Assembly: GCA_018895235.1 (NCBI GenBank)
Contig: JAHIOM010000013.1
Location: forward strand, 6,527-70,526
From: Patescibacteria group bacterium
GTDB lineage: Bacteria; Patescibacteriota; Minisyncoccia; Minisyncoccales; Staskawiczbacteraceae
Length of the DNA: 64,000 nucleotides
Direction of reading: 5' to 3'
Part shown: positions 1-64,000 of the stretch, one piece after another
Position numbering within the stretch: position 1 is the stretch's first letter
How the letters are laid out: every line of letters begins with the position of its first letter
Made by a program: the position numbers and the translations under genes
The notes under the pieces: model-generated
Told to the model about the DNA's origin: nothing
Seen by the model: the letters and a program-made list of their open reading frames with translations, nothing else
Databases searched by the model: none

Positions 1-345
1 CATAACTCCTTTTTTATAGACAGTATCAATCTCTTCATTACTGACATTATTGCCAGTGAAAATTATATTTTGGTTGGAAACTCCAGCCCTTAAAGCCAGA
101 TCTACTTCACCCGGAGAAACAGCATCAACTCCCAAAATAACCCCTTTGGGCAACCGCTGGTTAACTAAAGTCCGCACAAGGCGGAAGTTGGAATTTGCCT
201 TTATAGCGTAAAGGATTGTTAATGGTCTCCATAAAATTGCATTCGCTAAAGTTAACAGTTGTGTTTTCAATAATTCTTGCTCATATACATAAGCAGGCGT
301 TTTGAACTTCTTTGCAATTAATTGGAAAATTTCCGTATTTATCAT
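1..345 (-). CDS. PLP-dependent decarboxylase, diaminopimelate/ornithine decarboxylase-like (N-terminal 115 aa; continues beyond the left window edge)
   Basis: Minus-strand translation MINTEIFQLIAKKFKTPAYVYEQELL...YAIKANSN...DAVSPGEV matches the alanine-racemase-fold N-domain of LysA/ODC family. SD AAAGGAG lies 6 nt upstream of the ATG at 343-345. The ORF is under 60 aa within the window threshold, so it is absent from the supplied track. Confidence 0.5.
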   Translation of the reverse strand, partial: MINTEIFQLIAKKFKTPAYVYEQELLKTQLLTLANAILWRPLTILYAIKANSNFRLVRTLVNQRLPKGVILGVDAVSPGEVDLALRAGVSNQNIIFTGNNVSNEEIDTVYKKGVM

Positions 346-515
346 TTTCACTCCTTTCGTATTTTCAAGGAACTGTTTTAAACTGACTTTAAACTACCTT
401 TTTTTATATTTTTGTCAATAAAAAACGGCTTTTGCCGTTTTTATTGTCCAAATAGTCCCGATAACAATTACTTTATTTCTTTTCTTTTTGATATTCAAGG
501 TAGGAATAAACAAAA

Positions 516-851
516 TTACTGCCCACAATCCTGCGGGCAATCTTCTGGAGTTTCAGGGCAAGGACAATTCATATCATCGCTGCAGACACTATTCAAACAA
601 ATTCCATCACCGCATAAATCACGGCAGATAATAAGACCACCTTGATTAGTGTTTGGTTTCTCTTCTTCGCCAACCGGATTATTATTCTCCGGACCACTCA
701 CCTCCAGCTGTTCCTGCCCTGTTTCCCCCTCTATTCCATTATTAGACGGCTGTTCTTGAGAAGAAACGCTATACCACGAATAAGCGCCGTAAACAGCCAG
801 CGCCACTACTACAATTCCGATTATAATATAGATATTTTTTCTATTTAGCAT
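516..851 (-). CDS. small membrane-anchored or secreted Cys-rich protein (hypothetical)
   Basis: N-terminal hydrophobic helix IIIGIVVVALAVYGAY, a low-complexity linker and a C-terminal cluster of about 8 Cys. No recognisable family. Confidence 0.35.
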   Translation of the reverse strand: MLNRKNIYIIIGIVVVALAVYGAYSWYSVSSQEQPSNNGIEGETGQEQLEVSGPENNNPVGEEEKPNTNQGGLIICRDLCGDGICLNSVCSDDMNCPCPETPEDCPQDCGQ

Positions 852-886
852 ATTAAATATATTTTAATAATTGTTTTATACCTCCG

Positions 887-1141
887 CTACCGGTAAACTC
901 CTTGGCGATGGCCAATTTTAATAACCAAAATTGCCAATTCTTTTTTATAAATCTGATAGATAATCCGATGCGGCCAAATTCTATATGAATAACAACCGCA
1001 ATATTCTCTTTTTAATTTTTTGCCGATAAAAGGATCTTTAACTATCAAAGAGAAAGCGGCAAGAATTCTATAATAATCTTCTTTTGATAGTTTGTTTAGT
1101 TCTTTTTGCGCGCTTGGTTTTACCCTTAGTTGAAATTCCAT
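887..1141 (-). CDS. RelE/ParE-family type II toxin
   Basis: 84 aa; ...YRILAAF...DPFIGKKL...YSYRIWPHRIIYQIYKKELAILVIKIGHRQGVYR matches the RelE/ParE C-terminal consensus (YRiiY...igHRkdiY). Confidence 0.75.
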   Translation of the reverse strand: MEFQLRVKPSAQKELNKLSKEDYYRILAAFSLIVKDPFIGKKLKREYCGCYSYRIWPHRIIYQIYKKELAILVIKIGHRQGVYR

Positions 1142-1454
1142 ATTTCTTTAATGATTTATCAGCTATTACAAAACCTTCTTTGGATAATAAATCTTCAAGT
1201 GTAACCCAACTTCTGTGCTCGCCGCTTCTAACTGCGCGCTCTGTTTCTTTAATATCTTTTTTTAAATCAGGAAATTCTTTAATTACTTCCATGGTTTCTT
1301 GCCAAGAATCAAAATCATTAGCAGACATAATAACTGCTTTCGGCCGGCCATTTTCAGTTAAGGTATAGTAGTTTCCCGGTTTTTGGCTTTCTTCGGCTAT
1401 TTTAAATATTTTCTTTCTTGCCTCAGAGATAGGTATGGTTGTTTTAGTATTCAT
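1068..1454 (-). CDS. Phd/YefM-family antitoxin
   Basis: N-terminus TIPISEARKKIFKIAEE...GRPKAVIMSANDFDSWQETMEVI is typical Phd/YefM. Encoded directly upstream of the toxin. Its basic C-terminal tail overlaps the toxin start by 74 nt. Confidence 0.7.
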   Translation of the reverse strand: MNTKTTIPISEARKKIFKIAEESQKPGNYYTLTENGRPKAVIMSANDFDSWQETMEVIKEFPDLKKDIKETERAVRSGEHRSWVTLEDLLSKEGFVIADKSLKKYGISTKGKTKRAKRTKQTIKRRLL

Positions 1455-1482
1455 ATTATTTTAAGATTGATTTTACGCTATA

Positions 1483-1502
1483 TGTACATTATAATGTACA
1501 TC
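1483..1502. promoter_or_regulatory. perfect palindrome ATGTACAT-TATA-ATGTACAT upstream of the antitoxin start; likely autoregulatory operator overlapping a -10-like TATAAT
   Basis: Seen in sequence 29 nt upstream of the phd/yefM-like start (1454, minus). TA operons are classically autorepressed at palindromic operators. Confidence 0.4.
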
Positions 1503-1626
1503 ATATACCTCTGTCAAGGGTTGACAAATATTTAACAAAAAGCCCCTATAGGGGAGCTTAAATAATTGTTTTAGACAATGGCTTGCCGCAGGCAAACATT
1601 CAAGGTTCTGCCCGCAGGCATGGTTC

Positions 1627-1836
1627 TTACTTTTCTTTTTTCTCTTTTTCTATTTGCATTTCCACCCTACCCCTGCCGGCAATCAACTTCTTTACCCTAT
1701 CCCATTTTGAAACAACAAGCATCAAAACAAGCGTCAGAAAGGCAAACATATACTGCTGATATAAAAAGAAAGCAACCGCAGCAGCCAACAGCAATATCAT
1801 AAGAATTATTTTTCCTATAAAATTAAATATTTTCAT
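1627..1836 (-). CDS. small membrane protein (hypothetical)
   Basis: 69 aa with two hydrophobic helices. No family recognised. Confidence 0.3.
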   Translation of the reverse strand: MKIFNFIGKIILMILLLAAAVAFFLYQQYMFAFLTLVLMLVVSKWDRVKKLIAGRGRVEMQIEKEKKEK

Positions 1837-1901
1837 ATGAATTAAAATTAAATTTTATTAATTAACTGATTATACCAAAAAATCGCCATTTGGGCGATTT
1901 G

Positions 1902-2147
1902 TTATTTTATAACCTCAATGATTTTTAATTTTGAACTAGAACCTGAAATTATATTTATATTTGCCCGGTTGACGCCGAAATATTCAGCCAGCGCCAATAT
2001 CACGGCCGCGTTCGCTTTCCCCTTTTCCGGAGATTGTTTCACAAATACTTTGAAATTAATATCATTAATCTTTTGCACTTTTTCCTCTTTTGCTTTTGGT
2101 TTAACCTTAACAAAAATCTTCATAATTTTGTTTCTAAAACCCTGCAA
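1902..2147 (-). CDS. YggU/DUF167 (UPF0235) family protein
   Basis: 81 aa; ...KQSPEKGKANAAVILALAEYFGVNRANINIISGSSSKLKII resembles the YggU consensus (GKANaal...G.ts..K.i.i). Confidence 0.55.
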   Translation of the reverse strand: MQGFRNKIMKIFVKVKPKAKEEKVQKINDINFKVFVKQSPEKGKANAAVILALAEYFGVNRANINIISGSSSKLKIIEVIK

Positions 2148-2865
2148 ATTCTTTTATTTTTTGGATTGGTATTGTTGAAACCTGACCCAAATAATTAATA
2201 AGGCTTAAACCTATAAGATTGCCTTCTATATTAAATAAAGGACTGCCCGTCAAAGATAGAGATTCTATAATATTGGTCCTTACAATTTCTTCGTTGAATC
2301 TTTTAATTATTCCCTCATTCACTGTTTGCAAAAAAGAGGAAGGAGTAATACCCATTAAAAAAACTTTTCCACCGATGCGCACTTGCTCTGTTGAACAGAA
2401 CCCGCAGGTTTTAAGGTTTGTTTTTTCTATTTTTAATAAAGCCAGGTTATTTTCTGAATCTCTTTTCAAAACCTGGGCTTTTATTTTTTCTCCATCTAAA
2501 ATAACGCTGGAAGTTCCGCCTGTCGGGACTAATTCTGCTAAGGTAATTATTAAGCCATCAGAAGTTGCAATTAAGCCAGAACCAACAAAAACTTCTTGGT
2601 CTTTAATTGTTTGAATGCCAATAACTGATTTTTCTACCTTATCAATTGCTTTTTCTAAGGCGGTTTCTTGGGTAACAATAATTTCTTCTCTGGTGTTGAT
2701 TATCACATTTCCTTCTTTGAAGTTTTTAACGAATTCAAACTGGGAAAAATAAGGGTGGGTTAAGAAATAAGGAAAGATAAGAATCTGAAAAATAAGGCCG
2801 GAAATTAATCCGCCCAAAAATACAGAGAAAACCAGGACAATGAGTTTTTTATTATTAAAAACCAT
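2134..2865 (-). CDS. membrane-anchored HtrA-like trypsin-fold protein with all catalytic residues substituted (pseudoprotease), no PDZ
   Basis: N-terminal TM helix. GSGLIATSDGLIITLAELV aligns with GTGFIVSEDGLILTNKHVV of the bona fide HtrA at 15131-16408 (His to Glu). NLALLKIE aligns with DLAIIKIE (Asp to Asn). LTGSPLF aligns with GNSGGPL (Ser to Thr). Confidence 0.55.
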   Translation of the reverse strand: MVFNNKKLIVLVFSVFLGGLISGLIFQILIFPYFLTHPYFSQFEFVKNFKEGNVIINTREEIIVTQETALEKAIDKVEKSVIGIQTIKDQEVFVGSGLIATSDGLIITLAELVPTGGTSSVILDGEKIKAQVLKRDSENNLALLKIEKTNLKTCGFCSTEQVRIGGKVFLMGITPSSFLQTVNEGIIKRFNEEIVRTNIIESLSLTGSPLFNIEGNLIGLSLINYLGQVSTIPIQKIKEFAGF

Positions 2866-5600
2866 TATTTTTTAGAACCGACCTTAATTAGATGAGATTT
2901 TCTTGGTTTCATTAATAGGGCCGGCATCTCAAAAACAATCTTGCTGTCTTTGGCATCAATAATGATATTGTCGCCTTCTTTAATTTCATTGGTCACCAGC
3001 TTCAAAGATAAAGGATCCAAAATTGTCCTTTGGATAACTCTTTTCAAGGGACGAGCGCCTAAGTTCGGGTCAAAACCCTTATTTGCCAAAAGTTCTTTTG
3101 CTTTTTCAGAAATTCTAAAAGTAATGTTTTTTAATTTAAGCCTTTTTTCTACTTTTGCAAGTTCCAATTCGACGATCTTCTTTATTTCCGGCCTTCTTAA
3201 ATAATTGAAGATTATAATCTCGTCTATTCTGTTCAAAAACTCAGGCCTGAACTGGTCTTTTAATGCTTCTGTTATTTTATCTTTCATTGATTCTCGCTGG
3301 GCCTGGTCTTCTTTGGTGGAAAAGCCAATTGCTGACATTTTATTAATGTAATCAGAGCCGACATTAGATGTCATTATAATGATTGAGTTTTTAAAAGAAG
3401 CCACTCTGCCCTTAGAATCGGTCAGCCGGCCGTCCTCAAAAATCTGAAGCAAGATATTAAATACTTCAGGGTGGGCTTTTTCTATCTCGTCCAGTAAAAT
3501 CACGGCATAAGGCCTTCTCCTTATTTTTTCTGTTAACTGGCCGCCCTCTTCATAACCGACATAACCAGGAGGAGAACCGATAATCTTGGCTACGGTGTGT
3601 TTTTCCATATATTCTGACATATCCAAGCGGATCAGGGATTTTTCATCATTGAAAAGAAATTCGGCTAGAGCCCTAGCAGTTTCTGTTTTGCCAACGCCGG
3701 TTGGACCCAAGAACAAGAAAGAACCCATTGGCCGGTTTTCCTCGGCAATGCCTGCCCTTGCCCTTCTAATAGCCCTGGAAATAGCTTCAATACCCTCTTC
3801 CTGGCCAATAACTCTCTTTTTCATAATGTCTTCCATATTTTCCAGTTTTTGGGCTTCTTCAGTCATTAACTTAGTTACTGGAATTCCTGTCCAACGAGAA
3901 ACAACATCAGCAACATCTTCTTCGGTTACTTCTTCTTTAATATAGTGGTGCTTGCTTTGAAGTTTTATTAATTTCTTCTCAGCTTCTTTTGACTCTTTTA
4001 ATAATTGGGGGATTTTACCGTATTTTATTTCAGCTACCTTTTCTAGATTGGCATCTCTTTGGGCGATTTCCGTCTGATATGATAATTCGTCAATTTTCTT
4101 CCTGATTTCTTTTATCTTGTCCACTAATTCTTTTTCTGCCTGCCATTTTGCTCTTATACCTTTTGATTTTTCCCGTAAATCAGCCAAAGAGCGCTCAATT
4201 ACTTTTAACCGCCTTGCTGACCCGGTTTCTTTTTTTAAGGCCTGTTTTTCAATTTCAAGTTTGGTAATTTCTTTATCATATTTTTCAAGGTCAACCGGAG
4301 AAGATTCAATTTCCAAACGTAAAGAAGAACCAGCTTCGTCCATCAAATCAACTGCTTTGTCCGGCAAAAACCTGTCTGAAATATAGCGGTTGCTTAACTC
4401 CACTGCTGCACAAATCGCAGAATCCTTAATTCTTACTCCGTGATGAACCTCGTATTTTTCCTTAATACCGCGCAGAATAGCAACTGTATCTTCGGGAGTC
4501 GGCTCCTGAACATAAATTGGCTGAAACCTTCTTTCCAAAGCAGGATCTCTTTCAATATATTTTTGATATTCTTTTAAGGTAGTGGCACCGATAGCTCGCA
4601 GCTCGCCTCTTGCTAAAGCAGGTTTTAGTAAATTGGAAGCATCAATTGCGCCTTCAGCTGCACCGGCTCCAACTAGCGTATGAAGTTCGTCAATAGATAA
4701 AATGTATTTACCGTCAGCTCGATTGATTTCTTTTAAGAGGGCTTTTACCCTTATTTCAAACTCGCCCCTGTATTTAGTTCCGGCAACTAAAGAACCCAAA
4801 TCCAAAGCAATTATTTCTTTGTTTTTTAAAAACTCGGGCACATCACCCTTGCTGATTTTTTGGGCAAAACCCTCAACAATAGCTGTTTTACCAACTCCGG
4901 CTTCGCCTATTAAAACCGGGTTATTTTTTGTCCTTCTGGAAATAATTTGCATTAAACGCCGAATTTCGTTTTCTCTGCCGATAATCGGATCTATTTTTCC
5001 GGAAGCAGCTAAGTTGGTCAGATTTCTGGTGTACTTTTCAACAACCTGATATTTTGATTCTGGTTCGGGATCAGTAATTCTTACTCCGCCCCTGATTTGG
5101 GATAAGATTTTTAAAATCGCATCATATTCAAGCTTGCTTGTTTTTAGGGTAGCTGCATCTCCTGCGCCTGGCTGTAAAAAAGTTACTTTATCTAAAACAT
5201 CTTTAGCATTGGTTGGAGTATCAAGCAGGCCTAAAAATAAATGCTCCACTGAAACAAACTCATCACTCATTTTAAGAGCTTCTTGCCTGGCTCTTTCTAG
5301 AACCTTTGCCATATCCTGGGTTAAATAGAACTGGCCAACTCCTGAAGGAGTAACAATTGTCGGAATTTTGTTAACCTGCGTTTCAACTTTCTTTTTAAGA
5401 TTTTCCGGGTCAACGCCCAGTTTTTGAAGTATAGTCAAAATAACACTTTCTTCTTGCGATAGTAAAGATAAAAGCAAATGCAGGGCATCAACCTGTTGCT
5501 GACCCCTTTCTTGGGCAAACGACTGAGCGGAAAGTATGGATTCCTGGGCTTTATTGGTAAAATTAGCTCCGTTCACACTTCGACTCGTCCTTCGTTTCAC
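2865..5600 (-). CDS. clpB: ATP-dependent chaperone ClpB (two AAA+ modules, middle coiled-coil domain)
   Basis: Walker A GEAGVGKT and GPTGVGKT, long coiled-coil M-domain, and N-domain HLLLSLL. The ORF begins at GTG (5598-5600) with SD GAGGA 4 nt upstream. An alternative GTG start lies at 5574-5576. Confidence 0.9.
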
Positions 5601-5752
5601 TCAGTCCTCGCTCAGTGCAAGTATATTTTTAAAATAATTTTTAATACTTGAACTTAAAGTCGAAGTGTCCTGAGCTTGTCGAAGGATAATTTCTTATTCT
5701 TATTTTTAGCACAAATTCCCAAAAAAATCAAACAAAATAAAAAAGTCCCTTT

Positions 5753-5968
5753 TCAAAAGGGACCCTTAAATTCTAATGTTACCTGCGTAACCTCTTCAGA
5801 AAATGCCATCTGGAACAAATTGGCAACTAAACTGCGGAAATCCTTATCCTTTAATGCTTTTTTATCGACTTTAATTAATATGTTGCGACCCTTAATTAAT
5901 TTTCTGAATTCTTTGCCAGAAATCTTCTTCGGTTTTTTTCTTTTCTGGGGCATTGTTCTGTCTTTCAT
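5753..5968 (-). CDS. small basic protein (hypothetical), 4-nt overlap with the downstream tyrA-like gene
   Basis: 71 aa, Lys/Arg-rich N-terminus. No recognisable family. Confidence 0.3.
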   Translation of the reverse strand: MKDRTMPQKRKKPKKISGKEFRKLIKGRNILIKVDKKALKDKDFRSLVANLFQMAFSEEVTQVTLEFKGPF

Positions 5969-6834
5969 TTAGGTTTTTTATGGAAGGAAAATATCTTTTG
6001 AGTTGAGTCAACAAACCACATTTCTATCCATTGATTGACCCTTTTTCTTTCTTCTGAGGACAAAGTCTTAACAAAATCTTTTTGTTTTGCTAGTTTTTTT
6101 GCAATCTCGTCAGTCGAAATTTTGCTTAATTCTCCAAAGGTTTTTCTGGCAGACCCGACTAAATCTCCGTGAGCGCCTAAAAGTAAATCTTTTCTGAGCC
6201 AATTAGCCGAACTGTTAACGGCGCGGGCATAAACAGAGAATAAAGAGTTTGAAGCCGGGACCGCCCACTCCATCATTTTCTTCATATCGGGCTTTTTCCG
6301 GTCGCATTGCTTTGAGTACCGGGAAATCAAAACATCAATGACAATTGTTAAAAGTTCGGGCATGCTTAAGGTGATTCCCATCATAAAATCATGCTCGTCT
6401 TCTGTTTGGCACTGGATAAAACTAATCTCTTGTTCTTTTAGAAAAGACAAAACTCTTTGAGCTTTCTTATTTCTCTTTGTCGTATTGCCGTTGATAATAA
6501 CCCATTTTTGGCCATTTAACGGAATATGGGGACCGTGCAATGGATGTAAGGACAGATGAACAGCGCCTGTGGTTTTGATTATCCTGGACAAACGCCGTTT
6601 TATAGAACAAACATCAATAACTAACTGGTCGGGGCTTAAACGCACGTCTTTGATAATGCCGGGAATGGCATCACGCGGAACAGCCAACCAAATAACATCT
6701 GATGTCCAAATCTTTCCCCAGGTTCTGGGAGAATTGTTTCTGTCTACCAAATTAACCGGGCCCAGTTGTTTCAAAAGCGGGAAAAGAAGATTCTTCGCTA
6801 TATCTCCTTTTGCTCCAACAATTGCGTTAATCAT
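5965..6834 (-). CDS. prephenate/arogenate dehydrogenase (TyrA family) with a C-terminal extension
   Basis: N-terminal Rossmann IVGAKGDIA, ...DVIWLAVP...VIDVCSIK...LHPLHGP matches the TyrA core (HPmaG). The C-terminal ~120 aa are unassigned. Confidence 0.6.
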   Translation of the reverse strand: MINAIVGAKGDIAKNLLFPLLKQLGPVNLVDRNNSPRTWGKIWTSDVIWLAVPRDAIPGIIKDVRLSPDQLVIDVCSIKRRLSRIIKTTGAVHLSLHPLHGPHIPLNGQKWVIINGNTTKRNKKAQRVLSFLKEQEISFIQCQTEDEHDFMMGITLSMPELLTIVIDVLISRYSKQCDRKKPDMKKMMEWAVPASNSLFSVYARAVNSSANWLRKDLLLGAHGDLVGSARKTFGELSKISTDEIAKKLAKQKDFVKTLSSEERKRVNQWIEMWFVDSTQKIFSFHKKPK

Positions 6835-6950
6835 ATCCGTCTCCTTCCTAGGTTAGTAAAGATCTATTTTCTTTCTATCATTAAATCATATTAAGTCAAC
6901 TCTTTTTAAATGAAAAGCGGCCTACCTTATGGCTAGACCGCTATATTAGA

Positions 6951-7991
6951 TTAGATGCTTCTACCGATAGCAGAAGCAATGGCTTTTAACTCTTCCATCA
7001 AACGGCTGAAATCAGAAAAAGTAAGCGACTGGGCGCCGTCAGAAAGCGCCTTTTTGGGATCAGGGTGAATCTCGACTATCAAACCGTCAGCGCCAGCAGC
7101 AACACCTGCTTTTGCTAAAACAGGGACATAGCCAAAGTATCCAGCAGCATGACTGGGATCAATGATAATCGGCAAGTGGCTGAAACGCTTTACTACCGGC
7201 ACCACACCAACATCTAAAGTGAAACGGGTGCAGTTGCTGAAAGTGCGTATTCCTCTTTCGCAAAGAATAACCGATGAATTGTCTTCCCTTAAAATCCAAT
7301 CCGCTGCCATTAACCATTCTTCCAGTGTCGCTGCAAAGCCGCGCTTCAAGAGAACTGGCTTGTGCGATTTTCCCACCGCCGTAAGCAAAGGGTAATTCTG
7401 CATATTTCTGGTGCCAACCTGAATAATATCGGCGTAATCGGCGACCACAGCGACATCTTCAATAGACATAGCTTCAGTGATTATCAGCAAACCAGTTCTT
7501 TCTTTGGCTTTTGCCAAAATCTTCAGACCATCTTCTTTCAAGCCCTGAAAACCAAAGGGCGAAGTTCTGGGCTTAAATGCCCCGCCCCTCAGTATTTTAG
7601 CTCCTTTCTGTTTGGCTATTTCCGCACAGGCCAAGATCTGCTCTTCACTTTCTACTGAGCAGGGACCAGCCATTATAACAACGTTTTTACCACCAATTTC
7701 GACATCACCAATCTTTAAAATAGTGTCTTTTTGCTGGAAATCTCTGGAGGCGAGTTTAAAAGCTTTTTCGATTCTGAAAACCTTTTCCACGCCAGGCAGC
7801 ACTTCAAAAACTTGCGTGTCGCAACTTCCGGTTTCCTTGCCCAAAACAGCAATAACAGTCAGCTCTTCGCCAGAGTTCAGTTGATAATCAAACCCCAATT
7901 CTTTGATTCTCTGCTTCACGCTTTCAATTTGACTGTTAGTGACACCCTTCTGCATTTCAATTATCATGATCTTCTCCTTTCTGAATAACAA
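6951..7991 (-). CDS. aroF: 3-deoxy-7-phosphoheptulonate (DAHP) synthase, type I-beta, with an N-terminal ~80-aa regulatory domain
   Basis: KILRGGAFKPRTSPFGFQGL...ADIIQVGTRNMQNYPLL...IIDPSHA is the KDO8PS-like DAH7PS core. It is preceded by a ferredoxin-like/ACT-type domain as in Thermotoga and Bacillus enzymes. Confidence 0.85.
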   Translation of the reverse strand: MLFRKEKIMIIEMQKGVTNSQIESVKQRIKELGFDYQLNSGEELTVIAVLGKETGSCDTQVFEVLPGVEKVFRIEKAFKLASRDFQQKDTILKIGDVEIGGKNVVIMAGPCSVESEEQILACAEIAKQKGAKILRGGAFKPRTSPFGFQGLKEDGLKILAKAKERTGLLIITEAMSIEDVAVVADYADIIQVGTRNMQNYPLLTAVGKSHKPVLLKRGFAATLEEWLMAADWILREDNSSVILCERGIRTFSNCTRFTLDVGVVPVVKRFSHLPIIIDPSHAAGYFGYVPVLAKAGVAAGADGLIVEIHPDPKKALSDGAQSLTFSDFSRLMEELKAIASAIGRSI

Positions 7992-8300
7992 GTTTTAAAA
8001 GAACGTTTTCCCGGGCTTTAACAAAAAAGCCCTTTTAGGGAAAGGGCTGGCTTAGAATAATTAATGATTAATTTTTAATTTCTAAACTCTAAATCAGCCC
8101 CTTCTTTAAAAAAGGCATAAAACCAAAAAAAGGTTTTGCTGATTTGGTTATCCATAATGTCTTATTTTTAGCACCAGCAACAATTAATGTCAACCCTTGA
8201 CAACGATTTTTTTTCTATTAAGGTAATTATAGGACATTGACAAACAGAACTGGGACTTACGGTTTACTTTCTTAAAACAGTGCGCTATAAAGGAGAATAT

Positions 8301-9533
8301 ATGAACGCGCTAGAAGTTTTAAAAACAAGAGGATTTATTCAGCAGTGCTCAGACGAAAACGGTCTGAAAGATTTGTTTTCTAATTCGGCGGTTACTTATT
8401 ACGTCGGTTTTGACCCAACAGCAGAAAGTTTCCATGTAGGAAGTCTTATCCCTATTATGGCAATGGCCCATCTCCAGAGGCTTGGCCACAAACCGATTGC
8501 GATTATCGGCGGCGGCACCGGATTAATCGGAGATCCAAGCGGCAAAAGCGAAATGCGCAAATTGCTGTCGCGGGAAGACATTGCTAATAATATGGCGAAG
8601 CTTTCCCAACAGTTTAACCGCTATCTTTTGCTTGATGGCGAAAAGGGATTATTGATTGACAATGCCGATTGGATTGTTGGGCTCAACTACATTGAGTTCC
8701 TACGAGACATCGGTAGATATTTTAAAGTGAATGAAATGATTAAGAACGAGGGCTACCGACTCCGTCTTGAAAGAGAGGAAGGGCTTTCGTTTATTGAATT
8801 CAATTACCAACTCCTTCAGGCCTATGATTTTCTCGTTTTGTTTGACCGTTACGGCTGCATGCTTCAGATGGGCGGCGACGACCAGTGGGGAAACATCCTG
8901 GCTGGCGTTGACCTTGTCAAGAAGATGAGAAAGCAAGTAGTTTTTGCCCTCACCTTCCCGCTTATCACTACTGCCCGCGGACAAAAAATGGGAAAAACCG
9001 AAGCCGGAGCCATTTGGCTTGACGCGACAAAAACCTCACCATACGATCTCTATCAATACTGGATTAACTGCGATGACCGCGACGTTATCCGCTTCCTAAA
9101 GATGTTTACTTTTCTGCCAATGGAAGAGATTGAAAAAATGGCAGAACTTCAGGGCGCTGAACTCCGCAAAGCAAAAGAGATTCTTGCTTTTGAAGCAACT
9201 CGACTTTGCCACGGAGAAAATGAAGCGGTGAAAGCCCAACAAACTGCCCGAGCTGCTTTTTCTAAGGAAAAAGAGGACAGCACGGGACTTCCGACTACGA
9301 CTGTTAGTAAGAGCAGAATTGCTGCAGGCATTCTTGCAGTTGATCTGCTTGTTGAAATAGGCCTTGTCCCGTCAAAAAGCGCGGCACGCCGCTTGATTGA
9401 ACAGGGCGGCGCCTATGTTAATGATGAAAAAATCACTGCTATTGATGCAGTGGTTAATGAAAGTTCTTTCCAAAGTGGTGTTTGTATCGTTCGTCACGGC
9501 AAGAAGCAACACCACCGCGTGGTGGTTGAGTAA
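8301..9533 (+). CDS. tyrS: tyrosyl-tRNA synthetase (ORF opens at 8280; the ATG at 8301 with SD AAAGGAG is the likely start)
   Basis: HIGH-class motif HVGSLIP, KMSKS-like KMGKT, C-terminal S4-like domain, and start MNALEVLKTRGF typical of TyrRS. Local GC is clearly higher than the genome background. Confidence 0.9.
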   Translation: MNALEVLKTRGFIQQCSDENGLKDLFSNSAVTYYVGFDPTAESFHVGSLIPIMAMAHLQRLGHKPIAIIGGGTGLIGDPSGKSEMRKLLSREDIANNMAKLSQQFNRYLLLDGEKGLLIDNADWIVGLNYIEFLRDIGRYFKVNEMIKNEGYRLRLEREEGLSFIEFNYQLLQAYDFLVLFDRYGCMLQMGGDDQWGNILAGVDLVKKMRKQVVFALTFPLITTARGQKMGKTEAGAIWLDATKTSPYDLYQYWINCDDRDVIRFLKMFTFLPMEEIEKMAELQGAELRKAKEILAFEATRLCHGENEAVKAQQTARAAFSKEKEDSTGLPTTTVSKSRIAAGILAVDLLVEIGLVPSKSAARRLIEQGGAYVNDEKITAIDAVVNESSFQSGVCIVRHGKKQHHRVVVE

Positions 9534-9544
9534 GGAGACACATC

Positions 9545-10471
9545 ATGTCAGACGAAGTTGGTTATTTGGGACCCGGCACAGTAAGCTGGGGCTATATTGC
9601 TGCTGAAAAGTATTTTAATGGACAAGATGTCAAATTCACTACCCTTAAAACTCACCCCGACATTTGCAAGGCCGTTGCCGAAGAAAAAATTTCTCTGGGC
9701 GTCGTTGCCGTTGAAAATGTTTTAGATGGCGTAATCAGCGAAACGGTTCGGGCGGTTAAAGAACTGCACGAAGACGGAATCCGCATCTGCGGAGAGATTG
9801 AAATCCCCATCAGACATTTTCTCTTTAGAAATCCGAACAATGATGGTGCTGTTAAAATTGTCGCCTCCCACCAATCGGCTATAAGACAATGCAGCCGAGT
9901 AATGGGCCAGCTCCGACAATTAGGCATCACAACTCAAGCTGTTGATACAACTGCAGCGGCTGCCGAACTCTCCAGTAAGAATCCGGAATATCTGGCAATC
10001 TGTTCCGATAAGGCCGAAGGAGAATTCGGTCTTGTCCGAACAATAAAGATTGGCCAGACCAGTCTTAAGAATCCTTGGGAAAGACCCGAGAGGTTTCTTG
10101 TTTCGGAAGATCATATCGGCGACAATTACTGTAATTTCACAAGATTTTGGGTTGTCGGCACGAAGAAAACTACGTCAACTGGCAAAGACAAAACCTGTTT
10201 CCTCGTAGGATTAGACCAATCTGTTTCCGGCGGTCTTTGCAAGGTTTTGAGGTGTTTTGCCGAACGTAAACTCAATCTTCTAATCGTTTTGCCTATTCCT
10301 ATTTTCGGAAGAAAGTGGGAATATAATTTCCTTTTGGAATATTCCGGCCACATCCGTGACCAGGTAATGCAAGACGCCTACGAAGAATTGAAGGGTTGCG
10401 GAGCCTGCATTGACGGACCTACGGTTTTCGGTTCGTACCCTGTCGGTTCATATCCCGGCATCCTCAGTTAA
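9545..10471 (+). CDS. pheA: prephenate dehydratase with a C-terminal ACT-like domain
   Basis: PDT domain (ENVLDGVISETV, ...TRFWVVG) followed by a regulatory ACT-like C-terminus. Confidence 0.8.
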   Translation: MSDEVGYLGPGTVSWGYIAAEKYFNGQDVKFTTLKTHPDICKAVAEEKISLGVVAVENVLDGVISETVRAVKELHEDGIRICGEIEIPIRHFLFRNPNNDGAVKIVASHQSAIRQCSRVMGQLRQLGITTQAVDTTAAAAELSSKNPEYLAICSDKAEGEFGLVRTIKIGQTSLKNPWERPERFLVSEDHIGDNYCNFTRFWVVGTKKTTSTGKDKTCFLVGLDQSVSGGLCKVLRCFAERKLNLLIVLPIPIFGRKWEYNFLLEYSGHIRDQVMQDAYEELKGCGACIDGPTVFGSYPVGSYPGILS

Positions 10472-10490
10472 TTGAAAAAATCAAAAAACT

Positions 10491-10573
10491 GGGTAGGTGC
10501 CCGAGTGGTTTAAGGGGGCGGTCTGTAAAACCGTTGGCCAACGCCTTCGTGGGTTCGAATCCCACCCTACCCA
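10491..10573 (+). tRNA. tRNA-Tyr (anticodon GTA), class II with long variable arm
   Basis: Acceptor GGGTAGG/CCTACCC, anticodon stem-loop GCGGT-CTGTAAA-ACCGT (GTA), long variable arm, T-arm GTGGG-TTCGAAT-CCCAC, discriminator A. CCA is not encoded. Confidence 0.85.
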
Positions 10574-10596
10574 GTTCTTTTCAAAATCAAATGAAA

Positions 10597-10628
10597 AGCC
10601 CCAATCGTGAGATTGGGGCTATTTTATT
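10597..10628. terminator. bidirectional rho-independent terminator between tRNA-Tyr (+) and the aminotransferase (-)
   Basis: Hairpin AGCCCCAATC-gtga-GATTGGGGCT flanked by A-run/T-run. Confidence 0.6.
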
Positions 10629-11769
10629 AGAACATCTTTGGAGCAGCAAGGGCTTTCAATGTTTTGTCTATTCTATCTAATGCTTCTTTCAATGTGTCGA
10701 TAGACACTGCCGCGTAAGATATCCTTAAAAAATTATTATATGGACCAAAGGCTATACCAGGAGTTACGGCTACCTTGGTTTGATCTAACAACAAATTTGC
10801 TAAAGACATGGATGGCATCTCATAGCGAGAAAAATCAGGGAAAACATAGAAAGCTCCCATTGGTTTTGGATATGGGATGTCTCTTTTATCCAACCAAGAC
10901 ATAAGAAGTTGTCTACGTTGGTCAAGCGTCTCTATCATAAATTTTTCTGTATCATTATCGAGGATAGCTGTGGCTGCTTTCTGAGAAATGGCGCAGGGAC
11001 ATCCTACTGCCATTTCCAAATATAGTTGTATCTTTCCCACTACTTCTTCAGACCCCATAAGATACCCTATCCGCCAGCCAGTCATTACAAAGGATTTGGA
11101 ACAAGAACGAATAGTTATTGTTCTTTCTGCCATATTGGGTAGGCTGGCAATGCTAACACATCTGCCGCCGAAAACAATATTACAGTATGATTCATCAGTT
11201 ACGACCCACAAATGCTGGTCTAAGTCTTTTAGTTCCGCCCAATCCCAAATCATTCCAGTCGGATTATTCGGAGAGTTTAAGATAATCCCCCTTGTATTGC
11301 TTGTGATTAATTCTTTTATACGCTGACCCCTAAGTATAAACCCATCTTTACTAGTATCGACCAATACTGGTTTTGCTCCAAGATCTTTTACAAGATCCCA
11401 GAAAGGCGGATAGTAGGGCCCGGGGATCAGGATCTCGTCCTCGGGGTTGCAAAGAGCCCATAGGCTGGCTGCGATCAAGGGCTTAGCTCCTGGACCAATT
11501 ATTGTGTTGTTAAAACTAGCAGAAGATATTCCGCTTCTTTGGAAATCAACTACCGCTGCTTTTCTTAAATCTGCAATGCCTGATGCTGGAGTATATCCAG
11601 TAAAATTGTTCTTAATCGCCTCTATGCCCTTTTCTTTAATAAACGATGGGGTTTGAAAGTTTGTTTCGCCCACTTCTAGAGAAATTGCGCCTTCTACTGT
11701 TTTGGCTTTTTTGAAGAATTCTTGCAAAGGAGACGGCTGAAGAATTACTGCTCTGGTCGCAAGTTGCAT
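10627..11769 (-). CDS. class I/II (AspC/TyrB-like) PLP-dependent aminotransferase
   Basis: PLP-lysine motif SKSFVMTGWRIGY and overall class-I aminotransferase architecture. Context suggests an aromatic/aspartate aminotransferase. Confidence 0.8.
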   Translation of the reverse strand: MQLATRAVILQPSPLQEFFKKAKTVEGAISLEVGETNFQTPSFIKEKGIEAIKNNFTGYTPASGIADLRKAAVVDFQRSGISSASFNNTIIGPGAKPLIAASLWALCNPEDEILIPGPYYPPFWDLVKDLGAKPVLVDTSKDGFILRGQRIKELITSNTRGIILNSPNNPTGMIWDWAELKDLDQHLWVVTDESYCNIVFGGRCVSIASLPNMAERTITIRSCSKSFVMTGWRIGYLMGSEEVVGKIQLYLEMAVGCPCAISQKAATAILDNDTEKFMIETLDQRRQLLMSWLDKRDIPYPKPMGAFYVFPDFSRYEMPSMSLANLLLDQTKVAVTPGIAFGPYNNFLRISYAAVSIDTLKEALDRIDKTLKALAAPKMF

Positions 11770-11783
11770 TTCTTGCTCCTTTC

Positions 11784-12524
11784 TTATTTGTTTTTCAATG
11801 TGCTTAACTTTTTATCAATTTCAATCGCTTTTTTAATAAACTGTTTCCTTACTTCTTTTGTAAATCTGTTGCGGTTCTGCATATCATAAAATAGCTGTTC
11901 AGAATCATTGCTGACAATTCTGCCTATTTCCCTCAATTTCTCAAATGTCATTGTTGTGATATCAAGTTTTGGAATATCCATATTCGCAAATGCACGGCCT
12001 ATAAAATAGACCAAAGCAAGCGACATCGCATTCTGCCTGTCGTGCTCTTTGGGAGACATCTCTATTATTTTCAACCCTAATTTCTTGAATATCTTCTTAA
12101 TTTTTTCAAAGTTTTTCTTTGCAGCTCTAAGATTATAGAAAACTATTTGTAATCCTTTTAATCCTTTCTTTGCGCTGTCTGGCCCAAACATTGGATGACA
12201 GGAAATGATTTCTACGTCTTTATCTAAATGTTTCAACATCAGCTTTGCTGAGTATTCTTTCACAGAACAAATATCCATAATTATTTGACCCTTCTTAATC
12301 TTGTCTTGTATTTTTAATAGAACACTCTCTACCTCTGAAATTGGAATACATAAAACAATAATCTCTTGTCTACAAACCTCGTCTATGTTGCAGAAATTAA
12401 CGCCAATTTCTTTGGCTATGTTTAGTTTATTTTGTTTATCCGTAACTTTTATATTATGTTCTTTTGGCAAAATCCTGGCTAATAGATGCCCGAATCTGCC
12501 AAATCCTATAATGCCTATTTTCAT
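11784..12524 (-). CDS. tyrA: prephenate dehydrogenase (TyrA), NAD-binding
   Basis: MKIGIIGFGRFGHLLARIL Rossmann motif and IISCHPMFGP catalytic motif. Confidence 0.8.
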   Translation of the reverse strand: MKIGIIGFGRFGHLLARILPKEHNIKVTDKQNKLNIAKEIGVNFCNIDEVCRQEIIVLCIPISEVESVLLKIQDKIKKGQIIMDICSVKEYSAKLMLKHLDKDVEIISCHPMFGPDSAKKGLKGLQIVFYNLRAAKKNFEKIKKIFKKLGLKIIEMSPKEHDRQNAMSLALVYFIGRAFANMDIPKLDITTMTFEKLREIGRIVSNDSEQLFYDMQNRNRFTKEVRKQFIKKAIEIDKKLSTLKNK

Positions 12525-12546
12525 ATGTTATAACTATAACAATTTA

Positions 12547-12595
12547 TTTAAAAAAATCAAGATCAAAGAAAAGCCCCGAACTTTGCAGTCGGGGC
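12547..12595 (-). terminator. rho-independent terminator for the GC-rich gene at 12605-13498
   Basis: Minus-strand hairpin GCCCCGACTGCAAAGTTCGGGGC followed by a T-rich tract. Confidence 0.5.
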
Positions 12596-12604
12596 ATTAA
12601 TGAG

Positions 12605-13498
12605 CTACTCGAAAATATGGTCGATAATCTGCTGGACTTTTTGGGGGACCGAACCTTTGTCCAAAGGATGATGGACCAAGCGCTCGTAAAGGCGGCAGAT
12701 TGCGGCAAAGTAATTTGCTGCGCCATTTACGACATCTCCTCTCAAATGCTGGGTAGCCCGATTAAACTTTTCCTCTACCGGCTCTCCATCTCTTAGAATA
12801 ATTCTGTCTTCTTCTGCTATGGCAATATAGGGCGCTACCCTTGTCTTACGATTGAACGCGCGCCCCGCTTTTGTGTAGACAAACGAAAGGGACTTGCCAA
12901 AATATCGGACAAATTTATCATCGTACCATCTTTCGTCAAAAGAGAAATCTGAAGCCGCCCATCCTAGTTTAATCACTACACCATGTTTTACCTGATACCA
13001 TAACATATCTGCCAGTTCCCGTTGGGCATACTCTCCATTACGATTATCTCCGTTTTGAGTATCCACCTGCCGCATAAAAGCGGCATACTCTAGAGAAGAA
13101 TCAAATGAAGATGACCGCAGGATTACAAAATGGCTTAATCCTAATTTCTGTACGACTTTATTCATAACTGTTTCTATTTCGGCGGCTTTCTGCAAAATCG
13201 CCGCATGACTCTCTGGAAGGTTACACAAGGCATGAGTATCAGCGATATGATGAAAGACTTTAGAAAGTCCCAAAGCCGACCTCAGTTTTTCAGCAACCAA
13301 CACCATGGCCAGTATGTCAAAGGGCATACCAATAGTAATAGCGTGACTATTGCAAAGCCCTGTCCCATAGTACAGGGCACCACCCTTGCTATCCCAAAAA
13401 GAATCCGCAATCATTGGTAAAGAAAATTCGTGTTCAATAAGAGGCTCATTCTTGAGTAAGTTGACGAGCTTATCCTTGTCTACCCTAACCTTTTCCAT
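12605..13498 (-). CDS. hypothetical protein, conspicuously GC-rich (the track ORF extends to 13585; the likely start is ATG 13498 with SD AAAGGAG)
   Basis: 297 aa; no family recognised by eye. Embedded in the aromatic amino-acid block and has its own terminator. Confidence 0.4.
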   Translation of the reverse strand: MEKVRVDKDKLVNLLKNEPLIEHEFSLPMIADSFWDSKGGALYYGTGLCNSHAITIGMPFDILAMVLVAEKLRSALGLSKVFHHIADTHALCNLPESHAAILQKAAEIETVMNKVVQKLGLSHFVILRSSSFDSSLEYAAFMRQVDTQNGDNRNGEYAQRELADMLWYQVKHGVVIKLGWAASDFSFDERWYDDKFVRYFGKSLSFVYTKAGRAFNRKTRVAPYIAIAEEDRIILRDGEPVEEKFNRATQHLRGDVVNGAANYFAAICRLYERLVHHPLDKGSVPQKVQQIIDHIFE

Positions 13499-13807
13499 GG
13501 CAATCGATCTCCTTTCTCTGACGGTGGATTCGGTTGTGAAAGAACAAAAAAAACTGGTTTCTACAAACCAGTTCAGGAGTGTCAAATATTATTTATATTA
13601 CCTATTGTTTTAACATTCCAAAACTGGCTTGTATTTTCCCAGCCACGTAGTAATAATAAGAATAATATAAAACGTTAAAACACATAAATCCTATTATTAG
13701 AATATAATCCCAGCCAGAAAGTTTGTCAATACTAAAGAGGCTTAAAAACATTGAATAATTTTAATACTGAGTTAAAATTTAAAATTTTTAATTCAAGTGG
13801 CAGGTCT

Positions 13808-14500
13808 TTAATCTTTTAGTATTTCCCGAACAGTGGCATCGGCAAAAATTTTCATAGTATCATAAATTTTAATTTCCAGGTCTTGTGGGGTTATTAGCTG
13901 CAAATCGGTACATGCCAAGAGAATATTTTTTAAACCCTTTTCTTTAAAAGTGTTTATAATTTCGATTAGTTCTTCTTTGTCCTTATTGCTATGCTTATTC
14001 ATAACTAAATTATAGATTATTTCTCCGATTTTTTTCTGCTGGTGATTATCGGGCAAAACTTGTTTTATGTTATTCTTTAAAAAATAACTTTCGTATATTT
14101 TTTTCTTCAAAGTTATCTCAGTAGATAAAACACCGATATTTGAAATGTTTTTTTCCTTTAAAAATTTTGTCGTTTCTTCGACTATGCTTAACGCCGGGAT
14201 ATTTACAGAATTTCTAATATCTTCAATAAAAACATGCAAAGTATTGCATGGCATCACTAAAAAATCGGCGCCTGCTTTTTCTAATTTTTGAGCAGCTTCT
14301 GTTAAAAGTGGCACGTATCTTTCTTCTCCCATACCCCTTACAATAGCGTCTTCTTCAACGTCATAAGGTAAAGGAATACTGTAAATCAAAATCGGCGGTC
14401 TGTTTGTATTATTTAAATTTTGGCATTGAAGAATCAATTCTGAATAAAATTCAGAGGTTGTCTCTGGTCCCACTCCGCCGATAATACCTACGGTTTTCAT
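13808..14500 (-). CDS. Asp/Glu/hydantoin racemase-family amino-acid racemase
   Basis: N-terminus MKTVGIIGGVGPETT and two catalytic Cys contexts (LVMPCNTLH, LLACTDLQ) typical of aspartate/glutamate racemase superfamily. Confidence 0.75.
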   Translation of the reverse strand: MKTVGIIGGVGPETTSEFYSELILQCQNLNNTNRPPILIYSIPLPYDVEEDAIVRGMGEERYVPLLTEAAQKLEKAGADFLVMPCNTLHVFIEDIRNSVNIPALSIVEETTKFLKEKNISNIGVLSTEITLKKKIYESYFLKNNIKQVLPDNHQQKKIGEIIYNLVMNKHSNKDKEELIEIINTFKEKGLKNILLACTDLQLITPQDLEIKIYDTMKIFADATVREILKD

Positions 14501-14657
14501 ATATTTATTTAAAAAATGTTCTTTACTAATAATATTAATATAAGCTATTATACAATAATTTTCATAAAAAATCAGCCAGTTATAAAATCATTAAAAAATA
14601 CTCTTCTCAGTAAAATAAAAGGCCTACTCGAGAGTTCTCTTTCGGCCTATTTTTGTA

Positions 14658-15128
14658 TCAATCGAAATTTAAAAGCTTATATCCTTCCACTATTTTGTCG
14701 TGGGCAGTGGCTTTTAATGTGCTACCTTCCGGCGCTATTCTTTTGATAATTTTCCAGTCATTTAAACTGCTGGCAAGTTCGGCCATCTTCATTAAAGCAA
14801 GCGCTCGCAAATCACTCTTTTGCGGTGCGCGTCTGTAAATAATTCTCCAATTATCAAAATCAATCGGCATTTCTGCTAAAGTGTTGAACGCTCTTTGAGA
14901 AAGCGAATCGTTTGTATCGCAGGCGCAATATATTTCAACTAATTGTTCAAACCTCAATCCGTCCCAAAAATCAGGAGCCAATCGCTCTTGAAATTCGACG
15001 ACTGCTTTTCCAAAACCATTTTGCTTTATTGTTTCTTCGAAGGTCATATAAACTCCTTTCTTCTGTTGAAAAAGAACCATTGTCACAATTTCATTATTAT
15101 CTTTACCACTAACCTGCAAATTAGTCAA
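14658..15128 (-). CDS. hypothetical protein
   Basis: 156-aa ORF with no recognisable motifs. Confidence 0.3.
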   Translation of the reverse strand: MTNLQVSGKDNNEIVTMVLFQQKKGVYMTFEETIKQNGFGKAVVEFQERLAPDFWDGLRFEQLVEIYCACDTNDSLSQRAFNTLAEMPIDFDNWRIIYRRAPQKSDLRALALMKMAELASSLNDWKIIKRIAPEGSTLKATAHDKIVEGYKLLNFD

Positions 15129-15130
15129 TA

Positions 15131-16408
15131 TTACTCGCTTCTTTCCCCTAAAATAACGTCAATATTTATCTCCTCCCCCTTTCTTAAAACCTTAAGGGTT
15201 ATTTTGTCTTCAGGATTATAATCTGCAATAATTTTGGCTAGAGAATTATCTTGGGTGATTTTTTTCCCGCCAAACTCTAAAATAATATCGCCTTCTTTTA
15301 TTCCGGCTTTATCTGCAGCGGAGCCAGGGGTAACAGCTGTTTCGCTGTTTTCTCCTTTTATAACCAAGGCGCCATAGTTAACAGACAAGCTGTTTTTTTC
15401 TTTCAGTTGGTCATCAATTAAAACATATCTAACGCCTAAAAACGGATAAATAATTTTCCCACTTTCTTTAACTTGTTTGATGTCTCTCTTGGCCATATTA
15501 ATAGGTATGGCAAAACCAATGCTTTGAGCTGTTTCGGCTATAGCAGTATTAATACCAATCACTTCGCCTTTTAAATTTAAAAGCGGACCCCCAGAGTTTC
15601 CTTTATTAATTGCCGCGTCTGTTTGAATAATATCTTCTAATATTTCTGAGAAACCGCCCGACCCGGAAGCACTGACTGTTCTTCCTAAACCCGATATTAC
15701 CCCGACTGAAACAGTATTACGAAATTCTCCTAAAGCATTACCAATAGCAATCACTGTCTGGCCAATCTGTAAATTGTCAGAGTCGCCCAGCTTCACAACG
15801 GGAAAGGATTTAGAGTCAACTGCCTCAATTTTAATAATTGCCAAATCTTGAACCGGATCTTTGGCTAAAACTTTAGCTGAATACTTGTTACCGTCATTGG
15901 TAAAAACCGTATAATCTGCTTTATCGTCTAAAACTACATGTTTATTTGTTAGAATCAAACCATCTTCTGAAACAATAAATCCCGTTCCCCCTCCAACCTC
16001 TTGTTTTTCGGTACCTTTTTGGCGATAACCGGGAATTTCAAAAATAAAAGGGCTGTCTTCTCCAAAAGGATTATAAAAATACTCTTCCATTATCGGCACG
16101 TCTTTTGAAATAATAATGCTTACCACTGCCGGTGAATATTTTTTAACTGCGTCGATAATCGCCTCTTCTTGAGAGGTTTGGGACGCGTATTGATTGTTTT
16201 GGTTTAAAGAGGGGCTATTTATATTCAATCCCGGCAAATAATCTTTCAAATCCAAACAAAAATAGGTACTAGAGAAAAACCCGGCCATAAAACCAAAAAA
16301 AGAAGAAATTAAAATTATTATCAAAACAACCCGATAACCACGGTTTTGATAAATCTTTTTGAATGATTTTTTAAGTTTTTTGAAATTAAAAGGCGCTATA
16401 TCGTACAT
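15131..16408 (-). CDS. htrA: HtrA/DegP-family serine protease with N-terminal TM anchor and C-terminal PDZ domain
   Basis: Catalytic triad contexts TNKHVV, DLAIIKIE, GNSGGPLLN, and a PDZ-like C-terminus (GIKEGDIILEFGGKKI). Confidence 0.9.
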   Translation of the reverse strand: MYDIAPFNFKKLKKSFKKIYQNRGYRVVLIIILISSFFGFMAGFFSSTYFCLDLKDYLPGLNINSPSLNQNNQYASQTSQEEAIIDAVKKYSPAVVSIIISKDVPIMEEYFYNPFGEDSPFIFEIPGYRQKGTEKQEVGGGTGFIVSEDGLILTNKHVVLDDKADYTVFTNDGNKYSAKVLAKDPVQDLAIIKIEAVDSKSFPVVKLGDSDNLQIGQTVIAIGNALGEFRNTVSVGVISGLGRTVSASGSGGFSEILEDIIQTDAAINKGNSGGPLLNLKGEVIGINTAIAETAQSIGFAIPINMAKRDIKQVKESGKIIYPFLGVRYVLIDDQLKEKNSLSVNYGALVIKGENSETAVTPGSAADKAGIKEGDIILEFGGKKITQDNSLAKIIADYNPEDKITLKVLRKGEEINIDVILGERSE

Positions 16409-16666
16409 TTACCCAGTTAAATAAGACTTGAGCCTGTTTTTTAAGAACATCCGACCCAAGTATGTTTTTAAATATTTTTCACGATGAGTGGCATCTTGTT
16501 GATTTAGACACCCCTCAAAGTAAATAAGTTTGAATGGACTTTTATTTTTAGTATATTCCACTTTATTATTTTTATGTTGCTCAAGTCTTAATTTTAAATT
16601 TTTTGTATATCCTTTATACAATTCTTTAGTGTTTTTAAATTGTAAAATATAAATATAATGGAACAT
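16409..16666 (-). CDS. GIY-YIG nuclease-family small protein
   Basis: 85 aa; FHYIYILQ...LYKGYTKNLKLRLEQH matches the GIY-YIG core. Confidence 0.6.
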   Translation of the reverse strand: MFHYIYILQFKNTKELYKGYTKNLKLRLEQHKNNKVEYTKNKSPFKLIYFEGCLNQQDATHREKYLKTYLGRMFLKNRLKSYLTG

Positions 16667-16699
16667 ATAAAAATTTAAAATTATTTAACCGGGTGAACC

Positions 16700-17404
16700 T
16701 TATTTTTTAGAATAATGGTCAAACTTATATTTAAATATATCAGACCTTACCGGACCCCTCAAGATCATATGCAGCTCGCAAAAAAGATATTTTATCGCAG
16801 TCTTTGACCAACCTTCTTTGCGAAGCCGCCTGTCAGAAACAAAAATCTTCGTTGATTTTAAAATACCATATTTGGCTATTTTTTTTGCTCTCCTGGCTAA
16901 ATCATGGTCTTCTGCTAATTTGATTGTTTCGTCATAACCATTAAGGTTTGAAAAAACATCTTTGCGCGTTAAAATCCCCATTGCTGCGTGCGGTAAGGTT
17001 TTTTCTAAAACATAAATGTAATTATTATAAAATAAATTAAAGGCGAGCCGATGGATCTTCTTGCCCTTATATGGTAAAAGGCCAAAAGAAGCAAAATCAA
17101 GTTTTTTATTTTTAAATTCTTCCAGGGTTTTTTCAAAAAAGTTATCAGGCAAAACAGCATCAGCATCCAAAAAGAAAAGCAAATCTCCTTTTGCAACTTT
17201 AGCGCCTTCGTTCCTGCCTTTTGCCGGCAAACCACCCTTAATAACCCGGCAACCATATCGCTTGGCAATTTCTACGGTTTTGTCCATAGAACCAGCATCA
17301 GCCACAATTATTTCATAATCAGAGAAGTTCTGTTTTTTTATTGAATCTAAAAGCAGGGGCAGATATTTTTCTTCGTTTAAGGTTGGAACAATAATAGAAA
17401 TCAT
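16700..17404 (-). CDS. family-2 glycosyltransferase (the ORF extends to 17545 but the likely start is M at 17404)
   Basis: ISIIVPTLNEEKYLPLLLDSI...EIIVADAGSMDKT and the DXD context FLDADAV are GT2 hallmarks. Confidence 0.8.
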   Translation of the reverse strand: MISIIVPTLNEEKYLPLLLDSIKKQNFSDYEIIVADAGSMDKTVEIAKRYGCRVIKGGLPAKGRNEGAKVAKGDLLFFLDADAVLPDNFFEKTLEEFKNKKLDFASFGLLPYKGKKIHRLAFNLFYNNYIYVLEKTLPHAAMGILTRKDVFSNLNGYDETIKLAEDHDLARRAKKIAKYGILKSTKIFVSDRRLRKEGWSKTAIKYLFCELHMILRGPVRSDIFKYKFDHYSKK

Positions 17405-17417
17405 AAAAAAAGTTATT

Positions 17418-18416
17418 TTAGGGTTGAAACAATTTCCGAGCCTCGTTCCATATTTCCGGCTGATTATGTTTTTCTTTGAGCCAATACCACCATTCGGCGC
17501 CCCAAAGATAAAAAGTGTCAAAACCGGTTTTCTTGGCAAACTCAATATTATGCTTAAATTTTTCCAAATTCATTGATTTTTGCTGTTCTTCTATAGGCAA
17601 ATCATATAAAAGTATCGGTCCCCAGGGCTCTGCCTGAAGCTCAACACATTGCACTTCTTTGCCCAATAATGTTTTAACAAGCTGGGCCTTTGACCAATAA
17701 AACAGGGGGGGGAAGGGCACAGAGAAATAAACATTCAATTCTTTCGACCAAACCTTTTTATACATTGTAGTTCCTGCTATGTCTCCGATTTTGGCGGCTT
17801 TCAACCATAAAGAAAACTCTCCTGTATCTGAAATTATAATCGGTCTTTTTTGCAGGTCAAGAGATTTAACCAACTCTACCTCCTTTTTAAGAAAGTTTAT
17901 ATCGGTCTTAGGACATTCTCCAAACGGGAAAAACGGTTCATTCTCAACCTGCCAAGAGATAACAGCATTTGAATCTCTATATTTTAAAACCATTTCTTGA
18001 ATATATTCTAAAACCTCGTTTTCTCTCTCTTCTTTTGATAGGCCTTCTACCCAAGCCGGCATATGGCACTCTGGCCATCGCCCGGTTTTCATACCAATTA
18101 CCATCATTAACTTTACCCCATTTTCTTTTGCTTTTTTAACTTGCCAGTCCACATCGTCAAAAAAATAATCATTTCTTTTACCCTCAACCCAATCCCAATT
18201 AATAATAAGCTTAATATATTTTGCTCCTAAATCTTCAATCAGTGCCAAATATGTATCTTTCCAATCCAGACCCAATCTTTCAGTCTGCATCTGGGAAAAA
18301 TTAACACCCCATAAAATATTCTCGGCTTGAGGCGCCCGACCGATGAAAAAGTACAAAACCAAAAACAAAAATGACAAAACCAAAGCCAAAAGAATTATTT
18401 TCAGCGTTTTTTTCAT
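17418..18416 (-). CDS. secreted or membrane-anchored glycoside hydrolase, GH5-like TIM-barrel fold
   Basis: N-terminal TM/signal, and a conserved NEP motif (ISWQVENEPFF) typical of the GH5 catalytic acid. Confidence 0.45.
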   Translation of the reverse strand: MKKTLKIILLALVLSFLFLVLYFFIGRAPQAENILWGVNFSQMQTERLGLDWKDTYLALIEDLGAKYIKLIINWDWVEGKRNDYFFDDVDWQVKKAKENGVKLMMVIGMKTGRWPECHMPAWVEGLSKEERENEVLEYIQEMVLKYRDSNAVISWQVENEPFFPFGECPKTDINFLKKEVELVKSLDLQKRPIIISDTGEFSLWLKAAKIGDIAGTTMYKKVWSKELNVYFSVPFPPLFYWSKAQLVKTLLGKEVQCVELQAEPWGPILLYDLPIEEQQKSMNLEKFKHNIEFAKKTGFDTFYLWGAEWWYWLKEKHNQPEIWNEARKLFQP

Positions 18417-19699
18417 TCTTGAGAAATAATTTTTTCAATATTATAAGTTCCCATTTTCTCTATCTCAACAAAACCTTGCATAGCTCCCTCTGCCAGTCTT
18501 CCTCCTTCTAATAAATCAAAAAGCCATTGGTCAGTGTATTTCAGATTCTGTTGAGCAAAGCCCGCTCCTATGTGCAAAAGCCACTTTCGATTAAAATCCT
18601 CCTGTGAACCAATCGAGGGAGCCATAATAATAGGTATGCCCAAACCGGAATAAAAAGAGAGTTCTGAAGGTTTTGTCCAAAGAATATCTGTTTTTCTCAG
18701 TTTTCGGTTGAATGTTGAAAAGTAGTTATCTATGTTGTCGCTAAAGATTATTTCAATATTTTTATTCAGTTCAGATTCTAACCCCACCTCCCTAACATTA
18801 TCTAATAGAAAATCTCTAACTGTTTTTTTAATTCCGGCAGACAAAATCATTTTTATTTCGTTATTCTTTATTTTTTTGCTTAAACTCTTTAATATTTTGC
18901 AGCACATTTCCTTCTGGGCGCCCGCCCCGCCTATGGAAAACATTATTGTCAGGGGGTGATCTGATTTTTCTGGCAGTTCTCCGACATAATCTTCAATAAC
19001 TGGATGATACATCTTAGAGTATTGTTTTTTAGGATCGAGGTTTAAAAGCCGAAAAGCCAAATCTTCTTTTACAATCTCCATATTGCGACCGATATTTTCC
19101 TTTGGCAAAGGATAACCCGTTAAATACATGTTTTTTTCTTTTACCCCATAGAGTTTTAATCTATCTTGTACCCAAGTTGAAGGAGCAAAATATTTAATAT
19201 TGCTTTTTGCGGGGTCTAAAGAAACCCAAGATCTTGCAATATCAGCATCGCAGATAACGCAGTAAATCTGGCCCGGATAATTAAGGGCCTCTGCCATAAA
19301 GGCGGGTATAAAAAAGGTGCTGACAATCGGCAGAGGATTGGCGCTTAGGGTTTTGATTAGGTTTTCACCCCAACCTCTTTTAATTAAGGAAAAAATCCTC
19401 TTTAGGTTGGCATTCGACTTAGATAGATCCCGTCTTGGATAATAACTTAAAATACGCTGGAACTTATCAAAAAGAGAGAAAGCAAAATTGCCAACCAAAG
19501 GAACCCGCTTAACATTAGAAATAAACTCATAAAATTCCCGACTTGTTTCCCAAATCAATCTATCTTTATTCGGAATTCCTTCATAGTGATTAGCTTTAAT
19601 AATATCGTTGGCGCTTAAATCTTTTAAAGGATAGGCGGTTCTTTGGTGGCCGTAACCCATATCAACGGCTATTATCCAAGCTTTGTTTTGTTTATTCAT
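18413..19699 (-). CDS. GT28-like glycosyltransferase (MGDG synthase / UgtP-like)
   Basis: N-terminus AWIIAVDMGYGHQRTA resembles the G-rich N-terminal motif of MurG/MGDG-synthase/UgtP family. Size is about 430 aa. Confidence 0.45.
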   Translation of the reverse strand: MNKQNKAWIIAVDMGYGHQRTAYPLKDLSANDIIKANHYEGIPNKDRLIWETSREFYEFISNVKRVPLVGNFAFSLFDKFQRILSYYPRRDLSKSNANLKRIFSLIKRGWGENLIKTLSANPLPIVSTFFIPAFMAEALNYPGQIYCVICDADIARSWVSLDPAKSNIKYFAPSTWVQDRLKLYGVKEKNMYLTGYPLPKENIGRNMEIVKEDLAFRLLNLDPKKQYSKMYHPVIEDYVGELPEKSDHPLTIMFSIGGAGAQKEMCCKILKSLSKKIKNNEIKMILSAGIKKTVRDFLLDNVREVGLESELNKNIEIIFSDNIDNYFSTFNRKLRKTDILWTKPSELSFYSGLGIPIIMAPSIGSQEDFNRKWLLHIGAGFAQQNLKYTDQWLFDLLEGGRLAEGAMQGFVEIEKMGTYNIEKIISQE

Positions 19700-19732
19700 A
19701 AAAATTTAGGATTTTATTTGTGGTTTCATTCA

Positions 19733-19800
19733 TTATAATTGGCAACGAGAGAGGAGTAAAGAAGCTTGCTTGTTTACTCCGAACGAGTGAACCAATTATA
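19733..19800. repeat. intergenic repeat element R1 (arms TTATAATTGGCAACGAG ... CGAGTGAACCAATTATA around a central 8-bp hairpin), followed by palindrome ATATCGAAT-ata-ATTCGATAT (19798-19818)
   Basis: Near-identical arms recur at 43925-43988 (R2). Related to the E-family elements at 31827, 33484, 35255, 38006. Confidence 0.5.
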
Positions 19801-19821
19801 TCGAATATAATTCGATATACC

Positions 19822-21324
19822 CTAATATTCAAGAAATTTTAACCTTGTCTTCTTTCTGAAACGCTTAACAATAAATGCTAATAACAGATAAAAAACTACA
19901 AGCCAAAACCAATGAATATTCTCAATTATTTTTGCGGCCCAGGGATGAGAAAAAATGTCTATTACCTTTGTAGAATAACCGATTAAAAACCAACAAGGAA
20001 AAGAAAGAACCCAACCCAAGGGCTGCCAAATTATTCCCACAGATGTAAACAAAAAACCAAAACCAATAATATAAGGGAGAAGAGGAACAATTAAGATATT
20101 AGTAAGGGGAGCAACTAAAGAGACATAGCCGAAATTATAGATTAAAATTGGGAGAGTAAAAACCTGAGCCGACAAAGTCATTGCTAAGATATTTCTAAAC
20201 TGAAAAATATTGGGAATTTTTCTAAACCAGTTTTGGAAAATTGGTAAAAGATAAATTATGCCGAGTATCGCAAGAAAAGACAACTGAAATCCAACATCTA
20301 ATCTTAAAAGTAATGGATTTTGAAGAAGCATTACTGCAGCAACAAAAACTATAATTCGAGAGGCGCTGTTCATTCTTCCTAAATATTGGGCTAAAAGAAA
20401 AAATCCACCCATAATTCCAGCCCTGATAGCTGAAGGTTGAAGGCCGGTCATAATAATAAAAAGAGAAATAATTACAATTGTTAAATAAAAAGACTGTCCC
20501 CGCCATAGACCCAGACCAATTAATAAAGTCATTAAAATACTAGTCAGAATAGCAACATGCATTCCGGAAACTGCCGTGATATGTCGAACCCCGGAAATAT
20601 TTAATTTTTCTTTCAGGGTTGTTGAAAGACGGCTTTTATCTCCTACAAGCATAGCTCCCAACAAAGAGCTTGCGGGATAAGGGAGGAATTGATTGATATT
20701 TTCTCTTATTTTCTTTTTGAATTTTAAAACCTGACCGTAACTAAACTGCCACCAGCTTGAATAATCATTTTTTTGAATAGTTTGAATATCCGGCCAATCT
20801 ATAAGAGACAAAATTCCTTTTTTGACCAAATAGTCTTTATAATTAAAATCCTCGAACTCTTGCGGCGTTTTTAAAAAACCCTTAACTATTAAATAATCGG
20901 CATAATTGTATTCCGGATATTTGTTTGTTTTGACTAAAACCTTTCCCGAGGTCGTTATTATATCTTCCCCGATTATTATTTTTTCGACATCAACTACTAG
21001 TTGAACACTGTTTTCCCTTACATCGGGCTCGGTTAAAATCTTGCCCGCCAAAATAACTTTCTGTTCGTTATATTGTTTTAAACTGCTATTTTGAATGTTA
21101 AAGTTGACTGTTTGATAGCGCAAAATTCCGAATAAAATAAAAATTAAACAAAAACTAAAAACCGCTACCAGTTTATATTTTTTAAATAAAGAAAATAAAA
21201 TTAAAAATGCGTTTAAAAATATAATCCCCCATAAATAATTATGAGGGATAGAAATTATAGAACCGATGAATATTCCTGCAATAAAACTTAAACAAAAATA
21301 AAAGAATATTTTTGAGGGGGTCAT
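19822..21324 (-). CDS. comEC: ComEC/Rec2 competence channel protein (DUF4131 plus competence domain, no metallo-beta-lactamase domain)
   Basis: Multiple TM helices, and ...VRHITAVSGMHVAILTSIL... matches the ComEC core. Confidence 0.8.
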   Translation of the reverse strand: MTPSKIFFYFCLSFIAGIFIGSIISIPHNYLWGIIFLNAFLILFSLFKKYKLVAVFSFCLIFILFGILRYQTVNFNIQNSSLKQYNEQKVILAGKILTEPDVRENSVQLVVDVEKIIIGEDIITTSGKVLVKTNKYPEYNYADYLIVKGFLKTPQEFEDFNYKDYLVKKGILSLIDWPDIQTIQKNDYSSWWQFSYGQVLKFKKKIRENINQFLPYPASSLLGAMLVGDKSRLSTTLKEKLNISGVRHITAVSGMHVAILTSILMTLLIGLGLWRGQSFYLTIVIISLFIIMTGLQPSAIRAGIMGGFFLLAQYLGRMNSASRIIVFVAAVMLLQNPLLLRLDVGFQLSFLAILGIIYLLPIFQNWFRKIPNIFQFRNILAMTLSAQVFTLPILIYNFGYVSLVAPLTNILIVPLLPYIIGFGFLFTSVGIIWQPLGWVLSFPCWFLIGYSTKVIDIFSHPWAAKIIENIHWFWLVVFYLLLAFIVKRFRKKTRLKFLEY

Positions 21325-22022
21325 TATCGAATCTTACAAGTTTTAAAAAAAGGAGAAATTTGTTTTTTTACATCTAAAAGCCACTCATCAGGGTACGGCC
21401 TTATTTTTTCAAACTTTGGGTCAATTGTTTTTTCTGGCCTAAAATTCTGTAAATAATATTTAATATTTGGTCCCCCTATCCACTTGGCGATTTTAATAAA
21501 ATCGTCTTTTGCGTTAATGCCAGGGACTGCGGTTGTCCGAAATTCAAAATCTACTTTTCTTTCTTTTAAGATTTTAGCGCTTTTCTCAATATCTGAAAGT
21601 TTTACTTTTGTGCCGAAAATCTCAGAATGTTTTTCTGGAGAACATTTAATGTCCATCGCAACATAATCTATTAACTTTTTATCAATTAAATCTTTTAACA
21701 TTTCGGGGTTTGAACCATTTGTATCTAATTTAACTAAAAATCCAAGTTTCTTTATTTTTTTAATAAACTCCGGCAAATCCTTTTGCATTGTCGGCTCTCC
21801 CCCGCAGACAACCACACCGTCTAACAAGCTCCGTCTTTCTTTTAAAAAATCAAAAAATTCTTTTTCTGATATTTTCGGTTGTTTTTTGATTTTATCTGGC
21901 AAAACAAGTTCGGAGCTATAACACCAAGGACAAAAAAAATTACAGCCACTCAGAAATACTGTGGCTGCTATTTTTCCCGGATAATCGATTAAAGTTGTCT
22001 TTTGGAGACCGCCAATTTTCAT
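21324..22022 (-). CDS. nrdG: anaerobic ribonucleoside-triphosphate reductase activating protein (radical SAM)
   Basis: CNFFCPWC radical-SAM cysteine motif. Overlaps the upstream nrdD by 4 nt. Confidence 0.85.
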   Translation of the reverse strand: MKIGGLQKTTLIDYPGKIAATVFLSGCNFFCPWCYSSELVLPDKIKKQPKISEKEFFDFLKERRSLLDGVVVCGGEPTMQKDLPEFIKKIKKLGFLVKLDTNGSNPEMLKDLIDKKLIDYVAMDIKCSPEKHSEIFGTKVKLSDIEKSAKILKERKVDFEFRTTAVPGINAKDDFIKIAKWIGGPNIKYYLQNFRPEKTIDPKFEKIRPYPDEWLLDVKKQISPFFKTCKIR

Positions 22023-24130
22023 GTTACAATTGCAGGCACTTTGTATTCTTTCCTGTCTTTATACTCCTGTTGTTTTCCTTTATGCCACTGCTGAACCGGC
22101 CTGATGTATCCCACAACTCTGGAATAAACCTCGCAAGGCTGTTTAACAAGGCATTTGGGACACTCAAAATGTTCTCCTGCTAAATAACCGTGAGAAGGAC
22201 AAATAGAAAACGTGGGAGTTAAAGTAATGTAGGGCAAATGGAATTTTTCAAAAACTTTCCTAACTAGGTTTTTTGCCGCTTCGGGCTCAGAAATCTTCTC
22301 GCCCAAAAATAGATGTAAAACTGTTCCTCCGGTATATTTCGTTTGTAATCCGTCTTGAAGTTTCAACGCTTTAAAAACATCATCCGTATAGTTTACCGGC
22401 AACTGGCTGGAATTTGTGTAATAAGGCACTTCTTTTGTCCCGGCAGTAATAATATCGGGATATTTTTTTTTATCGCTTTTCGCCTGCCTATAACTTGTCC
22501 CCTCTCCGGGGGTTGCTTCAAGATTATACAAATTGCCTGTTTCTTCCTGAAACTTTACCAGCCTGTTACGCATAAATTCTAAAACCTCAGTGGCAAATTT
22601 CCTGCCGTTAACTGTCCCGATGTCTTCTCCCAGAAAATTCAAAAGGGTTTCGTTCATGCCTATTAATCCAATAGTGGAAAAGTGATTACCAAAATAAGAG
22701 TCTCTCATTTTTTTAACGCCTTCTAAATAATGCTTTGAATAAGGATAAAGTCCCTTTTCGATAAAGTTTTCAAGCGCTTTCCTTTTAATCTCCAAACTTT
22801 CTTTCGCTAAATCCATTAAGTGTTTCAATCTTGCAAAATAATCTTTTTTGGTTTTTGATAAATAACCAATTCTCGGCATATTAATAGTAACAACGCCCAC
22901 CGAACCAGTTAGGGGTTGGGAACCGAAAAGACCGCCGCCCCGCATATACAATTCTTTATTATTCAAACGAAGCCGGCAACACATAGACCTAAAATCTTCC
23001 GGCTTCATATCCGAGTGTATAAAGTTGGAGAAATAATTGACGCCGTATTTAGCGGTTGCCTCCCAAAGCGGAGTGAGATTTGGATTATCCCATTCAAAAT
23101 CTTTTGTGATAGAAACGGTCGGTATCGGAAAAGTAAATGGCCGACCCCTTGCGTCTCCTTCCATCAAACCTTCGTAGAAGGCCTTAACAAACATATCCAT
23201 TTCCGGCTGAAAATCTCCGTAAGTTTCTTTTTGGGGTTGGCCGCCAACAATAACCGGCTGGCTTGCTAAAAATGAAGGCGATTTTATATCCAAAGAAACA
23301 TTTAAAAATGGCGTTTGAAATCCGACCCTTGTCGGCACCATACAGCTATATAAAAATTCCTGCATTACCTGTTTTAACTGCTTGTAACTTAAATTATCGT
23401 AGCGAATAAAGGGAGCTAAAAGCGTGTCAAAGTTAGACACGGCATTAGCACCGGCTGTTTCCCCCTGTAAGGTATACAAAACATTAACCAATTGTCCTAA
23501 AGCAGTTCTTAGGTGTTTTGGCGGACTGCATTCTATTTTCCCTATTACCCCACCAAAGCCTCTTTTCAAAAAATCATACAAATCCCAACCGGCACAGTAT
23601 GGAGCCAAAAGCTCCAAATTGTGAATGTGAAAATCTTCGTTAGCGGCTGCTTCTCTAATTTCTTTAGGATAAATTTTATTCAGCCAGTATTTTTTTGAGA
23701 TATAAGAACCGACGTATTGATTCAATCCCTGCAAAGAAAAGGTCATATTAGCGTTTTCCGAAATTTGCCAGTCAATTTCTTGCAAATAACTGTCAATTTT
23801 CTCGCTTGACTCGTCTACAATCTGCGTTGCTTCCCTGATTCTTCTTCTTTGTTCCCTATAAAGAATAAAGGACTTGGCTGTTTCAACAAATCCTTCCAAA
23901 ATTAAAACCTCTTCAACAATATCTTGAATCTGTTCCACTTGAGGCATCTCGTCTTTTTTAAAACGGCGGAGTAAAATCTGAACTACTTTATTGGAAAGTC
24001 GCTTGGATTTTACTCCGTCGCCTTGACCGGAAGCGGTAATGGCTTTAAAAATTGCTTCGGTAATCTTTTTCTGGTCAAACTCAACGATTCTTCCGTCTCT
24101 CTTTTGAATTTTAGTAATTTTATTTTTCAT
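22019..24130 (-). CDS. nrdD: anaerobic (class III) ribonucleoside-triphosphate reductase
   Basis: N-terminal ATP-cone, C-terminal Zn ribbon CPKC...C..C, and glycyl-radical motif RVVGY. Confidence 0.9.
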   Translation of the reverse strand: MKNKITKIQKRDGRIVEFDQKKITEAIFKAITASGQGDGVKSKRLSNKVVQILLRRFKKDEMPQVEQIQDIVEEVLILEGFVETAKSFILYREQRRRIREATQIVDESSEKIDSYLQEIDWQISENANMTFSLQGLNQYVGSYISKKYWLNKIYPKEIREAAANEDFHIHNLELLAPYCAGWDLYDFLKRGFGGVIGKIECSPPKHLRTALGQLVNVLYTLQGETAGANAVSNFDTLLAPFIRYDNLSYKQLKQVMQEFLYSCMVPTRVGFQTPFLNVSLDIKSPSFLASQPVIVGGQPQKETYGDFQPEMDMFVKAFYEGLMEGDARGRPFTFPIPTVSITKDFEWDNPNLTPLWEATAKYGVNYFSNFIHSDMKPEDFRSMCCRLRLNNKELYMRGGGLFGSQPLTGSVGVVTINMPRIGYLSKTKKDYFARLKHLMDLAKESLEIKRKALENFIEKGLYPYSKHYLEGVKKMRDSYFGNHFSTIGLIGMNETLLNFLGEDIGTVNGRKFATEVLEFMRNRLVKFQEETGNLYNLEATPGEGTSYRQAKSDKKKYPDIITAGTKEVPYYTNSSQLPVNYTDDVFKALKLQDGLQTKYTGGTVLHLFLGEKISEPEAAKNLVRKVFEKFHLPYITLTPTFSICPSHGYLAGEHFECPKCLVKQPCEVYSRVVGYIRPVQQWHKGKQQEYKDRKEYKVPAIVT

Positions 24131-24246
24131 AATTTAGCAGTTCGCAACGAAAAAAAAATAACTTGTCGTGAAATTACTTAATTTTAAACTCCATAGCGAG
24201 GAAGGTCAAGCCCTGTGAATTGTTTCAAATATTTTTTAATATTTTG

Positions 24247-25173
24247 TCAAAACCCTGCCGCAATAACAGTTACCTTTATTTCTCCCTTCTTTAAGTTTTC
24301 ATCATTAATCGCGCCGAAAATTACTTGGGCTTTTTTATCTGCGGTTTTTGTAATTATTTTTGCTACTTCTGAAATTTCAGCAAGCCCTAAATCCTGACCG
24401 GATACATTAAATAAAACTCTTTTTGCTCCAGAAATCGAAGAATCAAGCAGGGGAGAATTAATGGCTTTTTGAGCCGCTTCAACAGCCCTGTTTTCTCCCT
24501 TGGCTTTACCAACACCAAATAGAGCTGTGCCTGCATTTTTCATAATTGCTAAAATTGAAGCCATATCTACAGTAACTATCCCCGGCAGTACAACCAAATC
24601 TGTAATTCCTTGAACTGCTTCTCTTAAAACTTCGTCACAAATCCAAAAAGCATTACTAACCGTTGTTTTGTTATCAACCAAGTGAAGCAGTTTATCGTTA
24701 GAAATAACCAACAAAGCATCGACTCTATCTTTTAGTTGCTCAATTGCTGAATTAGCAACTTTTCTCCGCTGCTCGCCTTCAAAAGAAAACGGCCTTGTGA
24801 CAACCGCTATAGTTAAAATGCCAAGACTTTTTGAAACCTCGGCAATAATCGGAGAGGCGCCGGAACCGGTGCCCCCACCCATACCGCAGGTAATAAAAAC
24901 CATATTCGCCTCTTTTAATAACTCTTTTATTTTCTCTTTGCTTTCTTCGGCTGCTTTCCTGCCTAAAGAAACATCCATGCCAGCCCCGAGCCCCCGCGTG
25001 ACATTTTCTCCAATTAAAACTTTCCTTTCCGCTTTACAAAAACGTAACGCTTGAGCGTCGGTATTAACAGCAATCAGATCTATCCCCTGAATACTGTCTT
25101 TTACCATCCGAGAAATTGTATTGGAGCCAGACCCTCCGACTCCAACTACTTTAATTTTTGGATTAGGTTTCAT
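24247..25173 (-). CDS. ftsZ: cell-division GTPase FtsZ (short form)
   Basis: GVGGSGSN, tubulin signature GGGTGSGASP, VTRPFSFEG, ISNDKL. Confidence 0.9.
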   Translation of the reverse strand: MKPNPKIKVVGVGGSGSNTISRMVKDSIQGIDLIAVNTDAQALRFCKAERKVLIGENVTRGLGAGMDVSLGRKAAEESKEKIKELLKEANMVFITCGMGGGTGSGASPIIAEVSKSLGILTIAVVTRPFSFEGEQRRKVANSAIEQLKDRVDALLVISNDKLLHLVDNKTTVSNAFWICDEVLREAVQGITDLVVLPGIVTVDMASILAIMKNAGTALFGVGKAKGENRAVEAAQKAINSPLLDSSISGAKRVLFNVSGQDLGLAEISEVAKIITKTADKKAQVIFGAINDENLKKGEIKVTVIAAGF

Positions 25174-25177
25174 TAAC

Positions 25178-26410
25178 TTACGGAATAAAATTCTTGAAAA
25201 TCTTTTTTATTTTCGCCCAAACTTTCGCCCAAAATCCTCCCTTAGACAAAGAAGGATTATCTTCTCCAAAGTCAGATCCTTCCAGAACAAGACCGCAAAC
25301 CGTAGCCAAAGACGGATCTTCTTCAAGACCCATGATCCTACCTGGGATTCCTATCTCACAGGGCAATTTTAACTCCTGCTTTGCTAATTCTTTGATTTTA
25401 GGTAGTTTGGCTCCGCCGCCGGTTAAAACAACTCCGCCCGGTAATAATTGCTGACGGCCTATTTTTTTTAATTCTTTATTTATTAAATCAAAAATCTCAG
25501 AGACTCGCGGTTCAATAATATCCACTAATAATTTTTTAGGGAAAACAAGCGGAGAACTCTTGTCAAAAATCTCTATTTTTTTCCGCGACTGCGAAGCTTT
25601 ATCTTTTTTGTTTTTAGCCAAAAGGCAAGAGCCGTGTTCTTTCTTTATATTTTCCGCAATGCCGATTTCTGTCCTTAAACCAATAGCAATGTCATTGGTT
25701 ATGTTTGAGGAACCGATTGGGAAAACAGCAAAATGAATCAGTTCCCCCTCCTCAAACACTACCAAACTGGTAGTGGCTGCCCCAATATCAATCAAAGCCA
25801 CTCCTATCTCTTTTTGCTGTGGTGTTAAAACGGCCGAAGCCGCTGCTATAGGCGAAGGAATAATATCATTAATTTGAACTTTCGTATTTAAAACAGCCTG
25901 AGTCAGATTTATAAAATAAGGAGAGAAAACGCAAAGTAAAAGAGCCCTTACTTCTAATCTTACGCCGGTTAAACCGAGCGGTTCTTTTATTCCTTTTTGG
26001 TCATTAATAATAAACTCTTTCGGGAAAACATTCAGTATTTCTTCGTTAGTAGGAATATTAACGGCTCTAACGGCCTGAAGAACTCTATCAATATCTTCTT
26101 GAGAAATTTTCTGATTGGCTCTTGAAACAGAGATTATACCGTCAGAGGGCGTAATATAAAGATGGCTGCCACCGATATTTATGAAAACTGAACTTATTCT
26201 TTTATTAGATAATTTCTCAACTTCTGATAAAAGCGCCTGGACATTTTTCTCTACCTCGTCAATATTAACTACTGCTCCTTTTCTGACGCCAAAAGAAGGA
26301 ATTTGGGACTGGGCCAAAACTTCCAGCTCTTTGCCCCTCTTTTGGACAACAAGGGCTTTAATAGTGCTTGTTCCTATATCCAAGCCGGTAATAATATGAG
26401 TTCTTGCCAT
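25178..26410 (-). CDS. ftsA: cell-division protein FtsA
   Basis: Actin-fold N-terminus ITGLDIGTSTIKALV, and the ftsA-ftsZ gene order. Confidence 0.9.
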   Translation of the reverse strand: MARTHIITGLDIGTSTIKALVVQKRGKELEVLAQSQIPSFGVRKGAVVNIDEVEKNVQALLSEVEKLSNKRISSVFINIGGSHLYITPSDGIISVSRANQKISQEDIDRVLQAVRAVNIPTNEEILNVFPKEFIINDQKGIKEPLGLTGVRLEVRALLLCVFSPYFINLTQAVLNTKVQINDIIPSPIAAASAVLTPQQKEIGVALIDIGAATTSLVVFEEGELIHFAVFPIGSSNITNDIAIGLRTEIGIAENIKKEHGSCLLAKNKKDKASQSRKKIEIFDKSSPLVFPKKLLVDIIEPRVSEIFDLINKELKKIGRQQLLPGGVVLTGGGAKLPKIKELAKQELKLPCEIGIPGRIMGLEEDPSLATVCGLVLEGSDFGEDNPSLSKGGFWAKVWAKIKKIFKNFIP

Positions 26411-26414
26411 AAAA

Positions 26415-26864
26415 TTAAAGGTTTATTTTAAATAGATATTTTTCTGTTTTTTTATCCATTATTTCGGCTTCCTTTTTTAATCCTTCGTGGCTATATCCTA
26501 AAAGATGTAAAATCCCGTGGATTAAAACGAAAGCTAACTCTTTTTTGAAAGCCATTTTATTTTCTTTAGCGTTTTTCTTAACTTCTTTCGGGCAGATTAC
26601 TATTTCTCCTAAAAAATCTTCTTCACACTTCCCTGTCCGCCGTAACCCGCTTTTGCTAACGAAGGCGGGGAAAGAAAGAACATCTGTCGGCTTATTTTTT
26701 TTTCTATACTTTTGGTTCAGTTTTTTTATCGCCGGCGCTTCAATCAAAACAATTGAAAGTTCTTTACCTTTTCCTGTATTTTCGCCTTTCAATACAATTT
26801 TTGCAACCCCTTTTAAAAAAACTGCGCTGACTTTTTTTTTAGTCAGATTATTAATTGATATCAT
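26415..26864 (-). CDS. ybeY: rRNA maturation endoribonuclease YbeY
   Basis: HGILHLLGYSHEG matches the H3XH5XH zinc motif. Confidence 0.85.
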   Translation of the reverse strand: MISINNLTKKKVSAVFLKGVAKIVLKGENTGKGKELSIVLIEAPAIKKLNQKYRKKNKPTDVLSFPAFVSKSGLRRTGKCEEDFLGEIVICPKEVKKNAKENKMAFKKELAFVLIHGILHLLGYSHEGLKKEAEIMDKKTEKYLFKINL

Positions 26865-26948
26865 TAATCAATTTTAGCAAAATATCCTTATAAATCAAAT
26901 GCCCGCCAAGTTGGCGGGCATTTGAAAAAGATTTATTTTTTTTATTCA

Positions 26949-27506
26949 CTACAAACCGGCTTTTGCTCCTTTTGCCCTTTTAATAAACTCTTCTCTTAAT
27001 TGTTCTGCTATTTTTGCATCCAGACCCGGTAAACGTCCTTCAGCCCCCGCCCCCCTTACACCTCTTCCTCCATAACTAGTGCTATAGCCAGCCGTCTGAA
27101 TCTGGAGATCACTTAATCCTAAAATCCGGGCAAAAACTCCGCGATAAATATCTACATTTTGGATTCTTTCATAAGGAATAGAAATATATTTTTTCCATAT
27201 TACGCCGCATTCCTTTTTAAGGGCATCATTTGTAAGTTCATAGCCGTAATAACGATAACTCAACTTTGCCCAAATCCAGCAGAAAACAATATATAAAACT
27301 AGAAAAAAAATAGAAACGATCAAATAAACTGAGAAAAAAACCGTACCCACCCCCTCAATATTCTGATCCTTTACTCCCATCAGAGCTGAAATGAGAGCGG
27401 AAAAAAAAGAAACAAACCATATCCCAAAAAAGAGAATAAAAACAAGTCCTCCGAATAAAAATTTAAAAAAGAATAACCAAACTGCTTTAGGATGAAGTTT
27501 TTGCAT
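26949..27506 (-). CDS. membrane protein with bacterial PH (bPH_2 / YdbS-like) domain
   Basis: Two TM helices followed by ...YISIPYERIQNVDIYRGVFARILGLSDLQIQTAG, matching the bPH_2 consensus. Confidence 0.5.
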   Translation of the reverse strand: MQKLHPKAVWLFFFKFLFGGLVFILFFGIWFVSFFSALISALMGVKDQNIEGVGTVFFSVYLIVSIFFLVLYIVFCWIWAKLSYRYYGYELTNDALKKECGVIWKKYISIPYERIQNVDIYRGVFARILGLSDLQIQTAGYSTSYGGRGVRGAGAEGRLPGLDAKIAEQLREEFIKRAKGAKAGL

Positions 27507-27511
27507 AAGTT

Positions 27512-28012
27512 TTATTTGGGTGATAAAAGTTGTTTTACAATATTGCTTATCATACTCGCATCGGCTCGACCTTTTATTTTTAGCATTAACTCGGCCATCA
27601 CTTTTCCCATATCTTTCATTTCTTTGGCGCTGGTTTTAGTGATTGCTTGGACAACTATTTTTTTTATTTCATCTTCTGAAAGTTGCTCGGGCAAATATTT
27701 TTGTAGAATCTCTATTTCTTTTTTTTCTTTATCTGCTAATTCTAACCTGTTGCCTTTGGTATAAAGATCAACCGCATCTTTTCTTTTCTTTATTTCCGAC
27801 CCTATTATATCAATCACTTCTTCATCTATTAGTTGAGATTCTTTAATAAGGCCTTTTTCATCTAGGTCGGGTTTTTGTTTTGAAATTTTATATCTTTTTT
27901 CCTTCTCTTTCGATATAATGGCGGCAGAAAGCATTCTTAGAGTGCTTAAAACCTTCTCTTGGTTTTCCTTCATCGCCCGGGTAATTGAATTATGGATTTC
28001 TTCTTTTAACAT
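27512..28012 (-). CDS. GatB/YqeY-domain protein
   Basis: 166 aa; the whole length resembles the YqeY/GatB C-terminal helical domain. Confidence 0.65.
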   Translation of the reverse strand: MLKEEIHNSITRAMKENQEKVLSTLRMLSAAIISKEKEKRYKISKQKPDLDEKGLIKESQLIDEEVIDIIGSEIKKRKDAVDLYTKGNRLELADKEKKEIEILQKYLPEQLSEDEIKKIVVQAITKTSAKEMKDMGKVMAELMLKIKGRADASMISNIVKQLLSPK

Positions 28013-28048
28013 ATTACTGAGACAAAACCCCGCAAAGAAATTGTTCTC

Positions 28049-28267
28049 CTACTGGGGTTTGCTAAGCTTTTTTGCTTTCTCATATTTTTTTCTTGATTCC
28101 TCTTTTCTTAAAGCAGATCTCTTTTTAACAAGATCGCTTTTTGCTCTTTTATGAAATTGCCTTTTCCTCGTTTCAAGCAATATTCCGCTTTGGCGAATTG
28201 TCTTTGTAAAGCGGTGAACCAAATTCTGAGAACTTTCTCTTTCTTTTTTTCTTATTTCTAAAGCCAT
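28049..28267 (-). CDS. rpsU: 30S ribosomal protein bS21
   Basis: 72 aa, basic, with LVHRFTKTIRQSGILLETRKRQFHKRAKS (S21 consensus ...rFkr....g.l.e.r.r.). Confidence 0.75.
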   Translation of the reverse strand: MALEIRKKERESSQNLVHRFTKTIRQSGILLETRKRQFHKRAKSDLVKKRSALRKEESRKKYEKAKKLSKPQ

Positions 28268-28281
28268 GGGTTAATAATTAT

Positions 28282-29568
28282 TTATTTAAGTTTCTTAAGT
28301 TTCTTTTTTATCTCAGCAACGATGTTTTTTAATTCAAATGTTTCCTGGGAGCCCGATTCCATATCCCTAACAACAATTTCCCCATCCAACGCTTCTTTTT
28401 GCCCGAATATTAAAACATATTTAATCCCCAGCTTGTTTGCTGTTCTAAGTTGTGCCTTTAAAGAGTCTTTGGAAAGGGATTCGGCAACTATTATTTTGGA
28501 CCTTCTAAACTCCTCAAGCACCTTTAAACTCTTTTTCTTGGCTAAATTTCCCAATTGAGCCAAAAAAACTTTTGCTTCTTTAACTTTTAATGGTTTTAAT
28601 TCTTTGGTTTTTAAAATATTGGCGATTCGTTCTGCCCCTCCTGCCGCCCCACAACCCGGAGTATCTCGACCACCCAATATCTTAACTAGATTATCATATC
28701 TTCCTCCTCCTATTAAAGCACCCTGTTCTTTACCTTGGGGGGTATTCTCAAAAATCTCAAAAACTGTCTTGGTATAATAATCTAATCCCCTTACAAGATA
28801 AGGATTTAATTTATATGGCATTTCTGCTTCATCTAAAAACTCCAAAACCTGTTTGAAATGATCGTGACAATTTTCACAAAGGTGATCCATTATCTGGGGA
28901 GCATCTGTTTTAATCTGCTGGCATTTTTCTTCCTTGCAGTCCAGAATTCTTAAAGGGTTCTGTTTAAGCCGTCTTTGGCAGTTCGAGCATAAAGATGACC
29001 GCCTCGATCTTAGATAGTTTGACAAGTTCTTCTTAAAATATGGCCGACATTCTGAATCTCCAATACTGTTTATTTCTATAATTAAATTTTTAAAATGGAG
29101 CTCTTTTAAAACATCATAGCTCATCTGAATTATCTGGCTGTCTATGGCTGGACTTTTATCTCCTAAAACCTCAAAACCAAACTGATGGAATTGCCTATAT
29201 CTGCCGGCCTGCGGCCGCTCATAGCGGAAACAGGGACCCTCATACCATAACTTTACCGGTTGGGGCAAGCTCTGCATTCCGTTTTCGATATAGCTTCTTA
29301 CCACAGAGGGAGTCAATTCCGGCCTCAAAGCAACATAATCCCCTCCTTTGGTACGAAATGTATACATCTGTTTTTCTACGATATCAGTGTCTAAACCCGT
29401 GCTTTTACAAAAAAGGTCGGCTGATTCTAAAATCGGCGTTTCAATTTTCTGAAAACTATAAAAATTAGCTACGCCTTCAACGGTTTTACAAATCCTCTGG
29501 AAGTGCTTCTGGTCTTCGGGCAATATATCATGCATCCCAGGCAACGACTGGAATTTTATTTTTTTCAT
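28282..29568 (-). CDS. hisS: histidyl-tRNA synthetase
   Basis: Class II motifs (FRYERPQAGRYRQFHQ, YYTKTVFEI, GGGRYD) and C-terminal anticodon-binding domain. Confidence 0.9.
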   Translation of the reverse strand: MKKIKFQSLPGMHDILPEDQKHFQRICKTVEGVANFYSFQKIETPILESADLFCKSTGLDTDIVEKQMYTFRTKGGDYVALRPELTPSVVRSYIENGMQSLPQPVKLWYEGPCFRYERPQAGRYRQFHQFGFEVLGDKSPAIDSQIIQMSYDVLKELHFKNLIIEINSIGDSECRPYFKKNLSNYLRSRRSSLCSNCQRRLKQNPLRILDCKEEKCQQIKTDAPQIMDHLCENCHDHFKQVLEFLDEAEMPYKLNPYLVRGLDYYTKTVFEIFENTPQGKEQGALIGGGRYDNLVKILGGRDTPGCGAAGGAERIANILKTKELKPLKVKEAKVFLAQLGNLAKKKSLKVLEEFRRSKIIVAESLSKDSLKAQLRTANKLGIKYVLIFGQKEALDGEIVVRDMESGSQETFELKNIVAEIKKKLKKLK

Positions 29569-29604
29569 CAGTGTAGAATTATAATTAAACTCAAAATTAA
29601 AAAC

Positions 29605-30156
29605 CTAGTAAGCAGGGCTTGTTATTTTTCCTAAAGCAGCCAAAGGGAAAACCCGAACAAAAACCTTGCCGATAATATTCTCTGCTGGCAAGGGCCCCCA
29701 GTTTCTTGAATCTGAGGAGTAAGCCCGATTGTCGCCTAAAACAAAGTACTCTTTTTCTCCTAGAATAATCTGCAGATTTCCATAGGTATTATCTTCCGCG
29801 TATGGAAGATAAATTTCTTCATTTAAAACTTGCGTTTGATTATTTTTAGTATAGATAAAAATCTTACCGTCCTTGATTTCAATGGTTTCGCCCGGTAGTC
29901 CAATAATTCTTTTAATGAATCTGTGGCTTGGATTTTTGGGGTATTTAAAAACAACAACATCTCCTCTTTGAGGGGAATTTAATCTATACGATATCTCATC
30001 AATAATCAGGTAGTCGCCGGAATGGAAGTTTGGGACCATTGAATCACCTTTAACTATAAACGGCTGAAATAAAAAATAGCGGATAGGTACCACTATAGCC
30101 AAAGCAATGAGAAATATTTTTGCAAGTTCCCAAATATATAAAAGTGTCTGTTTCAT
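29605..30156 (-). CDS. lepB: signal peptidase I
   Basis: N-terminal TM helix, S26 catalytic Ser context GDSMVPNF, and Lys box RGDVVVF. Confidence 0.85.
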   Translation of the reverse strand: MKQTLLYIWELAKIFLIALAIVVPIRYFLFQPFIVKGDSMVPNFHSGDYLIIDEISYRLNSPQRGDVVVFKYPKNPSHRFIKRIIGLPGETIEIKDGKIFIYTKNNQTQVLNEEIYLPYAEDNTYGNLQIILGEKEYFVLGDNRAYSSDSRNWGPLPAENIIGKVFVRVFPLAALGKITSPAY

Positions 30157-30292
30157 ACCCCGTTAGAAGTCCTTGACGAAAAAATTTTAGGATAAAATTT
30201 TTTCTACCCTAAGGACAAATTATAATTTGATATACTTTTCTATAATGCCACGATAAAAGTCCTTGTTATAATACTCAGACTTCTAACGGGGC
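30157..30292. repeat. 136-bp segment bounded by a perfect 14-bp inverted repeat (CCCCGTTAGAAGTC / GACTTCTAACGGGG), with an internal direct repeat AAGTCCTTG and an extended -10-like TGTTATAAT
   Basis: Seen in sequence immediately upstream of the lepB ATG. MITE-like geometry or a 5'-leader stem. Confidence 0.35.
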
Positions 30293-30339
30293 ATAACAGT
30301 ATAATTTTCCAATTGTTATTATTTTAGCAACTTTTTTAC

Positions 30340-30636
30340 TTTTTAGCAAGCCCCCACACCAATTTTGGCAATGAACTTTAATTGCCCACAACGACAGGCG
30401 AAGCCACTTCGCTTTTTATCGTCGGAATATCCAAGAACATTGTTGAAATTGGTGTGGGGGCGAGCAACGAAGAAGATTGTCTGAATTCGCCCGCCCGAAG
30501 GGAAGCCAGAAAATGAGATGATTTCTGCGTTGCTCCTACTCAATGTAGTGTAAAACTACATTTCGGTCGTCGCGCCTTGAAATCATCTCATTTTCTGGCT
30601 TCTAAAGCTGGCTCTGGTTCGAATCCTGCACCCTAA
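30340..30636. ncRNA. candidate structured ncRNA or selfish element: serial perfect inverted repeats ending in a tRNA-like GGTTCGAATCCTGCACCC
   Basis: A 14-bp perfect IR (30351-30364 / 30447-30460) and a 22-bp perfect IR (30504-30525 / 30579-30600) enclosing an 8-bp hairpin (30542-30562). There is no credible ORF; the 66-aa minus ORF is low-complexity. Identity and strand are unresolved. Confidence 0.3.
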
Positions 30637-30672
30637 AAAAAGAAAAAAGGACCACTAATTTTAGCAGTCCTT
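30634..30672 (-). terminator. rho-independent terminator of the 30689-31315 gene (the hairpin also reads as a weaker + strand terminator)
   Basis: Minus strand: AAAGGACTGCTAAAATTAGTGGTCCTTTTTTCTTTTTTT. Confidence 0.55.
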
Positions 30673-30688
30673 TATTTATCTGGTTAAG

Positions 30689-31315
30689 TTAAACCTTAAT
30701 CTCTTCTGATGGGCGTAAACAAACTATATTACATCCTTTCTGCACTAATTTGTGATAATGATCTCTACTAATAGCTGGCGTGGCAAAAACCACGCTGCTT
30801 GCTCTATTAGCAATGAAAATTTCGCGCAAAGCCAACAAACTAATCGGATCCCAAAGAGAAAAATCACCGCAAAGAAGAACATTGCCTCGAATTTCGGGAT
30901 AAGGAATATCTATCTGTTTGGACAAACCAAGCGATTGAGATATAAGTTTGCTACGCAGATTAATCAATTGTCGAAGAATCGGAGTTTCTCGAGGGGTTTG
31001 ATTATCACGGCAAATCTTGATTTCAAAATCTTCTCCTATAGCGAAAACCTTGGCATTTCCATGAGTTGTCAGAACTTTCCATCTACTCGGACTTAATTGG
31101 TGCAAGAAAACACAGCAAGTGTCTTTTAAATTGTGGGCGAGATTAGCAGCCAGCGACGCACTTATTTCTGAAAATTTTCCCGCTTTGTGTTTATCAACAA
31201 CCCCAACTAACAAATCAATCTGCGGACACTTTTTTCTGACAATCCGCGAAAGTGGACCAACTAAATCGGTTCGGGTTAATGGTTGCATCGCAAATCCTGT
31301 TGTTTTACCGTCCAT
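30689..31315 (-). CDS. hypothetical protein (moderately GC-rich)
   Basis: 208-aa ORF with atypical composition. Fragments (VLLCGDFS, THGNAKV) faintly resemble metallophosphoesterase motifs but occur in non-canonical order. Confidence 0.35.
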   Translation of the reverse strand: MDGKTTGFAMQPLTRTDLVGPLSRIVRKKCPQIDLLVGVVDKHKAGKFSEISASLAANLAHNLKDTCCVFLHQLSPSRWKVLTTHGNAKVFAIGEDFEIKICRDNQTPRETPILRQLINLRSKLISQSLGLSKQIDIPYPEIRGNVLLCGDFSLWDPISLLALREIFIANRASSVVFATPAISRDHYHKLVQKGCNIVCLRPSEEIKV

Positions 31316-31326
31316 GGTTTCTTCTC

Positions 31327-31593
31327 CTAAGAAACGGCCATATTGCCCAAGTTGTGCCGCACGAAAAACTTCCTCACAAAAGGAGGCGGTACATCTTTTA
31401 CTTCCCGGTTATCGCCGTTCCTTCTCTGCTTCCTCTGCAGATTGGTTGCCATCCGTCGAACATCTGACCAAGGAACACCCAAGGCCTTACCCAATGTCCT
31501 CATCTGCTGCTGGTTTTTGGGATCAACCCATAGTAAGACTTCCTGCTTTTCAGACGTGATTTTTTGAGATGATGTACTGTTGTTACCTGCCAT
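31327..31593 (-). CDS. hypothetical small protein, possibly DNA-binding
   Basis: 88 aa; the segment LGKALGVPWSDVRRMATNLQRKQ looks HTH-like. Co-directional and immediately upstream of 30689-31315. Confidence 0.3.
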   Translation of the reverse strand: MAGNNSTSSQKITSEKQEVLLWVDPKNQQQMRTLGKALGVPWSDVRRMATNLQRKQRRNGDNREVKDVPPPFVRKFFVRHNLGNMAVS

Positions 31594-31826
31594 TTCTGAA
31601 TTCCTTTCCTGATTTTGACCAGTGCCATAATCACATTTACATCCCTGTACCCCCTGAATCTACCTAGGGCGCTCTTGCTTTTTTCATTTTCTTTCCTTTC
31701 TTATCAATATTTTTTTGTGAATGAACTATGACCAACCTGAATTTTTCTATTTTATATCTTTAATAATCCTTTGTCAATTTTGAAGAACCATGATATATAA
31801 AATGTATATAGAGACCTTTAATCTAT

Positions 31827-31891
31827 ATAATTGCTCGTTCGGTCGGAAAATAAAAATAAATTTTCATTTTCCTTCCTCATTCGTAATTATG
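31827..31891 (+). repeat. E-family repeat element E1 (ATAATTGCTCGTTCGGTCGG-hairpin-CTCATTCGTAATTATG); its 3' end supplies the pth ATG
   Basis: Shares its arms with E2 (35255-35316), E3 (33484-33549) and E4 (38006-38061, reverse). Central stem GGAAAAT/ATTTTCC. Confidence 0.55.
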
Positions 31892-32470
31892 AAAATCATT
31901 GTCGGCCTAGGGAATCCAGGACAAAAATTTGAAAATACGCCCCATAATTTCGGCTTTATGGTGATTGACGCTTTTGCGGAAAAAGATAATTTTCCTGATT
32001 TTAAGGTATCCAAAAAATTTAACTCTTTAATTTCAGAGGATCGTTTGAACACAGAAAAAACAGTTTTAGCCAAACCCCAAACTTTTATGAATGAATCTGG
32101 TAAAGCCATTAAAAAAATAGTTTCGCATTACAAATTACCTCCTATTGATTTGATTATTGTCCACGACGACATTGATTTGCCCTTTGGCACAATTAAAATA
32201 GTCAAAAACCGAGGTTCTGCCGGACACAAAGGCATAGAATCAATTATTAAAGAATTAAGCAGTAAAAACTTCACCAGAATCCGATTAGGCATTAAACCAG
32301 GAAGACCTAACTCATATCAAAAAAAAGTTTCTGGTGCGAGGTTTGTCATTAAAAGGTTTAACCCAAGGGAAAAAACGATTGTTGCCGATACTATAAAGAA
32401 AACTGCTGACGCGATTGAATTTTTGGTTAAAGATGGGCTAGAAAAAGCAATGAATGAATACAACAAATAA
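31889..32470 (+). CDS. pth: peptidyl-tRNA hydrolase (the ORF opens at 31790; the likely start is ATG 31889)
   Basis: MKIIVGLGNPGQKFENTPHNFGFMVIDAFA is the canonical Pth N-terminus. Confidence 0.85.
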   Translation: MKIIVGLGNPGQKFENTPHNFGFMVIDAFAEKDNFPDFKVSKKFNSLISEDRLNTEKTVLAKPQTFMNESGKAIKKIVSHYKLPPIDLIIVHDDIDLPFGTIKIVKNRGSAGHKGIESIIKELSSKNFTRIRLGIKPGRPNSYQKKVSGARFVIKRFNPREKTIVADTIKKTADAIEFLVKDGLEKAMNEYNK

Positions 32471-32472
32471 AA

Positions 32473-33471
32473 TTAAAGCCTAGAAATTTTTTGTTTCAGC
32501 TCATGGCCGTTGCAATGTTTTAATACCCCAAAATATGACTGCAGGGTTTGGTTGAATAAATCTTTTGATATCTTGCCCTTGTCAAAATCAAGGGATTTTA
32601 ATTTTATCTTTTCCAGCATTCTCTTTTTTGTTTTTGTTCTTAAAATCCTATGATATGGGAGGTCAACGTAACCCAGAAAATCAATTCCTTGATGATGTTT
32701 TTTAATTATTACTTTACCTTTATGTAAAGACAATTTCAGTTTCTCTTTTAAGAACTCACTAATTACGGAAATAATACTTTCAAGATGTTCTCTATCACTA
32801 GTTAAGATAACGAAATCGTCGCAATAGCGGATATAATGTTTTATTCTCAAATTTTGTTTAATAAAATAATCCAATTCGTTAAGGTATATGTTGGCGAATA
32901 ATTGGCTTGTAATATTTCCTAATGGAAGGCCTTTGTCGGACAATGTTGAAAAACTTTTAATGATTTTTTCTATTAACCAAACGGCGTTTGTGTCTTTAAT
33001 TTTCTTTTTAATCAAAAAAGTCAGAATATCTTGGTCAATCGAATTAAAGAACTTTTTAATGTCGCATTTTAAGATAAAACAGGTTTTGGTTCTGTTTTTA
33101 CTGGTTTTTCTGGCGAACATCTGAAGTCGGCTGACCGCTTTATGTGTTCCTTTGGCGTTTCTACAGGAATAAGAATCGAATATGAATGATTTGTCGAAAA
33201 TAGGATACAAAATTCTGAATATGGCGTGGTGCAAAACTCTGTCTCCTACGCAGGCTTTATGGATTTTTCTAGGTTTTGGGTCGCAGATGTTAAATGATGT
33301 ATAATCAGAATGAGAATAGATTTTTATTTTTAATTCGTGATGGAGTTCAAAAATATTGTTTTCTAAATTGTATTCAAACTCCTGAACGTCTTTCTTTTTT
33401 CTTTTTCCTTTTTTAAATTCGTCCCAAGCTAAAAACAAGTTATCAAGAGAAATAATCTCTTTAAACATATT
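32473..33471 (-). CDS. diversity-generating retroelement reverse transcriptase (the ORF extends to 33579 via TTG through a poly-G tract; the likely start is Met at 33471)
   Basis: RT motifs: LFLAWDEFKKGKRKKKDVQEFEYNLENNIFELHHEL (DGR-RT-type N-terminus), KPRKIHKACVGDRVLHHAI (motifs 1-2), GLPLGNITSQLFANIYLNELD (the [I/L]GxxxSQ form of motif 4), YIRYCDDFVIL (YxDD), FLGY (motif 7). Confidence 0.85.
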   Translation of the reverse strand, partial: NMFKEIISLDNLFLAWDEFKKGKRKKKDVQEFEYNLENNIFELHHELKIKIYSHSDYTSFNICDPKPRKIHKACVGDRVLHHAIFRILYPIFDKSFIFDSYSCRNAKGTHKAVSRLQMFARKTSKNRTKTCFILKCDIKKFFNSIDQDILTFLIKKKIKDTNAVWLIEKIIKSFSTLSDKGLPLGNITSQLFANIYLNELDYFIKQNLRIKHYIRYCDDFVILTSDREHLESIISVISEFLKEKLKLSLHKGKVIIKKHHQGIDFLGYVDLPYHRILRTKTKKRMLEKIKLKSLDFDKGKISKDLFNQTLQSYFGVLKHCNGHELKQKISRL

Positions 33472-33483
33472 ATATCTCTGGAT

Positions 33484-33549
33484 ATAATTATTACGCTCGG
33501 TCGAAGAACAAAAATAAATTTTTTCTCTTCTCTCTCGCTTATAATTATG
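33484..33549 (+). repeat. E-family repeat element E3 between the RT start and avd
   Basis: ATAATTATTACGCTCGGTCGAAG...CTCGCTTATAATTATG; 60 of 66 positions shared with E4 reverse complement. Confidence 0.55.
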
Positions 33550-33567
33550 GAAAACTTTTCCTCTAAT

Positions 33568-33577
33568 CCCCCCCCCC
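33568..33577. repeat. homopolymeric C10 (G10 on the RT strand) tract 13 nt upstream of the avd TTG start
   Basis: Counted directly: ctctaatCCCCCCCCCCaac. With C10 the upstream ATG (33547-33549) reads into a TAA at 33586-33588. With C9 that ATG is in frame with avd. Confidence 0.8.
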
Positions 33578-33589
33578 AACCAGTTTAAT

Positions 33590-33919
33590 TTGCCAATTTT
33601 GCATAGAGTTTATGAATTATATAAATTATTTTACCAATATGAGCAACACCTTCCTCAAAAAGATCGCTATTGTATCGGACAAAAATGCGAAAAAATAATT
33701 TTAGATATTTTAGAACTGATTATTGGAACAATTCAGTCACCTAAAAATAGAAAACTAGAACTACTGAATGAAGCAAGCATAAAGTTAAATATTTTAAGAA
33801 TAATTATTCGTTTATCAAAAGATATAAAAGCATTAGACTTTAAAAAATATATTACCCTACAGGAAAATATAAATGAAATAGGAAGAATGCTAGGTGGCTG
33901 GATAAAATCACTAAAATAA
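33590..33919 (+). CDS. avd: Avd-like DGR accessory protein (four-helix-bundle, 23S rRNA intervening-sequence protein family); TTG start as drawn
   Basis: LPQKDRYCIGQKCEKIILDI...NEIGRMLGGWIKSLK matches the IVS-protein/Avd family (LPKeekY.LgdQlrRAa....EIGKMLnGLIksl). It is divergent from the RT and followed by the terminator hairpin AACACCCCAAATGGGGTGTT (33931-33950). Confidence 0.65.
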   Translation: MPILHRVYELYKLFYQYEQHLPQKDRYCIGQKCEKIILDILELIIGTIQSPKNRKLELLNEASIKLNILRIIIRLSKDIKALDFKKYITLQENINEIGRMLGGWIKSLK

Positions 33920-33970
33920 TCTTTAACAAAACACCCCAAATGGGGTGTTCATCTTTGATAGAGAAGGAAG

Positions 33971-34085
33971 TTCCTAACGGAGGAAAGGCCGATGTTGTCA
34001 TTGCGATTGTCATCCCAGTAGTTGTTGACATTGAGACCACTTGAGTCGAAGTTACCGATATTGACACGGTTGCCGTCCGAGTTAA
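33971..34085 (-). repeat. DGR template repeat (TR); the sense strand is minus
   Basis: 115 bp aligning colinearly with 34379-34493. Translated in the target frame it gives NSDGNRVNIGNFDSSGLNVNNYWDDNRNDNIGLSSVR, with AAC (Asn) codons at the variable positions. Confidence 0.85.
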
Positions 34086-34305
34086 GAATTTGCCCATTTT
34101 TATCCAAACCACTGAAAGTTGTCTTTATTTTAATAGAAAGATTCCTTTCTGTATTTTATTCGGGAGCAGTCTCCTAGGCGACATCTCCGCTAAAAACGGG
34201 CAAGAAGTTCAGTCTTTATTAGATTAATTCTCGCGAGGCTAAGCCGTAACCCAACCTTCATTAACGAGATATTATATTTTATCAGTTTTAAAAAGAAAAA
34301 TAAAT

Positions 34306-34334
34306 GCCCCTCGACTGCTATGCAATCGAGGGGC
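34306..34334 (-). terminator. GC-rich hairpin (GCCCCTCGA-loop-TCGAGGGGC) 45 nt downstream of VR/IMH; target-gene terminator and possible DGR homing-enhancing stem-loop
   Basis: 9-bp perfect stem followed on the minus strand by a T-rich tract. A GC-rich hairpin/cruciform downstream of VR is a known DGR feature in Bordetella phage BPP-1. Confidence 0.5.
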
Positions 34335-34371
34335 TTCAAGGGTTCAATCTTCAAACATCAAAGATTCAAGA

Positions 34372-35256
34372 CTAAACCTTCCTGACGGAGGAAAGGCCGA
34401 TGAGGCCATGGCGAGTGCCATCCCAGTAGTGGCTGACATCGAGACCACTCCAGCCGAAGCTACCGACATCGACACGGAGGCCGTCCGAGCTAATATCCGA
34501 GCAATGAACATATACTTGCTCGAATAACCGCTCGTTAGTGGCCATAAAATGACCGATAATGGTGTAAACCATTACTTGGGCAGTTGGCGTTTCCTCATCC
34601 TTGGCGAGAAGCGATTGCTGCTCATTCCAGGTTTTGGAGGTCGAGTTGCTGACTGGCGTCTTGCGGACAAGTTGCCAGCTGACCTCGCCGTGTTCTTTGG
34701 CAAACTTTTCCTGGTTATGCCAGTCCTGGCTGTAGAACAATCCTTTGTCCTGCACCTTTCCACGAATCTCGAGGATCGAGATTGGGAAGATTGCCACAAA
34801 GACATGAGTGTCCTTGCACTCCTGGAGAACGGCTTCGGAGAACGGAATCTCGGAGAGGATGGCGAGTTGCTGCTTCGTGGAATTAACCCCGAAGTGCTTG
34901 ATCGCCTCCTCGACACCGAAGAAGTTCTTGCCCATGATTTCATGGGCGCGCTTCTGAGATGTCGTAGCTTCGTAACCACCTCTCTGAATCAACCCTACCA
35001 CCTTTGTGGCAAGGTCGTTGCCCTTTGAGTCAATGACCTTCTGGGCAAGTTCGTCCGTGAGCCCCGCCTTCTCCATTTTGAGAAGAAATTCGTGCTCATT
35101 GTGCACCGAAATAGTGCGTTCATCTGCTTGGCTTACCATGGTATTCATAGCACACCTTCCTTTCTTATAAAGAACAAAAACTCGTTGCTGATTACCCGCA
35201 ACTAGGCTATTAAGCACTATGCTTAATATGACTATATTATTGCAGCTACGCTGCAT
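34372..35256 (-). CDS. DGR target (variable) protein with a C-terminal CLec-like variable region; GC-rich, no signal peptide (alternative start M37 at 35148)
   Basis: C-terminus ...YVHCSDISSDGLRVDVGSFGWSGLDVSHYWDGTRHGLIGLSSVRKV* is encoded by the VR. The VR ends 5 nt before the stop codon. Confidence 0.8.
   Translation of the reverse strand: MQRSCNNIVILSIVLNSLVAGNQQRVFVLYKKGRCAMNTMVSQADERTISVHNEHEFLLKMEKAGLTDELAQKVIDSKGNDLATKVVGLIQRGGYEATTSQKRAHEIMGKNFFGVEEAIKHFGVNSTKQQLAILSEIPFSEAVLQECKDTHVFVAIFPISILEIRGKVQDKGLFYSQDWHNQEKFAKEHGEVSWQLVRKTPVSNSTSKTWNEQQSLLAKDEETPTAQVMVYTIIGHFMATNERLFEQVYVHCSDISSDGLRVDVGSFGWSGLDVSHYWDGTRHGLIGLSSVRKV
34379..34493 (-). repeat. DGR variable repeat (VR) at the 3' end of the target gene
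   Basis: About 20 mismatches versus TR over 115 bp. About 18 lie at positions where the TR sense strand has A (T on the + strand), with substitutions to C, G or T. The IMH-like 3' end GGCCTTTCCTCCGTCAGGAA differs from the TR (..GTTAGGAA) by one base. Confidence 0.85.
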
Positions 35257-35316
35257 AATTACTCATTCGGTCGAAATGAGAACAAGTTCTCATTTCTTTC
35301 TTATTTTATAATTATA
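35255..35316 (+). repeat. E-family repeat element E2 (perfect 11-bp central hairpin GAAATGAGAAC-aa-GTTCTCATTTC) abutting the target-gene start codon
   Basis: ATAATTACTCATTCGGTCGAAATGAGAACAAGTTCTCATTTC...TATAATTATA. Confidence 0.55.
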
Positions 35317-35381
35317 ACAAATTATATTATTTATGTCAAGCTTTTGACAGAACTAACAATCGGTATTATAATTTAGGTAAA

Positions 35382-37346
35382 ATGCAACCGGCACAAAATA
35401 CCAGTCAGGTTTTAATCGTCTCAATTACCCCCTATTTTTTAGAAAAGGGGTTTTTGTGGTTTAAAGAAAATCTCAAAAAGATATTAAATGCTCAAAAGTC
35501 CCAAACATTTTTTCAAGATAATGTTTTATATTTGGAAAAAGATCAGGTTTTCAACCTGTCTCTGCTTTTAAGAAAATTGGAAGAAATGGGTTATGAAAAA
35601 GTTCTAAGGATTTCGGAACCGGGAGAATTTTCCCAGCAAGGCGGGATAATTGATGTTTTTCCTATAAATACAAAAAACGCTGTCAGATTTGATTTTTTAG
35701 GGAACAGAATTGAAACCATAGAATTATTAGATGCAGCGGTTGAAGATGAAGAAAAGGCAAAAGAAATACTAAAGAAAAAACTGAAATCCCAAAGGTTATT
35801 TTCTGATTTGAAGGGATTAAAACCCGGTGATTATTTAGTACATCTTGACCACGGCATAGGTAAATTCAATAATCTTCTGTCGCATAATAACGAAAACTAT
35901 TATCTTTTAGAATATAGCGAAGGGGATAAACTTTATGTGCCCTTGGGCCTTGAAAGAAAACTATCCCGATATGTCGGTTTTGTCGAACCGAAAGTTTCCC
36001 GCCTGGGTTCTTCTTTGTGGCAAAAAACAAAAAAGAAAATTAAAGAAGGGGCTGAAAAACTGGCAAAAGAATTGCTCGGGATTTATGCAAAAAGAGAGAT
36101 TGCTAAAAGACCTGCTTATCTGCCCAACGATGAATTTGATTCAGCAATTTCTTCAAATTTCAAATACGAAGAAACGCCAGACCAATCACAAGCAATTCAG
36201 GAAGTAATGAAAGACCTGGAAAAAACAAAACCAATGGACCGACTGGTCTGCGGCGATGTCGGATTCGGCAAAACCGAAGTCGCTTTAAGGGCAGCGGTTA
36301 AGGTTGTAAAGTCCGGCTATCAAACGGTTTTAATCGCACCAACAACAATTCTGGCTGACCAACATTTCCAGAATATTAAGAGCAGATTACAAGGATTACC
36401 AATTAAGGTTGCACTTTTAACTCGACTCCAATCGAAAAAAGAACAGAAAAAAATTATTGAAGATTTGAAAAACAATAAAGTTGATATTTTAATAGGCACG
36501 CACCGGATTTTGTCTGGCGATATTGTTCCGCTACTTTTTCAAAGGGACGAAACCGGGCTTTTGATAATTGATGATGAACAAAGGTTCGGCGTCAGACAAA
36601 AAGAAAAGTTAACGCAGTTGAGAAGCAAGATTGATATTTTGTCTTTATCGGCCACTCCCATCCCCCGCACCCTCTATCTTTCCCTCTCATCTTTAAGAGA
36701 CGTAAGTCTTATCCAAACCCCGCCCGAAGGCAGATTATCAGTTAAAACTTTTATCCTCCCTTGGTCAATAAAAATTGTTAAAATGGCAATCGAACAAGAA
36801 CTAAAACGCGGCGGCCAGGTTTATTATCTTCATAACCGAGTGGAGACAATTGATTTAACCAAAAAAGCGCTCCAAGATTTATTGCCCAATGTAAAATTTG
36901 CTATCGTTCACGGCAGAATGAGAGAAAAGGAATTAGTAAAAATAATGGATAATTTCCAACAAAAATCTATTAACGTTTTGATAGCAACAACTATTATTGA
37001 AAATGGTTTGGATATTCCAAATGTAAATACTTTAATAGTGTCTGATGCTACCCGGCTCGGATTATCCCAAGCCTATCAAATAAGGGGCAGGGTCGGCCGT
37101 TCCAATATTCAAGCTTTCGCCTACTTTTTTTATAATAAACAACTGAAAGGAAAAGCAGCTATAAGGTTGGCTGTTTTGAAAGAAGCCGAAGAATTGGGAT
37201 CTGGCTATCGTGTTGCAATGAAAGATTTGGAATTAAGAGGAGCGGGCAATATTTTGGGAAAAGAGCAGTCAGGCAGCATTAATAAAGTCGGTCTGAACTT
37301 ATATTGCCAGATGGTCGCTGAAGCGGTTGAAAAATTCAAAGAATAA
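35382..37346 (+). CDS. mfd: transcription-repair coupling factor Mfd lacking the N-terminal UvrB-homology domains
   Basis: RNAP-interacting domain (DYLVHLDHGIGKF), SF2 helicase motifs (GDVGFGKTEVALRAA, DEQRFGV, SATPIPRT), and C-terminal TRCF domain. At 654 aa it is well short of the ~1150 aa of full Mfd. Confidence 0.8.
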   Translation: MQPAQNTSQVLIVSITPYFLEKGFLWFKENLKKILNAQKSQTFFQDNVLYLEKDQVFNLSLLLRKLEEMGYEKVLRISEPGEFSQQGGIIDVFPINTKNAVRFDFLGNRIETIELLDAAVEDEEKAKEILKKKLKSQRLFSDLKGLKPGDYLVHLDHGIGKFNNLLSHNNENYYLLEYSEGDKLYVPLGLERKLSRYVGFVEPKVSRLGSSLWQKTKKKIKEGAEKLAKELLGIYAKREIAKRPAYLPNDEFDSAISSNFKYEETPDQSQAIQEVMKDLEKTKPMDRLVCGDVGFGKTEVALRAAVKVVKSGYQTVLIAPTTILADQHFQNIKSRLQGLPIKVALLTRLQSKKEQKKIIEDLKNNKVDILIGTHRILSGDIVPLLFQRDETGLLIIDDEQRFGVRQKEKLTQLRSKIDILSLSATPIPRTLYLSLSSLRDVSLIQTPPEGRLSVKTFILPWSIKIVKMAIEQELKRGGQVYYLHNRVETIDLTKKALQDLLPNVKFAIVHGRMREKELVKIMDNFQQKSINVLIATTIIENGLDIPNVNTLIVSDATRLGLSQAYQIRGRVGRSNIQAFAYFFYNKQLKGKAAIRLAVLKEAEELGSGYRVAMKDLELRGAGNILGKEQSGSINKVGLNLYCQMVAEAVEKFKE

Positions 37347-37360
37347 AAAAAACTAGCCTT

Positions 37361-37918
37361 TCAGCTAGTCGTTGGAACAGAATCTTTTTTAGGAATTGGA
37401 TTCATTTTTAAAGCATCAAAAACCGCAAGAGAAACTGAGGAAACTATTCCTTTTTTTTTGCCATTCACTTTAGCAATCATCTTTCCGCTTTCAATCCTAG
37501 CGGCTGACTCGACTTCGTCGAATTCCACCTCAATTCCGGATTCAAGGGTTAAAACATCACCGGGAACAATAAAACCATTAAACTTTACTAAAGCAATCTC
37601 TCTGGCGGCAAAAGCTTTGTTAATTAAAAGCGGAGACATTTCAGGATGTTTGCTAATAAGTACTCCGAGAAGCTGAAAAGCCATCTCTGGTATTTCAACC
37701 CCTCTCATAACGGGCATCCCTGGAATCGGTTCATGACCCTCACAAACCTCTGCCGTTACAAGAAATTCTCCAACGACTTTATTTTCCATAATAATAACTT
37801 TATCCAAAAGCAACATTCTGCCACGATGGAATAAAATTGTCATAATTTCTTCTTTATCAACAATAATTTCTTTTTTGCCAACAAAAAAATCACCAATCCA
37901 TTTAATTACTCTTTTCAT
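37361..37918 (-). CDS. FabZ/FabA-like hotdog-fold dehydratase
   Basis: ILFHRGRMLLLDKV...EGHEPIPGMPVMRGVEIPEMAFQLLGVL matches (3R)-hydroxyacyl-ACP dehydratase FabZ motifs. Confidence 0.6.
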   Translation of the reverse strand: MKRVIKWIGDFFVGKKEIIVDKEEIMTILFHRGRMLLLDKVIIMENKVVGEFLVTAEVCEGHEPIPGMPVMRGVEIPEMAFQLLGVLISKHPEMSPLLINKAFAAREIALVKFNGFIVPGDVLTLESGIEVEFDEVESAARIESGKMIAKVNGKKKGIVSSVSLAVFDALKMNPIPKKDSVPTTS

Positions 37919-38005
37919 ATTATTCTCCCATAAAAATGTTGTCTAAGAGCTGGTTTAGATTCTACATTAAAATCCTAAAATTTCAAGGGTTCTGGTCTTT
38001 TGTGC

Positions 38006-38061
38006 TATAATTGCAAGCGAGGGAGGAGAAGAAAAAAACATTTTTATTCTCCGACCGAGTG
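38006..38061 (-). repeat. E-family repeat element E4 (reverse orientation) upstream of dprA
   Basis: Reverse complement CATAATTGTGCACTCGGTCGGAGAATAAAAATG...CTCGCTTGCAATTATAG. Central stem GGAGAA/TTCTCC. Confidence 0.55.
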
Positions 38062-38097
38062 CACAATTATGTGGTAATAACCACAATAATTATTAGA

Positions 38098-38967
38098 ATG
38101 GAAGAGATAAAACAGATAAAAATCGAGGACAGAAACTATCCCGAATTGCTCAAGAGGATTCCTGATCCGCCGAAGGTTCTGTATTTCAGGGGTGAATTTA
38201 AAAAGGAAGAATTCTGTTTCGGGGTAGTCGGCACAAGAAGATATTCTGCTTATGGCAGACAATCAACCTTTGATATTGTCGGAAAGCTAGCTGAAAAAGG
38301 ACTAACAATTGTTTCTGGATTAGCGCCCGGGATAGATACATTCGCTCACCAGGTATGCGTTGAAAGAAAGAAAAGGACAATTGCTGTTTTGGGGACGGGT
38401 TTGGATGAAAAGAGTATTTATCCCCAATCAAACCTAAAACTAGCAAGAAAAATTATAGAAACAGGCGGATGTTTAATATCAGAACTGCCCCCCGGAACTC
38501 CGGGTTCAAAGTTTACTTTTCCCAAAAGAAATCGTATTATATCGGGACTATCTCGCGGGCTTTTGGTGGTTGAGGCAAAGAATAAATCCGGCTCTTTAAT
38601 TACGGCCAAATATGCTTTTGAACAAAACCGACCCCTGTTTGCCGTACCCGGCCCTATTTATTCTTCCAATTCGGCCGGACCTCACAAATTAATAAAAAAG
38701 GGAGCCAAATTAGTTGACAATCCCAATGATATCCTGCAAGAATTAAACCTGCCTGTTTTGGAAAATAAAAATGACGAGACAAACAGTGTTCATAATTTAG
38801 AGGAGTTATTAATTCTCAGGGTTTTAAAAGAGGAATCATTACATATTGATAAAATAATAGAGAAAACAAAATTAAAAACCACTACTGTTGCTAGCACCCT
38901 CGCGGTTTTAGAAATACAGGAAAAGGTAAGAAACCTTGGGGGAAATGTCTACGGAGTGATACATTAA
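38098..38967 (+). CDS. dprA: DNA-processing protein DprA/Smf (the ORF opens at TTG 38011; the likely start is ATG 38098)
   Basis: GVVGTRRYSAYGRQSTFDIVGKLAEKGLTIVSGLAPGIDTFAHQ Rossmann-like DprA core, and C-terminal winged-helix region. Confidence 0.8.
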   Translation: MEEIKQIKIEDRNYPELLKRIPDPPKVLYFRGEFKKEEFCFGVVGTRRYSAYGRQSTFDIVGKLAEKGLTIVSGLAPGIDTFAHQVCVERKKRTIAVLGTGLDEKSIYPQSNLKLARKIIETGGCLISELPPGTPGSKFTFPKRNRIISGLSRGLLVVEAKNKSGSLITAKYAFEQNRPLFAVPGPIYSSNSAGPHKLIKKGAKLVDNPNDILQELNLPVLENKNDETNSVHNLEELLILRVLKEESLHIDKIIEKTKLKTTTVASTLAVLEIQEKVRNLGGNVYGVIH

Positions 38968-38971
38968 ATTT

Positions 38972-41002
38972 ATGAATTTAGTTATCGTTGAAAGCCCAAC
39001 CAAGGCAAACACAATTCAAAAGTTTTTAGGAAGCGATTATAAAGTACTTTCTTCTTTTGGCCACATAAGAGATTTACCAAAGAATGAATTGGGGGTGGAC
39101 GTTGAAAATGATTTTACGCCAAGATACGTTATTCCACCAAAAGCCAAAAAAACCTTGTCTGCGTTAAAAAAAGAGATCAAGAAAGACACTAAAACCATAC
39201 TGGCCACCGATGAAGACCGGGAAGGAGAAGCAATCGCCTGGCACTTATCAGAAGTTTTAAAATTGGAAAAACCAGAAAGAATCGTCTTCCATGAAATCAC
39301 TAAAACAGCTATTAAAGAGGCGATCCAAAATCCAAGATCTATTAATATGGATTTAGTTGATGCCCAGCAGGCAAGAAGGATTTTAGACAGAATAGTCGGA
39401 TATAAGCTTTCTCCCTTCCTTTGGAAAAAAGTTGCCAAGGGCCTTTCAGCCGGCAGGGTTCAGTCAGTAACCGTAAGGTTAGTTGTTGAAAGGGAAAGAG
39501 AAATAGAAAAGTTTGTACCGCAAGAATATTGGACCATTGAGGCTTTATTTAAAAAAGAAAATAACGAATTTAAAACAACTCTAGTCAAAAAGGACGAAAA
39601 ACCGATAGATAAATTGGATATTAAATCAAAAAAAGAGGCTGATGAAATTGTAAGTGATTTAGAGGGCGCGCAATATAAAGTAATAAATATTGAAAAAAAA
39701 GAAACGAAGAAGAACCCTTTTCCTCCGCTTACCACCAGCACCCTGCAGCAAGAGGCCTGGAAACGACTCCGCTATCCGGCTAAATTCACTATGAAAATAG
39801 CCCAGGATCTTTATGAAGAGGGTCATATTACTTACCATAGGACTGATTCGGTTAACCTATCTAAAACAGCTTTGTTTTCAGCCAAGAAATTCATTGAGGA
39901 AAATTACGGTGAAAATTATTGGTCGGGCTATTTAAGACAGTATAAATCAAAAGGAAGAACCCAAGAAGCTCATGAGGCAATTAGACCAACTTATGCTGAA
40001 AATGCACCCGAAAAATTAAAACTAGATGACAAACATTTAAAGATTTACAAACTTATTTGGCAAAGGTTTATCGCCTGCCAGATGGCTCAAGCTATATTTG
40101 ATGCAACGACTATTGATGTTGATGCTAAAAATTACGGTTTCCGGACAACGGGCCAAATCTTAAAGTTTGATGGTTTTTTAAAAATCTACCCTATGAAATT
40201 TACTGAGGAGCAACTGCCGGATTTAGAAAAAAACGAAGTTTTAAAATTAGTAAAAATCCTCCCCGACCAGCATTTTACAGAACCTAGCGCAAGATATAAT
40301 GAGGCAACCCTGATTAAAGCTTTGGAACAGAATGGAATCGGCAGGCCGTCTACCTACGCTCCGATTTTATCCACCATCCAAGAAAGAAACTATATTGAAA
40401 AAAACGAACAAAGAAGATTTAAACCAACCGAAATCGGCTTTGTAGTAAATGATTTATTGGTAGAACATTTCCCAGAGGTTGTTGATGTGGATTTTACCGC
40501 CAAAATGGAGAAAGAATTAGACGAAGTAGCAGAAGGAAAGGATACATTAGTGAAAACCTGCAAAGATTTCTATACTCCCTTTTCTAAAAATTTAAAGGAA
40601 AAATATAAGGAAGTTTCAAAATCAGACATCACCGATAAACCAACAGACAAAGTCTGCCCGAAATGCGGTTCGCCCTTAATTGAGAAACTTGGAAGATTCG
40701 GCAGATTCTATGCCTGCTCTAAATTCCCCGAGTGTAAATACACCGAATCCTTACCAGAAAATAATTTAGGAATAAAATGCCCAAAATGCAACAAAGGCAA
40801 GATTGTTGAAAAAAGAACTAAAAGAGGAAAAATATTTTATGCCTGCAACCAATTCCCGAAATGCGAATTCGCTCTCTGGGATAAACCGATAAATGAAAAT
40901 TGCCCAAAATGCGATTCCCCGCTTGTAGAAAAGGCAAAAAACATAAAATGTTCTAACAAAGAGTGTGATTATCGTTTAACAAAAAACAAAGATGTTCGAT
41001 AA
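38972..41002 (+). CDS. topA: DNA topoisomerase I with C-terminal zinc ribbons
   Basis: TOPRIM N-terminus MNLVIVESPTKANTIQKFLG, active-site Tyr region, and three CxxC...CxxC zinc-ribbon repeats at the C-terminus. Confidence 0.9.
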   Translation: MNLVIVESPTKANTIQKFLGSDYKVLSSFGHIRDLPKNELGVDVENDFTPRYVIPPKAKKTLSALKKEIKKDTKTILATDEDREGEAIAWHLSEVLKLEKPERIVFHEITKTAIKEAIQNPRSINMDLVDAQQARRILDRIVGYKLSPFLWKKVAKGLSAGRVQSVTVRLVVEREREIEKFVPQEYWTIEALFKKENNEFKTTLVKKDEKPIDKLDIKSKKEADEIVSDLEGAQYKVINIEKKETKKNPFPPLTTSTLQQEAWKRLRYPAKFTMKIAQDLYEEGHITYHRTDSVNLSKTALFSAKKFIEENYGENYWSGYLRQYKSKGRTQEAHEAIRPTYAENAPEKLKLDDKHLKIYKLIWQRFIACQMAQAIFDATTIDVDAKNYGFRTTGQILKFDGFLKIYPMKFTEEQLPDLEKNEVLKLVKILPDQHFTEPSARYNEATLIKALEQNGIGRPSTYAPILSTIQERNYIEKNEQRRFKPTEIGFVVNDLLVEHFPEVVDVDFTAKMEKELDEVAEGKDTLVKTCKDFYTPFSKNLKEKYKEVSKSDITDKPTDKVCPKCGSPLIEKLGRFGRFYACSKFPECKYTESLPENNLGIKCPKCNKGKIVEKRTKRGKIFYACNQFPKCEFALWDKPINENCPKCDSPLVEKAKNIKCSNKECDYRLTKNKDVR

Positions 41003-42761
41003 AATAGATAAAATTAGAAGTATAATCAAAAAATCTTCCAACCCAAAATTAATTGAGGAAGCATTTAGATTTGCTGAAACCGCCTATAAAGGTAAACAAA
41101 GAATTTCTGGTGAAAACTATATTGACCACACAACAAGAGTCGCTCTAATGCTTGATTCAATAAGTTCTGATCCTGAAATAATCGCTGCCGGCCTTTTGCA
41201 TGATGTTTTAGACGATCTTCCGCAAACTATGGTGACCAAACAACTAAATGAGTTAGAAAGAAAATTCGGAAAAGAAATTGCGTTTTTTGTGGAAAGAAAC
41301 CCGGAAATTCATAAGGTCCGCTATCCATTGCTAATAGATATAAAAGAAAAAACAAGGTTCACTAAAGAAAAATTTGAGAAACTCCAAAAGATGTTTTTCG
41401 CTTTGGCCCAGGATTTAAGGGTGGTTTTGATAGAATTAAGTTCCAGAATAGATAATTTGAATAATCTATTTTCTTTACCCCAAGAAAAACAAAAAATATA
41501 CGCTCTGGAAACTTTAAAAATATTTGTTCCAATAGCTGAAAGATTGGGCATCTGGGAGATAAAATCCCGACTTGAAGATCTTTCTTTTTCTTATCTTTTC
41601 CCAGAAAAATTTACTTGGTTGAAGTCTTATATCAAAACAGAATATGAGGAAAGAAAAAAGTATCTTAAATCTTTCTCTAAGCATCTTAAAAAAATACTAG
41701 GAAAAGAAAGGATTCTGGTTTTGGATATGAACTGGCGGCCGAAAAGTTATTGGAGCACCTACAAAAAACTGCTGAAAAAGAATATGGACATTGAAAAGGT
41801 TCATGATTTATTGGCTCTACGGATAATAGTTAAAGATATTAAAAGTTGCTATAAAACCCTAGGAATTATCCATAAATATTATAAACCTCTTTACGAGGAG
41901 ATTGATGATTACATAGCCAAGCCAAAATCAAATGGTTATCGTTCTTTACACACTACGGTTTTTTGCGAAAAGGGACATATTACAGAAATTCAGATTAGAA
42001 CGCCTATAATGCATAGGGAGGCAGAATATGGTATCTGCGCCCACTGGGCTTACAAAGAAAAAATTGACCTGAAAAAAGATAAGGAAAACCTTGAATTTAT
42101 AAAAGAAATCCCGGAATTTTGGAGAACCTTTAAAATTGATTTCTACAAAAACCAAGTTTTTGTTTTTACTCCGCGTGGCGATGTAATTATTTTGCCCGAA
42201 AATGCGACACCTGTTGATTTTGCCTATGCAGTGCATTCAGATATCGGAAATCATTGTGAAGCGGCTAAAATCAATAATAAAATTGCTAATTTGTCCCAAC
42301 CTTTAAAAAACGGCGATATTGTAGAAATTATTGTAAATAAAAAAAGAAGCCCTTCAACGGACTGGTTAAAGTTTGTAAAAAGTAATTTGGCTATCTCGCA
42401 AATTAAAAAAGAACTAACAAAAAAAACCATACTGAATAAGATCGCTTCTTTGGGTAAAATTCCCTCTTTTGTTAAAAGAAAGGTTTTTGAGGTTTCAGAA
42501 AGAATTACAAAAAAAGCCATGCCTGCCGGCAAACAAAAAAAACCAGAAAAAGAAAAAACGCAGGAAATTTACATTGCCGGCGAAAAAGGAATTTTGGTTC
42601 ACAAAGCTAAGTGCTGCAACCCTGAACCAGGTGATAAAATTATAGCCTATATTTCAAAATATAGAGCTGCTGTTCTGCATAAAACATCTTGCAAAAATTT
42701 CAAGAAATTAGCGGAAAAAAACCCGGAAAGAGTTATCGAGGCCTCCTGGGGTAAGGATTGA
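40992..42761 (+). CDS. bifunctional (p)ppGpp synthetase/hydrolase (RSH: HD plus synthetase plus TGS domains)
   Basis: HD motif HTTRVALML...LLHDVLDD, synthetase core RIIVKDIKSCYKTLGIIH...YRSLHTTV, and TGS VFVFTPRGDVIILPENATPVDFAYAVHSDIG. Confidence 0.85.
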   Translation: MFDKIDKIRSIIKKSSNPKLIEEAFRFAETAYKGKQRISGENYIDHTTRVALMLDSISSDPEIIAAGLLHDVLDDLPQTMVTKQLNELERKFGKEIAFFVERNPEIHKVRYPLLIDIKEKTRFTKEKFEKLQKMFFALAQDLRVVLIELSSRIDNLNNLFSLPQEKQKIYALETLKIFVPIAERLGIWEIKSRLEDLSFSYLFPEKFTWLKSYIKTEYEERKKYLKSFSKHLKKILGKERILVLDMNWRPKSYWSTYKKLLKKNMDIEKVHDLLALRIIVKDIKSCYKTLGIIHKYYKPLYEEIDDYIAKPKSNGYRSLHTTVFCEKGHITEIQIRTPIMHREAEYGICAHWAYKEKIDLKKDKENLEFIKEIPEFWRTFKIDFYKNQVFVFTPRGDVIILPENATPVDFAYAVHSDIGNHCEAAKINNKIANLSQPLKNGDIVEIIVNKKRSPSTDWLKFVKSNLAISQIKKELTKKTILNKIASLGKIPSFVKRKVFEVSERITKKAMPAGKQKKPEKEKTQEIYIAGEKGILVHKAKCCNPEPGDKIIAYISKYRAAVLHKTSCKNFKKLAEKNPERVIEASWGKD

Positions 42762-42785
42762 AAATTACTCTTAAAAGTGATATAA

Positions 42786-42872
42786 TATAGAGAAAGCCGG
42801 GGTGGTGAAATTGGCAAACACGCAGGTTTCAAAAACCTGTGAGCGCAAGCTCTTGAGGGTTCAAGTCCCTCC
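42786..42872 (+). tRNA. tRNA-Leu (anticodon CAA), class II, CCA encoded
   Basis: Acceptor GCCGGGG/CCTCGGC, anticodon stem-loop CAGGT-TTCAAAA-ACCTG (CAA), long variable arm, T-arm GAGGG-TTCAAGT-CCCTC, then ACCA. Confidence 0.85.
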
Positions 42873-42887
42873 CTCGGCACCAACTAT

Positions 42888-43505
42888 ATGAGAGGTTATT
42901 TTCGCAATACTATTCTTAATAAAGATAAACTTCTGCAGTCCTATATTATAGGGCTAGCTATCGGCGATGGAAATCTATCTAATCCAAACGGCCGCGCAAC
43001 AAGATTAAGAATTACCTGCGACAAAAAATATCCGTTATTAATTAAGCGGATAGCTAATTCATTAAAGGCGTTGCTACCTATTAATAAAGTAAGTATTGTT
43101 AATCGCAAAGAAAATTGCGTAGATGTAAGTATTTTTTCCAATCATTTAGAAAAATTACTCGGCTGGAAGGCTGAAAATGGTTCAAAGATGGCACAAAAAG
43201 TATCAATACCAAGTTGGATAAAACAGAAAAACGAATATAAAATTAGTTGTTTAAAGGGATTAATAGAAACAGACGGTTCAATTTATTCTGACAGAAATTA
43301 TAAAATGATGATGTTTACTACAATAATTAATAAACTGGCAAAAGATTTTTATGGGATGATTGTTTCACTGGGTTTTAATCCTCATATCTATAGAATAGAA
43401 AGGAAAACTAATATATATAATTTTAACAAACAAATAGAGTATAACATTAGATTATCTAAAAACGTTTTAAAATTTTTAGATTTAGTCCGACCGGAAAAAA
43501 GTTAG
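42888..43505 (+). CDS. free-standing LAGLIDADG homing endonuclease (double-motif, monomeric type) 15 nt downstream of tRNA-Leu
   Basis: Two LAGLIDADG motifs: IIGLAIGDGNL and LKGLIETDGSI. Confidence 0.75.
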   Translation: MRGYFRNTILNKDKLLQSYIIGLAIGDGNLSNPNGRATRLRITCDKKYPLLIKRIANSLKALLPINKVSIVNRKENCVDVSIFSNHLEKLLGWKAENGSKMAQKVSIPSWIKQKNEYKISCLKGLIETDGSIYSDRNYKMMMFTTIINKLAKDFYGMIVSLGFNPHIYRIERKTNIYNFNKQIEYNIRLSKNVLKFLDLVRPEKS

Positions 43506-43526
43506 TTTTTTCTACGGCACTTAAAT

Positions 43527-43553
43527 AAAAACGGGGGTAAACCCCCGTTTTTA
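43527..43553. terminator. bidirectional rho-independent terminator
   Basis: AAAAACGGGGGTAAACCCCCGTTTTT, with a perfect stem and U-tracts on both strands. Confidence 0.7.
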
Positions 43554-43575
43554 TTTACAAGAATAGTTTATCTTT

Positions 43576-43920
43576 TTATCTCTCGTTCCAATCAACTCGA
43601 GTGTTATTCCTCGAAGCGTCTTTTTCGGTAAATCCTTGGGGATACCGTTTTTTTAGTTTATCTAAGTTCTCCTGTAATATTTTATCTAGATCCCATCCAA
43701 AGAAGTTGCAGATCATTGCCATATACCACATCATATCTCCAAGATTTTCTTTAACACCGGCTTTCTGATCGTTCCCATGAGAAAAGGTTTTTTTAATACA
43801 ACCTGCTACGTCTCCTCCTTCGCCAGCAATACCCAATCCCCAAGTCATAATTTCTTTTTCTGGGTTATCAAACTTTTTTGCAGTTGTTTTACAAAATTCT
43901 TGATATTCTTTTAAAGTCAT
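43576..43920 (-). CDS. MazG-like nucleotide pyrophosphohydrolase (the ORF extends to 43983 through the R2 repeat; the likely start is ATG 43920)
   Basis: ...WGLGIAGEGGDVAG...ENLGDMMWYMAMI matches the MazG/NTP-PPase EExxE/D-containing helices. Confidence 0.7.
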   Translation of the reverse strand: MTLKEYQEFCKTTAKKFDNPEKEIMTWGLGIAGEGGDVAGCIKKTFSHGNDQKAGVKENLGDMMWYMAMICNFFGWDLDKILQENLDKLKKRYPQGFTEKDASRNNTRVDWNER

Positions 43921-43924
43921 AGTT

Positions 43925-43988
43925 TTATAATTGGCAACGAGCAAGGAATGAAAATTTATTTTAATTCCGAGCGAGTGAACCAATTATA
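43925..43988. repeat. repeat element R2 (same arms as R1; central hairpin GGAAT...ATTCC) ending 5 nt before the mazG-like start codon
   Basis: TTATAATTGGCAACGAGCAAGGAATGAAAATTTATTTTAATTCCGAGCGAGTGAACCAATTATA. Confidence 0.5.
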
Positions 43989-44006
43989 TAAATATTGAAG
44001 ATATTT

Positions 44007-44534
44007 CTATTTTTTAAATTTTAATAATTTACTAATTAACCAGCCGGAAAAAATACCGACCACTGCTCCGGCTAAAATATCCAATGGCCAATGTACTCCG
44101 ACGAATATTCTGCTTGTGGAAACCAGAAAAGCACCCGCAAAAAAGAGAACACCAACTTTTTTATTATACAAATACACCACCATTGCTAAACCAAAAGTAA
44201 AAGAAGCGTGACCAGAGGGGAAAGATTGTTGGTTTACTTTATCTATCAGTAAATTAATATTGCTATCTATAAATGGTCTTAGGCGCGGTTTAAACAAACG
44301 AATTAGCCCCGTAATAACAAACCTGGCCGTTAAAGCCGAGGATAAAGCAATAAAAATTATTTTCCAGTTTTTTCTTGATTTAAGTAAAAACAAGAATAAA
44401 GCTGCTATCATCAGATACACGAAATATTTTGCGAAGAATACGCCCAAAATATCAAGCCACTCCCATTTGAAAGCAAGCTGGTTGATTAATTGGAATAATT
44501 GGTAGTCTAAATTCTTAATAATGTCTAAAATCAT
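44007..44534 (-). CDS. PAP2-family membrane phosphatase
   Basis: PAP2 motifs KPRLRPF...PSGHASFTFG...SRIFVGVHWPLDILAG. Confidence 0.75.
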   Translation of the reverse strand: MILDIIKNLDYQLFQLINQLAFKWEWLDILGVFFAKYFVYLMIAALFLFLLKSRKNWKIIFIALSSALTARFVITGLIRLFKPRLRPFIDSNINLLIDKVNQQSFPSGHASFTFGLAMVVYLYNKKVGVLFFAGAFLVSTSRIFVGVHWPLDILAGAVVGIFSGWLISKLLKFKK

Positions 44535-45367
44535 TTTGCATTTTGATTAAGTTTTACTAAATTTTCTAACAAGCAGGCAACAGTCAAAGGCCCCACTCCT
44601 CCCGGCACAGGGGTAATGAACTTTGCCTTTTTGGCAACTGATTTGAAATCAACATCACCGATTAATTTGCCCTGCTTTAAGCTGGTACCGGCATCAATAA
44701 TTATTACTCCTTTTTTTACCATAGAACCATTTATCAAATTCGGTTTTCCAACCCCCGAGATTATAATGTCGGATTTTTTAAGGAAGTTGTAAGCATCTTC
44801 GGTAAATTCATTAATTATAGAAACTGTTGCTTTTTGTTTTAATAACCAGATAGCCAGGGGGAAACCGACTAATCTGCCAGCCCCGACCAAAAGGATATCT
44901 TTGCTTTTCACTGAAATTTTATAACTGTTTAATAGGTGCAATATGGCCCCAACCACAGGCGGTAAAACAGATAAATTACCCGTATAAAATTTCCCCAGGT
45001 TCTTTTCAGATAAAATATCAACATCTTTGTCTTGAAGTATAATATTCAAAATTTCCTGGTCTTTTTCCCTCAAATGTTTAGGGAGGGGTAACTGTACAAT
45101 GGCACCAGAAACATCTGGGTTTTTGTTTGTTCTTTCTATTTCTTTTTTAAGTATAGGAAAAGAAGTTTTGTTGGGAAGTTTTAATAGCGAAAATTTTATT
45201 CCGACTTTCCTACAAGCAATTTCTTTTTGTTTGACAAATATTTTAGAAACTTGGTCATCACCCACTAAAACCACAACCAATTTTAATTTAAGGTTCTTTT
45301 TTTTAATTTCTTTTTTAAGGTTTCCTAGAATTTCTTGTGCTATTTTTTTACCATTTAAAAGTTTCAT
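44531..45367 (-). CDS. folD: bifunctional methylenetetrahydrofolate dehydrogenase/cyclohydrolase
   Basis: MKLLNGKKIA...VLVGDD...ILLVGAGRLVGFPLA...PVPGGVGPLTVACLLEN. Confidence 0.85.
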   Translation of the reverse strand: MKLLNGKKIAQEILGNLKKEIKKKNLKLKLVVVLVGDDQVSKIFVKQKEIACRKVGIKFSLLKLPNKTSFPILKKEIERTNKNPDVSGAIVQLPLPKHLREKDQEILNIILQDKDVDILSEKNLGKFYTGNLSVLPPVVGAILHLLNSYKISVKSKDILLVGAGRLVGFPLAIWLLKQKATVSIINEFTEDAYNFLKKSDIIISGVGKPNLINGSMVKKGVIIIDAGTSLKQGKLIGDVDFKSVAKKAKFITPVPGGVGPLTVACLLENLVKLNQNAK

Positions 45368-46605
45368 GGTAGGGGAAACTTTTTACAAAAACTTTTTATC
45401 TTTTTTCTGATTTTGGGGACAGATTTAGAACTAGAAATAACCTCGTTTATCCAACCGGCGATTTGTTTCATTTCTTTTTCCTTCATTCCTCTTGTAGTGA
45501 TAGCCGGAGTACCTATTCTAATACCAGAAGGATTAAACGGCGGATTCGGGTCATAAGGGATAGTGTTTTTATTTATTGTAATTCCTGCTTTTTCCAATCT
45601 ATATTGGGCTTCTTTGCCAGAAATATTTTTATTTCTTAAATCTATTAAGATTAAGTGATTATCAGTGCCGCCAGTAACTAAATTAAAACCATATTTTTTA
45701 AGTTCTTCTGCCAATACCTGGCAGTTTTTTACAATTTGCTTTCCATATCTTTTAAAAGCCGGAGTTGCCGCTTCTTTCAGGCAAACCGCCAAAGCAGCGA
45801 TTTGGTTCTCATGTGGACCGCCTTGCAAGCCAGGGAAAACCGTTTTGTTAATTTTATCCGGCAGATTCGGATCTTTTCTAAAACCCTCTTCTGTAACCAT
45901 TATCATACCCCCTCTAGGCCCCCGTAGGGTTTTATGGGTAGTTGTAGTAACAATATGTACATAAGGAACAGGACTTGGGTGTACGCCAGCAATAACTAAG
46001 CCTGCGATATGAGCGATGTCAGCTGCCAAATATGCGCCAACAGAATCAGCAATATCGCGGAATTTTTTCCAATCAAAAATCCGCGGATAAGCAGTGGCGC
46101 CAACCCAAATCAGTTTTGGTTGGGCTTCTTTAACAAGTTTTTTTATTTCTCCGTAATTAAACATTTGTGTTTTTTTATCTACGCCGTATTGGACTGATTT
46201 GAAAAATTTAGCAGAAAAATTGACTTTCCAACCGTGGGTTAAATGTCCGCCATGTGGCAAAGAAAGCCCCATTATAGTATCTCCTGGTTCGCAAACCGCC
46301 ATATAGACCGCTTGGTTCGCCGGAGAACCGGAATATGGCTGGACATTGGCATGAGGCACTTTAAACAATTTTTTAGCCCTCTCAATACATAAATTTTCAA
46401 TTTTGTCATAATATTCAAGTCCGGCATAATATCTTTTTCCAGGATAACCCTCGGCGTATTTATCGGTAAGAATAGACCCTAGCGCCTCACGAACTGCGGG
46501 GCTCGTGTGATTCTCCGATGGAATCATTTCAAGAGAAGTTTTTTGTCTCTCGGTTTCCAATTCTATTAATTTTGCGATTTGGGAATCTGCTTTTTTGAGT
46601 TTCAT
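45364..46605 (-). CDS. glyA: serine hydroxymethyltransferase
   Basis: EMIPSENHTSPAVREALGS...YPGKRYYAG, PLP-lysine region TTTTHKTLRGPRGG. Confidence 0.9.
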   Translation of the reverse strand: MKLKKADSQIAKLIELETERQKTSLEMIPSENHTSPAVREALGSILTDKYAEGYPGKRYYAGLEYYDKIENLCIERAKKLFKVPHANVQPYSGSPANQAVYMAVCEPGDTIMGLSLPHGGHLTHGWKVNFSAKFFKSVQYGVDKKTQMFNYGEIKKLVKEAQPKLIWVGATAYPRIFDWKKFRDIADSVGAYLAADIAHIAGLVIAGVHPSPVPYVHIVTTTTHKTLRGPRGGMIMVTEEGFRKDPNLPDKINKTVFPGLQGGPHENQIAALAVCLKEAATPAFKRYGKQIVKNCQVLAEELKKYGFNLVTGGTDNHLILIDLRNKNISGKEAQYRLEKAGITINKNTIPYDPNPPFNPSGIRIGTPAITTRGMKEKEMKQIAGWINEVISSSKSVPKIRKKIKSFCKKFPLP

Positions 46606-46630
46606 AATTAAATAGTTTACTATTTCTATA

Positions 46631-47206
46631 TTATTTTCTTAATATTTTTAGTTGTTTTTTGGTTAAATCTACGACTTTTGATGGTTTGTTTTTTGGCAAA
46701 TCACCAGCATCTATAGTAAGGTCGGGCCCCACCTTTTGATTTTTGAACTGTTCTAAAACTTCTTTTATTTTTGTCGTTGCCATCCTGCCAGAAATATTGG
46801 CCGATGTTTGGGCGATTGGCTTTTTAAATTTTTCTAAAATAGAATTAAGCACTTCGTAATCTGGCATTCTTATTCCAATTGTGCCTTTTTTGTAAACTAA
46901 CGGTGATAATTTATATGGTTTTTTAGCTTTTAAAATTACGGTTAATTTATTATTTTTCAAAAACCTTTCCTGTTTTTTGTTAATATGAACAATTTTCTTC
47001 GCGGCAACAATATTTTTTACAAAAACAGCTAATGGTTTTGATTTATCCCTTTCTTTTATTTTAAAAATTTTATTAACTGCTTTTTTATTTTCGGCATCGC
47101 AAATTAATCCATAAACAGTATCGGTGGGGAAAATTAAAACTTTTCCACTCTTCAGGCCTTTTAAAATAATTTTAAGATTTTCTTTTTTGGCAGTAATTAT
47201 TTTCAC
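46631..47206 (-). CDS. tsaC: L-threonylcarbamoyladenylate synthase (YrdC/Sua5 domain)
   Basis: GKVLIFPTDTVYGLICDA is the YrdC signature. Confidence 0.8.
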   Translation of the reverse strand: MKIITAKKENLKIILKGLKSGKVLIFPTDTVYGLICDAENKKAVNKIFKIKERDKSKPLAVFVKNIVAAKKIVHINKKQERFLKNNKLTVILKAKKPYKLSPLVYKKGTIGIRMPDYEVLNSILEKFKKPIAQTSANISGRMATTKIKEVLEQFKNQKVGPDLTIDAGDLPKNKPSKVVDLTKKQLKILRK

Positions 47207-47915
47207 CTTTTAAAAACTTAGAACATTTAATTATATCCCCGGGATTGCCGAAGTCCAACCATCTATCGTCAATTTTGACTACTTTTACTTTTTTATCTTT
47301 AGCTAAAAGAGTAATCACATCGGTAATCTCGTATTCGCCGCGAGGAGACTTCTTGATTTTAGGAAGTTTATCAAAGACCTCGGGAGTAAATTTATACATT
47401 CCTGTGTTGATTAAATTTCCGACATATTTTTTTGGCTTCTCAATAATCTCTTTAAGAAACCCATTATCAGTAATCAGGATGCCGTATTTTTCGGGATTTT
47501 CGTGAACCAAACCCGCCACGTAATTATAATTATCGTCCTTTGTCATCTCTTTTAAATCTCTGACGGAATATAAATTGTCGCCACAAACAAATAAAAACTG
47601 TTTTCCTTTTAGAATATCTTTAGTGCACATTAAAGGGCATGCCGTTCCATATATTTTTTCTTTTGGACCCAAAATATCAAATTGGTTAACAACCGTTGCT
47701 TTATAGCCGTATTCTTTTAAAAACTGTTTCATTAAATCACTGGCGTGGCCAACAACTAGAATAATTTCTTTGTAGCCGGCTTGCAGAAGATTGTCTAAAA
47801 CATACGCTAAAAAAGGTTTTCTATTAACCTTTATCAGATGTTTTGACTTATTTTTTGTAAGGTGCAGCATCCGGGCACCCTGCCCTGCCGCAGCCACAAT
47901 AACTGTTTTAATCAT
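47172..47915 (-). CDS. sugar-phosphate nucleotidyltransferase (NTP_transferase family)
   Basis: MIKTVIVAAAGQGARMLHLTKNKSKHLIKV...EIILVVGH. Confidence 0.75.
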   Translation of the reverse strand: MIKTVIVAAAGQGARMLHLTKNKSKHLIKVNRKPFLAYVLDNLLQAGYKEIILVVGHASDLMKQFLKEYGYKATVVNQFDILGPKEKIYGTACPLMCTKDILKGKQFLFVCGDNLYSVRDLKEMTKDDNYNYVAGLVHENPEKYGILITDNGFLKEIIEKPKKYVGNLINTGMYKFTPEVFDKLPKIKKSPRGEYEITDVITLLAKDKKVKVVKIDDRWLDFGNPGDIIKCSKFLKGENNYCQKRKS

Positions 47916-47983
47916 AACTATGAGTGAGGAAGAAATAAAAATTAATTTTTATTTAGACCGAACGATTAGTTATATAAATTACG

Positions 47984-48559
47984 TTAATTTCTATTAACTA
48001 AATTGAATGCCTTTTTATTTAATTCTAAATATTTTATAGGGACGATTTTCTTGATTGCCTTTAAAATTGAATTGGCTTTCAAGGGAATTATTTTTTTAAA
48101 TATACAATATCCCAAAAGATAAACCCCGCTAACCACTCCATTCTGCAATTCTTTTTTGCAAATTTCCGATGCGGGAATTAAGTAAAGGCGCTTTTTTAAT
48201 AGAGATTTTATTTTCTGCTCGATTTTTTCGCGACTAAATCCGCCCCGATAAAGAACATAATCATTATTTACTGCAAAGATGGTTTTTGAGTGAGAAAGGG
48301 GAATTTTTCTTGCACCCTCTTGAGTTTCCAAACTTATTACCAAATCCGCCTTCTTTCCATCAATTAACGGACTGTATATTTTTTTTCCGAACCTGATGTG
48401 GGTTTCAACGCTTCCGCCTCTTTGAGAAAGCCCGTGCAGTTCAGATGTTTTTACATCATAACCTTCCGATAGAGCGGCTTCAGCTAAAATCTGAGTTAAA
48501 GTAATTAACCCCTGACCGCCTACACCGGCAATTATAATATTAAAAGAATTTTTAACCAT
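47984..48559 (-). CDS. iorB: indolepyruvate/2-oxoacid:ferredoxin oxidoreductase gamma/beta-type subunit (IorB-like)
   Basis: IIIAGVGGQGLITLTQILAEAALSEGYDVKTSELHGLSQRGGSVETHIRFG is the POR gamma-domain signature. Confidence 0.7.
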   Translation of the reverse strand: MVKNSFNIIIAGVGGQGLITLTQILAEAALSEGYDVKTSELHGLSQRGGSVETHIRFGKKIYSPLIDGKKADLVISLETQEGARKIPLSHSKTIFAVNNDYVLYRGGFSREKIEQKIKSLLKKRLYLIPASEICKKELQNGVVSGVYLLGYCIFKKIIPLKANSILKAIKKIVPIKYLELNKKAFNLVNRN

Positions 48560-50183
48560 TTTTTTGTTTTTTAATAAGTAGAGCGCAAATTCTGCGAGCC
48601 ACGATTAAAGAAACTTCTTTTTTATTTAAAAACTCTTTAATGGTACTTTCATATTCTTTAATATTTACCGGGTCTATCACTTTTATATTTTTTACCCCGC
48701 AGGCAACGGCGATTTCTTCTGGTTTTAATATGGCCGTATCTTCACCCATTCCGGTTTTTCCAATACCAGGATTTGTCTGATGACCGGTCATTGCAGTAGT
48801 GCGATTGTCTAAAACAATAATTAAGGGGCTGGATTTATTAAAAACCGTGTTTATTAAAGCGGAGATGCCGGCATGGAAGAACGTTGAATCGCCCATTAAA
48901 GCTATCACTTTTTGCTTTTTTGTCGCTTTCATAATGCCATGTCCTATACCAACAGACGAACCCATTGAGAAAAGATAATCTTGCAAATTAAATTGGGGCA
49001 TCCCGGCCAACATATAGCAGCCGATATCACCGCCAAATATTATGTTTTTTGAAGTTAGTTTTTTAAGTATGGAAAAAGTTAAAAGATGGGGGCATCCCAA
49101 ACAGGGATTGGGATATCTTTTGGGAATTATTTCTTTTACTTCGGGAATTTGATATTTTCTGCCTAAAATTTTTGCTAATGCGAAGGTAATTTTATTAGCG
49201 TTTAATTCACCAATTGGAGACAAAAGGTTTTTCCCGAAAATCTGCAATTTTGGATTAATATCTTTTGCTAAAGCAGTAATTTCTTTCTCAAGATAACCTT
49301 CCAACTCTTCAACCACTAAAACTCTGTTTAACTTTTTAATAAACGGTTGTATTATTTTTTTCGGCAATGGGTAGAAAAACCCGAGTTTTAAAACCGGAAT
49401 ATGAAGATTTAATTCTTTCAATGCCTCCAATGTGTGCAAATAAGAAACACCGGAAGTAATTATTCCAACTTTAGCTGTGTTCCGAACTCCGCTAACTTTA
49501 TTTAGAGGGGATTTTTCGGCAAAATCGCGGATTTTTTCTATCTTTTCTAATAATTCTTTTTTCATTTCTAAAACCCTTGGCGGCATTGTAACAAACTGAT
49601 GCGGGTTTTTTATAAATTCGCCTGTTTTTTGGGTCCCAGTGTTCACCTTTGGGTCTATTACCACTGGCATTCTTTGGTGCGCTACTCTTGTGGTGGTTTT
49701 GACAATAACCGGGAGTTTGAACTTCTCTGAAAGTTTAAAGGCAAACTTGGTAAAATCTTTTGCTTCTTGAGGATCTGCTGGCTCTAATATGGGAATATGA
49801 GCCAAATAAGCAAAAGCCCTAGAATTCTCTTCTGATTGGGCAGAACTCCAGCAAGAAGGATCATCTGCAACTATAATTACCATAGGACCTACTACGCCAG
49901 TGTATAAAAGGGGTATTAAAGAATCTAAACAAACATTTACTCCAAAACTCTTCATCGCTACCAGAGATTTTAAACCAGAAAAACTAGCGCCGATTGCCGC
50001 TTCCAGGGCCACCTTTTCGTTGGTGGAAAATTCGAAATAGACACCGTTCTCTTTTGCTATTTTAGAAAAAACATTTCCGATTTCCGAACTGGGGGTGCCA
50101 GGATAAGCAGAAACAAAATTAACGCCTGCTTCTAAAGCGCCTTGTACGATTGCTTCGTTGCCCAACAAAATCTTTTTTATCAT
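48552..50183 (-). CDS. iorA: indolepyruvate:ferredoxin oxidoreductase alpha subunit (TPP-binding)
   Basis: N-terminal POR domain (GYPGTPSSEI), TPP-binding GDIGCYMLAG...GDSTFFHAG. Overlaps the downstream iorB by 8 nt. Confidence 0.7.
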   Translation of the reverse strand: MIKKILLGNEAIVQGALEAGVNFVSAYPGTPSSEIGNVFSKIAKENGVYFEFSTNEKVALEAAIGASFSGLKSLVAMKSFGVNVCLDSLIPLLYTGVVGPMVIIVADDPSCWSSAQSEENSRAFAYLAHIPILEPADPQEAKDFTKFAFKLSEKFKLPVIVKTTTRVAHQRMPVVIDPKVNTGTQKTGEFIKNPHQFVTMPPRVLEMKKELLEKIEKIRDFAEKSPLNKVSGVRNTAKVGIITSGVSYLHTLEALKELNLHIPVLKLGFFYPLPKKIIQPFIKKLNRVLVVEELEGYLEKEITALAKDINPKLQIFGKNLLSPIGELNANKITFALAKILGRKYQIPEVKEIIPKRYPNPCLGCPHLLTFSILKKLTSKNIIFGGDIGCYMLAGMPQFNLQDYLFSMGSSVGIGHGIMKATKKQKVIALMGDSTFFHAGISALINTVFNKSSPLIIVLDNRTTAMTGHQTNPGIGKTGMGEDTAILKPEEIAVACGVKNIKVIDPVNIKEYESTIKEFLNKKEVSLIVARRICALLIKKQKNG

Positions 50184-52591
50184 ACAACAATATTTATCAA
50201 TTTATTCTTTATAAATACTACTTTTTTTATTTTTTTATCTGCTATCCATTTTTTGATTTTTTCTTGTGATAAAGCTATTTCTTTTGCCTTATTTTCAGAA
50301 ATATCCACTGCAACCTCTATTTTATCACGCACTTTGCCATTTATTTGGATTACCAAAGTTATTTTTTCTTCTTTAATCAGTTTCGGATTATAAACCGGCC
50401 ATTTTTGAAGGTGAACACTCTTTTTAAAACCAGACAGCGACCAAAGTTCTTCTGTAATATGGGAGGCAAAAGGAGCAAATAAAATTAATAATTTTTCAAT
50501 AACATCTTTACCGGTTTTATCTTGGTTACTGGAAACCAAATTAGAAAATTCCATAAAAGCCGCGACTGCCGTGTTAAATTTAGCATTATCTAAATCTTCT
50601 GTAATTTTTTTAATCAGTTTATTAAAAGCAGATTGGATCTCTTTATTTGATTTTTTATTGTTTATACAGGACAAAACTAAATTCCAAAATCTGTCTAAAA
50701 ATCTTCTTACTCCAATTATACCCTTCGTGTCCCAAGCGATCATCTGGTCAAAAGGCCCCATAAACATCTCGTAAAGCCGGAGGCTGTCGGCCCCATATTG
50801 TTTGATAATATCATCTGGATTTATAACATTGCCCCAGGATTTGGACATTTTTCTACTGTCTTGGGCTAAAATAATACCGTGGGAAGTTCTTTTGGCATAG
50901 GGCTCTGACTGCGGAACAACCTTAATATCGTACAAGAACTTATACCAAAAGCGGGAATATAAAAGATGCAAAGTTGTATGTTCCATCCCTCCGTTATACC
51001 AGTCAACCGGTATCCAGTATTTTAGTTTTTTAGGATCAGTTATTTTTTTATCATTTTTGGGATCCAAATAGCGCATAAAATACCAGGAGGATCCAGCCCA
51101 ATTAGGCATTGTGTCTGTCTCTCTTTTAGCCGGTCCTTTGCATTTCGGACATTTTACCTTAATCCAAGAAGAAATAGCAGCTAAGGGCGATTCGCCAGTA
51201 CCTGTTGGCTGATATTTTTTCACAAAAGGAAGCTTAACCGGCAGATCTTTTTCTAACACAGGAACCTGCCCACACTTTTTACAATGGATTATCGGAATCG
51301 GCTCTCCCCAGTAGTGTTGACGCGAGAAAACCCAATCTCTTAATTTGTACTGGATTGTCTTCCGGCCTAATTTTTTCTGTTCCAACCATTGAGTAATTAT
51401 TTTAATTGCTTTTTCTGATGAAAGACCATCAAATTCTCCCGAGTTAATCAAAGCGCCATAATCAGTAAATGCTTCTTTTTTAATATCGCCGCCAGAGACC
51501 ACTTCTTTTATTGCCAGTTCATATTTTTTAGCAAATTGATAATCTCTAGCATCATGCGCCGGCACCATCATTACTGCCCCGCCGCCATAAGCAGCCACAA
51601 CGTAATCTCCAACCCAAATAGGCACTTTTTCGTTATTTAAAGGATTTATACAATAAGCGCCGGTAAATACGCCTGTTTTTTCTAGGTTTATCCTTTCAAA
51701 CTCGCTTTTTTGTTTTGATTGTTTTATATATCTTTTTACTTCTGTTTCTTTTTCTTTTTTTGTAATTTCTTGAACCAAAGGATTTTCTGGGGATATAACG
51801 ACAGCGGTAGCACCGAATATAGTGTCTATTCTGGTAGTAAACACCGTAATCTTTTTATCGGTTTTTTCTAATTTAAAATCAACTTCTGTACCAAAAGATT
51901 TTCCAATCCAATTTATCTGCTGAGCTTTTATCTTTTCCAAATAATTAACCTTATCTAAATCTTTAATCAGCCGATCGGCATATTTTGTAATTTTTAACAT
52001 CCATTGTTCCTTTTCTTTTATTGTTGCCTGTGCTCCACATCTCTCACATTCACCATCTACCACTTCCTCGTTAGCTAAACCGATCTTACAAGATGGACAC
52101 CAGTTAATCGGCATCTTTTTTTTATAGGCCAAGCCATTTTTGAAAAGTTGTAAAAAAATCCATTGGGTCCACTTATAGTATTTTGGGTCAGTGGTGTTTA
52201 TTTCTCTTTCCCAATCAAAAGAAAGGCCTAAACTCTTCATTTGGCGTTTAAAGTTAGCGATATTTTTCTTTACGGTAATTGAGGGGTGAATGCCGGTTTT
52301 AATAGCATAATTTTCTGCCGGTAAGCCAAAAGCGTCCCAGCCCATGGGGTATAAGACATTAAATCCCTGCATTCTTTTTTTCCGGGCAACTGCGTCTAAA
52401 GCGGTATAGCTTCTCACATGGCCGACATGAAGACCATCACCCGAAGGATAAGGAAACTCAACTAAAATATAAAATTTCGGGCCCAGCCTCTTTTGCGAAG
52501 GGGCTGGGTTTTGCGCCCGATAAAAACCTTTCTTTTCCCAAAAATTCTGCCATTTTTTTTCAATTTTCTGGGGGTTATATTTAATGGACAT
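50180..52591 (-). CDS. leuS: leucyl-tRNA synthetase (the ORF extends to 52822, overlapping tatD; the likely start is ATG 52591)
   Basis: Start MSIKYNPQKIEKKWQNFW, HIGH (YPSGDGLHVGHVRSY), KMSKS, and the CP1 editing domain. Confidence 0.9.
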   Translation of the reverse strand: MSIKYNPQKIEKKWQNFWEKKGFYRAQNPAPSQKRLGPKFYILVEFPYPSGDGLHVGHVRSYTALDAVARKKRMQGFNVLYPMGWDAFGLPAENYAIKTGIHPSITVKKNIANFKRQMKSLGLSFDWEREINTTDPKYYKWTQWIFLQLFKNGLAYKKKMPINWCPSCKIGLANEEVVDGECERCGAQATIKEKEQWMLKITKYADRLIKDLDKVNYLEKIKAQQINWIGKSFGTEVDFKLEKTDKKITVFTTRIDTIFGATAVVISPENPLVQEITKKEKETEVKRYIKQSKQKSEFERINLEKTGVFTGAYCINPLNNEKVPIWVGDYVVAAYGGGAVMMVPAHDARDYQFAKKYELAIKEVVSGGDIKKEAFTDYGALINSGEFDGLSSEKAIKIITQWLEQKKLGRKTIQYKLRDWVFSRQHYWGEPIPIIHCKKCGQVPVLEKDLPVKLPFVKKYQPTGTGESPLAAISSWIKVKCPKCKGPAKRETDTMPNWAGSSWYFMRYLDPKNDKKITDPKKLKYWIPVDWYNGGMEHTTLHLLYSRFWYKFLYDIKVVPQSEPYAKRTSHGIILAQDSRKMSKSWGNVINPDDIIKQYGADSLRLYEMFMGPFDQMIAWDTKGIIGVRRFLDRFWNLVLSCINNKKSNKEIQSAFNKLIKKITEDLDNAKFNTAVAAFMEFSNLVSSNQDKTGKDVIEKLLILFAPFASHITEELWSLSGFKKSVHLQKWPVYNPKLIKEEKITLVIQINGKVRDKIEVAVDISENKAKEIALSQEKIKKWIADKKIKKVVFIKNKLINIVV

Positions 52592-52665
52592 TATATTCAA
52601 ATTTAATATTCTATAATAGCATAAACAGGCTTTTTTAAAAGACCCTTGTTCTTGTTCGTGGAAAA

Positions 52666-53496
52666 CTAAATTCTGAATAATTCTCTTGCGTTTTGAGCAG
52701 TAATTTCCGCCACCTTTTCGTAATCGAGGCTTTTTAGTTCTGCGATTCTTCGAGCAACATATTTTACAAAAATCGGTTCGTTTCTCTCGTTCCCCTCTTG
52801 GGGCGGAGTTAAGTAGGGACAATCTGTTTCAAGTAAAATGCTTTCTAATGGAATTTGTTTTATTATTTCATCTAGATTTAGTTTAAAAATAATGCCGTTT
52901 AACCCGATATAAAAACCCATATCAACATATTTTTTAGCATCTTCTAGGGTGCCTGTAAAACAATGGATAACACCCCTAACATCTTTGTTTTTTTCTAAAA
53001 TAGCTATCAAATCCTGATGAGCCATCCGACAATGGAAAATAACTGGCAGTTTCAGTTCTTTTGCCAAATTTAATTGTTTTATAAAAAATTCTTTTTGCCG
53101 TGCTTTAAATAATTCTAATTTTGTTTTTGTTTTAGGCCGATAATAATAATCCAAACCAATCTCGCCTATAGCAACAACCCTCTGGCTATCGCTCAGGGCC
53201 AGCTTTTTGTATTTATCAATATCAAGGCTATCTTTGTTCGTTTCATCGCCCTCCTGTTCATTGGTGTCTTTTTTTATCTTGAAAAAATCACCGGCCAGGT
53301 GAATTGGATGCAATCCAATCGCGGCATAAACTCCTTGCTCATATTTTCTTGCGATATCAATTGCCAGCTTGCTATTGTCATAATTTGAACCAACATTAAT
53401 AACCCAAACATTTTCTTTTTGGGTTTTTTTAACAACTTCATCTAAATCGTCTTTGTAAGCAGAGAAATTAAGATGGGCGTGGGTATCGAAAAGCAT
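52666..53496 (-). CDS. tatD: TatD-family metal-dependent hydrolase/DNase
   Basis: MLFDTHAHLNF...HCF...LLETDCPYL. Confidence 0.85.
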   Translation of the reverse strand: MLFDTHAHLNFSAYKDDLDEVVKKTQKENVWVINVGSNYDNSKLAIDIARKYEQGVYAAIGLHPIHLAGDFFKIKKDTNEQEGDETNKDSLDIDKYKKLALSDSQRVVAIGEIGLDYYYRPKTKTKLELFKARQKEFFIKQLNLAKELKLPVIFHCRMAHQDLIAILEKNKDVRGVIHCFTGTLEDAKKYVDMGFYIGLNGIIFKLNLDEIIKQIPLESILLETDCPYLTPPQEGNERNEPIFVKYVARRIAELKSLDYEKVAEITAQNARELFRI

Positions 53497-53576
53497 TTTT
53501 TTATCTTATCAGATTTCTTGGCAATGAAAAAGGCGCAACTTTCGTTGTGCCCTTATTATTAGAACATTTAATCCGG

Positions 53577-53837
53577 CTATTCATCGGAATGTTTTTGAGG
53601 ATCTTGTGATCCATCTTTCTTTTCTGCCAAAGAGTTGACTTTTTCTGGCTGACTCTGTTGAGCAGTAGCTTGTTTCTCCCGCTTAATTGCTTCCCACACT
53701 TCCTTGCGGTGAACGGGGATGTGCGGTGGACAATTAATGCCAAGCCGAACTTTTTCACCCCGAATATCGACAATGGTAATCTCGATATCGTCGCCGATCA
53801 TAATTGTTTGGTCACGTTGACGGGACAGTACTAACAT
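53577..53837 (-). CDS. csrA: carbon storage regulator CsrA (RNA-binding) with an acidic/Gln-rich C-terminal tail
   Basis: MLVLSRQRDQTIMIGDDIEITIVDIRGEKVRLGINCPPHIPVHRKEVW versus the CsrA consensus MLILTRRVGETLMIGDEV...GVNAPKEVSVHREEIY. Confidence 0.8.
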   Translation of the reverse strand: MLVLSRQRDQTIMIGDDIEITIVDIRGEKVRLGINCPPHIPVHRKEVWEAIKREKQATAQQSQPEKVNSLAEKKDGSQDPQKHSDE

Positions 53838-53840
53838 GTT

Positions 53841-54269
53841 TCACCTCTTACTTTCTGTTTGTTTTATTATTGTTAATGCTTCCCGAACATAATTACATAA
53901 TTTTTCCATTCGAAACGGCTTAAAAATATACTGCCAAGCACCAAGCGATTCTCCATATACTTTATGCCGTAAACCAGGATTGCCGGTAATTACGATAATA
54001 ATGGGTGGTGCTGTTTTGTTTGCCCCTTTGCCCGTAATTCTGAAAATTTTTTCCATTACTAAAAAACCAGATCTTTTGGGCAACATAATATCAAGAATAA
54101 TAATGGCGGGAAAATGCTTCTCAAACTCGTCTATTGCTTCATTCCCATCATAGGCCTTGATTGTAGTGATGTGAGAAAATTCACTACTAATAAACGTACA
54201 AATTGCCTCTGTAATATCTCTGTCGTCATCAACTACTAAAATTTTATCAACGTCAAACAGGTTTTCCAT
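53841..54269 (-). CDS. single-domain response regulator (CheY-like receiver)
   Basis: ILVVDDDRDI...IILDIMLPKRSGF...KP; 4 nt upstream of csrA. Confidence 0.8.
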   Translation of the reverse strand: MENLFDVDKILVVDDDRDITEAICTFISSEFSHITTIKAYDGNEAIDEFEKHFPAIIILDIMLPKRSGFLVMEKIFRITGKGANKTAPPIIIVITGNPGLRHKVYGESLGAWQYIFKPFRMEKLCNYVREALTIIKQTESKR

Positions 54270-54440
54270 TGGTCTTACCTCCTCGTGAGTTTTTATTAAC
54301 GAACCGATTCCACTATACGGGGGAAGAGGTATTTTGTCAAATCTTTACTCTAAATAATATTGTTTATAAAAGATAGGAAGTTAAAAAAAAGCGCAATAGA
54401 TTTCTATTGCGCTTTTTGTGGCTCCTCTCTTGTCTCCCTA

Positions 54441-54947
54441 TCACGCTCCTGCTAATTCCCTGTCTTTTTTCTTGCTGATGTTACAAACACCAATCCAGAG
54501 AAGTTTAATAACCGATGCAACGAAGGCGAAACCTATGGCAAGAAAGAACCAATTGAAGTTCCCATTAAATTGCCTAAGGTCTCCAGATACCACCATTTTT
54601 TTGATAACTGAAGGTATCTTAACCATCTCCCCATAGCTGCATTGGACAACATGGGCAGATTGATTTGCTGCATCAGAACTAAACCAACTCATTAAGGCAT
54701 CGCCGCCGGCAAAGATGAAAATAACTGCCAACGGAGCAAGTAAAGGAATGGACAATATCCGAATGCCATTCCTCCACATTTTCTTTTCCGGTATTAACAC
54801 TAAAGTAATTGCAAATACCGAAAAAGTCCATGAGAGAGCAACAAAAATCATTCGGGCGCTTTCCACTTTCTCTGGGACCAAAAGAACAGCAGGAACCAGA
54901 AAAACTAATGCTAGAATTACATGTATTCTCTTCCAATCTTTTTTCAT
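54441..54947 (-). CDS. integral membrane protein (hypothetical)
   Basis: Four predicted TM helices. No family recognised. Confidence 0.35.
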   Translation of the reverse strand: MKKDWKRIHVILALVFLVPAVLLVPEKVESARMIFVALSWTFSVFAITLVLIPEKKMWRNGIRILSIPLLAPLAVIFIFAGGDALMSWFSSDAANQSAHVVQCSYGEMVKIPSVIKKMVVSGDLRQFNGNFNWFFLAIGFAFVASVIKLLWIGVCNISKKKDRELAGA

Positions 54948-54994
54948 AACAATCTCCTTATAAACAGAGCGGGTCTTAAGCTAAATTCTGTTTT

Positions 54995-55300
54995 TTACAT
55001 ACCCAATGCTTTTTCTGCCCTGGCAACTGGACCACTTCCGCCGTCGCTGGTAACTGCACTTCTTGGAGTCGTAACAGGATTTGGTGCAGTATTTGGCCTC
55101 TTCACAACTTCAGTAAGAAGTTCGGGATTACCACTTAGAGCAATAGCTCCCTCTGTCTCACCACCATTGAGAATGAGCCGAGAATGACTTTCCCAATTCA
55201 AGCTAGGAAATCTTGTAGATTGGGAATTTGCGCACCCACCGACGACGAACATCAAAACAACAACCAGAACAACAACCAAATTTTTGAGCATGCTACTCAT
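54995..55300 (-). CDS. small lipoprotein (hypothetical)
   Basis: Signal peptide with lipobox LMFVVGGC. Confidence 0.4.
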   Translation of the reverse strand: MSSMLKNLVVVLVVVLMFVVGGCANSQSTRFPSLNWESHSRLILNGGETEGAIALSGNPELLTEVVKRPNTAPNPVTTPRSAVTSDGGSGPVARAEKALGM

Positions 55301-55335
55301 TCTACATCTCCTTAAAAGAGCCGAACATCTTGAGC

Positions 55336-55362
55336 AATTTCTAAACTACAAGTTTAGAAATT
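55336..55362. promoter_or_regulatory. perfect palindrome AATTTCTAAACT-aca-AGTTTAGAAATT upstream of the lipoprotein gene; candidate operator
   Basis: 12-bp arms with a 3-nt spacer, 36 nt upstream of the lipoprotein start. Confidence 0.35.
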
Positions 55363-55497
55363 TACAATAAAACATAAACATTTATATCCACGCTTCCGTT
55401 CGTCTAACTTCCATCCGTGTTTTTATGTTTTCCAAATATAGTTGTCAAATTACAAAAACGAATAAAATAATACTAACATAAAAAGGATTTCTTGTCA

Positions 55498-55584
55498 ACC
55501 CTTCACCTTTCGGGAACACCCTATGGCAGTTATAATCTTCTATTTTTTCTACGATGACACTATATCTACCGAAAGGTGAAGGGT
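55498..55584. repeat. 16-bp perfect inverted repeat (ACCCTTCACCTTTCGG / CCGAAAGGTGAAGGGT) separated by 55 nt
   Basis: Seen in sequence between the lipoprotein gene and the thioredoxin-like gene terminator. Confidence 0.35.
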
Positions 55585-55628
55585 CAATATCAGCAATAAA
55601 AAAGCGCTGCCTGAAAAGAGCAAGCGCT

Positions 55629-56030
55629 TTATGCCACTGGAACTATTCTTTCCATACGTTTTAAGCCAGAATATGGCTCTGGGTTGAGTAGTTCGTCTAA
55701 ATGATAATAAATGCCGGGTTCACTGCTTGGGCAGGAAAATCGCGCAACTTCTTTACCTTGGTAAAACAGAACTATAGTGGGAACATCATTAATGGAAATT
55801 TGCTGACAAATATTTTTATCTTCGCCCGAATTCACCCAAAAAAATCTTACTCTTCCGCCGTATCTTTCTGCAAACCTTTCCGCTAAAATCGACATATTCA
55901 ATGCTTCGCCATCAATATTTTGGGTACAAGTAAAAAAGAGGGCTAAAGGGTTATTTTCCTTTAATAATTCGGCAAAACCGCCGTTGCCGTTATCCCTAAA
56001 CTGCGGGAATGTTGGTTTAAATTCTCCCAT
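55629..56030 (-). CDS. thioredoxin-fold protein lacking a canonical CxxC
   Basis: beta-alpha-beta pattern ...ALFFTCTQN...RVRFFWVN...VPTIVLFYQGKEV resembles thioredoxin-like fold. Confidence 0.4.
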   Translation of the reverse strand: MGEFKPTFPQFRDNGNGGFAELLKENNPLALFFTCTQNIDGEALNMSILAERFAERYGGRVRFFWVNSGEDKNICQQISINDVPTIVLFYQGKEVARFSCPSSEPGIYYHLDELLNPEPYSGLKRMERIVPVA

Positions 56031-56088
56031 AAGTTCTCACCTCTTTTCCTTGACCAATAGAAAGTTGTTAAGGACCTATTAGGGTACA

Positions 56089-56107
56089 GGGTTCGAATCT
56101 TGTGCCC
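56089..56107 (+). other. tRNA-like 3'-end fragment GGGTTCGAATCTTGTGCCC (no complete tRNA can be folded); 15 of 18 identical to 30616-30633
   Basis: T-loop consensus GGTTCGAATC but no 5' half. Confidence 0.4.
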
Positions 56108-56217
56108 TTAATCAATTCTAGATTTGATAAATAAATAGGTCAAGATGGGGCTTTTGCACAAGTAAAAAAAGAGCGCCCAGTACTTTTAAGTACATTAGGC
56201 GCTTTACGAATTGAGAA

Positions 56218-56382
56218 TTAGGCGACCTTGTTTTTGAGGTCTTTAAGCATCTCCCGAACTGCAGTTTTAATCACGACCGGTTGGTCGTAAAAATCGGCTG
56301 CAATCCGTCTCTTTGCCTTAGCCACTTTTTCCGGTCGCACCGTACCCTCTGGCGGCCTTTCGTTTTTCTTCATTTGAGCCAT
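56218..56382 (-). CDS. 54-aa FlgM-like (anti-sigma-28 domain) protein, last gene of a four-gene small-protein operon; below the ORF-track size cutoff
   Basis: RPEKVAKAKRRIAADFYDQPVVIKTAVREML versus B. subtilis FlgM [38 protein letters not shown] 5 nt upstream. Terminator hairpin AGCGCC...GGCGCT plus T7 downstream (56170-56215). Confidence 0.35.
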   Translation of the reverse strand: MAQMKKNERPPEGTVRPEKVAKAKRRIAADFYDQPVVIKTAVREMLKDLKNKVA

Positions 56383-56399
56383 TCATTCTCCTTTCTGGA

Positions 56400-56468
56400 T
56401 CAATATAAGCTGACAAAAGCTAGGAATATAAACAGAACCATCTTTTTAACTTTCTTCCAATTAATCAT
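56400..56468 (-). CDS. 22-aa hydrophobic peptide MINWKKVKKMVLFIFLAFVSLY (paralogue of the upstream peptide)
   Basis: SD AAGGAG 6 nt upstream; single TM helix. Confidence 0.35.
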   Translation of the reverse strand: MINWKKVKKMVLFIFLAFVSLY

Positions 56469-56497
56469 ATTTTTCTCCTTTTTGGAGCCAAGATTAA

Positions 56498-56569
56498 TCA
56501 ACACGTAAAGAAGATAAATGCCCAAAATGTTAGAAAGGCTATTATTTTTATTTCCTCCCAGTTCGTCAT
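56498..56569 (-). CDS. 23-aa hydrophobic peptide MTNWEEIKIIAFLTFWAFIFFTC
   Basis: Start codon 1 nt after the stop of the upstream 58-aa ORF (SD GGAGGAG); single TM helix. Confidence 0.35.
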   Translation of the reverse strand: MTNWEEIKIIAFLTFWAFIFFTC

Positions 56570-56570
56570 T

Positions 56571-56747
56571 TTATTCTCCTCCTTTATTAGCGGTTTCTTC
56601 GGAAAAAATGGGTAAACCAGCCGCCGCCCGAACAGCATAAATCAGTACATTACTTCCTCTCACTATGGCGACTTCTTCTTGGTCTACTTCTTCACTAAAC
56701 CGACCCGGCCTAAATCCTTTCCACGTCCGTGTTCCTTCTGATATCAT
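56571..56747 (-). CDS. 58-aa hypothetical protein, first gene of the small-protein operon
   Basis: MISEGTRTWKGFRPGRFSEEVDQEEVAIVRGSNVLIYAVRAAAGLPIFSEETANKGGE. SD AAGGAG 5 nt upstream. Confidence 0.35.
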   Translation of the reverse strand: MISEGTRTWKGFRPGRFSEEVDQEEVAIVRGSNVLIYAVRAAAGLPIFSEETANKGGE

Positions 56748-56902
56748 TCCTGCTCCTTCTTCTCAATATGGGTTGTTAAAGTACAAACATTTAATATAAC
56801 GTAAAACCCATTATATTATGAAAGAATAGGTTTGTCAATCCTCCTGGACGAGGAATTGGTTTCAATAAAAAAGCGCGGATTACCACGCCTTATTGTTTTT
56901 CA

Positions 56903-57358
56903 TCATTTTCTCTTTTTTCTTGCCTTTTTTATCTCACCTTCCAGTGCACTTATATTTATTTCTAGCTCCATATTTTCTCTTTCTAGTATCTTTTGTTCTC
57001 TTTTTACATCTCTTGCTCTTTTTTGAAAGGCCTCTACAACCGCAGTCAACCTCTTTTGGTCCCTATTACGGCATTCTATATCGTGCTGTAGTGATTTAAT
57101 CACCACAAATAAAGTAGCCACAAGGCCCTTAAGACCTTCAGATTCTGTAACAGAAAGCAATTCGTCATCTATATTTAGTTCTTCTAAGAAGAAATGGATA
57201 TTTTCTTCAACCCGACGCAAGAGTAGAAATAGGCTGGTTTTTCCCTTCGCTACTTTTTCTTTTTCTTGCTGTAACTCATTAATCCTTTGAATCAACAGTG
57301 ATACATCGCTAGATGGGACTTCTTCTGCTAAATTAAAATTTCTACCCTTGCCATCCAT
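56903..57358 (-). CDS. coiled-coil protein (hypothetical)
   Basis: 151 aa, heptad-rich, Lys/Arg-rich C-terminus. Confidence 0.35.
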   Translation of the reverse strand: MDGKGRNFNLAEEVPSSDVSLLIQRINELQQEKEKVAKGKTSLFLLLRRVEENIHFFLEELNIDDELLSVTESEGLKGLVATLFVVIKSLQHDIECRNRDQKRLTAVVEAFQKRARDVKREQKILERENMELEINISALEGEIKKARKKRK

Positions 57359-57445
57359 CTTTTTGTCTCCTTCCTTTGATAAAACCGCTATTAAGTTGTC
57401 AGGGTGCTATTTACCCGGTTAAATAGGCCTTCGGCCTAAAATCTT

Positions 57446-58936
57446 TCAGATTTTATTTAACTGGGTGAATTTATTATTTAATTTTGGAAACAATAGTTTT
57501 CCTTTTTTTATTCTAAACTTTAAAAACTTTTTGTCAAAAGGACTAACGCCTAACTGGTCAAAAATCTTTTCAGCGGTTTCTGGCAAAAAGGACTGAAGAA
57601 GTTTTGCAATATGCGCCAGAGAAACCAATAAATTATAAATAACTTTTGGCTCTTTTGTCTCCCAGGGTTTTTTTATCTCGATATACTTATCACAAAAACC
57701 AATAAGATCCCAAATCGCTTTTAACGATTCGTTGAACTTAAAATTATCCAGTGCGCTTTTGCAATTATAATGGGTTTTTTTAATTTCTTTTTCAAATTCC
57801 GGCTCTATTTTCTCTATTCCCCCTAACTTGGTTTTTTCTGCTACTGTAAGTACTCTGGCAACCAGGTTTCCAATGCCGCCCGCTAAATCAGCATTATATT
57901 TCTCCTCGAATTTCGGGTATGTAAAATCGCCGTCATCAGTTGGCGAGATTTCTCTTAAAAGATAATATCTTACGGCATCTGTCCCGTATTTTTTAACCAA
58001 AGGAAAAGGATCAACCACATTTCCTAAAGATTTTGACATTTTTTGATTGTCGGCGGTTAAATAACCGTGAACAAAAATCCTCTCAGGTAATGCTAATCTT
58101 GCTGAAAGAAGTATCGCAATCCAGTATATCCCATGAAATCTTAAAATTCCCTTTCCTATGACATGCAATTTATTTTCGTTTTTTTGCCACCATTCTTGAA
58201 ATTTCTTGCTATCTTCTGCATATCCCAAAGCATTAATATAGTTACTCAAAGCATCAAACCAAGTCCATAAAACTTGAGTTGAATCTTCTGGGACCGGAAT
58301 TCCCCAACCGCGTCCGCGTTCCGCTAAACGAGAAATACAAATATCTTTAAGGCCTGAATTAATAAAACTTATAACTTCATTTTTTCGTGTTTGAGGAATT
58401 ATTTTAACTTCATCTTTTTCAATAATTTTTTTTAATTGGTTTCGATATTTTGAAAGTTTAAAAAAGTAGTTCTCTTCTTTAATTAATTCTGGTTTCGTTT
58501 TGTGCTCTGGGCAAAGGCCGTTTACTAATTCGTTTTCTTTATAGAATTCTTCGCATCCAACACAATAAAGACCTTGATAAGTTTTTTTGTAAATATCTTT
58601 TTGACAGGCTTTCCATAATTTTTGAGCTCCTTCAATATGTCTTACTTCGGTCGTTCTTATAAAATCGTCAAGAGATAAATCTAAAACTTCTTTCAGGTCG
58701 TAAAACTTTTTGGCATTTCTATTAACTAATTCTCTTGTGCTTATGCCTTCTTTTCCAGCTGCTTGAACATTTTTTAGAGAGTTTTCATCTGTGCCAGTCA
58801 AGAAAAAAACATTCTCGCCTAAAAAACGGTGATAACGTGCCAAAACATCCGCTTGAATTTTCTCTAAGGCGTGCCCTGCGTGGGGAAATGAATTTACATA
58901 ATCTATTGCTGTAGTAATCAGGAAGGATTTTTTCAT
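57446..58936 (-). CDS. metG: methionyl-tRNA synthetase (core, no C-terminal dimerisation domain)
   Basis: HIGH-class SFPHAGHALE, zinc knuckle CVGCEEF...CPEH, KMSKSLGN. Confidence 0.9.
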   Translation of the reverse strand: MKKSFLITTAIDYVNSFPHAGHALEKIQADVLARYHRFLGENVFFLTGTDENSLKNVQAAGKEGISTRELVNRNAKKFYDLKEVLDLSLDDFIRTTEVRHIEGAQKLWKACQKDIYKKTYQGLYCVGCEEFYKENELVNGLCPEHKTKPELIKEENYFFKLSKYRNQLKKIIEKDEVKIIPQTRKNEVISFINSGLKDICISRLAERGRGWGIPVPEDSTQVLWTWFDALSNYINALGYAEDSKKFQEWWQKNENKLHVIGKGILRFHGIYWIAILLSARLALPERIFVHGYLTADNQKMSKSLGNVVDPFPLVKKYGTDAVRYYLLREISPTDDGDFTYPKFEEKYNADLAGGIGNLVARVLTVAEKTKLGGIEKIEPEFEKEIKKTHYNCKSALDNFKFNESLKAIWDLIGFCDKYIEIKKPWETKEPKVIYNLLVSLAHIAKLLQSFLPETAEKIFDQLGVSPFDKKFLKFRIKKGKLLFPKLNNKFTQLNKI

Positions 58937-58948
58937 ATAATTAATTTC

Positions 58949-60235
58949 TTATTTTAATCTAAATATTACATTCTTCAAACCATTTAATAAATCTTTTTTA
59001 CGTTTTTTATGTTTTATCAAAGGCTTTAAATAATTAAAGAGTTTTAATAAAGATTTCCGCTCGTTCACAATAACGGCCCAAGAATCTTTATGTCGCGAAA
59101 CGCCTCTTTTATCTATTCCAGATTTTTTATCTAATCTAAATAAACTCTTTATATTAAATCTATTTAGTTTTTTATTAATATCTCGCAAAACCTCTTTATC
59201 GTAAGATCTAATCCTGAATTTCGCTCGCCTTCCACAAAATCCAATATTCCCTTCAGCATCTGTATAACCAGCTAAAAAACTGAAAAAGTTCTTTTTATTT
59301 CTTAAAATCCATTTCGGAATTAAGTTGTATTTTGGTAATAAAAAACTAAAAGATGAATTTAAAGAACAACCAACATGGACAGCGCCTCTTTTATCTTTAT
59401 TCCCCACATAGATTGGTCCGAAAGGACCAAATACAGTTTTTATAAGTTCCACTTGATCCTCTTTAGTAGTACCACAACCGATATTAATTAAATTATAATC
59501 TTTTCTCACTCCTAAATCGCCTATTCTAAACCCTATCATATACGCTTTCTCATCCAATTTGCCACTAAAATCACTTTTTATATGGCGAGTGCTAGTTTCC
59601 GAAATAGTCCTTCTAGGAATTTTATATCTTCTCATTTTATCTAAAATAACCGCTGGACAACATTTATGAATATTCGCAATTTTACTTAATGAAAGTTTTT
59701 TCTTTAAATAAAGTTTTTCTAATTGATTCTTTGTTATTTGAATCCTTTTTAATGGCCGAGTTTTAATTTTATATAATCTTAAATATCGATAAGATGTCCC
59801 TGAACCACAAAGATATATTTTTGCAATTTTGTATGCAGAAAGCTTCTGTTTTGTGTATAGTTTTTTTAATTCTTCTTTGGGTATATCAAGTTTTTCTTTG
59901 GGATGCCTTATAGAAATACCATATTTTCTTAATCTGTTTAAAACAGCGGTTTGTTCGCAATGACAGATTTTAGCTATTTTTTTACTGGAAAATCCTTTTT
60001 TAATGTAAAGTTCGTAGAGAGATTTTTCAGATATACTAATTCTTTTCGGACCCGAATGTCTTCTTTTTATACCATATTCTCTCATTCGGTTTATTATTGT
60101 GCCAGTAGTACAATTAAAAATTTTTGCAATTTTAAAAATACTTAGCTTTTGTTTACAATAAAGGTTTTTTAACTTCTTTTTTAATATAACATATTTTTTC
60201 TTTGCCATTAAATATATTATATCAAAACTTTTCAA
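58949..60235 (-). CDS. LAGLIDADG homing endonuclease with four N-terminal HTH-like repeats
   Basis: Repeats of the L(Y)xK(Q/K)KLSxxKIAKIxxC...YGIKxR type, then two LAGLIDADG-type motifs (MIGFRIGDLGV and FLAGYTDAEGNI). Confidence 0.6.
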   Translation of the reverse strand: MKSFDIIYLMAKKKYVILKKKLKNLYCKQKLSIFKIAKIFNCTTGTIINRMREYGIKRRHSGPKRISISEKSLYELYIKKGFSSKKIAKICHCEQTAVLNRLRKYGISIRHPKEKLDIPKEELKKLYTKQKLSAYKIAKIYLCGSGTSYRYLRLYKIKTRPLKRIQITKNQLEKLYLKKKLSLSKIANIHKCCPAVILDKMRRYKIPRRTISETSTRHIKSDFSGKLDEKAYMIGFRIGDLGVRKDYNLINIGCGTTKEDQVELIKTVFGPFGPIYVGNKDKRGAVHVGCSLNSSFSFLLPKYNLIPKWILRNKKNFFSFLAGYTDAEGNIGFCGRRAKFRIRSYDKEVLRDINKKLNRFNIKSLFRLDKKSGIDKRGVSRHKDSWAVIVNERKSLLKLFNYLKPLIKHKKRKKDLLNGLKNVIFRLK

Positions 60236-60394
60236 TATAATCCATAGCTGTTGTAATGTAAAATGTAATCCAGTTTATCAACTCGCTCCACTAAAATTTT
60301 GGCGGGGAGGCGAGATCGGGTCTCGTTATTTTTATTTTTTTGTTTTTTTCTGTTACAGGTTATAATAATTCTGTCATAACACTATTAAAATTCC

Positions 60395-60862
60395 ATGATT
60401 TTTATAGTGCATTTAATTATTGGCGCGGCTATTGCCTCAAAAATTAAATTCTTACCGTTAGTGATCTTACTAGCTCTTTTGAGCCATTATTTTTTGGATT
60501 CTTTGCCGCATGCCGAATATTCAATTAAGAATATAAAAGAGAAAAAATGGAACAAGTCAAAATTAGATTTTCTAAAGTTAACCTTAGATCTAACGGCAGG
60601 GCTAATTATTATTTTAATTGTTTATTTTACAGTTAAAATAAATCACACTATTCTTTTCGCCGCCTGTTTTTTTGCTGTTCTGCCTGATATTTTGGTTGTT
60701 TTTAATTGGATGTTTCCAAACAACGATCTTTTAAAAAAACATTTCAACTTTCACCACAGAATTCACTTTCCTGAAGATAAAAAAATCCCCGCCCGGGAGA
60801 AATTGATTATAGAATTGTTAGTGGTTTTATTGGGTTTTCTTCTCTTACTGGTTAAGGTTTAA
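60395..60862 (+). CDS. membrane protein, YdjM/DUF457-like
   Basis: Four TM helices and SHYFLDSLPH, matching the YdjM-type motif. Confidence 0.4.
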   Translation: MIFIVHLIIGAAIASKIKFLPLVILLALLSHYFLDSLPHAEYSIKNIKEKKWNKSKLDFLKLTLDLTAGLIIILIVYFTVKINHTILFAACFFAVLPDILVVFNWMFPNNDLLKKHFNFHHRIHFPEDKKIPAREKLIIELLVVLLGFLLLLVKV

Positions 60863-61896
60863 ATCATTTGAGCTGCCTGCTCTTCTTTTCTTTTCTCTAA
60901 AAATTCTTTTATAAACTCATATAAGATGCCGAAAACCGGCACTGCAAAAATCGCTCCCAAAAATCCAAAAATTTGAGCACCTATCACCACAGAAAGTAAA
61001 ACTAAAATAGGGGGCAACCCGACAAACTTCTTTGTTAGAACGGGCGATATAATATTGCCTTCAATCTGCTGAATCACAATAAAAGCCGCAAGGACAATAA
61101 GCGCTTTTAACCAAGAATCAGCTACCGTTATGAAAAGTACCAACAGCAAGCCGGTCACAGCTGGCCCCAAAAATGGAATGAAGTTTAAAACACCTGCTAA
61201 AAAAGCCAAAATAAAAGTATATTTTACTTTAAAAAGATAAAAAACAATAAAGGAAGCAACCGCAACAAATAAACAAGCAAGAACCCGTGCCCCAAACCAA
61301 CCGCTTACTTTAACTTGGCATCTTTCAAAAAGAGCCAAAACATATTCTTCGTATTTTTTGGGTGACAAAAGACCGACAACCCGTTCCACTCCTTTTCTCT
61401 CTAAAGAAAGGAAAAAAGCCAAAGACAGTACAAAAAACGTTGAAACAACTCCGCCAAAAAAAGTAGTAAGAGCGTTTAAAACACCTACCGAGATTTTTTC
61501 TAAGTTTCCGGTAACCGTCTGAATAAAGCTCTCCAAACTCTGGAGGGCTTCAATTTTTAGTTCCTGGAACATCGGACTGACTTTTTCAAAATATTGAGGA
61601 ACCAACTGAGAAAATTGCCTGACCTCGGTGATAAAAATAGGCGCTGTCAAATAGATAATCAAGCCAAGTGCTCCAAAAATTGATAAATAAGTGAAAATCA
61701 CGGCTAAAACTTTTGGTACGCGGAACCATCGTAAAAAATTAACTATCGGATTAAGCAAAACCGAAATTATTAAAGCGAAGAAAAACCAAAGAACAACATC
61801 TCTAACAAGGTATAAAAGATAAAAAACAGAGCCGGCTAAAAAAACCTTTAAGATTGTTTCCCAAGAAATGTCTAGTTTGTACAATTGATTTTCCAT
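60859..61896 (-). CDS. AI-2E-family transporter (PerM/YhhT-like, UPF0118)
   Basis: Eight predicted TM helices with AI-2E architecture. Confidence 0.7.
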   Translation of the reverse strand: MENQLYKLDISWETILKVFLAGSVFYLLYLVRDVVLWFFFALIISVLLNPIVNFLRWFRVPKVLAVIFTYLSIFGALGLIIYLTAPIFITEVRQFSQLVPQYFEKVSPMFQELKIEALQSLESFIQTVTGNLEKISVGVLNALTTFFGGVVSTFFVLSLAFFLSLERKGVERVVGLLSPKKYEEYVLALFERCQVKVSGWFGARVLACLFVAVASFIVFYLFKVKYTFILAFLAGVLNFIPFLGPAVTGLLLVLFITVADSWLKALIVLAAFIVIQQIEGNIISPVLTKKFVGLPPILVLLSVVIGAQIFGFLGAIFAVPVFGILYEFIKEFLEKRKEEQAAQMI

Positions 61897-61901
61897 CGCT
61901 T

Positions 61902-63167
61902 TTAAATTTTTAGCAGCTTATTAAACTTTTCCTTTTCTTTAAACGGTCCAATAAGCGCTAAATTTAACTTCTTTGGCTTAAAAATGTCTTCTGCTACCTT
62001 CTTTATATCATTTATAGTAACCCGGTCAATCTTCTTAAATATTTGGTTTGGGCTAAGAATCTCTTTTTTTAATAACTCTTGCGAAGTATAAAAAGATGAT
62101 TGGCTGTCAGACGATTCTAATGATAAAAAAACATTACCTTTGTAATAGTCTTTTGCTTTTTTTAGTTCTTCTTTAGTTATTAAATTATTCTTGAAAAACC
62201 GGTATTCTTTTAGGATTAATCTAATAACCTCCCCAACGTTTTTGTGGTCCACTCCGGCCGAAGTAACCAAACACCCGGTATCAGTATTGCTTTCGGGACT
62301 GGTCCTAACATAATAAGCCAAACCCTTTCTTTCTCTTATTTTGATAAAAAGGCGTGAACTCATATTTCCCCCCAAGATGGTGGCCAAAAGAATCAAGGCA
62401 TATTTTTGAGGATGGAAGAGATTATATGCTCTAACTCCCAAACAAAGATGGGTCTGGTCGGTTTCTTTAAAATAAACCAGACTTTCGGGCTTTTCTTGTT
62501 TTTCTTTTACTTTTATTTTTTGTTCGTGAACAATATTACTGATTTTTTTAAAATGTTTTTCTATTTTATCTTCAATAAGACGGGGGCTGATGTCTCCGGC
62601 AGCGCAAACTATGGTGTTGGAGGCAGTGTAATGATTTTTCAGATAATCCACAAGTTTATTCCTGGTCATATTTTGAATATTTTCCTTTTCACCGATAACT
62701 CGCCAACCGGCCGGTTGGTTCCCGTAAAGCACTTTTTCCCAAAGATCTGAGATATAAGAAACAGGGGTATCCAAATACATATTAAGTTCTTCAATTATCA
62801 CCCCTTTTTCTCTTTCTATTTCTTTTGTTTCTAATTTGGAATTCAAGAAAATGTCGGAAACCCATTCCAAGGCAATATCTTGATGGGGACTGGCAACTTT
62901 TGCCCAATAACCGGTCATTTCATTTGAAGTAAAAGCATTATATTCACCGCCAACCCTATCCAGGGTTTCAGCAATCTCTAGAGTATTTGATCTTTTTTTC
63001 GTCCCCTTAAAAAACATGTGCTCCAAAAAATGGGAAATGCCGTTTATTTCTTTTGTTTCATATTTTGAACCGACCCCGACCAGTACCAAAAAATTCACCG
63101 TTTTGGTGTTTTTCATCGGAATGGTAATAATCCTTAAGCCATTTTTAAGAATTGTTTTTTTGAACAT
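61902..63167 (-). CDS. M16-family zinc peptidase (the ORF extends to 63194; the likely start is M10)
   Basis: Inverted zinc motif HFLEHMFFKGT (HxxEH). Confidence 0.8.
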   Translation of the reverse strand: MFKKTILKNGLRIITIPMKNTKTVNFLVLVGVGSKYETKEINGISHFLEHMFFKGTKKRSNTLEIAETLDRVGGEYNAFTSNEMTGYWAKVASPHQDIALEWVSDIFLNSKLETKEIEREKGVIIEELNMYLDTPVSYISDLWEKVLYGNQPAGWRVIGEKENIQNMTRNKLVDYLKNHYTASNTIVCAAGDISPRLIEDKIEKHFKKISNIVHEQKIKVKEKQEKPESLVYFKETDQTHLCLGVRAYNLFHPQKYALILLATILGGNMSSRLFIKIRERKGLAYYVRTSPESNTDTGCLVTSAGVDHKNVGEVIRLILKEYRFFKNNLITKEELKKAKDYYKGNVFLSLESSDSQSSFYTSQELLKKEILSPNQIFKKIDRVTINDIKKVAEDIFKPKKLNLALIGPFKEKEKFNKLLKI

Positions 63168-63171
63168 AATT

Positions 63172-63951
63172 TTAAAATTTCGCCAATATACCAACTTCTG
63201 TTAAATACCATTTCCAAACTTTATTACTGCCTAAGATTCTAAATCCCTCTTTTTGGAATAATTTTGATAATTCCGATAGCGCAAGCGGCCTTTCATCTGG
63301 AAAACGCCAAATACCCAAAAATTCCTGAAAAGACCGCCAAAATTTATAACTTAACGATGAGGTAGGAACGTAACTTATAACCCAGCCATCTTTTTTAATG
63401 TTTTTTTTGTGAATTTTTATAATTTCCTCTTGCTCTTCCGGCGAAAAATGTTCCAAAACTCCGGAATTATGGATTAAATCAAACTTTTCTTTTAAATTAA
63501 GGTGACGGATATCTGCTTGAATAAATTTTACTGAAATGTTTTTATCAAAGAAAAATTTTTTGCTTTTCTCTAAAATTTTTTCGTTGAAATCAACTAAAAC
63601 TATTTCGGAAACCGGCAAGATTTTTGATATCCAAAAAGAATTTCTCCCCGAACCGCTTCCCAGTTCTAAAATTTTCCCTCCTTTTACCGGCCAGTCATTT
63701 TTTATTTGTTTGATAAACTTTTTATATCCCTTAAACACCCCATATGGAAAAATAAATGAACCCAAATATTTATCCCAATTGGTTGCTTTTCTTTTTTGAA
63801 TATTTTTCTCTCTGCCCATAAATAAAATCCTTCTGAAAACTAAAATGATTCTTATTTTCAAAACATGGAATATAAGCTTTATTCTTTGCCAAGAACCTTT
63901 AAAAATCCCCCATTTTTTTTCTTTTATAACGTGGTCTAAATTATTGAGCAA
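63172..63951 (-). CDS. class I SAM-dependent methyltransferase (start uncertain; an internal Met lies at 63819)
   Basis: Motif I ILELGSGSGRNS and downstream motifs II-III. Confidence 0.7.
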   Translation of the reverse strand: MLNNLDHVIKEKKWGIFKGSWQRIKLIFHVLKIRIILVFRRILFMGREKNIQKRKATNWDKYLGSFIFPYGVFKGYKKFIKQIKNDWPVKGGKILELGSGSGRNSFWISKILPVSEIVLVDFNEKILEKSKKFFFDKNISVKFIQADIRHLNLKEKFDLIHNSGVLEHFSPEEQEEIIKIHKKNIKKDGWVISYVPTSSLSYKFWRSFQEFLGIWRFPDERPLALSELSKLFQKEGFRILGSNKVWKWYLTEVGILAKF

Positions 63952-64000
63952 AACACGTTTAACCGGCAGGTTTTTAGCAAAACAATAATAATTAAGCGCA

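Follow-up and report, generated by a model that had tools for sequence, protein, structure and literature searches.

In the studied Bordetella diversity-generating retroelement (DGR), the Avd protein reportedly acts together with the reverse transcriptase (RT) in cDNA synthesis, and a hairpin or cruciform element is said to have been described downstream of the variable repeat (VR) of the Bordetella phage DGR. To our knowledge, neither a homopolymer nor a phase switch has been described for the DGR of Bordetella phage BPP-1. The genes of that element stand in the order avd-TR-brt, TR being the template repeat (PMC7826257). For bacteria of the Candidate Phyla Radiation (CPR), the available part of Wu et al. 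2018 (PMC5758913) assigns 90% of DGRs to an avd/TR/RT arrangement termed 'B3', and nothing on homopolymers or on frame variation in avd or RT was found in that part of the paper. According to a study of DGRs in Bacteroides, published in 2024, the signals and mechanisms by which mutagenic retrohoming is regulated 'await discovery'.

The second system with which the present locus can be compared is that of the G/C-tract contingency genes of Campylobacter jejuni, Neisseria, and Haemophilus. These are treated in a survey made with PhasomeIt (PMC6321876), in a review of C. jejuni (PMC8355987), and in a paper entitled 'Homopolymeric tracts represent a general regulatory mechanism in prokaryotes' (PMC2831843). 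Most descriptions of phase-variable homopolymers concern pathogens adapted to a host. In the literature searched, no report was found in which a DGR or Avd was combined with homopolymer, slipped-strand, or phase-variable control, nor any report of homopolymeric phase variation in CPR bacteria.

The window, meaning the whole 64-kb stretch of Patescibacteria DNA that was analyzed, contains a DGR with an RVT_1 RT, a bAvd protein, and a TR/VR pair carrying the adenine signature. The RT gene (32473..33468, minus strand; Pfam RVT_1, E = 6e-22) is called as 331 aa from the ATG at 33468, not 33471. The body of avd (33590..33919, plus strand) encodes 109 aa from a TTG and matches the four-helix-bundle family Pfam bAvd (PF22296, E = 8e-20) over profile positions 3-106 of 107, with 71.8 bits against a gathering cut-off of 40; the product is named 'diversity-generating retroelement protein Avd' at NCBI. 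The avd gene occupies the interval from TR to RT but is encoded on the other strand and diverges from RT. The TR (33971..34081, minus strand) aligns over 111 nt with the VR (34379..34489, minus strand), which forms part of the 3' end of its target gene (34372-35256, minus strand), and 16 of the 18 mismatches between the two repeats fall at TR adenines (A-to-N). A GC-rich 13-bp hairpin (34306..34334, minus strand), similar to the element mentioned for the Bordetella phage, follows closely after the VR and the stop codon of the target gene. Another hairpin, terminator-like (33930..33949, plus strand), follows the avd stop and lies near the TR end on the opposite strand. No Rfam family was matched up to E = 1 within 32400-35400. 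A promoter scan returned 4 sigma-70-like sites against 3.9 in shuffled sequence, without excess.

The same locus was also recovered as L001, on contig JAHIMO010000007.1 of the Patescibacteria MAG GCA_018896455.1. Among related loci, RT and avd are divergent in 161 of 169, the median distance from the RT 'EIIS' codons to the avd 'IPI' codons is 47 nt, and the two start codons often stand back to back (CAT..ATG).

The feature of main concern is a C10 homopolymer (33568..33577, plus strand; G10 on the RT strand), which lies at the junction between the frame of the avd start and that of the avd body. From the ATG at 33547-33549 the codons are ATG GAA AAC TTT TCC TCT AAT CCC CCC CCC CAA CCA GTT TAA, so that the run covers codons 8-11 of an ATG-initiated avd. 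This displaced 5' end of the gene (33547..33588, plus strand), with one C too many for the frame of the avd body, encodes the ATG plus 12 codons, MENFSSNPPPQPV, and ends at a TAA. The initial annotation had read the same peptide and stop but had set the stop 2 nt before the TTG; the TAA occupies 33586-33588, and a single nucleotide (33589) separates it from the TTG at 33590. Its statement that avd as sequenced can only start at this TTG was found to be correct, as the avd frame opens past a TAA at 33542-33544 and the first ATG, GTG, or TTG within it is TTG 33590. Also as it had claimed, removal of one C fuses ATG 33547 to avd, giving the product MENFSSNPPPNQFNLPILHRVYE....

The length of this run is far beyond chance. 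In the window, of 36.6% GC, C runs of lengths 1-6 number 6954, 1984, 434, 104, 25, and 3, a decay of about four-fold per additional base; lengths 7-9 are empty, and then comes the single C10. From base composition, about 0.006 runs of at least 10 are expected. The tract is the sole G/C run longer than 8 in the 64 kb, and apart from a G8 at 17705 no other exceeds 6. On the minus strand, the G10 lies about 100 nt upstream of the RT ATG 33468, inside an open extension of the RT frame (33469..33579) that reads TTG(33579)-GGG GGG GGG-IRGKVFHN, followed by a 25-codon in-frame insert. The assignment of the G10 to an RT 5' leader is only partly right; in relatives the tract abuts the N-terminal coding region of RT and is codon-aligned antisense to it.

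Several comparisons indicate which of the two starts belongs to avd. The hypothetical C9 product of Avd was used as query in a search of 5.8 billion proteins. Protein P0006 showed 71% identity over 100% of the query and has the N-terminus MENLSSNAPPDRFNLPILHR, while P0002 showed 76% identity over 97% and begins with MASNPPPNQFNLPILHK; the search yielded no full-length match above 76% identity. The predicted extension is present in further homologues, namely P0008 (MPPPEGFNISILHK), P0105 (..LTSNPPPSQFNL), and P0120 (MKNFTTTPPPDG). Relatives that have no tract (L010, L012, L080, and L136) carry a homologous extension in frame, MPDSHNDEKPDRLNLDIPIF. Because these N-termini match the C9 reading, ATG 33547 is the ancestral start and the window allele a shifted one. 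Most of the wider Avd family begins with M[DNE]xF[DN]IPIF, and the residues before the Leu encoded by the TTG are consequently translated as a rule. Taken together, the upstream ATG joined through C9 is the authentic N-terminus of avd.

TTG 33590 was also considered as the sole genuine start and was rejected as a general answer, since the four codons directly upstream of it (NQFN, 33578-33589) are conserved in the avd frame and homologues carry the extension. Nor is a start at this position general, as the LPI position offers no canonical start codon in L051 and L057. For P0121, the second member of the 109-aa protein cluster, no contig was found.

A pure C run at the same site was found in 17 loci for which DNA was recovered (the window and 16 others). 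Its length ranges from C8 to C11 and clusters at 9-10. In these consensus assemblies, which come from phylogenetically related loci and include some short or low-coverage contigs, the conserved ATG is in frame with the avd body in 5, offset by 1 in 7 (including the window), and offset by 2 in 5. The in-frame loci are L169 (C8), L167 (C8), L081 (C9), L134 (C9), and L082 (C10). One base too many is present in the window/L001 (C10), L164 (C10), L162 (C9), L042 (C9), L057 (C9), L051 (C10), and L171 (C8), and one base too few in L163 (C10), L165 (C11), L166 (C9), L168 (C10), and L170 (C9 then A9). In L171 a T interrupts the run after at least 8 C's, and in L170 an A9 run has been added.

The coding sequence that flanks the run is maintained on either side. 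The upstream peptide M[EKT]NF[ST]SN is conserved in its own frame, whether or not this is the frame of avd, and downstream of the run [NDSG]x[FL]N-LPILH is conserved in the avd frame; the run is the only point where the two frames meet. The avd body is intact in all 17 loci, with about 106-109 codons in all 12 of the out-of-frame ones. Contigs L162 (ENA, C9) and L163 (JGI, C10), which come from different samples, share 99.28% identity over 2784 nt (19 mismatches), and the sole gap between them is the tract, although misassembly of one contig of low coverage might conceivably account for this difference. Another sample (L164, JGI) shows the same ATG-C10 arrangement as the window at about 80% DNA identity over the aligned 1.3 kb and 86% Avd identity. 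No match to the pattern of tract plus flanks was found in viral contigs.

The slipped-strand switch proposed in the initial annotation gains support from the C8-C11 range, from the distribution of frames (5 : 7 : 5), and from the only indel between the 99.3%-identical contigs. The comparison of orthologous loci is in agreement with it as well: the N-termini of homologues correspond to the C9 reading, and the run is kept while length and frame vary.

The run itself appears to be under selection and is kept beyond the needs of the encoded amino acids. In a neighbor-joining tree of Avd cores, a C run of at least 8 is present at the site in all 12 members of the closest clade, and the other five carriers lie within a wider clade of 41 leaves. 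The run remains pure C down to about 64% Avd identity. In the window CCC accounts for 23% of Pro codons, and the prolines at the tract are always CCC. Apart from the tract, no G/C run of at least 8 occurs in the 67.9 kb of the 17 loci. Conservation of the tract could in part derive from RT, with whose N-terminal region, on the opposite strand, it is in codon alignment.

A second site of the same kind was found within RT. In the 718 kb of DGR loci that were fetched, there are 29 G/C runs of at least 7, of which 17 are at the avd site and 5 at one site in RT. The latter belong to five loci of a second clade, in which a G9-G10 run on the coding strand, read as GGG, lies within the RT gene, in the loop that immediately precedes the conserved motif G[LI]P[IL]GN.TSQ.FAN.YLNELD. 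RT is in one frame at this run in L125, L138, and L153, and is split into two frames exactly at it in L052 and L156 (tblastn, two HSPs abutting the tract). Such a run in a different gene of the DGR machinery, in a different clade, argues that the target of selection is a switchable expression of that machinery. It also speaks against a strand-specific peculiarity of the avd/RT intergenic region as the cause.

On balance, the tract probably acts as a slipped-strand phase switch on Avd and hence on DGR activity, a view held with modest confidence. Slipped-strand mispairing at replication would alter the number of C's. At a length of 9 or 12, the ATG would be joined to avd and full-length Avd, MENFSSNPPP(P)NQFNLPILH..., would be made (ON). 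With the C10 of the window, the ATG is out of frame, and only the 13-residue peptide, ending 1 nt before TTG 33590, would be produced from it (OFF or low). Some leakage might occur in the OFF state by inefficient initiation or re-initiation at the TTG, or by occasional slippage of polymerase or ribosome on the run; a low level of re-initiation at TTG 33590 is conceivable. Since cDNA synthesis in the Bordetella DGR reportedly depends on Avd as well as on RT, the tract would gate mutagenic retrohoming, and would do so stochastically and heritably, cell by cell.

Parts of this proposal go further than the alignments themselves. We infer that switching takes place at a high rate within populations, that the out-of-frame state lowers Avd, and that DGR activity is controlled in this way. 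'OFF' may be only 'less' or 'different', because the product initiated at the TTG keeps the whole bAvd domain. The fraction of in-frame loci, 5 of 17, is close to the expectation for random lengths. It could mean that the frame is irrelevant, owing to RNA or ribosome slippage or to an internal start, or alternatively that the gene is often inactive.

Among the other explanations, slippage at the level of RNA or the ribosome is possible but rather unlikely. It would involve polymerase stutter, or a +1 or -1 slip of tRNA-Pro on CCC_C with polyproline stalling, so that every allele would give some in-frame Avd, the tract would serve as a constitutive attenuator or noise generator, and its length in DNA would drift neutrally. 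It is well known that tRNA-Pro can slip by +1 on CCC_C and that ribosomes stall at PPP motifs; for transcription, the best evidence of efficient slippage comes from A/T runs. Near-equal frame classes, as seen in the 5 : 7 : 5 distribution, are to be expected of a neutral drift of length if the frame is irrelevant, and out-of-frame alleles do persist with an active-looking DGR and an intact avd body. However, known recoding sites have a conserved frame relation, downstream stop position, or stimulator, and none of these is conserved at the tract. When recoding stimulators were sought, the 0-frame stop was found 3, 5, or 12 codons past the run depending on the locus, with no common upstream element. 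Moreover, the in-frame alleles retain the run, which would then merely cost expression, and a change of length at the DNA level is seen between the near-identical contigs L162 and L163. Because of this difference in DNA, switching at the DNA level would take place in any case, and slippage may coexist with it.

A more specific form, a fixed programmed +1 frameshift, fitted the first four out-of-frame loci (the window, L042, L051, and L057) as well as protein P0007. It was refuted by eight closer relatives, which gave the opposite class (L163, L165, L166, L168, and L170) as well as in-frame alleles.

It is doubtful that Avd starts at TTG 33590 or a later codon and that the run serves the RT strand, MENFSSN being only a shadow of RT coding. 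The run could on that account be a G-rich ribosome-binding element or provide GGG codons at the RT N-terminus. The RT frame GGG-IR[GR]KVFHN-IFDEIIS does run antisense to avd MENFSSN-PPP in codon register, the RTs of relatives without a tract begin with MKIYKNLFE, to which KVFHNIFD is homologous, and most clade members have no RT ATG, GTG, or TTG between the tract and the EIIS motif. In the window and L164, TT and G10 together give a TTG in the frame of RT, and Avd started at the TTG spans the whole Pfam domain. Yet the codons from the run to the TTG (NQFN / DRFN / SGFN) are conserved in the avd frame and lie upstream of any RT start, and L051 and L057, as noted, could not begin Avd canonically at the LPI position. 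On the upstream side of the run, the RT frame of 7 of 15 loci either lacks a canonical start or reaches a stop within 3 codons. An ATG belonging to RT stands 21-24 nt downstream of the run in L081 and L134, yet these loci keep the run inside avd. The in-frame extensions of homologues have been called as part of Avd, and the independent G run inside the RT of the other clade cannot be a ribosome-binding site. Translation of RT from upstream through the G run was considered separately and rejected, there being no consistent canonical start upstream.

A combined explanation, in which one homopolymer serves avd and RT at once and slippage both re-frames avd and alters RT initiation, is likewise improbable in our estimate. 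In the clade, the 5' coding ends of avd and RT overlap codon for codon (MENFSSN-PPP against GGG-IRGKVFH), and in the window and L164 the TTG that TT and G10 form in the RT frame exists only in the state in which avd is out of frame. If this were true, DGR hypermutation in CPR bacteria, taken together with the RT G run of the sister clade, would itself be under hypermutable, bidirectional phase control.

It is very unlikely that the frameshifts represent decay, with avd and the DGR being lost in many lineages and the homopolymer being simply the most mutable spot. Such a course would fit the out-of-frame state of 12 of the 17 loci, the split RT in 2 of the 5 loci that have the internal run, and the interrupted run of L171 and the added A9 of L170. 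Decay would scatter lesions, whereas here they are confined to the run, and both the avd body and the upstream peptide are intact and conserved in all 12 out-of-frame loci. The maintenance of the run in every member of the closest clade, and of its purity in more distant ones, likewise runs counter to loss of the gene, and the TR/VR adenine signature is still present; apart from the avd frame, the DGR of the window appears intact and functional-looking.

An error of sequencing or assembly, the true sequence being C9 and avd an ordinary ATG-initiated gene, had been offered in the initial annotation as the alternative and is very unlikely: homopolymers of at least 10 are classic sites of indel errors and C9 does restore the conserved N-terminus, but the 109-aa call (P0001) stands under four NCBI protein accessions from four contigs (MAGs), the diverged strain L164 has the identical C10 arrangement, 12 of the 17 independent assemblies (NCBI, JGI, ENA, and Logan) have a shifted frame, with shifts of both directions among them, and the search of 5.8 billion proteins for a C9 allele of the window strain matched, at about 99%, only the 109-aa TTG call.

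If the phase switch is real, a hypermutable simple repeat in a machinery gene (avd here, RT in the sister clade) would activate the retroelement in a random fraction of cells. Two classic strategies of localized hypervariation, contingency loci and DGRs, would thereby be coupled. For one large group of uncultured bacteria, the avd tract suggests a testable answer to the question of how DGRs are restrained. There are also consequences for annotation. Gene callers truncate such Avds at internal TTG codons or split RT, and DGR surveys that score elements as 'complete' or 'active' may misclassify them for this reason.

Compared with known recoding sites, such as prfB, Thermus dnaX, and the transposases of IS elements, the locus is similar in having two conserved segments in different frames with a slippery junction between them, CCC_C being a plausible slip site for tRNA-Pro. 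Those systems have one fixed frame relation and defined stimulators, whereas the avd tract shows three relations, none of them conserved; because the frame relation is not conserved, the tract is not a member of these families. With the DGR of BPP-1 the window shares a bAvd protein, an RVT_1 RT, adenine mismatches between TR and VR, and a hairpin after the VR. It differs from BPP-1 in that avd, encoded on the strand opposite to TR and RT, is flanked by the two and diverges from RT, the start codons of avd and RT being back to back or overlapping, and in that avd has an N-terminal extension holding the homopolymer. Like 'architecture B3' of CPR bacteria, as presented in the available part of the source (PMC5758913), the cassette is a CPR DGR composed of only avd, TR, and RT, and it would appear to belong to B3.

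The closest resemblance in the behavior of the tract is to the G/C-tract contingency genes of Campylobacter jejuni, Neisseria, and Haemophilus (PMC6321876, PMC8355987, PMC2831843). In both, a pure run of 8-11 nt lies near the 5' end of the ORF, its length differs between close strains and clusters at 9-10, all three frames occur, and the run is kept against codon preference. Two differences can be named. The host here is an uncultured, free-living or episymbiotic member of the Patescibacteria rather than a host-adapted pathogen, and the gated gene is part of a diversification machine rather than a surface or modification gene. As far as sequence can test them, every property of SSR (homopolymer) contingency loci is present in the avd tract.

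The gene for the reverse transcriptase (RT) and the gene for the accessory protein (avd) are arranged divergently in 161 of the 169 fetched DGR loci (e.g. L105, L111, and L124). In these divergent loci, a spacing of 0-20 nt separates the two start codons (CATATG or CATATATG). A Shine-Dalgarno (SD) sequence is absent from both the RT and the avd starts. Therefore, either each promoter must lie within the other gene or the mRNAs must be leaderless. Across the whole window, an SD-like pattern was matched by only 7 of 32 long ORFs. Six of these, with starts at 6834, 7967, 8301, 9545, 11769, and 13498, carry a clear AAGGAG-type SD and all lie between 6.8 and 13.5 kb, a region with a GC content of 0.40-0.43 compared to about 0.35 for the rest; the seventh, starting at 38972, has a weak GGAG match. 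In several other genes of the window, including those starting at 60208, 35382, and 29568, a TATAAT precedes the ATG by about 7-9 nt, a pattern resembling that of leaderless genes.

In the poly-C clade, whose members keep a C run of at least 8 at the site of the window's C10, the codons of the RT N-terminal region (IR[GR]KVFHN-IFDEIIS) align in antisense with those for the N-terminus of avd (MENFSSN). This region occupies 33469-33579 of the minus strand in the window, and equivalents are present in L162, L163, L164, L165, L166, and L168. Between KVFHN and the ATG at 33468, the window has an insert of 25 codons (75 nt) that stays open in the RT frame. In most members of the clade, no ATG, GTG, or TTG for RT exists in the interval from the tract to the conserved EIIS codons; ATT may serve as the start and the G-run as the ribosome-binding site. 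Two hairpins were also observed at the window DGR. A GC-rich hairpin of 13 bp (34306-34334, minus strand) immediately follows the variable repeat and the stop of the target gene, and a terminator-like hairpin (33930-33949, plus strand) follows avd, close to the end of the template repeat and on the opposite strand to it.

Apart from the C10, the only other long G/C run of the window is a G8 at 17705-17712. The coding strand of the surrounding 332-aa ORF (17418-18416, minus strand) has it as C8, which is in frame (FPPLF) and could be another slippage-prone site. At 602-619 of the related locus L170, C9 is directly followed by A9, encoding PPPKKK in the avd frame; its close relative L167 has C8AA there. 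Both adjoining homopolymers are expanded at one site in L170. In a Spechtbacteria locus (L101), an isolated G10 was seen at 3327-3336, downstream of the avd start by about 800 nt; in a 190-nt view around this run, none of the frames showed an evident conserved coding context.

A second conserved homopolymer site lies within the RT gene of five loci from other CPR DGRs. On the RT coding strand it is a run of G9-G10, read as GGG, directly before the motif GLPIGN.TSQ.FAN.YLNELD. RT is intact at the run in L153 (1950-1959), L138 (1950-1958), and L125 (1789-1797). Additionally, the RT of L153 has a TGA about 70 nt upstream of its G10 run (minus strand), where relatives keep a conserved Trp (FL*L, compared to FLWL or [RS]WL[LV]); either a second lesion or the use of an alternative genetic code could account for it. 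In L052 (1828-1837) and L156 (651-660), the RT reading frame breaks exactly at this run, leaving the gene in two frames.
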